Virus record (IMG/VR): IMGVR_UViG_2563366863_000004
Origin: a virus
Taxonomy: Duplodnaviria > Heunggongvirae > Uroviricota > Caudoviricetes
Length of the DNA: 18,817 nucleotides
Reading direction: 5' to 3' (one strand)
The stretch's first letter is position 1. The number at the start of each line of letters is the position of its first letter. The position numbers and the translations under genes are program-made. Below the pieces are notes generated by a model. The model did no database searches. It had not been told where the DNA came from and saw only the letters and a program-made list of their open reading frames with translations. This document shows positions 1 to 18,817 of the stretch, in pieces.

Positions 1-264
1 TCTTATATAGCAGAAGACGGTATCGAAAAACGTTATCTTCCAGATGGCATGCTGGTTCTGGGGAATACTGCTGCAGATGGGATCCGTTGTTACGGTGCCA
101 TTCAGGATGCTCAGGCGTTGTCCGAAGGTGTGGTGGCCTCTTCCCGTTATCCGAAACACTGGCTGACGGTAGGGGATCCCGCCCGTGAATTTACCATGAC
201 GCAGTCCGCGCCGCTGATGGTGTTGCCGGACCCGGATGAGTTTGTGGTGGTACAGGTGAAATAA
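1..264 (+). CDS. E: Major capsid protein (lambda E-like), 3' end only; 5' part lies outside the window
   Basis: Frame is open from base 1 to TAA at 262-264 (88 codons, in phase with the 49..264 ORF). It sits immediately upstream of FI/FII/Z/U/V in lambda order. The C-terminal peptide ...GDPAREFTMTQSAPLMVLPDPDEFVVVQVK matches my recollection of the gpE C-terminus. Confidence 0.6.
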   Translation, partial: SYIAEDGIEKRYLPDGMLVLGNTAADGIRCYGAIQDAQALSEGVVASSRYPKHWLTVGDPAREFTMTQSAPLMVLPDPDEFVVVQVK

Positions 265-271
265 TCCGTGA

Positions 272-301
272 GCGGGGGCGAAATGCCCCCGTGTCTTTTT
301 T
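272..301 (+). terminator. Hairpin plus T-tract downstream of E (intrinsic-terminator-like, possibly attenuating)
   Basis: cGGGGGC-gaaat-GCCCCCg stem-loop at 273-291, followed by gtcTTTTTT at 293-301; the FI Shine-Dalgarno AGGGGG and ATG follow directly. Confidence 0.4.
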
Positions 302-315
302 CACAGGGGGCTGAT

Positions 316-690
316 ATGGCAACGAAAGAGCAAAATCTGAAACGGCTTGATGAACTGGCCCTGATTCTGGGGCGTGAGCCGGATATATCCGGGAGTGCCG
401 CAGAGATAGCGCAGCGGGTGGCAGAATGGGAAGAGGAAATGCAGTCATCCGGCGATGATGTACAGGTTATGAATATGGATATCCGGGAGCGGGAAACCGC
501 GGCTCATGATGTTCGTGAGGAAACATCCGGCGCGTTAACGCGCATCAGAGTTCTGACCTGCCTCCATCTCTGTGGCGTTGATGGTGAAACGGGGGAATCC
601 GTTGAGCTTGCGGATGTTGGTCGGGTGATTCTGATTATGTCCTCAGATGCAAAAACACACGTTGATGGTGGAATGGCTGTTTATGCGTGA
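316..690 (+). CDS. FI: DNA-packaging / head assembly protein FI
   Basis: ATG at 316 is preceded by an AGGGGG SD. Product MATKEQNLKRLDELALILGREPD... resembles lambda gpFI, and the gene sits between E and FII. Confidence 0.8.
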   Translation: MATKEQNLKRLDELALILGREPDISGSAAEIAQRVAEWEEEMQSSGDDVQVMNMDIRERETAAHDVREETSGALTRIRVLTCLHLCGVDGETGESVELADVGRVILIMSSDAKTHVDGGMAVYA

Positions 691-1036
691 TTTTCAGAAT
701 GCCTTTGATGCCGCCCTTGCCGGGGTGGACAGTACGATTGTTGAAGTGATGGGGATCCGTGCGCAGTTCACCTCCGGTGCACAGCGTGGCGGCGAGGTTC
801 ATGGCGTTTTTGACGATCCGGAGTCGCTGGGTTTTGCCAGTAGTGGGATCCGTATTGAAGGAAGTAACCCGTCATTATTTGTGCTTACGGATACGGTTTG
901 TGCTGTACGGCGTGGTGACACGCTGACCATTAACGGCGAGATGTTCTGGGTGGACCGTGTTTCTCCGGATGACGGAGGGAGTTGTTATCTCTGGCTCAAC
1001 CGGGGGCAACCACCTGCCGCCAGCCGTCGTCGCTGA
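683..1036 (+). CDS. FII: Head-tail joining (head completion) protein FII
   Basis: Internal ATG at 683 (MRDFQNAFDAA...) has a GGTGGA SD 8 nt upstream and gives 117 aa, the same length as lambda gpFII. C-terminus ...FWVDRVSPDDGGSCYLWLNRGQPPAASRRR. It overlaps the FI stop. Confidence 0.85.
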   Translation: MRDFQNAFDAALAGVDSTIVEVMGIRAQFTSGAQRGGEVHGVFDDPESLGFASSGIRIEGSNPSLFVLTDTVCAVRRGDTLTINGEMFWVDRVSPDDGGSCYLWLNRGQPPAASRRR

Positions 1037-1047
1037 AAGGGGGATGT

Positions 1048-1626
1048 ATGGCCATACAGGGTCTTGAGCAGGCCGTTGAAAACCTCAGCCGTATCAGCAA
1101 AACGGCGGTGCCCGGTGCCTCCGCAATGGCCATTAACCGCGTTGCTTCATCCGCGATATCGCAGTCTGCGTCACAGGTTGCCCGTGAGACAAAGGTACGC
1201 CGGAAACTGGTAAAGGAAAGGGCCAGGCTGAAAAGGGCCACGGTCAAAAATCCGCAGGCCAGAATCAAGGTTAACCGGGGGGATTTGCCCGTAATCAGGC
1301 TGGGTAACGCGCGGGTTGTCCTGTCCCGACGCAGGCGTCGTAAAAAGGGGCAGCGTTCATCCCTGAAAGGTGGCGACAGCGTGCTTGTGGTGGGAAACCG
1401 TCGTATTCCCGGCGCGTTTATTCAGCAACTGAAAAATGGCCGGTGGCATGTCATGCAGCGTGTGGCCGGGAAAAAACGTTACCCCATTGATGTGGTGAAA
1501 ATCCCGATGGCAGTGCCGCTGACCACGGCGTTTAAACAGAATATTGAGCGGATACGGCGTGAACGTCTTCCGAAAGAGCTGGGCTATGCGCTGCAGCATC
1601 AACTGAGGATGGTAATAAAGCGATGA
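1048..1626 (+). CDS. Z: Tail completion protein Z
   Basis: ATG at 1048 (MAIQGLEQAVENLSRISK...) gives 192 aa, the lambda gpZ length, and the sequence is close to lambda Z as I recall it. Confidence 0.9.
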   Translation: MAIQGLEQAVENLSRISKTAVPGASAMAINRVASSAISQSASQVARETKVRRKLVKERARLKRATVKNPQARIKVNRGDLPVIRLGNARVVLSRRRRRKKGQRSSLKGGDSVLVVGNRRIPGAFIQQLKNGRWHVMQRVAGKKRYPIDVVKIPMAVPLTTAFKQNIERIRRERLPKELGYALQHQLRMVIKR

Positions 1627-2018
1627 AACATACAGAACTCCGTGCAGCCGTACTGGATGCACTGGAAAAACATGACACCGGGGCGACGCTTTTTGATGGT
1701 CGCCCCGCTGTTTTTGATGAGGAGGATTTTCCGGCAGTTGCCGTTTATCTCACCGGCGCTGAATACACGGGCGAAGAGCTGGACAGCGATACCTGGCAGG
1801 CGGAGCTGCATATTGAAGTTTTCCTGCCTGCTCAGGTGCCGGATTCAGAGCTGGATTCGTGGATGGAGTCCCGGATTTATCCGGTGATGAGCGATGTCCC
1901 GGCACTGTCAGATTTGATCACCAGTATGGTGGCCAGTGGCTATGACTACCGGCGCGACGATGATGCGGGCCTGTGGAGTTCAGCCGATCTGACTTATGTC
2001 ATTACCTATGAAATGTGA
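1623..2018 (+). CDS. U: Tail terminator protein U
   Basis: 131 aa, starting [18 protein letters not shown]...; ATGA start/stop overlap with Z; lambda order and length. Confidence 0.9.
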
Positions 2019-2025
2019 GGACGAT

Positions 2026-2766
2026 ATGCCTGTACCAAATCCAGTAATGCCGGTGAAAGGGGCCGGGACCACACTGTGGGTTTATAAGGGGAACGGTGAC
2101 CCTTATGCGAACCCGCTTTCAGACGTTGACTGGTCGCGTCTGGCTAAAGTTAAAGACCTGACGCCCGGCGAACTGACCGCTGAGTCCTATGACGACAGCT
2201 ATCTCGATGATGAAGATGCGGACTGGACTGCGACCAGGCAGGGGCAGAAATCTGCCGGAGATACCAGCTTCACGCTGGCGTGGATGCCCGGAGAGCAGGG
2301 GCAGCAGGCGCTGCTGGCGTGGTTTAATGAAGGGGATACCCGTGCCTATAAAATCCGCTTCCCGAACGGCACGGTCGATGTGTTCCGCGGCTGGGTCAGC
2401 AGTATCGGTAAGGCGGTGACGGCGAAGGAAGTGATCACCCGCACGGTGAAAGTCACCAACGTGGGACGTCCGTCGATGGCAGAAGATCGCAGCACGGTGA
2501 CGGCGACAACCGGCATGACGGTGACACCCGCCAGTGCTTCCGTAGTGAAAGGGCAGAGCACTACGCTGACCGTGGCATTCCAGCCGGAGGGCGCAACCGA
2601 CAAGAGCTTCCGTGCGGTGTCTGCGGATAAAACAAAAGCCACCGTGTCGGTCAGCGGTATGACCATCACCGTGAACGGCGTTGCTGCAGGCAAGGTCAAC
2701 ATTCCGGTTGTATCCGGTAATGGTGAGTTTGCTGCGGTTGCAGAAATCACCGTCACCGCCAGTTAA
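2026..2766 (+). CDS. V: Major tail tube protein V with C-terminal Ig-like domain
   Basis: ATG at 2026 ([22 protein letters not shown]...) gives 246 aa, the lambda gpV length. The C-terminal ~90 aa ([47 protein letters not shown]...) look like a Big_2-type Ig-like domain. Confidence 0.9.
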
Positions 2767-2781
2767 TCCGGAGAGTCAGCG

Positions 2782-3204
2782 ATGTTCCTGAAAACCGAAT
2801 CATTTGAATATAACGGCGTGACCGTCACGCTTTCTGAACTGTCAGCCCTGCAGCGTATTGAGCATCTCGCCCTGATGAAACGGCAGGCAGAACAGGCGGA
2901 GTCAGACAGCAACCGGAAGTTTACTGTGGAAGACGCCATCAGAACCGGCGCGTTTCTGGTGGCGATGTCCCTGTGGCATAACCATCCGAAGAAGACGCAG
3001 ATGCCGTCCATGAATGAAGCCGTTAAACAGATTGAGCAGGAAGTGCTTACCACCTGGCCCACAGAGGCAATTTCTCATGCTGAAAACGTGGTGTACCGGC
3101 TGTCCGGTATGTATGAGTTTGTGGTGAATAATGCCCCCGAACAGGCAGAGGACGCCGGGCCTGCAGAGCCTGTTTCTGCGGGAAAGTGTTCGACGGTGAG
3201 CTGA
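2782..3204 (+). CDS. G: Tail assembly chaperone G
   Basis: 140 aa (MFLKTESFEYNGVTVTLSELSALQRIEHLALM...), the lambda gpG length, directly upstream of the tape measure gene. Confidence 0.9.
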   Translation: MFLKTESFEYNGVTVTLSELSALQRIEHLALMKRQAEQAESDSNRKFTVEDAIRTGAFLVAMSLWHNHPKKTQMPSMNEAVKQIEQEVLTTWPTEAISHAENVVYRLSGMYEFVVNNAPEQAEDAGPAEPVSAGKCSTVS

Positions 3205-3620
3205 GTTTTGCCCTGAAACTGGCGCGTGAGATGGGGCGACCCGACTGGCGCGCCATGCTTGCCGGGATGTCATCCACGGAGTATGCCGACTGGCACCGCT
3301 TTTACAGTACCCATTATTTTCATGATGTTCTGCTGGATATGCACTTTTCCGGGCTGACGTACACCGTGCTCAGCCTGTTTTTCAGCGATCCGGATATGCA
3401 TCCGCTGGATTTCAGTCTGCTGAACCGGTGTGAGGCTGACGAAGAGCCTGAAGGTGATGTGCTGATGCAGAAAGCGGCAGGGCTTGCCGGAGGTGTTCGT
3501 TTTGGTCCGGACGGGAATGAAGTTATCCCCGCCTCCCCGGATGTGGCGGACATGACGGAGGATGACGTAATGCTGATGACAGTATCAGAAGGGATCGCAG
3601 GAGGAGTCCGGTATGGCTGA
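2782..3620 (+). CDS. G-T: Tail assembly chaperone G-T fusion made by a programmed -1 ribosomal frameshift at 3180-3186
   Basis: The slippery heptamer G_GGA_AAG is in phase with the G frame (3181 is a G codon start). The -1 frame reads GGG AAA GTG TTC... = GKVFDGELSFALKLAREMGRPDW... and stays open to TGA at 3618-3620 (144-aa T portion, as in lambda). Confidence 0.85.
3180..3186 (+). other. -1 programmed frameshift slippery heptamer GGGAAAG (G to G-T)
   Basis: Sequence gcG GGA AAG tg at 3180-3186, 6 codons before the G stop; identical in motif and position to the lambda G/GT recoding site. Confidence 0.85.
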
Positions 3621-6174
3621 ACCGGTAGGCGATCTGGTCGTTGATTTAAGTCTGGATGCGGCCAGATTTGACGAGCAGATGGCCAGAGTCAGGCGTCATT
3701 TTTCCGGTACGGAAAGTGATGCGAAAAAAACAGCGGCAGTCGTTGAACAGTCAATGAACCGACAGGCGCTGGCTGCACAGAAAGCGGGGATTTCCGTCGG
3801 GCAGTATAAAGCCGCCATGCGTATGCTGCCTGCACAGTTCACCGACGTGGCCACGCAGCTTGCAGGCGGGCAAAGCCCGTGGCTGATCCTGCTGCAACAG
3901 GGCGGTCAGGTGAAGGACTCCTTCGGCGGGATGATCCCCATGTTCAGGGGGCTTGCCGGTGCGATCACCCTGCCGATGGTCGGGGCCACCTCGCTGGCGG
4001 TGGCGACCGGTGCGCTGGCGTATGCCTGGTATCAGGGTAACTCAACCCTGTCCGATTTCAACAAAACGCTGGTCCTTTCCGGTCATCAGTCGGGTCTGAC
4101 GGCAGATCGTATGCTGGTCCTGTCCAGAGCCGGGCAGGCGGCAGGGCTGACGTTTAACCAGACCAGCGAGTCACTCAGTGCACTGGTTAAGGCGGGGGTA
4201 AGCGGTGAGGCTCAGATTGTGTCCATCAGCCAGAGTGTGGCGCGTTTCTCCTCTGCATCCGGCGTGGAGGTGGACAAGGTCGCTGAAGCCTTCGGGAAGC
4301 TGACCACAGACCCGACGTCGGGGCTGACGGCGATGGCACGTCAGTTCCATAACGTGACGGCGGAGCAGATTGCGTATGTTGCTCAGTTGCAGCGTTCCGG
4401 CGATGAAACCGGGGCATTGCAGGCGGCGAACGAGGCCGCAACGAAAGGGTTTGATGACCAGACCCGCCGCCTGAAAGAGAACATGGGCACGCTGGAGACC
4501 TGGGCAGACAGGACAGCGCGGGCATTCAAATCCATGTGGGATGCGGTGCTGGATATTGGTCGTCCTGATACCGCGCAGGAGATGCTGATTAAGGCAGAGG
4601 CTGCGTTTAAGAAAGCAGACGACATCTGGAATCTGCGCAAGGATGATTATTTTGTTAACGATGAAGCGCGGGCGCGTTACTGGGATGATCGTGAAAAGGC
4701 CCGTCTTGCGCTTGAAGCCGCCCGAAAGAAGGCTGAGCAGCAGACTCAACAGGACAAAAATGCGCAGCAGCAGAGCGATACCGAAGCGTCACGGCTGAAA
4801 TATACCGAAGAGGCGCAGAAGGCTTACGAACGGCTGCAGACGCCGCTGGAGAAATATACCGCCCGTCAGGAAGAACTGAACAAGGCACTGAAAGACGGGA
4901 AAATCCTGCAGGCGGATTACAACACGCTGATGGCGGCGGCGAAAAAGGATTATGAAGCGACGCTGAAAAAGCCGAAACAGTCCGGCGTGAAGGTGTCTGC
5001 GGGCGATCGTCAGGAAGACAGTGCTCATGCTGCCCTGCTGACGCTTCAGGCAGAACTCCGGACGCTGGAGAAGCATGCCGGAGCGAATGAGAAAATCAGC
5101 CAGCAGCGCCGGGATTTGTGGAAGGCGGAGAGTCAGTTCGCGGTACTGGAGGAGGCGGCGCAACGTCGCCAGCTGTCTGCACAGGAGAAATCCCTGCTGG
5201 CGCATAAAGATGAGACGCTGGAGTACAAACGCCAGCTGGCTGCACTTGGCGACAAGGTTACGTATCAGGAGCGCCTGAACGCGCTGGCGCAGCAGGCGGA
5301 TAAATTCGCACAGCAGCAACGGGCAAAACGGGCCGCCATTGATGCGAAAAGCCGGGGGCTGACTGACCGGCAGGCAGAACGGGAAGCCACGGAACAGCGC
5401 CTGAAGGAACAGTATGGCGATAATCCACTGGCGCTGAATAACGTCATGTCAGAGCAGAAAAAGACCTGGGCGGCTGAAGACCTGCTTCGCGGGAACTGGA
5501 TGGCAGGCCTCAGGTCCGGCTGGAGTGAGTGGGAAGAGAGTGCCACGGACAGTATGTCGCAGGTAAAAAGTGCTGCCACGCAGACCTTTGATGGTATTGC
5601 ACAGAATATGGCGGCGATGCTGACCGGCAGTGAGCAGAACTGGCGCAGCTTCACCCGCTCCGTGCTGTCCATGATGACAGAAATTCTGCTTAAGCAGGCA
5701 ATGGTGGGGATTGTCGGGAGTATCGGCAGCGCTATTGGCGGGGCTGTTGGTGGTGGCGCATCCGCGTCAGGCGGTACAGCCATTCAGGCAGCTGCGGCGA
5801 AATTCCATTTTGCGACCGGAGGATTTACGGGAACCGGCGGCAAATATGAGCCAGCGGGGATTGTCCACCGCGGGGAGTTTGTCTTCACGAAGGAGGCAAC
5901 CAGCCGGATTGGTGTCGGGAACCTGTACCGCCTGATGCGGGGCTATGCGGAAGGGGGGTATGTGGGTGCTGCCGGAAGTCCGGCGCAGATGCGGCGGGCC
6001 GAAGGCATTAATTTTAATCAGAACAATCACGTGGTGATTCAGAACGACGGTATCAACGGACAGGCCGGGCCGCAGCTGATGAAAGCGGTGTATGAGATGG
6101 CCCGTAAAGGTGCGCAGGATGAGCTCCGGCTGCAGTTGCGTGATGGCGGTCTGTTATCGGGGAGCGGGCGATGA
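3613..6174 (+). CDS. H: Tail tape measure protein H
   Basis: 853 aa, the same length as lambda gpH. N-terminus MAEPVGDLVVDLSLDAARFDEQMARVRRHF, a long coiled-coil Ala/Gln/Lys-rich centre and a Gly-rich C-terminal region; overlaps the T stop. Confidence 0.95.
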   Translation: MAEPVGDLVVDLSLDAARFDEQMARVRRHFSGTESDAKKTAAVVEQSMNRQALAAQKAGISVGQYKAAMRMLPAQFTDVATQLAGGQSPWLILLQQGGQVKDSFGGMIPMFRGLAGAITLPMVGATSLAVATGALAYAWYQGNSTLSDFNKTLVLSGHQSGLTADRMLVLSRAGQAAGLTFNQTSESLSALVKAGVSGEAQIVSISQSVARFSSASGVEVDKVAEAFGKLTTDPTSGLTAMARQFHNVTAEQIAYVAQLQRSGDETGALQAANEAATKGFDDQTRRLKENMGTLETWADRTARAFKSMWDAVLDIGRPDTAQEMLIKAEAAFKKADDIWNLRKDDYFVNDEARARYWDDREKARLALEAARKKAEQQTQQDKNAQQQSDTEASRLKYTEEAQKAYERLQTPLEKYTARQEELNKALKDGKILQADYNTLMAAAKKDYEATLKKPKQSGVKVSAGDRQEDSAHAALLTLQAELRTLEKHAGANEKISQQRRDLWKAESQFAVLEEAAQRRQLSAQEKSLLAHKDETLEYKRQLAALGDKVTYQERLNALAQQADKFAQQQRAKRAAIDAKSRGLTDRQAEREATEQRLKEQYGDNPLALNNVMSEQKKTWAAEDLLRGNWMAGLRSGWSEWEESATDSMSQVKSAATQTFDGIAQNMAAMLTGSEQNWRSFTRSVLSMMTEILLKQAMVGIVGSIGSAIGGAVGGGASASGGTAIQAAAAKFHFATGGFTGTGGKYEPAGIVHRGEFVFTKEATSRIGVGNLYRLMRGYAEGGYVGAAGSPAQMRRAEGINFNQNNHVVIQNDGINGQAGPQLMKAVYEMARKGAQDELRLQLRDGGLLSGSGR

Positions 6175-6500
6175 AAACATTTCGCTGGAAAGTGAAGCCG
6201 GATATGGAGGTGAACTCGCAGCCATCGGTGCGTGAAGTGCGTTTTGGTGACGGGTACTCACAGCGTATGGCGGCAGGGCTGAATGCTGACCTGAAAACAT
6301 ACAGGGTGACGCTTTCCGTGACCCGGGAGGAGGCCCGGCATCTGGAAGCGTTCCTGGCAGAGCACGGTGGCTGGAAGGCATTTTTGTGGAAGCCACCCTA
6401 TGCATACCGGCAGATAAAGGTGACCTGTGCCGGGTGGTCTGCGCGGGTCGGGATGTTGCGCGTTGAGTTCAGCGCGGAGTTTAAGCAGGTGGTGAACTGA
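6171..6500 (+). CDS. M: Minor tail (tail tip) protein M
   Basis: 109 aa (MKTFRWKVKPDMEVNSQPSVREVRFGDGYSQR...), the lambda gpM length; ATGA overlap with the H stop. Confidence 0.9.
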   Translation: MKTFRWKVKPDMEVNSQPSVREVRFGDGYSQRMAAGLNADLKTYRVTLSVTREEARHLEAFLAEHGGWKAFLWKPPYAYRQIKVTCAGWSARVGMLRVEFSAEFKQVVN

Positions 6501-7198
6501 TGCAGGATATTCACGAAGAAAGTCTGAACGAGTCGGTTAAGTCAGAGCAGTCACCGCGGGTGGTACTCTGGGAAATCGACCTGACGGTGCAGGGCGGTGA
6601 GCGGTATTTTTTCTGCAATGAGCTGAATGAAAAAGGGGAGCCGGTGACCTGGCAGGGGCGTGAATATCAGGCGTACCCGATTGAGGGGAGTGGCTTTGAG
6701 ATGAGCGGGAAGGGCAGCAGTGCCAGACCGTCGCTGACGGTGTCCAATCTGTTCGGTCTGGTCACCGGGATGGCGGAAGACCTGCAGAGTCTGGTGGGGG
6801 CCACGGTGGTCCGCCGCCGGGTGTATGCCCGTTTTCTGGATGCGGTGAATTTCGTTGCGGGCAATCCGGAGGCCGACCCGGAGCAGGAGCTGACGGACCG
6901 GTGGGTGGTGGAGCAGATGTCAGCGCTGACAGCCATGACGGCCTCGTTTGTGCTGGCCACACCGACCGAGACGGACGGGGCGCTGTTTCCCGGTCGTATC
7001 ATGCTGGCGAACACCTGTATGTGGACCTACCGCTCTGATGAGTGTGGTTACACGGGCGGGGCTGTGGCGGATGAGTTCGATAAACCCACCACGGATATCC
7101 GTAAGGACAGATGCAGCAAGTGCATGCGCGGGTGTGAACTGCGCAGGAATGTCGGCAATTTTGGCGGTTTCCTTTCCATTAATAAACTTTCGCAGTAA
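6500..7198 (+). CDS. L: Minor tail (tail tip) protein L, with C-terminal Cys cluster
   Basis: 232 aa (MQDIHEESLNESVKSEQSPRVVLWEIDLT...), the lambda gpL length. C-terminal cysteines (CMWTYRSDECGYTGG...RCSKCMRGC) are consistent with the Fe-S-binding tip protein; TGATG overlap with M. Confidence 0.9.
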   Translation: MQDIHEESLNESVKSEQSPRVVLWEIDLTVQGGERYFFCNELNEKGEPVTWQGREYQAYPIEGSGFEMSGKGSSARPSLTVSNLFGLVTGMAEDLQSLVGATVVRRRVYARFLDAVNFVAGNPEADPEQELTDRWVVEQMSALTAMTASFVLATPTETDGALFPGRIMLANTCMWTYRSDECGYTGGAVADEFDKPTTDIRKDRCSKCMRGCELRRNVGNFGGFLSINKLSQ

Positions 7199-7208
7199 AT
7201 CCCGGTTT

Positions 7209-7952
7209 ATGACACAGACTGAATCAGCGATTCTGGCACATGCCCGGCGGTGTGCGCCTGCGGAGTCGTGCGGCTTCGTGATAAGCACGCCGGAGGGGGA
7301 GTGGTATATCCCTTGTGTGAATATTTCCGCGGAGCCGGAGGCGTATTTTCGTATCGCACCGGAAGACTGGCTGCGGGCAGAGATGCAGGGGGAGATTGTG
7401 GCACTGGTCCACAGTCATCCCGGTGGGCTGCCCTGGCTGAGCGAGGCTGACCGGCGGCTGCAGATAAAAAGCGCACTGCCCTGGTGGCTGGTCTGCCGGG
7501 GTGACATTCACAAATTCCGCTGTGTGCCACATCTGACGGGACGGCGCTTTGAGCACGGGGTGACGGACTGTTACACGCTGTTCCGGGATGCTTATCATCT
7601 GGCGGGGACTGAAATGCCGGATTTTCATCGCGAGGATGACTGGTGGCGCAACGGCCAGAACCTTTACCTGGACAATATGGCGGTCACCGGCTTTTACCGG
7701 GTGCCCCTGTCCTCTGCACAGGCGGGCGATATTCTGCTGTGCTGCTTTGGTGCTTCGGTACCGAACCATGCCGCCATTTACTGCGGTAACGGTGAGCTGC
7801 TTCACCATCTGCCTGAACAACTGAGTAAACGGGAGAGGTATTCCGAAAAATGGCAACGACGAACGCATTCTGTCTGGCGTCACCGCCACTGGCACGCATC
7901 TGCCTTCACGGGGATTTACAACGATTTGGCCGCCGCCTCAGCCTGTATGTGA
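7209..7952 (+). CDS. K: Tail tip assembly protein K (JAB/MPN + NlpC/P60 two-domain protein)
   Basis: Frame is open from ATG 7209 (MTQTESAILAHARRCAPAESCGF...). It carries a JAMM-type H-S-H-x7-S-x2-D motif (VALVHSHPGGLPWLSEAD) and an NlpC/P60-like Cys/His (GVTDCYTLF ... NHAAIY). No good SD precedes 7209. An in-frame ATG at 7383 would drop the N-terminal part of the JAB domain, so the long form is preferred. Confidence 0.75.
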   Translation: MTQTESAILAHARRCAPAESCGFVISTPEGEWYIPCVNISAEPEAYFRIAPEDWLRAEMQGEIVALVHSHPGGLPWLSEADRRLQIKSALPWWLVCRGDIHKFRCVPHLTGRRFEHGVTDCYTLFRDAYHLAGTEMPDFHREDDWWRNGQNLYLDNMAVTGFYRVPLSSAQAGDILLCCFGASVPNHAAIYCGNGELLHHLPEQLSKRERYSEKWQRRTHSVWRHRHWHASAFTGIYNDLAAASACM

Positions 7953-8530
7953 ACACGGCAGCGGAAGCCATTCGCGCCCTGTCGATGCAGATGCCGGGCT
8001 TTCGCCGTCAGATGAACGAAGGCTGGTACCAGATACGTATTGCCGGTGATGACACGGCACCGGAGGCGGTGTACGCCCGTCTTCACGAACAGCTGGGTGA
8101 GGGAACGGTCATCCACATTGTGCCGCGACTGGCCGGAGCCGGAAAGGGTGGACTGCAGATTGTGCTGGGGGCGGCAGCCATCGTGGGCTCTTTCTTCACT
8201 GCCGGGGCATCAATGGCGTTATGGGGTTCAGCCCTGGCAGCCGGTGGTTTTTCTGCCACCACGATGCTGTTTTCACTTGGAGCCAGCATGATTCTGGGCG
8301 GTGTGGCCCAGATGCTGGCCCCGAAGGCAAAAACACCGGATTACCGCGCAACGGATAACGGCAGACAGAACACGTACTTTTCCTCACTGGATAACATGAT
8401 TGCCCAGGGGAACCCGATGCCGGTGCCTTACGGGGAAATGCTGGTTGGCTCCCGCCGTATATCCCAGGACATCAGCACCCGTGATGAAGGCGGGGGCGGA
8501 AAGGTCGTGGTTATCGGGCGGCAGGGGTAA
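7850..8530 (+). CDS. I: Tail tip assembly protein I
   Basis: 226 aa ORF (MATTNAFCLASPPLARICLHGDLQRFGRR...) overlapping the 3' end of K by about 100 nt in another frame, as K/I do in lambda. Hydrophobic Gly/Ala-rich C-terminal half. Exact start uncertain. Confidence 0.75.
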   Translation: MATTNAFCLASPPLARICLHGDLQRFGRRLSLYVNTAAEAIRALSMQMPGFRRQMNEGWYQIRIAGDDTAPEAVYARLHEQLGEGTVIHIVPRLAGAGKGGLQIVLGAAAIVGSFFTAGASMALWGSALAAGGFSATTMLFSLGASMILGGVAQMLAPKAKTPDYRATDNGRQNTYFSSLDNMIAQGNPMPVPYGEMLVGSRRISQDISTRDEGGGGKVVVIGRQG

Positions 8531-8544
8531 AAAGAATAAAAAAA

Positions 8545-8576
8545 TCCCGCAGTGATCGCGGACAGGAACTGCGGGA
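8545..8576 (-). terminator. Hairpin with a T-tract on the minus strand (candidate intrinsic terminator for a leftward transcript)
   Basis: 8-bp stem tCCCGCAG (8545-8552) / CTGCGGGa (8569-8576) with a 16-nt loop. On the minus strand it is followed by ATTTTTTTATTCTTTTT (complement of 8531-8544). The loop is large, so confidence is low. Confidence 0.3.
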
Positions 8577-8740
8577 GAGTTACGAAGATTAAGTGTAAGG
8601 AATTATTCTTATATCACGACAAAAAAATTAACGCAGAGAAATTATACGCGCCACAGTCAGTGTGTGAAAATGTGAAGATATTCAGAATTTTTATGCCATT
8701 ACCGGTTTTAACCAACAGGATTATCGGTGGGCATGAAAGA

Positions 8741-8776
8741 AAACCCCGGTATCTGCTGATACCGGGGTTTCTCTTT
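8741..8776. terminator. Perfect 12-bp hairpin flanked by U-rich tracts on both strands (possible bidirectional terminator)
   Basis: AAACCCCGGTAT (8741-8752), loop ctgctg, ATACCGGGGTTT (8759-8770). + strand tail is ctcttt; minus-strand tail is ttttctttc. Confidence 0.35.
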
Positions 8777-8873
8777 AGCATGGCAGAAATGTGTTTCATG
8801 CTTTTCGGGCGAAGGATATCCGACTTCTGTACGGAATGGCAAGTGGCGGTTAATTTATTCAGGGGAAGGCTGT

Positions 8874-11800
8874 ATGGGAAAAGGTGGCGGTAAGGCACAC
8901 ACGCCTCGTGAGGCGAAGGATAATCTCAAATCCACGCAGATGATGAGTGTGATTGATGCGATTGGTGAGGGACCGATAGAAGGTCCGGTGAAGGGACTGC
9001 AGAGTATTCTGGTGAACAAAACCCCGCTGACGGACACGGACGGTAATCCCGTGATACACGGTGTGACCGCGGTCTGGCGTGCCGGGGAGCAGGAGCAGAC
9101 ACCACCGGAAGGCTTTGAGTCCTCCGGAGCTGAAACCGGACTGGGCGTGGAAGTGACGAAGGCAAAACCGGTGACGCGCACCATTACGTCCGCGAACATT
9201 GACCGCCTGCGGGTTACCTTCGGGGTGCAGTCACTGGTGGAGACCACCTCAAAGGGTGACCGTAACCCGGCAACCGTCCGCCTGCTGATTCAGTTACAGC
9301 GTAACGGTAACTGGGTGACAGAAAAGGACGTCACCATTAACGGCAAGACCACCTCACAGTTCCTGGCCTCGGTGATTCTGGATAATCTGCCTCCCCGGCC
9401 CTTTAACATCCGGATGGTCAGGGAGACGGCGGACAGCACCACGGACCAGCTGCAGAATAAGACGCTGTGGTCGTCATACACCGAAATCATCGATGTGAAA
9501 CAGTGCTACCCGAACACGGCCATTGTGGGGCTGCAGGTGGATGCGGAGCAGTTCGGCGGCCAGCAGATGACGGTGAACTACCATATCCGCGGTCGTATCA
9601 TCCAGGTGCCGTCAAACTATGACCCGGAAAAACGCACGTACAGTGGTATCTGGGACGGCAGTCTGAAACCGGCATACAGCAACAACCCGGCCTGGTGCCT
9701 GTGGGACATGCTGACTCACCCGCGCTACGGCATGGGAAAACGTCTGGGGGCGGCGGATGTGGACAAGTGGGCGCTGTATGCCATCGGGCAGTACTGCGAT
9801 CAGACGGTCCCGGATGGTTTCGGGGGGACCGAGCCGCGGATGACCTTTAATGCGTACCTGGCACAACAGCGTAAGGCGTGGGACGTTCTCAGTGATTTCT
9901 GCTCTGCGATGCGCTGTATGCCGGTATGGAACGGTCAGACGCTGACGTTCGTTCAGGACCGCCCGTCGGATGTGGTGTGGCCGTACACCAACAGCGATGT
10001 GGTGGTGGATGATAACGGCGTGGGATTCCGCTACAGCTTCAGTGCCCTGAAGGACCGGCACACGGCGGTGGAGGTGAATTACACCGACCCGCAGAACGGC
10101 TGGCAGACCTCCACGGAACTGGTGGAAGACCCGGAAGCCATACTGCGCTACGGGCGCAATCTGCTGAAGATGGACGCGTTCGGCTGTACCAGCCGCGGTC
10201 AGGCCCACCGTGCCGGACTGTGGGTGATAAAGACCGAACTGCTGGAAACGCAGACGGTGGACTTCACGCTCGGGTCTCAGGGGCTGCGGCACACACCCGG
10301 TGACATTATTGAAATCTGTGATAATGACTATGCCGGGACCCTGACCGGCGGACGTGTCCTGTCCATTGATGCTGCCACCCGCACCCTGACGCTGGACCGT
10401 GAGGTTACCCTGCCGGAGACAGGTACATCGGCGGTGAACCTGATTAACGGCAGCGGTAAGCCGGTGAGTGTGGACATCACCGCACACCCCGCGCCGGACC
10501 GGATACAGGTCAGTACCCTGCCTGATGGTGTGGAGACATACGGGGTGTGGGGACTCTCCCTGCCGTCACTGCGCCGTCGCCTGTTCCGCTGTGTCTCCGT
10601 CCGGGAAAACACGGACGGCACCTTTGCCATCACGGCGGTGCAGCACGTACCGGAAAAAGAAGCCATCGTGGATAACGGTGCCCGCTTTGAGCCGCAGTCA
10701 GGTTCCCTGAACAGCGTCATCCCACCGGCAGTGCAGCACCTGACGGTGGAGGTGAGCGCAGCTGACGGCCAGTATCTGGCGCAGGCGAAATGGGACACGC
10801 CGCGGGTGGTGAAGGGTGTGCGCTTCAGTCTGCGTCTGACCAGCGGAAGCGGAGAAGACAGCCGTCTGGTGAGCACCGCCAGCACCGCAGACACGGAGCA
10901 CCGTTTCAGCGGCCTGCCACTGGGGGAATACACCCTGACGGTCAGGGCGATTAACAGTTATGGCCAGCAGGGCGAACCGGCCACCACCACGTTCAGGATT
11001 AACGCACCTGCAAAACCCGCCACCATTGAGCTGACGCCGGGGTATTTTCAGATAACGGCGGTCCCGCGTCTTGCGGTGTATGACCCGACGGTACAGTTTG
11101 AATTCTGGTTCTCAGAAAAACGCATCACGAACACAGCACAGGTGGAAAAATCTGCCCGTTATCTGGGGACCGGCAGTCAGTGGACTGTCCATGGGAGCCG
11201 GATTAAGCCGGGGACGGATTTCTGGTTTTACGTGCGAAGCGTCAACCTGGTGGGAAAATCTGCTTTTGTGGAAGCCAGCGGGCAGCCCAGCAATGATGGT
11301 GAAGGGTATCTGGAAATTTTCCGGGGGCTGATAGATGAGACGCTTCTGGGCCAGGCACTGAAAGAGCGCATTGATGCTTCAGCGCTGCGTACGGAGGTCA
11401 CGCAACTGGAAGAAGACATCCGTCAGCGGATGGACACGGATATCGCAGAAGTGACCCGGAAAATCGGGAAGGCGGAAAACAGCCTCACGCAGCTGGTTGC
11501 GAAAAAGAATGAGGACCAGACACTGGCCATCGCGCAGGTGAGCCAGAAAGTGGACCGGGTGAGCAGTGAAATCTCACAGACTGTCAGCCAGGGGCAGTCA
11601 GAAAACGCCCGACAGATAGCACAGGTCCGCCAGTACGTGGATAAAAAAGGGAGTGAAATTACCTCGACCACGGATAAAAAGCTGGGTGACCAGGCCGTGA
11701 CCATACAGCAAATCCAGCGGGTTCAGTCAGACACGCGCAATGAGCTGAATGCCATGTATATGCTGAAGGTGCAGAAAACAAAAAACGGTATTCCCTATGT

Positions 11801-12566
11801 GGCCGGGATTGGCGCGGGGATTGAGGATGTTGATGGTCAGACGCTGAGCAGTATTCTGCTGCAGGCGGACCGTATCGCGATGATTACCCCGGAGAACGGC
11901 AACACCACGCCGCTGTTTGTGGCGCAGGGGAATCAGCTGTTCATGAACGACGTGTTCCTGAAGCGACTGTTTGCGGTGAGCATCACGTCATCCGGCAATC
12001 CTCCTACGTTTTCCCTGACGCCGGATGGCAGGCTGACAGCCCGCAATGCGGATATCAGTGGAGCCATCACGGCGAATACCGGCACGCTCAATAATGTCAC
12101 CATTAACGAGAACTGTGTCATCAGAGGGAAACTGTCTGCAAACCAGATTGAAGGCGATCTCGTTAAAACAGTGGGTAAGGTTTTCCCCCGTGACTCCCGT
12201 GCACCGGAGCGTTGGCCATCAGGAACCATTACCGTCAGGGTTTATGACGATCAGCCGTTTAACCGGCAGATTGTTATTCCGGCGGTGGCTTTCAGCGGTG
12301 CCAGACATGAGCGGGAGAACAGCGATACTTATTCGTCATGCCGCCTGATAGTACGGAAAAACGGTGCTGAAATTTATAACCGTACCGCGCTGGATAATAC
12401 GCTGATTTACAGTGGTGTTATTGATATGCCTGCTGGTCGCGGCCACATGACGCTGGAGTTTTCTGTATCAGCATGGTGGGTAAATGGCTGGTATCCCACA
12501 GCAAGTATCAGCGATTTGCTGGTTGTTGTGATGAAGAAAGCCACTGCAGGCATCACGATTAGCTGA
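8874..12566 (+). CDS. J: Central tail fibre / host specificity protein J
   Basis: 1230-aa ORF with an AGGGGAAGG SD. N-terminus [39 protein letters not shown] matches lambda gpJ closely. Fibronectin-III-like middle, coiled-coil segment, C-terminal receptor-binding region. Confidence 0.95.
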
Positions 12567-12584
12567 ATTTTATAACCCCAATAC

Positions 12585-12610
12585 GGGCGCCAGAAATGGC
12601 GCCTTTTTTA
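12585..12610 (+). terminator. Intrinsic terminator downstream of J
   Basis: Palindromic GGCGCC-agaaat-GGCGCC stem-loop (12586-12603) followed by TTTTTT (12604-12609). Confidence 0.55.
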
Positions 12611-12633
12611 TTGCAGAAAAGCGAGAGGTAATT

Positions 12634-13233
12634 ATGCGTAAAGTTTGTGCAGCCATTTTGTCCGCAGCCATCTGTCTGTCCGTATCCGGTGCGCCTGCAT
12701 GGGCGTCTGAACATCAGTCCACACTGAGCGCGGGGTATCTTCATGCCCGTACGAACGCTCCCGGCAGCGATAATCTGAACGGGATTAACGTGAAATACCG
12801 TTATGAGTTTACGGACGCGCTGGGGCTGATTACGTCCTTCAGTTATGCCAATGCTGAGGATGAGCAAAAAACGCACTACAGCGATACCCGCTGGCATGAA
12901 GATTCCGAGCGTAACCGCTGGTTCAGCGTGATGGCAGGGCCGTCTGTACGCGTGAATGAATGGTTCAGCGCGTATGCGATGGCGGGTGTGGCTTACAGCC
13001 GTGTGTCGACTTTCTCCGGGGATTATCTCCGCGTAACTGACAACAAGGGGAAAACGCACGATGTGCTGACCGGAAGTGATGACGGTCGCCACAGCAACAC
13101 GTCTCTGGCGTGGGGGGCTGGCGTGCAGTTTAACCCGACCGAATCCGTAACCATTGACCTTGCTTATGAAGGTTCCGGTAGTGGCGACTGGCGAACGGAT
13201 GCATTTATTGTTGGTATCGGATACCGTTTCTGA
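12634..13233 (+). CDS. lom: Outer membrane beta-barrel protein Lom (Ail/Lom/PagC family), a lysogenic-conversion moron
   Basis: 199 aa with an N-terminal signal peptide (MRKVCAAILSAAICLSVSGAPAWA), GINVKYRYE and a C-terminal ...YEGSGSGDWRTDAFIVGIGYRF typical of lambda Lom; GAGAGG SD; terminators on both sides. Confidence 0.9.
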   Translation: MRKVCAAILSAAICLSVSGAPAWASEHQSTLSAGYLHARTNAPGSDNLNGINVKYRYEFTDALGLITSFSYANAEDEQKTHYSDTRWHEDSERNRWFSVMAGPSVRVNEWFSAYAMAGVAYSRVSTFSGDYLRVTDNKGKTHDVLTGSDDGRHSNTSLAWGAGVQFNPTESVTIDLAYEGSGSGDWRTDAFIVGIGYRF

Positions 13234-13337
13234 CAACAGACGCCGATTTATCTTCTGTAAATATTGTTATGATACGCAGGTTCATCCACCTTATGGGGTG
13301 AACTGCGTTTGAGGAAACGTAAAGTTACACTGTCCTG

Positions 13338-13370
13338 AAGCCCGTGGCGTCACTGCTGCGGGCTTTTTTT
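13338..13370 (+). terminator. Hairpin plus T7 tract downstream of lom
   Basis: AAGCCCG (13338-13344) ... CGGGCTT (13359-13365) followed by TTTTTTT up to 13370. Confidence 0.45.
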
Positions 13371-13729
13371 ATTGGTGGAAAAGTATGACAGTAAAAATTT
13401 CTGGCGTGCTTAAAGATGGCACAGGAAAACCAGTACAGAACTGCACCATTGTGCTGAAGGCCAGACGAACCAGCAGCACGGTGGTGGTGAACACGGTGGC
13501 CTCTGAAAATCCGGATGAAGCCGGACGTTACAGCATGGATGTTGAGCATGGTCAGTACAGCGTCACCCTGCTGGTTGAAGGTTTTCCGCCTTCACATGCC
13601 GGGACCATTACCGTCTATGAAGGTTCCAGACCAGGTACGCTGAATGATTTTCTCGGTGCCATGACGGAGGATGATGTCCGACCGGAGGCACTGCGCCGCT
13701 TTGAGCAGATGGTGGAAGAGGTGTCACGT

Positions 13730-14760
13730 AACGCCTCCGCGGTTGCACAGAATACGGCAGCCGCGAAAAAATCAGCCAGCGATGCCAGTGCATCAGCCAG
13801 CGAGGCGGCAACTCATGCAACCGATGCTGCAGCCTCAGCACGTGCCGCCAGCACGTCAGCCGGACAGGCCGCGTCGTCGGCTCAGTCAGCGTCTTCCAGC
13901 GCAGGAACGGCATCGACAAAGGCCCGTGAAGCAGCAAAAAGTGCTGCTGCTGCAGAGTCATCAAAAAGCGCGGCAGCTACCAGCGCCAGTGCCGCGAAAA
14001 CGTCAGAAACGAATGCCGCAGCATCACAAAAATCGGCAGCCACTTCTGCATCCACAGCGACCACGAAGGCGTCAGAAGCTGCCACCTCGGCACGGGGTGC
14101 GGCGGCCTCAAAAGAGGCAGCGAAATCTTCAGAAACGAATGCATCATCAAGTGCCAGTAGTGCAGCTTCCTCGGCAACGGCGGCAGGAAATTCCGCGAAG
14201 GCGGCAAAAACGTCCGAGACGAACGCTAAGTCTTCTGAAACAGCAGCGGGACAGAGCGCCTCAGCTGCGGCAGGTTCAAAAACAGCGGCTGCATTATCTG
14301 CCAGTGCCGCGTCAACAAGTGCCGGGCAGGCCTCAGCCAGTGCCACCGCCGCCGGAAAATCGGCAGAAAGCGCCGCATCATCCGCTTCAACAGCCACAAC
14401 GAAAGCTGGCAAAGCCACTGAGCAAGCCACTGCAGCAGCGAGGTCTGCTTCTGCAGCAAAAACCTCTGAAACAAATGCAAAGACTTCAGCAGACAATGCT
14501 GCTTCCTCTAAGGCGGCAGCCGCATCGTCAGCCAGTTCAGCGGCGTCATCGGCATCATCTGCGTCTGCTTCAAAAGATGAGGCGACCAGACAAGCGTCAG
14601 CAGCGAAAGGTAGTGCCACGACAGCAACAACGAAAGCATCAGAGGCGGCAGGCAGTGCGACGGCTGCATCTCAGAGCAAAGTTGCTGCTGAATCCGCGGC
14701 AACGCGCGCCGAGACAGCAGCAAAACGGGCAGAGGATATTGCATCCGCCGTGGCGCTGGA
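13730..14760 (+). repeat. Degenerate tandem Ala/Ser/Thr-rich repeats inside stf (approximate bounds)
   Basis: Recurring ...SAAKTSETNA... / ...KSSETNASSSASSAASSA... units, with recurring nucleotide cores such as aaaacgtcagaaacgaatgc, aaatcttcagaaacgaatgc, aaaacgtccgagacgaacgc and aaaacctctgaaacaaatgc. They create long spurious ORFs in the other frames. Confidence 0.5.
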
Positions 14761-14932
14761 GGATGCGAGCACGACGAAAAAGGGGATAGTACAGCTCAGC
14801 AGTGCAACAAACAGCACCAGTGAAAAGCTGGCGGCAACGCCAAAGGCAGTTAAAACTGTTAAAGATAGTTCAGTTCAAAAAACTGGCGACACAATGGGAG
14901 GGCAGTTAAAAATCAGCACGATAAATGCTCTT

Positions 14933-14940
14933 CGAATATT
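14933..14940. repeat. Target-site duplication (left copy) flanking IS1: cgaatatt
   Basis: The 8 bp immediately before the IS1 end (14933-14940) are identical to the 8 bp immediately after it (15709-15716). Confidence 0.75.
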
Positions 14941-14955
14941 GGTAATGACTCCAAC

Positions 14956-15459
14956 TTACTGATAGTGTTTTATGTTCAGATAATGCCCGATGACTTTGTC
15001 ATGCAGCTCCACCGATTTTGAGAACGACAGTGACTTCCGTCCCAGCCTTGCCAGATGTTGTCTCAGATTCAGGTTATGTCGCTCAATGCGCTGAGTGTAA
15101 CGCTTGCTGATTACGTGCAGCTTTCCCTTCAGGCGGGATTCATACAGCGGCCAGCCATCCGTCATCCATACCACGACCTCAAAGGCCGACAGCAGGCTCA
15201 GAAGACGCTCCAGTGTGGCCAGAGTGCGTTCACCGAAGACGTGCGCCACAACCGTCCTCCGTATCCTGTCATACGCGTAAAACAGCCAGCGCTGGCGCGA
15301 TTTAGCCCCGACATAGCCCCACTGTTCGCCCATTTCCGCGCAGACGATGACGTCACTGCCCGGCTGTATGCGCGAGGTTACCGACTGCGGCCTGAGTTTT
15401 TTAAGTGACGTAAAATCGTGTTGAGGCCAACGCCCATAATGCGGGCGGTTGCCCGGCAT
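14956..15459 (-). CDS. insB: IS1 InsB (transposase catalytic part; expressed as InsAB' by -1 frameshift)
   Basis: 167-aa [40 protein letters not shown]... The TTAAAAAACTC frameshift motif is on the minus strand (complement of 15394-15404), just upstream of the insA stop. Confidence 0.88.
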
Positions 15460-15653
15460 CCAACACCATTCATGGCCATATCAATGATTTTCTGGTGTGT
15501 ACCGGGTTGAGAAGCGGTGTAAGTGAACTGCAGTTGCCATGTTTTACGGCAGTGAGAGCAGAGATAGCGCTGATGTCCGGCAGTACTTTTACCGTTACGC
15601 ACCACGCCTTCAGTAGCTGAGCAGGAGGGACAACTGATGGAGATGGAAGCCAC
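15378..15653 (-). CDS. insA: IS1 InsA (DNA-binding regulator / N-terminal part of transposase)
   Basis: 91 aa, [91 protein letters not shown], essentially canonical IS1 InsA with its Zn-finger cysteines. Confidence 0.92.
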
Positions 15654-15708
15654 GGGAGCACCTCAAAAACACCATCATACACTAAATCAGTAAGTTGGCA
15701 CCATTACC

Positions 15709-15716
15709 CGAATATT
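15709..15716. repeat. Target-site duplication (right copy) flanking IS1: cgaatatt
   Basis: Identical to 14933-14940. Confidence 0.75.
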
Positions 15717-17187
15717 CAACCAAGCCTTTGGCCTTATTTTTAGGCGTTCCGAAGATCATCTTCATCTTATTCCGACTAATGAAGGGGAGGGGGAAAATGG
15801 AGACATCGGTTCATTAAGACCATTCTCTATAAACTTAAGATCAGGGTTGGTGTCCATCGGTAATGGACTAAAAGTTGGTGGTAGTGTTACTGGTAATTTG
15901 ACCGGAAACGCAGATACTGCGACCAAGATCAAGACAGCACGTAAGATTGGGGGCGTGGCATTTGATGGATCGGCAGATATCAACTTGCCTGGAGTCAACG
16001 CTACCGGTAATCAAAACACTACAGGTAATGCTGCGACCGCCACGAAACTTCAGGCAGCCAGAACGATTAACGGTGTGTCATTTGATGGTAGTGCAAATAT
16101 CACATTGACCCCTTCAAATATTGGGGCATTGGCATTAACTGGAGGGACTCTTTCAGGTGGTTTAACTGCTGCTGGTGAGGTTATTTCAAGGTCAGCAAAT
16201 GGTCTGCGTATTGCCTATGGCAACTATGGATTCTTTATCCGAAATGATGGATCAAACACATATTTTATGTTGACAGATTCGGGTAACAGTCTTGGTACGC
16301 ACAATAGCTTAAGGCCGTTTATAATTAGTAACCATACTGGCAATGTTACAATTGCAACTAAATTAAACGCGAGTGGTGGTATCACTGGATCTTTATCGGG
16401 TAATGCAAGCACAGCAACCAAATTGCAAACTGCAAGGACAATTAACGGCGTAAAATTTGACGGCTCGGCAAATATTGAAGCGTTTCCGCCAGGTGTTCCG
16501 CTGCCGTGGCCATCAGATACACCACCTGCAGGTTATGCGATCATGCAGGGGCAGACGTTTGATAAGGCAGCATATCCGAAACTGGCTATTGCCTATCCTT
16601 CAGGTGTTATTCCAGATATGCGCGGCTGGACAATCAAGGGCAAACCCGCCAGTGGCCGGGCCGTATTGTCTCAGGAACAGGACGGCATAAAATCGCACAC
16701 CCACAGCGCCAGCGCATCCAGTACGGATTTGGGGACGAAAACCACATCGTCGTTTGATTACGGCACTAAATCCACGAATAACACCGGGGCGCATACGCAC
16801 AGTCTGAGTGGCTCTACGGGGTCTGCCGGTGTTCATACTCATGGTAATGGTATTCGTTGGCCAGGAGGCGGCGGTTCTGCGTTAGCATTTTATGATGGCG
16901 GTGGGTTCACTTATGTCCAGAATTCACAGTATCAAGTAAGCCCGGAGACTTCTTCCTATAGATCGTATTATCAACGTATTCAGACACAGTCAGCAGGTGC
17001 TCATACCCACTCGCTGTCTGGAACTGCAGCAAGTTCTGGCGCACATGCACATACTGTAGGTATTGGTGCGCATACGCACTCCGTTGCGATTGGTTCACAT
17101 GGACACACCATCACCGTTAACGCTGCGGGTAACGCGGAAAACACCGTCAAAAACATCGCATTTAACTATATTGTGAGGCTTGCATAA
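15717..17187 (+). pseudogene. stf: Side tail fibre protein Stf, 3' portion (distal, receptor-binding part with His-rich repeats)
   Basis: Frame is open from the IS1 junction to TAA at 17185-17187 and is in phase with the 5' part once IS1 plus one 8-bp repeat copy are removed. Product ...[35 protein letters not shown]... ends with repeated HxH motifs ([35 protein letters not shown]). Confidence 0.8.
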
Positions 17188-17771
17188 TGGCATTCAGAAT
17201 GAGTGAACAAGCACGGACCATAAAAATTTATAATCTGCTGGCCGGAACTAATGAATTTATTGGTGAAGGTGACGCATATATTCCGCCTCATACAGGTCTG
17301 CCAGCAAACAGTACCGATATTGCACCACCAGATATTCCTGCTGGCTTTGTGGCTGTTTTCAACAGTGATGAGGCATCGTGGCATCTCGTTGAAGACCATC
17401 GGGGGAAAACGGTTTATGACGTAGCGTCAGGGGACGAGTTATTTATTTCTGAACTCGGTCCGTTACCGGAAAATGTTACCTGGTTATCGCCGGAAGGGGA
17501 GTTTCAGAAGTGGAACGGCACAGCCTGGGTGAAGGATACGGAAGCAGAAAAACTGTTCCGGATCCGGGAGGCGGAAGAAACAAAAAACAACCTGATGCAG
17601 GTAGCCAGTGAGCATATTGCGCCGCTTCAGGATGCTGCAGATCTGGAAATTGCAACGGAGGAAGAAACCTCATTGCTGGAAGCCTGGAAAAAGTATCGGG
17701 TGTTGCTGAACCGTGTTGATACATCAACTGCACCTGATATTGAGTGGCCTACGAACCCTGTCAGGGAGTAA
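17187..17771 (+). CDS. tfa: Tail fibre assembly protein Tfa
   Basis: 194 aa, [54 protein letters not shown]..., matching lambda Tfa as I recall it; start overlaps the stf stop by 1 nt (ATAATG). Confidence 0.9.
17607..17771. repeat. Direct repeat copy 1: tfa 3' end
   Basis: Encodes [55 protein letters not shown] diverged copy (mostly synonymous or conservative changes) lies at 18656-18817. Confidence 0.7.
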
Positions 17772-17785
17772 TCATTGGGATTATG

Positions 17786-17818
17786 CCGCAGCACGTCTTA
17801 AGCAAGAACGTGCTGCGG
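17786..17818 (+). terminator. 11-bp hairpin downstream of tfa (weak terminator candidate)
   Basis: CCGCAGCACGT (17786-17796) / ACGTGCTGCGG (17808-17818) with an 11-nt loop. The T-tract (tatttttt, 17828-17835) is displaced about 9 nt from the stem, so this is weak. Confidence 0.3.
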
Positions 17819-17825
17819 TTGGATG

Positions 17826-18494
17826 CTATTTTTTCCCTGAAGCGGAAAACATTACTACAGTACCTTGAACCTTGGTTTTAACATTCTCGAAATGCTCTGA
17901 GAGTATATGTGTTAAGCCTTCTTCGGAATCTTTTGTGTTTGAAAAGATGCCTTTCTGATTGTAAATGCGCATCAGTTTTTGACCGAAGCTATTGTGCACA
18001 ACTCCATCGCCAAGAATTGTGGCTCCGTATAGAGTTCCATCGTCAGTTAAGGCCTGCGCCGCATTGCGTATTACACAGCTTTTTGTAGATATATTTCCAG
18101 GCAGGCAGTGAAGAAGGTAAAACATGGAAATGGAATCAAATTGACCATGTAACGCCGCGGGATAAGGTTCAAAAACATCATGGCTAATTTTATGTTTAAT
18201 TTTTGATTCCCCAGCCCTTGTAGATGCCGCGTTCAGGCTAGCTTCGTTCAAATCCATTAAAGATATCAGACTACTCTCAGGTACGTGAGTAAGGTAAAAC
18301 CCAGTTCCAACACCAATATCCAGATGGTTGTTACCTACATGTTCCAGAAAGTGTGGAAGAAGGTGTTCCTTTGTAGGACATCCCCATGCAAGCCGATTTG
18401 ATACTCCCAAAACCCACCAGTCATAAAGCTTTAGGGTAAGTGGTGTGTAAATTTTAGCCCCATCATCTGTGTTTTTTTTCATTGATTTCACCAT
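17826..18494 (-). CDS. Class I SAM-dependent methyltransferase (moron, unknown substrate)
   Basis: 222-aa ORF on the opposite strand from the tail genes. Motif-I-like LDIGVGTGFY fits a Rossmann-fold AdoMet methyltransferase. Region is visibly AT-richer than the tail genes. An alternative start at 18482 (MKKNTDD...) has a better GGTGA SD. The arrangement resembles the tfaD-ybcY-tfaX layout I recall from E. coli K-12 DLP12; this is from memory and unverified. Confidence 0.75.
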   Translation of the reverse strand: MVKSMKKNTDDGAKIYTPLTLKLYDWWVLGVSNRLAWGCPTKEHLLPHFLEHVGNNHLDIGVGTGFYLTHVPESSLISLMDLNEASLNAASTRAGESKIKHKISHDVFEPYPAALHGQFDSISMFYLLHCLPGNISTKSCVIRNAAQALTDDGTLYGATILGDGVVHNSFGQKLMRIYNQKGIFSNTKDSEEGLTHILSEHFENVKTKVQGTVVMFSASGKK

Positions 18495-18550
18495 GTTATA
18501 GTTTTATTTGTGAATTAAATCAATTATGGCGATGAATTACAAGGGGTTAA

Positions 18551-18817
18551 ATGCTGCCGCAGCATAGCGATATTGAAATAGCCTGGTATGCTTCGATACA
18601 GCAGGAGCCGAATGACTGGAAGACCGTCACCACACAGTTCCACATCCAGGAATTCAGTGAGTATATTGCGCCACTGCAGGATGCTGTAGATCTGGAAATC
18701 GCAACGGCGGAAGAAAGATCGTTGCTGGAGGCATGGAATAAATATCGGGTATTGTTGAATCGTGTTGATACATCAACTGCACCTGATATTGAGTGGCCGA
18801 CTTCACCTGCAGAGTAA
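18551..18817 (+). CDS. Short Tfa-like protein or tfa gene fragment (Tfa C-terminal domain with an unrelated 35-aa N-terminus)
   Basis: 88-aa ORF with a strong AAGGGG SD. Its C-terminal 53 aa ([53 protein letters not shown]) are near-identical to the Tfa C-terminus; the N-terminal [35 protein letters not shown] has no counterpart in Tfa. Stop is at the window end. Confidence 0.6.
18656..18817. repeat. Direct repeat copy 2: tfa 3' end
   Basis: See copy 1 at 17607-17771; the two copies bracket the minus-strand methyltransferase gene. Confidence 0.7.

Follow-up and report, generated by a model that had tools for sequence, protein, structure and literature searches.

A divergent allele of the PasB/EcOnc22–24 small-RNA family predicted between tail genes I and J of a lambdoid prophage

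Why are tail genes I and J, near neighbors in phage lambda, held apart by several hundred AT-rich base pairs in some related prophages, and what does the intervening DNA encode? We examined this question in IMG/VR virus record IMGVR_UViG_2563366863_000004, a caudoviral DNA of 18,817 nucleotides that was analyzed over its whole 18.8-kb length (the window). The open reading frame (ORF) list and the Pfam matches of the flanking genes (Table 1) delimit an I–J gap of 343 bp (8531–8873), compared to 60 bp in lambda (15445–15504), in line with the few tens of base pairs given for lambda in a first-pass annotation. The GC content of the gap is 0.385–0.40 versus 0.56–0.62 in the flanks, and a repeat search of 8500–8900 returned exactly two inverted repeats, each perfect: one with 9-nt arms (8545–8553/8568–8576) and a 14-nt loop and one with 13-nt arms (8741–8753/8758–8770) and a 4-nt loop. 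The AT-rich insert with two hairpins, as first described, is therefore borne out by coordinates, base composition and repeat search alike. A promoter scan found three promoter-like sites in the gap region against 0.6 ± 0.7 expected. The ORFs within the gap (113 aa on the plus strand, 94 and 44 aa on the minus strand) all cross the hairpins, and no Shine–Dalgarno sequence was seen upstream of ATG 8780, the sole internal start inspected, in agreement with the initial view that the gap ORFs lack ribosome-binding sites. The gap resembles a moron in being an insertion of atypical composition with its own promoter and terminator, but it holds no protein-coding gene of the kind expected of a moron, the homologous product being an RNA. 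The earlier likening to a promoter-plus-terminator moron unit accordingly fits the insert as extra DNA relative to lambda, that is, as a non-coding moron. Because the long versions of the gap in relatives hold sodC, the gap is a genuine moron slot.

Positions 8536–8694 on the minus strand very probably form a complete, self-contained leftward small-RNA (sRNA) cassette of the PasB/EcOnc22–24 family, composed of a predicted promoter, an AU-rich body of ~97 nt and an intrinsic terminator. The promoter pair TTCACA-16-TATAAT is near consensus, scoring 11/12 in the promoter scan, and ~57 of 60 nt of the promoter region are identical to the pasB promoter region of enteropathogenic Escherichia coli (EPEC) E2348/69. 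A primary transcript is predicted from G 8634, 7 nt past the −10 element, to the U run at ~8538; the terminator scan placed a minus-strand terminator at 8562–8546, followed by AUUUUUUUAU. With its U7 tract on the minus strand, the 8545–8576 hairpin is the family terminator and, as had been proposed, would end a leftward, antisense RNA only. The original suggestion of a small regulatory RNA holds insofar as homology identifies a leftward sRNA gene, although promoter and hairpin had been wrongly paired: the stronger TTCACA-16-TATAAT promoter, which had been missed, serves the 8545–8576 hairpin.

Table 1 Features of the I–J gap and its flanks in the window (assignments within the gap are predictions from sequence).
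Feature	Position	Strand	Details
Tail assembly gene I (left flank)	7850..8530	+	Stop TAA 8528–8530; Pfam Lambda_tail_I, E 1.7e-16
Rho-independent terminator (predicted)	8538..8576	−	Arms 8576–8568/8553–8545, then U7 8544–8538
pasB-family sRNA gene	8536..8634	−	Alignment to NC_011601.1 1466343..1466261; covariance-model match; Northern-probe match
Candidate seed, single-stranded	8579..8601	−	UCCUUACACUUAAUCUUCGUAAC; family alignment
A-rich (A-R-N)3 tract	8610–8602	−	AAGAAUAAU; read from sequence
5′ U run	8627–8621	−	Read from sequence
Sigma70 promoter (predicted)	8641..8668	−	−35 TTCACA 8668–8663, 16-bp spacer, −10 TATAAT 8646–8641
CRP-like palindrome (tentative)	8671..8686		TGTGA-N6-TCAGA; 24 nt upstream of −10
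Perfect 12–13-bp hairpin	8741..8770		A tract and U tract flanks; terminator-like on either strand
Weak promoter-like pair	8813..8842	−	TTGCCA-18-TATCCT; 9/12 in scan
Shine–Dalgarno of J	8862–8869	+	GGGGAAGG
Gene J (right flank)	8874–12566	+	Pfam FNIII-A_GpJ, Phage-tail_3

PasB of EPEC O127:H6 strain E2348/69 is an 83-nt RNA encoded on the minus strand of prophage PP6 (NC_011601.1 1466343..1466261; Table S6; PMC8550237). It was validated by Northern blotting with the probe AATCCCGCAGTGATCGCGGAGCT and drops in a Δhfq strain with a log2FC of −6.8 (PMC8550237). In the RefSeq sequence of E2348/69, PasB sits between the tail assembly gene (end 1466255) and gpJ (start 1466496), and the window is collinear with this gap through the terminator, body, −10, −35 and ~30 nt further upstream. 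The window stretch homologous to the annotated 83-nt PasB is 8621..8538 (−); by RNA-seq coverage, E2348/69 PasB begins 14 nt further downstream than its promoter would predict. Of the 23 nt of the PasB Northern probe, the first 20 match the window exactly, at 8543–8562. PasB has been reported to lie inside an operon of structural phage genes, and IS009 to be one of the structured RNAs found most often less than 10 kb away from it (Zhu, Shabalina and Storz 2026, bioRxiv 10.64898/2026.05.13.724894); IS009 is present at 17530–17728 as the sole Rfam match in the window.

The same locus has been detected under another name in enterohemorrhagic E. coli (EHEC). EcOnc22, EcOnc23 and EcOnc24 are three homologous Hfq-CRAC peaks from the Sakai O157:H7 prophages Sp15, Sp14 and Sp11, respectively (Table S2; PMC4104026), and their RNA, ~85 nt on a Northern blot, is destabilized in Δhfq (Tree et al. 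2014, PMC4104026). Mapping these peaks by coordinates alone was ambiguous because the published coordinates are shifted relative to NC_002695.2 (by approximately +137 to +146 at AgvB1), presumably reflecting an earlier Sakai sequence version used in that study, whose files give no accession. In NC_002695.2, EcOnc22–24 map to the I–J gaps of the three prophages and run opposite to the tail genes. Positions 35–69 of the Sakai gap, read on the late-sense strand, match the EcOnc Northern probe (GGGAGAGAACGATGAAGATTAAC...) with a 23-nt exact prefix and 31/33 nt overall, and lie in the PasB-homologous body adjoining the terminator. EcOnc22–24 and PasB are therefore one locus with two names, which joins the EHEC Hfq-CRAC and EPEC RIL-seq literatures. 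This equivalence is absent from Zhu et al. 2026, where 'EcOnc' occurs 0 times, and Table S6 of Pearl Mizrahi et al. 2021 carries no remark on an EHEC homologue of PasB.

Pairwise identity is ~74% for each pair among the window, E2348/69 and Sakai RNAs. A covariance model (R1) was built from 20 alleles, including those identical to E2348/69 PasB and the Sakai RNA and excluding window-like ones. Run with filters off over the 18.8-kb window, R1 found a single copy at 8635–8540 (−) with 63.3 bits (E = 8.6e-11, model positions 1–95), a score to which the shared terminator contributes much, and the next-best match reached 11 bits. The element at 8536–8634 (−) occupies the I–J slot on the strand opposite the tail operon, is homologous in sequence to the experimentally detected PasB and EcOnc22–24 RNAs and has, as predictions, its own promoter and a Rho-independent terminator with an antisense U tract. 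An RNA of ~83–85 nt, Hfq binding and Hfq-dependent stability have been shown for the E2348/69 and Sakai alleles only (PMC8550237, PMC4104026). A scan of the gap with Rfam 15, one of the checks proposed at the outset, gave no match at the gathering score (best sub-threshold match 19.4 bits, gathering score 40), and the E2348/69 and Sakai pasB loci were likewise without a match; because Rfam has no model of the PasB family, no curated threshold exists for it. Judged by sequence homology, the window element is a divergent allele of the published PasB family and not a new element.

To compare the window with its relatives, family members were gathered by the terminator pattern, and removal of five unrelated matches left 54 of 59 unique 130-nt variants, all of which share one layout. 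The conserved blocks of the RNA are, from 5′ to 3′, UGCGUUA, a U run, three to four A-R-N triplets, (C/U)UCCUU and UUAAUCUUC just before the terminator. The candidate seed of the window contains the family-conserved UCCUU and UUAAUCUUC (8592–8584). The A-R-N tract and U run (8602..8627) are candidate Hfq contact sites, and three to four A-R-N triplets together with the U run are kept in all family alleles inspected. Folding of the window RNA gives −19.4 kcal/mol (z −2.7), and outside the terminator the RNA is predicted to be mostly unpaired. In the family alignment, RNAalifold recovered the terminator as the sole consensus structure, with no covariation support for any structure; as the stem was fixed by the search pattern, neither its invariance nor the missing covariation informs on selection.

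Upstream of the transcript, the family promoters carry a −10 element (TATAAT, AATAAT, CATAAT or TATCAT) in register with the 5′ UGCGUUA, and this layout stays in register across 47 unique promoters. The 24 nt that separate −10/UGCGUUA from an upstream block vary widely by allele type, and the block itself is conserved and AT-rich, extends to ~8694 and holds a CRP-like palindrome. TGTGA-N6-TCAGA is the only 9/10 match to the CRP core in the window, with 0.65 expected by chance per 18.8 kb. Among 58 unique family promoters, 54 keep it unchanged, and the four exceptions are promoterless copies beside sodC. The site is centered at approximately −44.5 versus the canonical −41.5 of a class II cAMP–CRP-dependent promoter (TGTGA-N6-TCACA), lying 24 rather than 21 nt upstream of the −10, and the entire −65 to −33 block is conserved in the family, beyond the CRP-like half-sites. 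Since the spacing is 3 bp off, the assignment to CRP is tentative; with the center displaced, the whole block conserved and about one such match expected by chance, activation of pasB by CRP is a lead only. Spf is known to be repressed by cAMP–CRP. Readings of the upstream block as a sigma54, Cra, IHF or Fur site were dropped on inspection by eye.

The window allele would be transcribed from the prophage in the direction opposite to the late tail operon. By homology, its product would be an Hfq-dependent, trans-acting, base-pairing RNA in which the terminator hairpin and U tail are the sole stable structure, the body staying single-stranded, and a seed just 5′ of the terminator would pair with mRNAs, in many cases over the ribosome-binding site or the start codon. 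Expression, targets and regulation of this allele are what we infer from its sequence and that of its relatives. For the E2348/69 allele, the seed has been placed just upstream of the terminator (Zhu et al. 2026, 10.64898/2026.05.13.724894), and published work on this strain lists many RIL-seq partners of PasB, whose Hfq-dependent chimeras involve numerous mRNAs of unlinked core and virulence genes. To score pairing, eight RIL-seq partners from the non-activating condition (Table S3) were assayed: E2348C_2648, napF 5′UTR, map, hflX, fabR, caiF, rplX and tolC 5′UTR. Each partner fragment consisted of the chimera region with 50-nt flanks and was scored by its longest perfect antiparallel complementarity to the sRNA body; this longest-perfect-run statistic was used instead of unconstrained RNAduplex predictions, which gave long, loop-rich duplexes between sRNA and targets.

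The longest runs of E2348/69 PasB summed to 69 nt, compared to 52.5 ± 2.8 in shuffles, none of 300 of which reached 69. Runs of at least 9 bp occurred in four fragments, against a null mean of 0.28, and six of the eight longest runs fell inside nt 37–59 (UCCUUCACAUUGAUCUUCAUUUG), which supports the published seed location in the E2348/69 allele. The complementary stretches were UCAAUGUGAAG for napF, AAUGUGAAGGA for fabR/yijD, UGUGAAGGA for caiF, at the start codon, and CAAAUGAAGA for tolC, spanning the start codon. The longest runs of the window allele summed to 53 nt versus 52.8 in shuffles, a value reached by 158 of 300. PasB in the strict sense, with seed and target sites as in E2348/69, is thus not what the window encodes. 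Within the 18.8-kb window itself, no target for the sRNA was found beyond chance. With a diverged seed and a complementarity to the E2348/69 partners at the level of shuffles, the window allele probably has targets other than those of E2348/69 PasB, and the E2348/69 target results should not be transferred to this widespread allele.

The right half of the gap (8695–8873) is a separate, J-proximal module that contains the second hairpin. Two left-half and two right-half types occur in all four combinations, represented by the window, ASU11, E2348/69 and an Stx2c phage. The right half is 100% identical in 13 of the 13 phage records having it and no diverged homologues of it were found; as the sequence is invariant in all homologues, its conservation cannot be assessed by comparison. 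Of 5,426 complete E. coli genomes, 1,445 carry it, each at a single site, which led us to reject the hairpin as a dispersed mobile repeat; the two 'places' per genome found for the 12-bp hairpin presumably arise from a palindrome matching both strands. Two related loci (L036 and L197) have lost the hairpin through a 48-bp deletion between AGAAA repeats that kept the remaining gap.

The second hairpin itself is as first described, perfect and with U-rich tails on both strands, its arms being 13 nt rather than 12 long and its form terminator-like on either strand; its folding z-scores are −5.8 and −5.5 on the two strands, and 0 of 200 shuffles folded as well. At the same place, before the J ribosome-binding site, lambda carries ACCGCC-TGCG-GGCGGT followed by TTTTGTCATTT, and the 240-bp gaps carry CAGGCACC...GGTGCCTG or CAGGCATCC...GGATGCCTG followed by TTGTTTTTG, these two versions differing by a compensatory C–G to T–A change. 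In lambda and the 240-bp gaps, the U run is on the plus strand only. The second hairpin is better explained as the form that this J allele has of a rightward terminator or insulator hairpin conserved ahead of J, through which Q-modified polymerase would be expected to read in lytic growth.

This explanation competes with the initial proposal that a second leftward RNA of ~75 nt runs from a promoter at 8842–8813 to the 8741–8770 hairpin, besides or instead of the PasB-like RNA, which we regard as improbable. The weak minus-strand pair TTGCCA-18-TATCCT is indeed present where it had been reported, the minus-strand hairpin is followed by UUUUCUUUC, and folding of the minus-strand hairpin segment, as had been suggested, gave z −5.8 for 86 nt. 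The segment also shows a weak, sRNA-like Rfam similarity to STnc310 (E 0.48), but this is the 19.4-bit match far below the gathering score and it rests on the terminator-like shape. The complete identity of the module in the 13 phage records makes conservation unusable as a test, R1 finds no second family copy and no mappable published Hfq-bound RNA corresponds to the segment. The precise deletion of the hairpin in L036 and L197 and the plus-strand U runs of its lambda and 240-bp counterparts likewise count against the ~75-nt RNA, which is left unsupported.

For the cassette in the left half, one alternative concerns how the RNA works. It could act chiefly in cis, directing the cleavage of leaky late transcripts or blocking them in lysogens and being silenced by transcriptional interference in lytic growth. 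In every relative examined, the sRNA gene sits between I and J within the late transcription unit and is read from the other strand. The RNA is convergent with late transcription and complementary over its full length to the I–J spacer of the polycistronic late mRNA, and elsewhere in the 18.8-kb window no complementary site of at least 10 nt was found. The chimeras of E2348/69 PasB with many unlinked mRNAs through a defined seed indicate trans-acting behavior of that allele, however, and make a mainly cis-acting role unlikely; the two roles are not mutually exclusive. A far more skeptical reading takes the gap as a non-functional spacer or decayed protein-coding moron in which hairpins and promoter-like sites are incidental. 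In some relatives, the gap does hold the protein-coding moron sodC on the minus strand, and the PasB-like body beside sodC has lost its promoter (L041-type). Nonetheless, experiments in two pathotypes have detected homologous RNAs, 54 variants keep the cassette layout, which some phages carry in tandem copies, and the promoter is near consensus, so that we give this reading hardly any credence. The left half as a PasB-family sRNA cassette remains the preferred reading.

The distribution of the gap was surveyed at 80 loci with an I protein at least 98% identical, 64 of which could be scored for gap length. Gaps of 341–344 bp were the most frequent (n = 43), followed by 234–240 bp (n = 11), 851–903 bp (n = 6), 338 bp (n = 3) and 295 bp (n = 1). 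Beside the PasB-like body, the long gaps hold a gene for Cu,Zn superoxide dismutase on the minus strand (Sod_Cu, E 8e-32). Some phages carry tandem cassettes: L144 has four, none of which lacks an upstream block, −10, body or terminator, L134 has three and L139 at least two. Among 5,426 complete E. coli genomes, the 343-bp segment is present, in full or in part, in 1,669 and the window-type sRNA allele in 800, with 634 records at ≥99% identity; in every record examined, this allele is unannotated. An identical copy of the segment lies, for instance, in E. coli strain 7/2 (NZ_CP023820.1 1294433–1294775). One phage record has a hypothetical protein annotated over the right part of the gap. When one genome per species was scanned for the promoter core, only Escherichia albertii and one probable contaminant came up, which agrees with published work that confines the Pas sRNAs to Escherichia and Shigella (Zhu et al., 10.64898/2026.05.13.724894). 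The window allele occurs in ~15% of complete E. coli genomes, many of human clinical source.

These variants raise the possibility, which we put forward tentatively and hold at somewhat less than even odds, that the I–J junction is an expandable slot for sRNA cassettes, in which seeds are swapped or stacked to retarget host regulons and the window seed and targets are distinct, perhaps under catabolite control. A cassette in such a slot might combine a conserved upstream block and a common terminator with a −35 and spacer region that varies and a seed that varies in part. The alleles could then be viewed as a series of at least 50 variants, along with tandem arrays of two to four differing cassettes. 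If this picture is true, the I–J slot would offer a simple natural system for the evolution and exchange of phage sRNA seeds. The link to PasB and EcOnc22–24 also points to a concrete function for a very common, unannotated prophage segment. The window allele is new, but the sRNA family to which it belongs was known already and largely explains the finding.

Among named systems, E2348/69 PasB is closest to the window allele. Both lie in the I–J slot on the strand opposite the late operon, have their 3′ ends just a few nucleotides beyond the I stop, and share a CCCGCAG/CUGCGGG terminator stem with a U7 tail, the body order 5′ UGCGUUA, U run, A-R-N tract, UCCUU, AUCUUC, a nearly identical promoter region and an IS009 within 10 kb. 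They differ in that overall identity is ~74%, falling to ~68% in the body, the window terminator loop is 5 nt longer, and the seed reads UCCUUACACUUAAUCUUCGUAAC in the window versus UCCUUCACAUUGAUCUUCAUUUG in E2348/69. Published PasB variants differ by a few nucleotides only (Zhu et al., 10.64898/2026.05.13.724894). No exact match between the 83-nt PasB and the window allele exceeds 25 nt; that survey's main search used a 28-nt word and may therefore have missed the window allele. EcOnc22, EcOnc23 and EcOnc24 of Sakai have the same slot and architecture at ~74% identity, but with AATAAT as the −10 region and another spacer sequence; the Sakai gaps are of the 240-bp type with an 8-bp hairpin, compared to the 343-bp gap of the window.

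More distant parallels are offered by the prophage anti-sRNAs AgvB and AsxR (Rfam RF02702 and RF02703), which, as predicted for the window sRNA, are prophage-encoded, short and Hfq-binding, with A-R-N motifs, a conserved 3′ terminator part, a variable targeting part and an autonomous late-region cassette. Unlike the window sRNA, they sit at the PR′ moron site, measure 51–60 nt and are unrelated in sequence. Rfam found AgvB where expected in Sakai and gave no RF02702 or RF02703 match in the gap of the window, which by location and Rfam places the window sRNA outside the AgvB/AsxR family. AgvB as the identity of the CA-rich minus strand was rejected, given its PR′ moron site and the absence of an RF02702 match here, as was svsR of prophage NC-SV, which sits at the 3′ end of cI. 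The morons of lambdoid phages, reportedly treated by Juhala et al. in 2000, are the broader comparison, and lom, in the window, is an example of one. By analogy with such morons, the window cassette adds DNA between two genes that lie almost side by side in lambda, has its own predicted promoter and terminator and a differing base composition and, by homology, would be expressed from the prophage. Lambdoid morons encode a protein, whereas the window cassette would encode an RNA.

Certain prophage gaps between the tail genes I and J carry tandem arrays of two to four differing cassettes resembling PasB, the small RNA of EPEC E2348/69. Each cassette in these arrays has a separate upstream block, −10 element, body and terminator, and one unit of the L144 array has a differing terminator, TCTCCCGT...ACGGGAGA. 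In the Pas survey paper, tandem duplication was raised only for exclusion, for PasA and PasD. In four related loci (L016, L041, L079 and L082), the I–J gap is 851–903 bp long and contains, on the minus strand, sodC, a gene for Cu,Zn superoxide dismutase that was identified by Pfam Sod_Cu (E = 8e-32) and is equipped with its own terminator. In the L041 type, sodC replaces the pasB promoter, leaving the PasB-like body promoterless and downstream of sodC.

Coordinates of features in related loci and in the window
Feature	Locus	Position	Strand	Match
Tandem PasB-like cassettes	L144	250-1400
Tandem PasB-like cassettes	L134	4350-5110
Tandem PasB-like cassettes	L139	350-1000	reverse
CRP-like palindrome	window	8671-8686
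Ail/Lom family outer-membrane protein gene, full-length	window	12634-13233	+	Pfam Ail_Lom, E 1.5e-125
IS009 RNA	window	17530-17728	+	RF02111, full-length, 225 bits, E 1e-55

Of the 58 promoters of the pasB family, 54 share an invariant CRP-like palindrome, TGTGA-N6-TCAGA, placed as in the window. Its upstream distance from the −10 element is 24 nt, which puts its centre at about −44.5, a non-canonical spacing. As a candidate CRP site, the palindrome would fit the higher level of PasB in LB-type conditions. The pasB promoter core of E. coli prophages was also matched exactly over 36 nt in a 3,408-bp contig labelled Streptomyces flavalbus (NZ_JBHTEB010000006.1), which is most likely an enterobacterial contaminant in that assembly.

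In two relatives with an I–J gap of 295 bp (L036 and L197), 48 bp bounded by direct repeats of AGAAA have been precisely deleted; the 12-bp hairpin of the right half is lost with them, and the remainder of the window-type right half is retained. The right half is spanned in phage ASU11 by the 'hypothetical protein' ASU11_gp9c (L002 1659–1859, corresponding to about 8690–8893 of the window), an annotation that crosses the 12-bp hairpin and overlaps the start of J; in record ON470597 the gap is annotated as 'tail fiber protein'. Both are probably annotation artefacts. Tree et al. (2014) list coordinates in their Table S2 that do not coincide with those of the Sakai record NC_002695.2 (for example, L090 621–682): at AgvB1 (1.94 Mb) the offset is approximately +137 to +146 nt, presumably reflecting an earlier Sakai sequence version. 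EcOnc positions are therefore not directly transferable to the current RefSeq record.

Towards the prophage's tail-fibre end, the window has a match to IS009, which is among the RNAs most frequent within 10 kb of pasB (Zhu et al.). Within the 60-bp I–J spacer of lambda (L004 745–805; lambda 15445–15504), a GC-rich hairpin, ACCGCC-TGCG-GGCGGT, precedes TTTTGTCATTT; this is a terminator-like element immediately before J, of which no discussion was found in the literature searched. On the other side of J, the Ail/Lom gene of the window follows immediately 3′, the same arrangement as in lambda.

Follow-up and report, generated by a model that had tools for sequence, protein, structure and literature searches.

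A J protein some 100 residues longer than that of phage lambda, with a C-terminus unlike lambda's LamB-binding region, raises two questions: whether the additional length serves a function, and which receptor the tip of the fibre binds. Such a protein is encoded in an 18,817-nucleotide stretch of tailed-phage DNA (IMG/VR record IMGVR_UViG_2563366863_000004; hereafter, the window).

Identity and setting of gene J

The reading frame is intact and open throughout, and its product of 1230 aa compares with 1132 aa for lambda J (NC_001416), in agreement with the excess of about 100 aa given in a preliminary description of this DNA. BLASTP against lambda J returned E = 0. Six Pfam families score over their curated thresholds, and lambda J, scanned in parallel, shows them in the same order: FNIII-A, the Phage-tail_3 hub, two Ig/FNIII domains, the tail-tip fibre and an Ig-like C-terminal domain. 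Within the hub, FNIII-A_GpJ spans aa 86–207 and Phage-tail_3 spans aa 331–492 (Table 1). The open reading frames of the window are ordered M, L, K and I upstream of J and lom, stf and tfa downstream, where Pfam matches Lom, the Stf N-terminus and Tfa, and in strain C7, whose corresponding region is identical, RefSeq annotates the same tail-operon order. By domain set, domain order and operon position, this is the J gene of a lambda-like E. coli prophage. The J DNA is found at 100% identity in complete E. coli genomes, where the product is annotated gpJ (WP_001610944.1); J is a common, already annotated allele related to characterised proteins, not a new kind of protein. Like the J trimers solved for lambda (P03749; PDB 8iyk, 8xcj, 8xcg), with which it shares its gene position, its six Pfam domains and an alignment from end to end, it would be expected to assemble as a trimer, closing the tail tip and continuing into the central fibre.

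Around the gene, no Rfam family reached threshold in the spacer between I and J, and ORF 8552–8893 had no PHROG match. The prophage small RNA svsR sits at cI, not at the I–J spacer.

Table 1. Gene J of the window and its parts (positions in the window)
Feature	Residues (aa)	Positions	Strand	Basis or type
Gene J, tip attachment / central tail fibre protein		8874..12566	+	ORF list, translation, Pfam, BLASTP
Hub part (FNIII-A, Phage-tail_3, other hub domains)	1-608	8874..10697	+	PhiR5_1 / long-tailed Stx-phage type
Two Ig/FNIII domains	609-712, 714-816	10698..11321	+	Pfam Ig_J, Ig_J_second; contains mosaic junction
Alpha-helical shaft, counterpart of lambda residues 809-861	809-965	11298..11768	+	Homology, AlphaFold2
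101 residues without lambda J counterpart	835-938	11376..11687	+	Gaps in global alignment; six-way alignment
Four tandem 29-residue units	857-885, 886-914, 915-943, 944-972	11442..11789	+	Autocorrelation
Beta-prism "central straight fibre" part	973-1099	11790..12170	+	Pfam Phage_Tail_Tip, aa 944-1071
Ig-like receptor-binding domain, gpJ-1A2 / PhiR49_2 class	1100-1230	12171..12563	+	Pfam Ig_GpJ_C, 9e-37

The additional length lies in a helical shaft built of 29-residue units

Global alignment to lambda J left 36 + 65 = 101 residues unmatched, all at aa 835–938, and three single-residue gaps in the opposite direction bring the net difference to +98 aa. Identity to lambda J in this alignment is 74% over aa 1–800 and 77% over aa 1–608, 58% over aa 939–1071 (58–61% for the beta-prism part against lambda 840–1000), and 40% over the receptor-binding domain. 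The N-terminal ~800 aa, previously said to track lambda J closely, are therefore alignable throughout but far from near-identical at 74%. The beta-prism part also matches the solved lambda chains 8xcj and 8iyk, and it is poorly modelled by the AlphaFold2 monomer.

In lambda, the shaft comprises residues 809–861, and the lambda segment homologous to the present shaft has been solved as a three-helix bundle (PMC11101478). At ~157 residues, the shaft of the window is about three times longer than the 53 residues of lambda, and its first helix is longer as well. AlphaFold2 places helices at aa 809–822 and 824–965 with pLDDT of about 60–76; this model is of a monomer, built on a shallow alignment with a mean pLDDT of 54.6, and can speak for secondary structure but for neither the trimer nor the straightness of the shaft. 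There are no prolines in aa 809–960. Hydrophobic residues recur with a period of 3.65 across aa 809–965 (p = 0.022 against shuffles), a value equal to 29/8 that is reached by 0 of 500 shuffles in the insert. The helix predicted at moderate to low confidence, the absence of proline, the amphipathic period and the flanks that align to lambda's solved shaft together identify the segment as an uninterrupted amphipathic helix that connects the last FNIII domain to the beta-prism. Glycines at positions 865, 907, 926 and 938 could kink or break this helix. A glycine kink has this effect in the F2 pyocin, a point against a straight helix here.

A canonical heptad coiled coil was considered for the shaft and rejected: the dominant period is 3.65, and a heptad-register scan in 28-residue windows is significant only for aa 822–880. 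The earlier assignment of the extra length to a charged, heptad-like segment at 11310–11770 was thus correct as to location, since the unmatched residues fall inside it, and as to its helical, coiled-coil-like character, but the regular heptads give way to a period of 3.65 and to 29-residue repeats.

These repeats are evident in the autocorrelation of the shaft, with z = 6.3 at lag 29 and z = 4.3 at lag 58. The heads of the repeats are spaced exactly 29 aa apart, and the best-matching pair of units scores 48, where the null reaches at most 40. The last of the four units corresponds to lambda 845–873. Unit number varies among J proteins, with one unit in lambda, two in phage 21, four in the window, five in P0078 and six in P0135, and shafts fall into length classes of 79, 107, 180, 216, 249 and 278 aa. 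The repeat is visible at the protein level only: Tandem Repeats Finder, run on positions 11200–11900, detected no DNA-level repeat, so the copies of the unit are old.

Of 5426 complete E. coli genomes, 726 (13%) contain the DNA of the insert and 3369 (62%) contain DNA of the receptor-binding-domain class. Protein searches with the shaft returned nearly all matches as short fragments, and few proteins in a representative library cover the insert. Judged at the level of sequence, the insert is confined to a small clade, together with distant long-shaft J-like proteins at ~30% identity. The repeat region is also weakly similar (E = 0.003) to the region of the F2-pyocin fibre that contains a three-stranded coiled-coil shaft. 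F-type pyocins (F2, PDB 25vf; F7, PMC12874032) resemble the window J in having a J-like hub, after which come a long three-stranded alpha-helical shaft and a beta-prism; unlike the window J, their fibre proteins lack an Ig-like tip domain.

J is a mosaic of two phage types

Over aa 1–808, J is 95% identical to that of PhiR5_1, 78% to that of PhiR49_2 and 74% to that of lambda. Sliding nucleotide identity is PhiR5_1-like (93–100%) and switches to PhiR49_2-like at ~11,034, from which point to the end of J every 90-nt block is 92–100% identical to PhiR49_2 (100% in the switch block). The junction lies at about nt 10,850–11,034, within the Ig/FNIII part, where GC content drops from ~0.62 to ~0.54. 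Downstream of it, the shaft is 100%, the beta-prism 99% and the tip domain 97% identical to PhiR49_2. J was assembled by recombination, with a hub of the PhiR5_1 / long-tailed Stx-phage type joined to a second Ig domain, shaft, beta-prism and receptor-binding domain of the PhiR49_2 type. The hub of PhiR49_2 is instead lambda-like (94% to lambda, against 95% between the window hub and PhiR5_1), and the fibre module is common to both by recombination. The J genes of Stx phages match both flanks of the insert and lack the insert itself, and the shaft of PhiR5_1 is a short one (class 107).

The insert is carried by viable phages. In a tblastn search of 50,697 phage records, only PhiR49_2 (PV340570) and PhiR40_1 (PV340560) matched it, the latter with a 100% identical 120-aa insert. 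Both phages were induced from the ECOR collection and propagated on ECOR13, which speaks for the functionality of the long shaft, and PhiR49_2 is a plaque-forming phage.

The receptor-binding domain belongs to the gpJ-1A2 class, and OmpC is its probable receptor

The last 150 aa share 41.3% identity with lambda J, clearly below 90%, and the divergence from the LamB-binding C-terminus noted in the preliminary description is borne out. Of the landmark given there as conserved, IVDMPAGRG, the DMPAGRG portion is shared and the first two residues are not (VIDMPAGRG in the window, IVDMPAGRG in lambda). The receptor-binding domain proper is 97% identical to that of PhiR49_2, 92% to PhiR5_1, 62% to phage 21, 42% to lambda h434 and 40% to lambda.

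Divergence from lambda alone does not decide the receptor, because the domain of phage 21, only 46% identical to that of lambda, is equally diverged and yet uses LamB. The informative relative is gpJ-1A2, an engineered lambda chimera (Eligo Bioscience; Nature 2024, PMC11338833) whose DNA delivery to cells deleted for lamB goes through OmpC and which discriminates between OmpC alleles, in that OmpC of EDL933 works and OmpC of MG1655 does not. Its C-terminus is of the natural PhiR5_1 type, with 109 of 116 readable codons identical, and 101 of 116 readable codons are identical between the window and gpJ-1A2; the 1A2 sequence was taken from a machine-read PDF and is noisy, with 18 of 190 codons unreadable. 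By sequence identity, the tip domain of the window falls in the OmpC-using class of gpJ-1A2, which also includes the natural J proteins of PhiR5_1 and of the long-tailed Stx1a and Stx2a phages. The alternative placement, as close to a LamB-using domain, was rejected on sequence grounds: the domain is 92% identical to the OmpC-using class, compared with 62% for phage 21 and 40% for lambda. The J of phage 21 (OL657228) and gpJ-A8 (PDB 9wca), whose more distant, solved domain uses OmpC, belong to the same Ig_GpJ_C fold family and have shorter shafts than the window J.

Because gpJ-1A2 delivers through OmpC in cells deleted for lamB, OmpC rather than LamB is the likely receptor of this J allele. 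A receptor other than LamB, as suggested earlier, is accordingly the best-supported reading, and it is reached through the gpJ-1A2 relative instead of through the divergence from which it was first argued. The domain differs from 1A2/PhiR5_1 at ten positions, nine of them in predicted loops (1130, 1144–1152, 1189, 1202 and 1205) and the tenth, 1103, in a strand, and these substitutions could change the OmpC allele, or even the porin, that is bound.

The competing reading keeps LamB as the receptor, either alone or, as in phage 21, alongside OmpC. Among natural phages whose receptor has been named, phage 21 has the closest domain; it natively uses LamB, and a single mutation gives it access to OmpC, so little separates the two receptors. 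Moreover, the 1A2 experiments used lamB-deleted recipients, in which use of LamB would have gone unnoticed. However, the 1A2-type domain is much closer to that of the window (about 92%), requires OmpC for delivery and distinguishes OmpC alleles, and identity to the lambda LamB-binding domain is only 40%, all of which makes a LamB-using tip improbable. A literature search found no receptor data for PhiR49_2, PhiR40_1 or this prophage. A Nature 2026 paper using PhiR phages reported dependence on ManYZ and gave no outer-membrane receptor, and a 2026 receptor-prediction preprint leaves lambda-type tip domains uncovered.

Function of the long shaft

The explanation that best accounts for these data, and which we consider probable, is a mosaic lambda-like J with a longer trimeric helical shaft that acts as a spacer and a tip that binds OmpC. 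The four copies of the 29-residue amphipathic unit, each of eight helical turns, would lengthen the trimeric shaft relative to the single copy of lambda. If the added units make up a straight spacer of three helices, the central fibre would be longer by up to ~15 nm (101 residues × 0.15 nm). The Ig-like tip domain would then bind the trimeric porin OmpC in place of LamB, and receptor binding would trigger a lambda-type opening of the tail tip, at which the unit adjoining the prism may refold while the added units serve mostly as spacer or "spine".

The chief alternative is that the shaft is an energy store of the F7-pyocin type, in which the whole coiled coil refolds to beta-prism on receptor binding and a larger number of units would store more energy and give a greater contraction. 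In the J homologue of the F7 pyocin, a trimeric coiled coil of 163 residues converts to beta-prism, a change required for killing, and a switch of this kind is predicted for 21 of 24 fibre proteins of siphophages (PMC12874032). The shaft of the window, at ~157 residues, is of the F7 size. In lambda itself, shaft residues 841–861 turn from helix to strand on binding of LamB (PMC11101478), and the added units here are homologous repeats of this refolding unit. Nevertheless, the published motif of the coiled-coil-to-beta-prism switch, SxSxxMxxLxS repeated with alternating orientation, has no match in the insert (aa 835–938). It has two in the shaft as a whole (p = 0.25), at 942 and 950, both in the last unit, compared with nine in each of the Pseudomonas-type positive controls P0252 and P0262 (p ≤ 0.005). 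Furthermore, Gln, Lys and Glu abound in the added units, in place of the small residues needed at prism corners, and the authors of the F7 study state that lambda lacks an extensive switch (PMC12874032). Refolding of the entire shaft is thus unlikely, and a rigid spacer is the best reading of an insert without the switch motif.

The difference in length could also be a near-neutral polymorphism that arose when 29-residue repeats recombined unequally, in which case unit number would carry no adaptive role. Alleles of 1, 2, 4, 5 and 6 units are found side by side in E. coli prophages whose receptor-binding domains are similar, and 92%-identical receptor-binding domains are shared between short-shaft J proteins (PhiR5_1, Stx phages) and long-shaft ones. 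Some database fragments, such as P0011, contain exact internal duplications. Against this, the units of the window are mutually diverged and give no DNA repeat in Tandem Repeats Finder, so the allele is old and stable. Across 610 genomes the insert is conserved at 99% or more, and its protein sequence is 100% identical in two different hub backgrounds, which suggests that the module is maintained and leaves neutrality improbable.

Very improbable is a role of the shaft as a docking platform like that of the F2 pyocin, where three side-fibre trimers bind the glycine kink of the shaft (PDB 25vf): the present shaft does have its four glycines, but the N-terminal domain of the downstream side fibre is lambda-type (Pfam phage_tail_N; 87% to lambda, 99% to PhiR49_2), such side fibres are equally present with short shafts, the corresponding domain in Ur-lambda forms a collar at the gpV–gpM junction and not on the shaft, and the window holds no pyocin-type side fibre gene. 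A search for the F2-pyocin arrangement, a shaft with docked side fibres bearing an OB-type N-terminal domain, likewise found the lambda collar type at the Stf N-terminus.

Implications

As a discovery this is modest, the gene being annotated, common and related to characterised proteins. For annotation, it indicates that the commonest receptor-binding-domain class of J in E. coli prophages is the OmpC-using 1A2 type and not the textbook LamB type. Lambda-based vectors for DNA delivery and the prediction of host range now treat the last 150–170 residues of J as the sole element of specificity. A more speculative proposal, which we hold to be possible but doubtful, is that the copy number of the 29-residue unit, ranging from 1 to 6 among E. 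coli alleles, is an evolvable ruler for the reach of the OmpC- or LamB-binding tip through O-antigen and capsule; unit number may also set the refolding energy released on binding, via a motif-less variant of the switch, and shaft length would be a determinant of host range separate from the receptor-binding domain. If shaft length does matter for reaching porins beneath O-antigen or capsule, the natural series of one to six units would constitute a set of ready-made parts for trial and use.

Position and extent of the J protein

Gene J comes after the tape measure gene and M, L, K and I; downstream of it are lom, a side fibre gene whose N-terminus is lambda-type, and tfa. Its product contains six Pfam families (FNIII-A_GpJ, Phage-tail_3, Ig_J, Ig_J_second, Phage_Tail_Tip and Ig_GpJ_C) in the same order as lambda J. 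The J DNA is 100% identical over 3693 nt in complete E. coli chromosomes, ST131 strains among them; an identical E. coli copy is annotated 'gpJ: phage attachment tail tip protein J' (WP_001610944.1), and the prophage with identical J adjoins potB, potA and pepT.

Features of the window and repeat units of its J protein
Feature	Position	Strand	Remarks
I-J spacer	8531-8873		343 nt, AT-rich
Terminator-like site	8562-8546	-	in I-J spacer
Promoter-like site	8668-8641	-	in I-J spacer; near-consensus, 11/12 matches
Hairpin	~8738-8776		in I-J spacer; very stable, then T-rich run (fold z = -5.9)
Gene J	8874-12566	+	open ORF, 1230 aa, N-terminus [18 protein letters not shown]
Repeat units of J shaft	aa 857-885, 886-914, 915-943, 944-972		in register
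stf, parts either side of IS1	13385-14962 and 15847-17187
IS1 element	about 14,941-15,708		interrupts side tail fibre gene stf
InsB (IS1)	14956-15459	-
InsA (IS1)	15378-15653	-
IS1 terminal repeat, one	15686-15708
Class I SAM-dependent methyltransferase gene	17826-18494	-	directly after tfa
Second tail fibre assembly gene, partial	18551-18817	+	runs past window end

As the preliminary description held, J is about 100 aa longer than its lambda counterpart (1230 vs 1132 aa; NC_001416). Global alignment with lambda J leaves 36 + 65 = 101 residues unmatched at aa 835-938 (nt 11376-11687), termed the insert, and three single-residue gaps in the opposite direction bring the net difference to +98. 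Identity in this alignment is 74% over aa 1-800, 58% over aa 939-1071 and 40% over aa 1100-1230. BLASTP likewise returns two blocks, pairing window residues 1-854 with lambda 1-854 (72% identity) and 939-1230 with lambda 840-1131 (50%). The C-terminal region is diverged, as had been claimed, the last 150 aa being 41.3% and not at least 90% identical to lambda J. The landmark IVDMPAGRG, said to be kept, is shared only as DMPAGRG: window J reads VIDMPAGRG, and IVDMPAGRG is the lambda form. The earlier observation is real, and its interpretation essentially correct.

The C-terminal part of lambda gpJ, solved by cryo-EM, consists of two FNIII domains, an alpha-helical shaft, a beta-sheet prism and an Ig-like receptor-binding domain. 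The lambda shaft (residues 809-861) is a three-helix bundle that flips upon LamB binding, with residues 841-861 passing from helix to strand (PMC11101478). In the global alignment, the 101 extra residues fall wholly within the shaft, between lambda residues 836 and 840.

A helical shaft of 29-residue repeats

Autocorrelation of aa 815-975 with BLOSUM62 scores has peaks at lags 29 and 58 (z = 6.3 and 4.3, respectively); the two best-matching units, paired without gaps, score 48, whereas 200 shuffles reach 40 at most. The heads of the four units (IAEV, IAQV, IAQV and IQQI) are spaced exactly 29 residues apart, and the last unit is the counterpart of lambda 845-873. Counting heads in aligned shafts gives one unit in lambda, two in phage 21, four in window J, and five and six in the database E. 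coli J fragments P0078 and P0135, respectively. Shaft lengths of the fetched proteins, counted from where the last FNIII domain ends up to the YVAGIG motif, form classes of 79, 107, 180, 216, 249 and 278 aa, with class counts biased by the queries used. Because Tandem Repeats Finder detects no DNA-level tandem repeat in the shaft region, the copies are old. A series of this kind, in which lambda-type shafts carry from 1 to 6 units, is not described in the papers found in the literature searched. Exact internal duplications occur within or just past the shaft in some E. coli J fragments (P0011, P0195 and P0135), including a stretch of ~54 aa in P0011 and [28 protein letters not shown] in P0195, whose tip is non-Ig; such duplications could stem from genuine unequal recombination or from misassembly of short contigs.

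A single dominant period, 3.65 residues, stands out in the hydrophobicity spectrum of the insert and is reached by 0 of 500 shuffles; for the whole shaft (aa 809-965), p = 0.022. Since 3.65 equals 29/8, or eight turns per unit, this period suggests a nearly straight helical bundle and not a canonical left-handed heptad coil. In a simple heptad test, only the windows that begin at aa 822-824 and 846-853 rise above 99% of the null. Residues 809 to 960 are free of proline and have glycines at 865, 907, 926 and 938. An AlphaFold2 monomer of aa 800-1230, made from a 15-row alignment (mean pLDDT 54.6, pTM 0.31) and read for secondary structure only, has helices at 809-822 and 824-965 (pLDDT about 60-76), a prism that is disordered, as expected of one chain from an intertwined trimer, and a beta sandwich over the last 130 residues (pLDDT about 60-80). 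Given the heptad test, the period and the modelled helices, 'coiled-coil-like' was an apt name for the segment and 'heptad-like' only partly so.

Mosaic origin and distribution

Six J proteins were aligned and window J was compared with each, including those of PhiR5_1 and PhiR49_2; PhiR49_2 and PhiR40_1 were induced from the ECOR collection.

Identity of window J to three J proteins, by segment
Segment	PhiR5_1	PhiR49_2	lambda
aa 1-808	95%	78%	74%
aa 809-938	~40%	100%	~40%
aa 939-1099	86%	99%	58%
Tip domain, aa 1100-1230	92%	97%	40%

Nucleotide comparison places a recombination junction inside J at nt ~10,850-11,034, close to the border between two Ig domains, and GC at the junction falls from about 0.62 to about 0.54. 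Because M, L and I (97-100%) and the hub are PhiR5_1-like and the fibre part and the side fibre N-terminus (99%) are PhiR49_2-like, the fibre module has been transferred as a cassette between two hub backgrounds. The PhiR49_2-like stretch extends from the second Ig domain of J to the stf N-terminus, on to about 13,300, and is patchy in lom. PhiR49_2 and PhiR40_1, members of a published temperate phage panel, were propagated on ECOR13; therefore, the long-shaft module works in plaque-forming phages.

Among 50,697 phage records searched by tblastn, the insert matches only PhiR40_1 and PhiR49_2. Insert DNA is present in 726 of 5426 complete E. coli genomes, CFT073 included, with at least 99% identity in 610 matching records, and DNA of the tip-domain class in 3369 of the 5426. 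A prophage of ATCC 25922 matches 95% of the window. Many long-tailed Stx1a and Stx2a phages have a J that is ~91% identical either side of the insert and lacks the insert itself. Among the records listed, those with at least 99% insert identity come from humans, dogs, cattle and water, CFT073 among them; those with ~90% are O145 and other STEC strains and isolates from cheese and crow.

Neighbouring features

Whereas stf is split by IS1 in the window, its counterpart in E. coli C7 is a single intact 1008-aa ORF; the window prophage probably makes no side fibres, like laboratory lambda. The I-J spacer exceeds the 60 nt of lambda, and phage 21 has an annotated terminator at this position. The promoter-like and terminator-like sites of the window spacer could frame a putative ~100-nt transcript on the - strand. 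The spacer has no Rfam family at threshold, and ORF 8552-8893 has no PHROG match; many Stx1a and Stx2c phages conserve the first half of the spacer at 94%, mostly without annotation. The methyltransferase gene looks like cargo inserted between duplicated tfa copies.

Receptor

Sequence divergence from lambda is in itself no sign of a different receptor, because phage 21, with a tip domain 46% identical to lambda's in the J alignment, has LamB as its native receptor; one mutation gains OmpC use (PMC11336670). The proposal of a receptor other than LamB nevertheless appears sound on other grounds. In engineered lambda particles, natural J C-termini were joined after lambda residue 964 and the products were screened with lamB-deleted recipients; two chimeras, A8 and 1A2, delivered DNA via OmpC, 1A2 being active on the EDL933 allele and inactive on the MG1655 allele (PMC11338833). 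The OmpC result is reiterated in a 2025 preprint. A8 is phage-21-like and solved as PDB 9wca. When the 1A2 DNA of the supplement, which is machine-read and noisy, was compared codon by codon, the window agreed with 101 of the 116 readable tip-domain codons and PhiR5_1 with 109; thus, 1A2 is of the PhiR5_1 type, to which the window tip domain is 92% identical. Judged by this close homologue, OmpC would be the likeliest receptor of window J. Ten positions separate the window tip domain from the 1A2 type, nine in predicted loops (1130, 1144-1152, 1189, 1202 and 1205) and one in a strand (1103), and these differences may alter the OmpC alleles accepted.

Role of the long shaft

Pyocins offer two mechanisms for long shafts. 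In the F7 pyocin J homologue, a 163-residue coiled coil becomes a beta-prism on cell contact, a switch required for killing, whose strands are marked by the motif SxSxxMxxLxS; lambda, according to the same authors, is without an extensive switch (PMC12874032). An F7-type switch is unsupported for the insert, which contains 0 hits to this motif; two lie in the last unit, at 942 and 950, and two Pseudomonas-type long J-like proteins have 9 each (p <= 0.005). The F2 pyocin central fibre, also a J homologue, has an 'exceptionally long' shaft, a three-stranded coiled coil in which a glycine kink serves as the docking site of three side-fibre trimers (PMC13455828). The shaft query matches this protein weakly (E = 0.003), and docking on the shaft is unsupported, as the window side fibre N-terminus is of the lambda collar type, and in Ur-lambda this domain attaches to the gpV-gpM junction rather than to the shaft.

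As neither mechanism is supported for the insert, a helical spacer is the remaining reading, although shaft length might possibly be a near-neutral repeat polymorphism. As a spacer between the last Ig domain and the prism, the insert would add up to about 15 nm (101 residues x 0.15 nm/residue) and, speculatively, might help the tip to reach a porin under O-antigen or capsule. The window J gene is already known and annotated, a common allele in a well-known family; the class of its tip domain has been characterised by experiment, long shafts like its own are known from other J-like proteins, and the 29-residue copy-number series is the one addition of some interest.

Follow-up and report, generated by a model that had tools for sequence, protein, structure and literature searches.

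Our main finding is that an IS1 element of an IS1X2-like isoform has, very probably, transposed by simple insertion into stf, the gene for the side tail fibre, in a lambda-like prophage of E. coli, with loss of the side fibres and polarity on the downstream gene as expected consequences. The anatomy of the element, the target-site duplication that flanks it, the exact colinearity of the two gene parts with an empty site and the recency of the event are all shown, either in the window (the whole stretch of 18,817 nucleotides analysed here) or by comparing it with other genomes. The positions of the relevant features are collected in Table 1.

Table 1. Features of the interrupted stf gene, of its neighbours and of the inserted IS1 (positions in the window)
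Feature	Position	Strand	Evidence or remark
J, 1230 aa	8874-12566		upstream of lom and stf
lom	12634-13233		between J and stf
5' part of stf, 518 codons + 2 nt	13385-14940	+	Pfam PF08400, 235.5 bits; 100% identical to stf of strain C7
Truncated ORF made by the insertion	13385-14962	+	518 Stf residues + 7 IS1-encoded residues (LVMTPTY), then stop; list of open reading frames
stf mosaic junction	14854-14855		widely shared N-terminal part ends, AT-richer allele-specific module starts
Left copy of 8-bp target-site duplication, CGAATATT	14933-14940		repeat search; single-copy in the empty site
Complete IS1, IS1X2-like isoform	14941-15708	-	768 bp; transposase genes antisense to stf
IS1 terminal inverted repeat, insB-distal end (IRR)	14941-14963		repeat search, paired with IRL
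insB reading frame, catalytic part of InsAB'	14956-15459	-	Pfam PF03400 DDE_Tnp_IS1, 1-131/131, 245.6 bits
Codon GGC, Gly109 of InsAB'	15328-15330	-	GAC (Asp) in other IS1 copies; conserved DE.W motif
insA, 91 aa, zinc ribbon + helix-turn-helix	15378-15653	-	Pfam PF03811 (Zn_ribbon_InsA / HTH_Tnp_IS1 pair with PF12759)
A6C programmed -1 frameshift motif joining insA to insB'	15396-15402	-	fusion translated, open
IS1 terminal inverted repeat, insA-proximal end (IRL)	15686-15708		overlaps the lone promoter-like site, which is directed into insA
Right copy of 8-bp target-site duplication, CGAATATT	15709-15716		repeat search
3' part of stf, distal shaft + receptor-binding end	15717-17187	+	Pfam Gp34_trimer, Collar, Phage_fiber; 100% identical to C7
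tfa, tail fibre assembly chaperone	17187-17771	+	Pfam Caudo_TAP, 151.5 bits; start overlaps the stf stop (TAATG)
Occupied-junction k-mers of stf::IS1			AATGCTCTTCGAATATTGGTAATGACTCC and CACCATTACCCGAATATTCAACCAAGCC

The interrupted gene and its neighbours

The genes J, lom, stf and tfa follow one another in the lambda arrangement, and the side tail fibre gene itself is of the lambda type: the prophage tail fibre N-terminal domain (PF08400, spanning Stf residues 1-134) is encoded after J and lom, the distal part carries T4 gp34/gp37-like, collar and GxHxH-repeat domains, and a coupled tfa follows. The other tail ORFs of the window are all open and have their expected sizes. Upstream of the IS1, the 5' part of stf holds the phage_tail_N domain, an Ala/Ser-rich shaft and the first 86 nt of a variable distal module. 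The 3' part is now cut off from the start codon and from the N-terminal attachment domain, and the sole start that it has of its own is an internal TTG. The last ~680 nt of the gene are 88-95% identical to the side tail fibre genes of many isolated lambdoid phages, and the C terminus of the protein is one that we take to be lambda-like; in the phage collection, no isolated phage was found to carry the whole allele, none of them covering its middle module. As for the 525-aa protein that the truncated ORF encodes, a collection of 15 billion proteins contained no exact record of it.

Several other features of the region deserve mention in their own right. Between positions 13700 and 14850, stf encodes a long, internally repetitive shaft rich in Ala, Ser and Thr (KTSETNA-type motifs), with 58% GC and an excess of A over T that reaches a skew of 0.47. 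An ORF of 113 aa (8552-8893) without NCBIfam match lies in the interval from the tail assembly gene I to J, whose start it overlaps; in E. coli 042 an ORF of the same length is annotated at this position, as a hypothetical protein, and other gene calls place no gene there. Finally, a gene for a class I SAM-dependent methyltransferase (17826-18494, minus strand) is located between tfa and a 3' tfa remnant, and the two tfa ends (17606-17749 and 18655-18798) form direct repeats of 88.9% identity. This gene has the appearance of cargo acquired at the end of the prophage, next to which related genomes carry potB.

A complete IS1 of an IS1X2-like isoform

The ends of the element are canonical (GGTAATG...CATTACC), and its inverted repeats, GGTAATGACTCCAACTTACTGAT and ATCAGTAAGTTGGCACCATTACC, are 23 nt long and match at 20 of 23 positions (87% complementary). 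InsA gave matches far over the cut-offs to the Pfam families Zn_ribbon_InsA and HTH_Tnp_IS1 (PF03811, PF12759), and the exact InsA protein was found on 994 contigs. When translation shifts by -1 at the A6C motif, an uninterrupted InsAB' of 232 aa is obtained, which scores 242.8 bits against the IS1 transposase model of NCBIfam (NF033558, cut-off 100). The element therefore has what defines the IS1 family, that is, a length of ~768 bp, repeats of ~23 bp starting with GGT(A/G)ATG, ORFs joined through A6C, InsA and DDE domains, and a duplication of 8-9 bp; every component that the earlier note had listed for a complete 768-bp IS1 (23-bp repeats, insA, insB and A6C) was recovered at 14941-15708. 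A promoter scan of positions 14800-16000 retrieved a lone promoter-like site, on the minus strand (GTGCCA-16-TATGAT, 15701 to 15674), which is the element's own insA promoter; in this interval, no promoter directed out of IS1 towards the 3' part of stf was found.

The copy is 99.1% nucleotide-identical to a PLSDB plasmid copy annotated as tnpA_IS1X2, an annotation from which we took the isoform name (IS1X2 being an ISfinder name), and its nearest relative in complete E. coli genomes is 98.8% identical. No exact twin was present among the IS1 copies found in complete E. coli genomes or in the 5,000 best-scoring PLSDB plasmid records, where identity peaked at 98.8-99.1%. Like IS1X2, it has 768 bp, 23-nt repeats starting with GGTAATG, an insA/insB' pair with the A6C -1 frameshift, and a target duplication in the 8-9-bp range within AT-rich DNA. 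It departs from the nearest copies by 7-9 nucleotides, of which six to eight are states also seen in other IS1 isoforms; one difference alone alters the protein, replacing Asp109 of InsAB' by Gly in the DE.W motif.

The target-site duplication

The two copies of CGAATATT abut both IS1 ends at a spacing of 776, and they are exactly 8 bp long, as the neighbouring bases differ on either side. The chance that two abutting 8-mers match is ~1.5e-5. In IS-free alleles the 8-mer is single: when the window was compared with the stf gene of strain C7, two BLAST segments overlapped by exactly 8 nt on the subject. Since the 8-mer is single-copy in the empty site, its repetition here is a genuine target-site duplication rather than something native to stf. 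The identical flanking 8-mers described in the earlier note are thus confirmed, and the finding that it had named as fatal to its reading, namely that they belong to a longer native repeat of IS-free stf alleles, is excluded. A 9-bp duplication was also considered and rejected, no register yielding one.

How common such a length is was surveyed at other IS1 copies. Among 57 copies of 92-95% identity in species-representative genomes, 11 were flanked by a duplication of 9 bp, 2 by one of 8 bp and 44 by none, while for 11 IS1X2-type copies of 98.8-99.1% identity (loci L128-L138) the corresponding numbers were 4, 4 and 3. Pooling both surveys gives 15 copies with 9 bp and 6 with 8 bp. A recent paper on IS1 likewise gives the length of its target duplications as 8 or 9 bp (PMC12428005). 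An 8-bp duplication is therefore normal for the IS1X2-like isoform (4 of 8 scorable copies), and the earlier remark that it was slightly unusual does not hold. It can also be seen that IS1A-type copies mostly have 9 bp (11 versus 2) and IS1X2-type copies 9 and 8 bp equally (4 and 4), numbers that are too small to establish a difference between isoforms.

The empty site and the age of the insertion

Joining 13385-14940 to 15717-17187 produced a reading frame of 3027 nt with a single terminal stop, which encodes 1008 aa. The reconstructed gene is identical, with 0 nucleotide differences over the 3027 nt, to the intact stf of E. coli strain C7 (WP_000216487.1, 1008 aa); the junction is colinear with this homologue, without gap or frameshift, as had been anticipated. 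Two of the previous statements need amendment. The reading frame is indeed uninterrupted, but the protein has 1008 aa and not about 1009, the stop codon having been counted. Also, the gene is indeed restored in frame, but the description of the insertion as in-frame-restorable singles out nothing special, for by definition the same holds for any IS that is removed together with one copy of its duplication.

The empty site is common. A 600-nt query spanning it was found with at least 99% identity in 340 records of complete E. coli genomes, and was covered over at least 80% of its length in 423 genomes. The intact 1008-aa stf is present, next to potB, at four closely related loci (L123-L126) and in 21 similar places; in the closest relatives (these four loci and strain C7), potB lies just past the point that corresponds to the end of the window. 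The J protein of the window is itself found, exact, in hundreds of assemblies. When positions 1-777 and 4342-18817 were compared with one of these loci (L123), 0 differences were observed except for the IS1 and one repeat copy, so that 13.7 kb of prophage around the insertion are without substitution relative to a prophage with intact stf. This absence of substitutions indicates that the insertion is very recent. Together with the unchanged gene and the common empty site, it bears out the proposal of a recent, single-step insertion into an otherwise intact stf.

The occupied stf::IS1 junction was absent from 5,426 complete E. coli genomes, from the GTDB species representatives and from the JGI metagenome contigs. 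Its absence from short-read drafts says little, because IS copies break contigs.

A comparable situation is known from the Rac prophage of K-12, where IS5 interrupts lomR beside stfR: there too, an IS splits a gene of the J-lom-stf-tfa region in a lambdoid prophage. Strain 9FA likewise has its Ail/Lom gene in two pieces around an IS5-like element, directly upstream of stfR. Rac, however, is old and heavily deleted, whereas the tail module of the present prophage is intact and identical to that of prophages with an uninterrupted stf, which marks the event as recent.

An AT-rich target close to a mosaic junction

The side tail fibre gene is a mosaic. Partial matches from other stf alleles stop at position 213-215 of the 600-nt query, and the alignment of K-12 stfR with this stf stops at nt 1470 of the gene, corresponding to window position ~14854. 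The IS1 is inserted at nt 1556/1557 of the gene, 86 bp downstream of this junction. GC content drops from 58% in 13700-14852 to 36% in 14853-14940, and IS1 is reported to prefer AT-rich target DNA (PMC8767348). Most simply, IS1 inserted into the AT-rich stretch with which the variable distal module of stf opens, in keeping with this preference. The earlier suggestion that the insertion point is where the sequence turns AT-richer, and might coincide with a mosaic junction, was right as to the AT-richer sequence and to a boundary nearby, but the two points differ by 86 bp; an insertion exactly on the junction is consequently rejected. Near the same boundary, an exact 11-nt direct repeat, GGCAGTTAAAA, occurs at 14845-14855 and 14901-14911, the first copy ending where the homology between alleles stops (~14854). 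The recombination that formed the mosaic junction may have taken place at this repeat.

A glycine at a conserved position of the transposase

The one amino acid change of this IS1 affects a residue that is conserved in the other copies compared. On the plus strand, the base that distinguishes the two codons is C here and T in 61 of 61 gap-free full-length copies and in 11 of 11 nearest IS1X2-type copies, and Asp is present at the DE.W motif in all 72 other IS1 copies compared. More broadly, an alignment of InsAB' homologues shows that the Asp of DE.W, the Asp of TD(G/D)W and the Glu of IER are conserved down to ~40% identity. Judged by this conservation and by the general DDE pattern, the DE.W Asp would be the first Asp of the DDE triad. 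The triad is then not intact in the present copy, where Gly replaces the first Asp but the other two residues, the Asp of TDGW and the Glu of IER, are kept. The copy probably encodes an inactive transposase and may be non-autonomous, though it is still an IS1 by sequence.

With Gly at the conserved first Asp, this IS1 may not have moved by its own enzyme. The variant is not private to the stf copy: an identical InsB protein was found on one other contig (L139, an ENA metagenome contig), in an unrelated context and within an IS of 98.3% nucleotide identity. The presence of the same InsB in a second context implies that the Gly109 variant has probably already moved, most likely helped in trans; the second contig suggests either such mobilisation in trans or some residual activity.

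Alternative explanations

One could suppose that the structure was created by the assembly, through an IS1 copy misplaced or collapsed into stf, or through a contig chimera of two prophages. Indeed, the segment 778-4341, which runs from about Z to within the 5' end of H (the tape measure gene), shares only 74-87% identity with the prophage that matches the rest of the window at 100%, but 99.8% with a second lambdoid prophage of the same strains (for example, C7 2264956-2269056); either co-resident prophages have exchanged a module here or the assembly is chimeric. The lack of an exact match among the IS1 copies found in complete E. coli genomes and in the best 5,000 PLSDB records points the same way, and the six to eight differences that this IS1 shares with other isoforms are what a consensus of several copies would give. 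However, misplacement of a repeat would not explain why a single-copy sequence is exactly duplicated over 8 bp at canonical IS ends, and the swapped module is more than 10 kb away from the insertion, so that we hold an artefact to be highly improbable. Even less credit can be given to the idea that the two halves of stf were not originally adjacent, the IS1 marking a rearrangement (a deletion, an inversion or a recombination between two IS1 copies) or an old decaying pseudogene. The many IS1 copies without duplications in IS-rich genomes (44 of 57 and 3 of 11 in our two surveys) do indicate that IS1-mediated rearrangements are common, but here the duplication is perfect and the flanks follow the intact gene exactly, without a single difference, gap or frameshift; this exact colinearity with C7, and the surrounding 13.7 kb of prophage DNA free of substitutions, already refute both variants, which are almost certainly wrong.

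A different question is whether the insertion, once made, was favoured. Switching off Stf and Tfa, or producing the 525-aa N-terminal stub, might benefit the lysogen or the phage, perhaps in a manner reversible by rare precise excision. Nothing direct speaks for this; the insertion is clean, stf would be restored if the element were excised between the 8-bp repeats, and the substitution at the conserved Asp could stabilise the IS1 copy. Yet the allele is in no other genome among the complete E. coli, GTDB and JGI sets, which gives no sign of spread or recurrence; moreover, IS1 inserts readily in AT-rich DNA, making chance sufficient, and since lambda can do without stf, the loss of this gene should be tolerated. 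Selection is hence a poor candidate, with scarcely any probability in our estimation. A more elaborate version, which we regard as very unlikely, combines two propositions: that an IS1 lineage with Gly109, which has lost the first catalytic Asp and moves only in trans, has locked the fibre gene off, the fibre-less state or the N-terminal stub being favoured in the lysogen; and, separately, that IS1X2, unlike IS1A-type copies, makes 8- and 9-bp duplications at approximately equal rates. Were the latter true, isoforms of IS1 would differ in the distance between the two cuts that they make in the target strands.

Expected consequences for the prophage

By far the best account of these observations is thus the simple insertion of an IS1X2-like element into stf. 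An 8-bp staggered cut, in a 36%-GC stretch located 86 bp inside the variable distal module, would have generated the CGAATATT duplication upon transposition. Stf is predicted to end after residue 518, followed by 7 IS-encoded residues, and its receptor-binding C-terminal half would have lost its translation start. IS1 is known as a polar element, and tfa, whose translation is coupled to that of stf and which follows the insertion, should for these reasons see its expression fall; such a reduction is very probable. If the prophage is inducible (the window comprises the late region only), its particles would be without side fibres and would rely on the J tip protein alone. It is reasonable to infer that the phage has lost its side fibres. 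In lambda, the Stf fibres bind the outer-membrane receptor OmpC and speed up adsorption.

The laboratory strain lambda PaPa offers a parallel. According to Hendrix and Duda (1992), laboratory lambda reportedly is devoid of side tail fibres owing to a frameshift in stf. In both cases a single lesion kills the stf gene of a lambdoid phage, J, lom and tfa are intact, the order is J-lom-stf-tfa, and fibre-less viable particles are expected. The lesion of lambda PaPa is, however, a 1-bp frameshift, whereas here it is a 768-bp IS, so that polarity on tfa is also to be expected; the allele differs as well, being 1008 aa long with a long Ala/Ser-rich shaft. Both stf and tfa are non-essential in lambda and dispensable for plaque formation, and the laboratory strain carries a stf frameshift (PMC10695390). 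On account of this dispensability, a fibre-less but viable phage is expected here, provided that the rest of the prophage works. We infer that the event represents neutral decay rather than a selected change.

The element IS1 is well known, as are this allele of stf and the knockout of late prophage genes by IS elements; the case described here is nothing new in kind. For annotation, it means that both stf fragments should be recorded together with the IS as one interrupted gene, stf::IS1, and that the loss of side fibres by this prophage should be scored as a single recent event and not as the outcome of a long decay. The stf::IS1 allele offers a clean, datable case in which IS1 has targeted an AT-rich patch of a mosaic fibre gene.

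Follow-up and report, generated by a model that had tools for sequence, protein, structure and literature searches.

Why should a methyltransferase gene stand behind the last tail-fibre gene of a lambdoid prophage, opposed to the late operon and framed by two copies of the end of that gene? The question is raised by an 18,817-nucleotide stretch of caudoviral DNA (the window), and part of the answer is already known: the locus is the well-known, uncharacterised ybcY of E. coli lambdoid prophages, which is very common and holds no surprise for a specialist in phages or in E. coli. The original prediction had pointed to a likeness to tfaD-ybcY-tfaX of prophage DLP12 in E. coli K-12, and this was borne out: the genes are arranged in the same way on the same strands, positions 17333-18797 of the window share 96.7% nucleotide identity with that locus, and the promoter spacer is the same in both. 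The two loci differ in their state, since in K-12 a frameshift has made ybcY a pseudogene and tfaX carries an in-frame stop, whereas in the window ybcY is intact and the tfaX equivalent (tfa') reaches its natural end; DLP12 is cryptic, while the window copy belongs to a lambda-like prophage with a full set of tail genes. A literature search for ybcY, tfaX, the RefSeq accession and STM1638 returned no functional study. We consider it probable that the locus is a moron, whose small-molecule or lipid methyltransferase serves the lysogen and which is flanked by scars of tfa; it would then be a clean example of host-benefit cargo that lambdoid phages carry where the tail-fibre module ends.

RefSeq annotates the methyltransferase gene on the minus strand at 17826-18494, with a start at 18494 and a product of 222 aa. 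This upstream ATG is not conserved in the aligned loci, while all 35 of the 35 aligned homologues begin at the second ATG (18482), where M5 is invariant, so that judging from the alignment the latter is almost certainly the start used (17826..18482, 218 aa); the length of 222 codons given in the original prediction thus holds for the annotated reading frame but probably not for the protein. The match to PHROG 2132 covers positions 1-218 of 218 (E 3.9e-157) and, together with the tfa-ybcY-tfa' synteny, places the protein in the YbcY family. Methyltransf_12 scores 37.5 bits against a curated Pfam cut-off of 30, and matches to Methyltransf_23, Methyltransf_25 and Methyltransf_11 likewise exceed their curated cut-offs. 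The AlphaFold model (pLDDT 90.5, with residues 1-14 disordered) contains the seven-stranded alpha/beta Rossmann fold. Motif I, (D/E)xGxGxG, is present as LDIGVGTG (residues 58-65 in the 222-aa numbering), D81 is the acidic residue expected at the end of strand 2 for the SAM ribose, and an HD pair follows at 105-106 (D106); all are invariant in an alignment of 36 sequences, which holds 59 invariant residues altogether. The protein has a pI of 6.9 and no membrane segment. By its profiles and its modelled structure, including the Foldseek matches described below, it is a class I Rossmann SAM-dependent methyltransferase, as had been predicted.

The left flank is straightforward. The tail-fibre assembly chaperone gene tfa (17187..17771, plus strand, 194 aa) closes the late operon within the window; it is 92.6% identical to lambda tfa, and its product matches Caudo_TAP (E 1.9e-44). 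The end of this gene (17595..17771, plus strand) is the left direct repeat and encodes the conserved C-terminal domain of Tfa, which has a role in trimerisation (PMC9608196). Positions 17595-17752 and 18644-18801 align without a gap over 158 nt at 87% identity (BLAST E 3e-50), and the direct repeats that had been predicted at 17607-17771 and 18656-18817 correspond to the portion of this duplication that lies in frame. Among the 49 aligned codons, 12 differ synonymously and 5 by replacement, which agrees with the earlier description of the differences as mostly synonymous or conservative and indicates that both were functional tfa genes while they diverged; one codon is missing before the stop (WPTNPVRE* on the left, WPTSPAE* on the right).

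The right flank is a composite. The 3'-end remnant of a different tfa allele (tfa', 18638..18817, plus strand) is preceded by a spacer unrelated to tfa (18545..18637, plus strand), from which a chimeric reading frame equivalent to tfaX (18551-18817, 88 codons) takes its ATG (18551) and its initial 29 codons; the last 57 codons of this frame repeat the tfa 3' end in frame. The spacer occurs in phage Ayreon without the tfa part, the homology ending at 18637, and its product is weakly similar to the N-terminus of PHROG 3893. Caudo_TAP matches only residues 31-87 of the chimeric product, corresponding to profile positions 75-131 of 131, and the complete two-domain chaperone, with a variable fibre-binding N-domain and a conserved C-domain, is not encoded; RefSeq labels tfa' a pseudogene with its N-terminus missing. 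Comparison of eight loci found tfa' broken by nonsense mutation, frameshift or 3' replacement in six, and intact only in the window and in the identical copy of ATCC 25922. The chimeric frame has a nonsense codon in both K-12 and STEC309, is frameshifted in 2G7b, has lost its 3' part to other sequence elsewhere, and is absent from 20Y000092. The right repeat is a decaying scar, joined to unrelated sequence at 18637/18638, and not a working gene. Both repeats also match the candidate small RNA 'IS009' of Rfam (RF02111; 225 bits at 17530-17728 and 108.8 bits at 18574-18777); we rejected an RNA gene because these matches cover the coding 3' end of tfa and the substitutions there have a protein-coding pattern.

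How, then, did the repeats come to frame the gene? The original prediction had proposed a cassette inserted or exchanged by recombination between tail-fibre modules, and mosaic breakpoints do indeed cluster here. Homology to lambda ends at 17820 and that to SPF_0923 at 17825, after which other genes follow and the methyltransferase is absent; Turner and O157 share the methyltransferase module from 17786 and 17780, respectively, with breakpoints at a hairpin; and 2G7b, Ayreon and strain 20Y000092 have breakpoints within the left repeat. The hairpin (17776..17834, plus strand; main stem 17785-17819, followed by T6 at 17829-17834; RNA fold -28.5 kcal/mol, z -4.85) is the junction sequence common to the tfa module and the methyltransferase module, and a similar hairpin is present again in the b region of lambda. 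These comparisons show the tfa 3' ends to be breakpoints of tail-fibre module exchange. The conserved C-terminal part of tfa would offer a common stretch in which different fibre modules recombine, acting as a swap point that leaves scars, and the flanking repeats would be a by-product of this swapping. What does not stand is the whole inter-repeat segment as the cassette: the mobile unit is instead terminator, gene and promoter (about 17780-18544), and the right copy, as the dead remnant of an earlier tfa allele, need not be the site that brought the gene in.

That the two tfa ends might instead form a switch or working pair, supplying alternative chaperone ends or an 88-aa TfaX-like product acting against fibre assembly in other phages, we regard as extremely unlikely, even though the 88-codon frame has an AGGGG ribosome-binding site and a PHROG of its own (2341) and retains the whole trimerisation domain, phage Turner carries an invertase near tfa, and in one screen the kanamycin MIC rose three-fold when tfaX of K-12 was over-expressed. 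The invertible tail-fibre segments (Mu G, P1 C and e14 P, with Gin, Cin and Pin) resemble the locus in having duplicated fibre or tfa ends beside host-range genes, but there the repeats are inverted, an invertase is present and the alternative gene ends are functional, whereas the window has direct repeats and one dead copy, with no inverted repeat found in 16800-18817 and no invertase-sized reading frame after tfa within the window; the locus is not a segment of this type. The frequent breakage of tfa' described above also speaks against a working pair, as does the lack of any exact recombinant of the two copies: a synthetic tfa/tfa' hybrid found a best match of 96.9% in 5426 genomes, which leaves a recent excision through recombination of the repeats without evidence.

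Returning to the moron reading, the gene appears to carry its own signals. The moron concept goes back to Hendrix and Juhala, with lom and bor of lambda and ompT and appY of the DLP12 region as examples; like other lambdoid morons, ybcY is an extra gene with its own promoter, a hairpin and deviant GC content, situated between the late genes and the attachment site, although the known morons of the region are mostly envelope proteins and YbcY is a cytoplasmic enzyme. It is present or absent at one site among close relatives, and it has a predicted promoter and terminator of its own together with a deviant base composition. We envisage a self-contained cargo gene at the start of what is the b region in lambda, made up of the 3' hairpin, the 218-aa coding sequence, a Shine-Dalgarno sequence and a sigma-70 promoter. 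The AT-rich segment noticed earlier is real: from 17800 to 18600 GC lies at 0.37-0.445, while stf and tfa have 0.49-0.55, and for the methyltransferase stretch as a whole it is 40-42%, compared with about 50% in the flanks. On the plus strand the hairpin reads as a predicted intrinsic terminator of the late transcript; there is no T-run on the methyltransferase strand, so that a terminating role for the methyltransferase transcript is only putative.

Upstream of the gene, a Shine-Dalgarno GGTGA (18488..18492, minus strand) lies 5 nt ahead of the conserved ATG and is kept as GGTGA or GGAGA in five of seven other aligned loci. The predicted sigma-70 promoter (18514..18542, minus strand) consists of TTGTAA (18542-18537), a 17-nt spacer and TG-n-TTTAAT (18522-18514); an overlapping alternative, TTGATT (18523-18518) and TATAAC (18500-18495), again 17 nt apart on the minus strand, is that of the K-12 ybcY listing. 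Six of eight aligned loci preserve the two hexamers at their distance of 17 nt, with a variable sequence in between, and nucleotide homology to chromosomal loci stops at 18523-18544, just upstream of the -35 hexamer. A generic scan for promoters and terminators found 2 promoter-like sites against 2.6 expected and is uninformative, so the promoter model rests on conservation across genera, which extends, for promoter and ribosome-binding site alike, to the chromosomal homologues in Enterobacter, Citrobacter and Salmonella. The ybcY/tfaX spacer of K-12 is bound in vitro by RNA polymerase holoenzyme, but also by H-NS (PMC3946193). Expression from the prophage, which had been thought likely, is thus only partly supported, by the conserved promoter and the binding of polymerase, while the binding of H-NS suggests that transcription may be shut off in laboratory culture.

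Does the gene do anything for its carrier? Of 5426 complete genomes of E. coli, 3832 carry it, the search finding 4877 genomic copies; plaque-forming lambdoid phages have it as well, and its dN/dS of 0.11-0.16 shows purifying selection. The 90%-identity cluster of the exact protein counts 6589 members, whereas truncated sequences number a few hundred, and the frameshifted K-12 copy is an exception, not a sign that the gene is a pseudogene in most homologous loci. Intact copies persist in prophage remnants, one with ompT beside tRNA-Arg and one in O157, and in such almost erased prophages the methyltransferase remains whole while the tfa remnant decays through nonsense mutation, frameshift and truncation. 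A functionless hitch-hiker, captured by chance and kept merely through its recombination-prone location, might have been suspected from the K-12 pseudogene, the H-NS on the promoter region and a 659-bp deletion that removes the gene from phage Ayreon, which continues to grow on K-12. The selection on the gene, its integrity beside a decaying tfa' and the keeping of its promoter and ribosome-binding site across genera make this very improbable; the K-12 and Ayreon cases suggest rather that any benefit is conditional.

The substrate must be approached through relatives. Genes for those at 56-68% identity stand alone, on the chromosome or in islands, in Enterobacter, Citrobacter, Salmonella, Erwinia and beyond, and their surroundings are unrelated to phage tails. 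The best structures found by Foldseek are PmtA, JHAMT and PfPMT, headed by the bacterial phosphatidylethanolamine N-methyltransferase 8ys9 (E 9e-12, TM 0.61-0.63, 15-17% identity) with phosphoethanolamine methyltransferases next, and all of the nearest structural relatives methylate small molecules or lipids; sequence and profile searches of the PDB gave JHAMT and UbiG at best (E 1e-3 to 6e-6). The solved small-molecule class I enzymes (PmtA 8ys9, JHAMT 7ec0, PfPMT, UbiG, Coq5, DhpI, Rv0560c and TmtA) share with YbcY the Rossmann core, a lid of N-terminal helices and a His that follows strand 4 (LLHCLPG in YbcY), but at only 11-21% identity, with no one enzyme standing out, and the substrate-binding residues YDWWVL..SN..AW.C and YN.KGIFSN are specific to the YbcY family. 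Taken together, the standalone relatives, the 59 invariant residues and the structural relatives lead us to infer a general enterobacterial substrate: the soluble enzyme would methylate a metabolite, xenobiotic or lipid head group found in any enterobacterial cell. Among seven homologue contexts no common partner gene was found. A nearby alpha/beta-hydrolase in phages, Erwinia and Enterobacter belongs to a different family each time and was taken as chance. Ten longer relatives have N-terminal extensions only, without Pfam domains; an RCC1 fusion, found in addition, is probably a gene-calling artefact. The names of distant relatives are generic labels only.

A DNA, rRNA or tRNA methyltransferase, shielding phage DNA from restriction or retuning host translation, is a very unlikely alternative on these grounds, as the top matches in sequence and fold are small-molecule enzymes and the close homologues are lone chromosomal genes. 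A regular-expression search found neither the (D/N/S)PP(Y/F/W) nor the PCQ motif, the core fold and lid fill all 218 aa and leave no target-recognition domain, the pI is neutral, the gene has its own promoter against the late operon, and the single match in the PADLOC library of defence systems is not significant. Narrowing the small-molecule reading to a PmtA-like phospholipid N-methyltransferase, which would convert phosphatidylethanolamine to its methylated forms and alter the membrane of the lysogen, draws on the leading Foldseek matches, the similar size (about 210 aa) and a Trp-rich N-terminal helix; the NCBIfam match to PmtA is weak (NF045882, 15.7 bits against a cut-off of 390), nothing in NCBIfam exceeds its threshold, CpaM, RquA and PmtA lie at 16-18 bits against cut-offs of 175-390, and we hold so specific an identity to be very unlikely.

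The broader reading of a small-molecule or lipid methyltransferase leaves room for a role in the lysogen, for instance in detoxification or in modification of the envelope or of metabolites, and would not involve virion assembly or DNA modification. Rv0560c and TmtA methylate antimicrobial heterocycles and PmtA phosphatidylethanolamine, and compounds of these kinds are the example substrates of a tentative and rather doubtful extension, in which YbcY is an enzyme of lysogenic conversion that H-NS keeps silent in laboratory culture and that, once expressed, methylates a widespread small molecule or lipid head group and thereby confers a conditional fitness or resistance trait. Such a role would explain why the gene is kept intact in 71% of the complete genomes of E. 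coli, even where the prophage has been nearly erased. The practical value of the locus lies in this orphan enzyme, which some seven in ten complete E. coli genomes carry, which is under purifying selection and which outlasts the decay of its prophage alongside ompT. The identical cassette of the reference strain ATCC 25922 is located about 230 bp from potB, as opposed to the argU site of DLP12, and makes a knockout study easy to set up.

The ORFs of the window are arranged as in the late (tail) part of a lambda-like prophage, and the matching region of ATCC 25922 carries annotations for tape measure, J, lom, stf and tfa. As the original prediction had it, a minus-strand methyltransferase ORF (17826-18494) lies behind the tail-fibre assembly chaperone gene tfa (17187-17771, plus strand; 194 aa, Caudo_TAP E 1.9e-44). 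This ORF exceeds the curated Pfam cut-offs of four generic methyltransferase domains; beyond it comes an 88-codon plus-strand ORF (18551-18817) whose Caudo_TAP match is confined to its last 57 residues. The AT-rich character of the segment was confirmed (GC 0.37-0.445 across 17800-18600 versus 0.49-0.55 in the flanks), as were the direct repeats encoding the C-terminal part of Tfa: a repeat search aligned 17595-17752 with 18644-18801 at 87% identity without gaps (BLAST E 3e-50). The differences are mostly synonymous, as had been noticed, with 12 synonymous and 5 replacement changes over 49 in-frame codons, and one codon was lost immediately 5' of the stop between the two copies. An in-situ duplication would not give this bias, which shows instead that the copies diverged within working tfa genes prior to their juxtaposition. 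Rfam lists a candidate small RNA, RF02111 ('IS009'), whose model hits both tfa 3' repeats: the left one with 225 bits (17530-17728), exceeding its gathering score of 117, and the right one with 108.8 bits (18574-18777); as the matched DNA is protein-coding with synonymous-biased substitutions, an RNA gene was rejected, and RF02111 appears to be a model of the conserved tfa 3' end.

Over 17333-18797 the locus shares 96.7% identity with the tfaD-ybcY-tfaX genes of MG1655 DLP12, a resemblance already drawn in the original prediction; MG1655 ybcY carries a pseudogene annotation. ATCC 25922 is identical over all 1718 bases of 17100-18817, and there the cassette is the final annotated item before potB, which lies about 230 bp away. 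The methyltransferase gene, counting any match of at least 95% identity, occurs in 3832 of 5426 complete E. coli genomes, with up to four copies per genome. At a query coverage of at least 80%, the junction of gene 5' end, promoter and the second tfa remnant (tfa', 18638-18817) was found in 3440 of these genomes, that of tfa 3' end, hairpin and gene 3' end in 1943, and the entire tfa-gene-tfa' stretch in 1496. The gene is also present in the lambdoid phages PhiR26_1, PhiR29, PhiR30, 2G7b, ev243, Turner and Kati. The 90%-identity cluster headed by the exact protein holds 6589 database sequences, and truncated forms number a few hundred. By computational criteria the locus belongs to PHROG 2132 (the YbcY family) and is a moron, a self-contained prophage cargo gene. 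Public annotation already covers all structural features of the locus, whose K-12 counterpart was named decades ago; what we add is a corrected start codon, a predicted promoter conserved across genera, a breakpoint map of the mosaic boundaries, the Ayreon deletion of the gene, and the contrast between a maintained gene and a decaying tfa remnant.

Homology comparison across phages and prophages places breaks in the left repeat, at the hairpin that follows tfa, and at 18637/18638, bearing out the proposed recombination of tail-fibre modules at tfa 3' ends. Within the left repeat, 2G7b breaks at 17651, Ayreon at 17626 and 20Y000092 at 17655, and the fibre genes upstream of these points differ or are missing, so that the conserved tfa 3' end is a recurrent crossover zone in fibre-module exchange. 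This fits the domain plan of Tfa, as outlined in PMC9608196 (citing North et al. 2019), with fibre binding by a variable N-domain and trimerisation by a conserved helical domain at the C-terminus. Homology with lambda runs through tfa and the hairpin to 17820, and that with the Salmonella phage SPF_0923 to 17825, past which they carry on with ea47 or sitABCD. Phage Turner, in which an invertase and 1.7 kb separate tfa from the methyltransferase gene, and the O157:H7 prophage remnant, which is without any tfa, begin their homology at 17786 or 17780, so that the hairpin is the overlap of the tfa and methyltransferase modules. On the right side, Ayreon and the window share 18521-18637 and then diverge, which puts the joint of the tfa remnant with the unrelated sequence supplying the 5' part of the 88-codon ORF at 18637/18638; among cassette-bearing loci homology ends at 18775 or 18797-18798. 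The locus classed neither as an invertible segment nor as a complete Tfa.

The second methionine of the annotated ORF is invariant and is the start in 35 of 35 aligned homologues. PHROG 2132 (218 positions) matches residues 1-218 of this shorter form (E 3.9e-157), residues 1-14 are disordered in the AlphaFold model of the 222-aa form, and conservation in the aligned loci does not extend to the upstream ATG at 18494. In an alignment of upstream DNA from the window and homologous loci of Enterobacter, Citrobacter, Salmonella and others, GGTGA or GGAGA precedes the ATG by 5 nt, TTTAAT preceded by TG-n is invariant, and a TTG(T/C)NA hexamer lies precisely 17 nt upstream of it. Conserved hexamers around a variable spacer are what a genuine sigma-70 promoter should show, and we predict one here; nucleotide homology with these unrelated loci stops at 18523-18544, just beyond the -35 hexamer. 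The K-12 ybcY/tfaX spacer was bound by RpoD holoenzyme in genomic SELEX, and likewise by H-NS, and an overlapping promoter, TTGATT-17-TATAAC, was proposed there (Shimada et al., PMC3946193). The hairpin at the gene 3' end has its main stem at 17785-17819 and an extended stem at 17776-17828 (-28.5 kcal/mol, z -4.85). A T6 run comes next on the plus strand, none being present on the methyltransferase strand, and the element reads as a predicted terminator of the late transcript.

Is the gene maintained, and for what? Its dN/dS against homologues is 0.11 (Salmonella), 0.16 (Citrobacter) and 0.12 (Enterobacter), and it is annotated intact in STEC309, the O157 remnant and strain 20Y000092. The DLP12 remnant of the latter (1543-4525 of its locus), beside tRNA-Arg, has been reduced to a tfa fragment, a broken integrase and two intact genes, the methyltransferase gene and ompT; here the cargo genes have outlived the phage. 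The tfa' ORF, in contrast, is interrupted by an in-frame stop in both K-12 and STEC309 and by a 7-nt frameshift in 2G7b, has its 3' end replaced beyond 18775 in PhiR26_1, Turner and O157, and is absent from 20Y000092, which indicates that the methyltransferase gene is maintained while the tfa remnant is not. In Ayreon (MF807953) 659 bp are deleted, reaching from around codon 207 of the gene back across its -10 element, which shows that growth on K-12 does not need the gene. What Ayreon retains, at 2769-3117 of its locus, is the region upstream of -10, the last 12 methyltransferase codons, the hairpin and a tfa 3' remnant of 32 codons; it has no tfa gene, and an intramolecular-chaperone-type domain forms the end of its side fibre.

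The main question is the substrate of this very widespread orphan enzyme. The best Foldseek matches are the PE N-methyltransferase 8ys9, JHAMT and PfPMT (TM ~0.6, 15-21% identity), sequence searches get no further than JHAMT and UbiG, and NCBIfam scores fall far under the cut-offs. The protein (pI 6.9) has no membrane segment and no DNA-methylase catalytic motif, and it classed neither as a DNA methylase nor as PmtA. Searched with a profile, 1.84 billion representatives yielded a compact family of 414 clusters at E <= 1e-30, almost all of ~220 aa, reaching Francisella, marine metagenomes and a lichen fungus; its members bear generic labels only and no informative domain fusion. Homologues of 56-68% identity are lone genes in unrelated places, adjoining cybB, ydcF and hrpA in Salmonella (56% identical, 6001-6663 of its locus), a branched-chain-type ABC transporter operon in Enterobacter, a carboxylesterase in Erwinia, and sodC with phage remnants in Citrobacter; others in Salmonella and E. 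coli lie on contigs with PerC-like genes and, variously, autotransporter, adhesin or transposase genes. Since 59 residues are invariant across aligned homologues, including the aromatic N-terminal lid Y..YDWWVL..SN..AW.C and YN.KGIFSN, the substrate would have to be something that all these cells contain, which speaks against a phage protein or one particular DNA site. We settle on an enzyme that would methylate a small molecule or lipid on behalf of the lysogen.

By synteny, the Salmonella homologue occupies the STM1638 position, adjoining the small RNA rydC, which activates cfa, another SAM-dependent lipid methyltransferase; this adjacency may be coincidence, yet is a possible lead to a membrane-related function. 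Besides the promoter hexamers, several genera conserve the motif ATTG(A/T)TTTAATTCAC upstream of their methyltransferase genes (window 18510-18544, minus strand); read on the plus strand it gives TGTGAATTAAATCAAT, a partial CRP-like half-site arrangement and possibly a regulator binding site. The lambda b region contains the tfa-terminator hairpin once more, between ea47 and ea31 (5275-5316 of the lambda segment compared; 86% identity to window 17785-17825), which suggests a repeated boundary element of b-region modules. RefSeq also has a 45-aa 'hypothetical protein', WP_001309429.1 (17744-17881, plus strand), which runs across the tfa stop and the hairpin into the 3' end of the methyltransferase gene and is most probably spurious. 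Beyond the cassette, PhiR26_1, 2G7b and Turner have a minus-strand gene of ~465-495 aa, annotated as alpha/beta-hydrolase in 2G7b, then an ompT homologue and the integrase, whereas DLP12 has appY at the hydrolase position. Finally, a complete 768-bp IS1 (14941-15708), flanked by the 8-bp target duplication CGAATATT at 14933-14940 and 15709-15716, splits the side-tail-fibre gene stf into 13385-14962 and 15847-17187, so that the window prophage, much like laboratory lambda, would be without functional side fibres; stf of ATCC 25922 is uninterrupted (3027 bp).

Follow-up and report, generated by a model that had tools for sequence, protein, structure and literature searches.

The closest described relatives of the open reading frame (ORF) considered here are the tail fibre assembly (Tfa) chaperones, which include lambda Tfa and the gene U product of Mu and are gathered in the family Caudo_TAP (PF02413). 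As summarised in PMC9608196, North et al. 2019 assign the two halves of Tfa separate tasks: fibre binding belongs to the non-conserved N-terminal domain, and it is through the conserved C-terminal helical domain that trimerisation and assembly proceed. A second relative is tfaX (ylcE, b0563) of DLP12, a cryptic prophage of Escherichia coli K-12. A third is the protein family PHROG 3893, here called orf79, with 125 cluster representatives that are nearly all 79 aa long. Its members are widespread in Enterobacterales temperate phages, directly after tail fibre genes (records L006, 4004–4243; L087, 3010–3309; and P0001–P0120), and the representatives are found in Klebsiella, Raoultella, Enterobacter, Erwinia, Pantoea, Salmonella, Citrobacter and E. 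coli. The NCBI name of this family, “DNA polymerase V”, looks like an annotation error.

The DNA analysed, termed the window, is the whole 18,817-nt stretch of the IMG/VR record IMGVR_UViG_2563366863_000004. The segment is the right end of a lambdoid prophage, with the gene order J, lom, stf, tfa, a SAM-dependent methyltransferase gene on the opposite strand, and the ORF at 18551–18817. The genome of E. coli ATCC 25922 is 100% identical over 17150–18817, and of 5426 complete E. coli genomes, 1499 contain at least 80% of this interval. In ATCC 25922 the ORF is the final prophage gene, 231 bp from potB, and PGAP labels the locus (record L001, from 7495 on) a pseudogene, “tail fiber assembly protein, incomplete, missing N-terminus”. 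Deposited lambdoid phage genomes, PhiR26_1 and 2G7b among them, carry the cassette too, and the order tfa, ybcY on the minus strand, chimeric ORF recurs in both ATCC 25922 and phage PhiR26_1. Full-length tfa and the opposite-strand ybcY separate stf from the ORF, which is consequently not directly 3′ of a fibre gene.

Several features of the surroundings are recorded here for completeness. The stop codon of the ORF ends on the exact last base of the window, an ending on a stop codon that is seen in many IMG/VR prophage calls. Just past that end, in ATCC 25922 (record L001, 7669–7900), a G+C-rich hairpin about 37 nt beyond the ORF stop (CCTCCCCGAC...GTCGGGGAGG) is followed by the spacer to potB; this region presumably is the prophage/attR boundary. 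Farther upstream, a 768-bp IS1 element (14941–15708, with insA at 15378–15653 and insB at 14956–15459, both on the minus strand) disrupts stf, splitting it into 13385–14962 and 15847–17187; eight target bases are repeated on both flanks of the insertion, and ATCC 25922 has an uninterrupted stf of 3027 nt. Short contigs that are 97–99% identical to the E. coli prophage segment appear in metagenome-assembled genomes labelled Bacillus sp., Planococcaceae and Segatella copri (records L091, L096 and L102), where binning contamination is the likely cause.

The coordinates of the ORF and its neighbours are collected in Table 1. A first-pass annotation, made from the letters of the window alone, had credited the ORF with an AAGGGG Shine-Dalgarno sequence and a clean start, and both are present. 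BLASTP aligns ORF residues 32–86 with residues 137–191 of the upstream Tfa at 46 of 55 identical positions (84%, E = 3e-30), and at the DNA level the same relationship appears as a 158-nt direct repeat. In Pfam searches Caudo_TAP covers residues 31–87 only, at profile positions 75–131 of 131 (E = 6.1e-25). The C-terminal match is far above chance, so that the likeness claimed earlier for the last ~53 residues stands, the word “near-identical” being generous for 84%. The first 35 residues, said to have no counterpart in the upstream Tfa, indeed have none there, nor in any full-length Tfa retrieved.

Table 1. Position of the chimeric ORF, its constituent parts and its neighbours in the window
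Feature	Position	Strand	Remark
Full-length tfa, tail fibre assembly, 194 aa	17187..17771	+	Caudo_TAP E = 1.9e-44; phrog_105 E = 8.8e-101
Direct repeat, copy A, within full-length tfa	17595..17752	+	87% identity to copy B
ybcY-like class I SAM-dependent methyltransferase gene	17826..18494	-	Bracketed by two tfa 3′ copies
orf79-derived part: upstream leader, ribosome-binding site, codons 1 to ~35	18521..18655	+	PHROG 3893 homology
Shine-Dalgarno-like AAGGGG	18541..18546	+	4 nt 5′ of ATG
88-aa chimeric ORF, TfaX-type remnant, PHROG 2341 member	18551..18817	+	ATG start
Junction zone	18638..18658	+	orf79 homology clear to 18637 (codon 29), tfa unambiguous from ~18656 (codon 36)
Direct repeat, copy B	18644..18801	+	87% identity to 17595–17752
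tfa-derived 3′ part: conserved C-terminal helical domain, tail and stop	18656..18817	+	Caudo_TAP; BLASTP against Tfa

Whereas Tfa chaperones have an N-terminus of their own, that of the ORF comes from PHROG 3893. Residues 3–37 match positions 2–36 of the 79 in phrog_3893 (E = 3.9e-5), and phage Ayreon matches 18521–18637, comprising the leader, the ribosome-binding site and the first 29 codons, at 89.7% nucleotide identity. With the first 38 residues as query, tblastn returned, besides the chimera itself, Ayreon (79%, aa 1–29) and five Klebsiella phages (48.6%, aa 1–37). In Ayreon, which has no ybcY, the shared 5′ sequence runs on as a stop-containing orf79 and not as tfa. The region matched in Klebsiella phage Kp4882-3 opens a 79-aa ORF that fits phrog_3893 end to end (E = 1.1e-37), and the Klebsiella homologue has AAGGAGG aligned to the AAGGGG of the window. 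The ribosome-binding site and start codon of the ORF are thus inherited from orf79. The chimera also sits in the native position of orf79, with an opposite-strand accessory gene between orf79 and tfa, as judged from the order in phage HK225: tail fibre, tfa, dinI (minus strand), orf79 homologue (plus strand), invertase, attP.

The PHROG 3893 protein is a complete single domain of about 79 aa ending in FNPNGG, whereas the ORF keeps only its residues 1–35 and continues as tfa. AlphaFold predicts orf79 as a single compact domain with the order helix-strand-helix-helix-strand-strand (pLDDT 88, pTM 0.75). Of this domain the chimera retains no more than helix 1, strand 1 and helix 2, and the chimera's own structure model is weak (pLDDT 70, pTM 0.47). 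Eight orf79 positions within the N-terminal part are nearly invariant, and the chimera is substituted at four of them. Foldseek searches with the orf79 model gave only weak hits (E > 0.05 throughout), most of them to winged-helix DNA-binding domains. Whether the C-terminal half of orf79 might be a hidden Tfa-like domain, so that the fusion would have been a homologous exchange, was also considered; the idea was rejected, since PF16778 gave only chance-level hits (E ≥ 0.025; 6 of 32 members, the window ORF among them).

Because positions 18638–18658 are about 70% similar to both parents, the junction is not placeable to the base. It most likely lies at codon 35/36, since the ORF reads HIQEFSEY where every full-length Tfa retrieved reads LMQVASEH and where orf79 proteins have F[IV]xEL; the first-pass annotation had put the break after residue 35, which agrees with this placement. 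The junction ...TVTTQF[YH]IQEFSE[YH]IAPLQ... is common to all 26 of the aligned variants that span it, K-12 TfaX included, and to the 83 loci compared. One junction in all variants implies a single origin of the fusion.

The fusion is closely tied to its neighbour ybcY, a gene 2.5 times longer than the ORF. In Escherichia and Shigella ybcY is always accompanied by the chimera, and every ybcY among the phage records comes with one. At least 65 of 80 related loci carry it intact, and one kind of point disruption occurs, in 3 loci. Enterobacter homologues of YbcY are 61–64% identical and have a different context, with neither orf79 nor tfa in the vicinity. The presumed ancestral arrangement, ybcY beside a full-length orf79, was not found in phage records or in one genome per species. 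Against PADLOC, YbcY has a match at chance level only.

With a probability of roughly 80%, the ORF is a fossil gene fusion, a scar of recombination and not a working chaperone, whose product is selectively neutral while its DNA still serves as a patch of homology. In lambdoid phages orf79 normally lies just downstream of tfa, often with a divergent accessory gene between the two. One illegitimate or microhomology-mediated event would then have joined orf79, up to about codon 35 and with its ribosome-binding site, in frame to approximately the last 53 codons of tfa. This single junction would have spread together with ybcY through the prophages of E. coli, Shigella and E. albertii, and tfaX of K-12 would descend from it. 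The fusion product lacks the fibre-binding domain and, of the single-domain fold of orf79, has just the initial third, and therefore neither parental function should remain. The tfa-derived part of the segment demonstrably recombines with genuine tfa genes, whereby C-terminal tails and downstream flanks are swapped, and with the upstream tfa it forms the direct repeats around ybcY. The protein is possibly translated yet apparently selectively neutral.

The domain content of the ORF bears directly on this reading. The tfa-derived piece aligns with residues 123–174 of the 175 in Mu Tfa (gene U product, PDB 5YVQ_B; E = 6e-9), so the conserved C-terminal helical domain that the ORF shares with the Tfa chaperones (residues ~31–87) is complete. 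Tfa chaperones, however, also possess an N-terminal fibre-binding domain and a place right after a co-oriented cognate fibre gene, and the ORF has neither; in Pfam searches it gave no match to Caudo_TAP profile positions 1–74, which correspond to the fibre-binding domain. The ORF product should therefore not be expected to work as a tail-fibre chaperone. A different role is that of an expressed mini-Tfa, in which the oligomerisation domain mixes with full-length Tfa of co-resident or superinfecting phages and either poisons or helps fibre trimerisation. We regard this as quite unlikely, although the complete C-terminal domain and the intact ribosome-binding site and start codon are what such a protein would have. 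The first-pass annotation had raised the possibility of a mini-protein of this kind that interferes through a “fibre-interacting C-terminal domain”. That idea is not supported: the roles of the domains are reversed relative to the summary in PMC9608196, and population data reveal no selection on the fusion protein. A PADLOC search returned no defence-system match for the ORF or for orf79, and a dominant-negative made from a phage's own late transcript would hurt that same phage.

A promoter and terminator scan of 17600–18817 gave two promoter-like sites, a chance-level count with 2.7 expected, and no terminator-like site between tfa and the ORF, which favours the mini-Tfa in that late transcripts could reach it. 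With its intact ribosome-binding site and no terminator detected after tfa, the ORF may be translated. In K-12, genomic SELEX found an RpoD and H-NS site in the spacer between ybcY and tfaX (PMC3946193). The tfaX promoter proposed there (ATGGCA-15-TTAAAT) extends over both the ribosome-binding site and the start codon, its -10 element falling on the latter, and therefore would yield no translatable tfaX mRNA. The mRNA of tfaX/ylcE is detectable in K-12, with a 2.55-fold increase in mixed biofilms, and overexpressed tfaX scored in a kanamycin-survival screen (PMC12924614). The detected mRNA can be counted for the mini-Tfa; against it, the K-12 ylcE/tfaX deletion is wild-type in growth and biofilm formation.

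Exact-sequence look-ups found the 88-aa form of the window on at least 1000 contigs, and likewise the 89-aa form ending in NPVRE, so that intact forms are abundant, which speaks for the mini-Tfa. For the 61-aa form of K-12 TfaX the look-ups again gave at least 1000 contigs, and the counts were 998 for the 82-aa form and about 1100 for the 101-aa forms. Forms without the last 13–27 residues of the domain are no rarer than intact ones, which counts against the mini-Tfa. Among the deposited phages with the cassette that were examined, most carry a copy that is 3′-replaced or frameshifted; that of PhiR26_1 is 101 aa long and that of 2G7b is frameshifted. Of 83 loci, a sample drawn by similarity to the intact ORF and hence biased towards intact copies, 19 carry W12*, Q29* or W62* (the last reached by two separate mutations), a frameshift, or a 3′ end that has been replaced.

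Tests for selection give a similar picture, with low power owing to the 50 variant sites, the relatedness of the sequences and the intact-biased sample. Stop variants occur at the neutral rate (4 seen, 2.7 expected if neutral), and the orf79-derived N-terminal part, with 4 synonymous and 9 non-synonymous variants, is neutral-like (p = 0.46). The tfa-derived C-terminal part shows an excess of synonymous variants (pN/pS 0.34, p = 0.006), a value confounded by recombination. We attribute this excess to the import of alleles from functional tfa genes, but it is also compatible with selection acting on the ORF, and it can be counted for the mini-Tfa. Overall, the data point to relaxed constraint on the fusion protein. 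A broader version of the interference idea is very unlikely: here the intact 88-aa protein would be made in lysogens, or from late transcripts that read through, and would join the Tfa multimers of other lambdoid, P2-like or Mu-like phages by way of the conserved oligomerisation domain, as a broad-range dominant-negative or helper subunit. What can be listed against the reading as a fossil fusion is that the 88-aa and 89-aa intact forms, with their good ribosome-binding site, are very common, together with the low pN/pS of the C-terminal part, the induction of tfaX mRNA and the kanamycin-survival result.

That the tfa-derived part is still exchanged can be read from its ends. Chimera copies have the tails TSPAE, NPVRE, EEPDTM, APIG and QP, each of which is known on full-length Tfa too. 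All four combinations of body (SEY..NKY or SEH..KKY) with tail (TSPAE or EEPDTM) occur, and crossovers must therefore have taken place inside the ORF. In three assemblies a co-linear tfa, cut at the contig end with codons from ~56 onward present, has the TSPAE tail and lies beside potB-potA-pepT. These assemblies have neither ybcY nor the chimera, and they share with the flank of the window a 232-nt spacer that is identical at 229 of 232 positions. Their tfa resembles the upstream tfa of the window to about 55 nt before the stop and from there on is identical to the window ORF. A tfa at the potB side with the same tail and flank means that the tail and flank of the ORF are the native right end of the potB-site prophage. 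The conserved 3′ region of tfa is the crossover point. Tail-fibre modules are mosaic around such conserved segments, as older literature has established.

A related observation concerns phages 2G7b and Ayreon. Both have other tail-fibre modules and no full tfa, yet in both, 100–120 nt of the tfa 3′ end survive as a non-coding remnant, located upstream of where ybcY/orf79 lie (records L003, 4001–4120, and L005, 3246–3384). This remnant places the left boundary of the fibre-module replacement in the conserved tfa 3′ region as well.

The same exchanges could be taken as the purpose of the arrangement, the direct repeat being kept as a selected recombination module for reversible loss of ybcY or for programmed exchange of Tfa tails. 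The in-frame repeats that flank ybcY, the uninterrupted tfa with the tail and flank of the ORF at the same potB site in other genomes, and the four body-and-tail combinations, which amount to recombination within the fragment, all fit such a module. We nonetheless consider it quite unlikely. The region 15000–18817 contains no inverted repeats, and neither a site-specific recombinase nor an inverted-repeat crossover site was found. The exchange pattern is that expected of general homologous recombination between paralogous sequences, the tfa of record L103 is a patchwork and not the clean single-crossover product of the two copies in the window, and no benefit of a changed tail is apparent.

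Finally, it is highly improbable that the ORF is a 5′-truncated second tfa whose first 35 codons are meaningless or out-of-frame former tfa with a chance ATG: the PGAP label “incomplete, missing N-terminus” and the unmistakable tfa character of the C-terminal part suggest it, but the N-terminal part and its ribosome-binding site are an in-frame homologue of PHROG 3893 in both protein and DNA, and no full-length Tfa carries that sequence, so that out-of-frame or diverged tfa is already refuted as its source. The first-pass suggestions that comparison with full-length tfa might expose the N-terminus as a truncation product, or alignment as junk, are thus not borne out.

One small but useful point concerns annotation. 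The “missing N-terminus” of such tfa fragments is in fact the 5′ end of another family, one that itself bears the questionable name “DNA polymerase V”. The locus is also a worked example of the conserved tfa 3′ end acting as a crossover point for tail-fibre modules, accessory genes and prophage ends in lambdoid prophages. If a mini-protein of this type did interfere with fibre assembly, it would be relevant to phage-phage competition, as a new kind of prophage-encoded interference at the stage of virion morphogenesis. As it stands, the ORF is an ordinary, widespread remnant of little consequence. It belongs to a class that is already known, widespread and annotated (as TfaX, as PHROG 2341 and as a PGAP pseudogene), and the identification of the N-terminal donor may add a new detail while leaving that category unchanged.

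By its sequence and gene order, the ORF is the orthologue of K-12 tfaX. It matches phrog_2341 end to end (positions 1–88 of 88, E = 2.4e-60). In DLP12 the order is likewise tfaD, ybcY on the minus strand and tfaX, the nucleotide identity to the ORF is 92% over 303 nt, and the orf79'::'tfa fusion junction, the ribosome-binding site and the start codon are as in the window. Of the earlier suggestion that the ORF is a decayed second tfa like DLP12 tfaX, the kinship with tfaX is upheld by the shared order, identity and junction, whereas the view of its N-terminus as decayed tfa gives way to an in-frame PHROG 3893 5′ end. The two loci differ in their state of preservation and their setting. In K-12 ybcY is a pseudogene, and tfaX lies next to appY and ompT, whereas the window ORF stands at the potB-side end of its prophage. 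K-12 TfaX ends at codon 62 (W62*, 61 aa), whereas the window ORF reads through to a complete Tfa C-terminal domain and a TSPAE tail.
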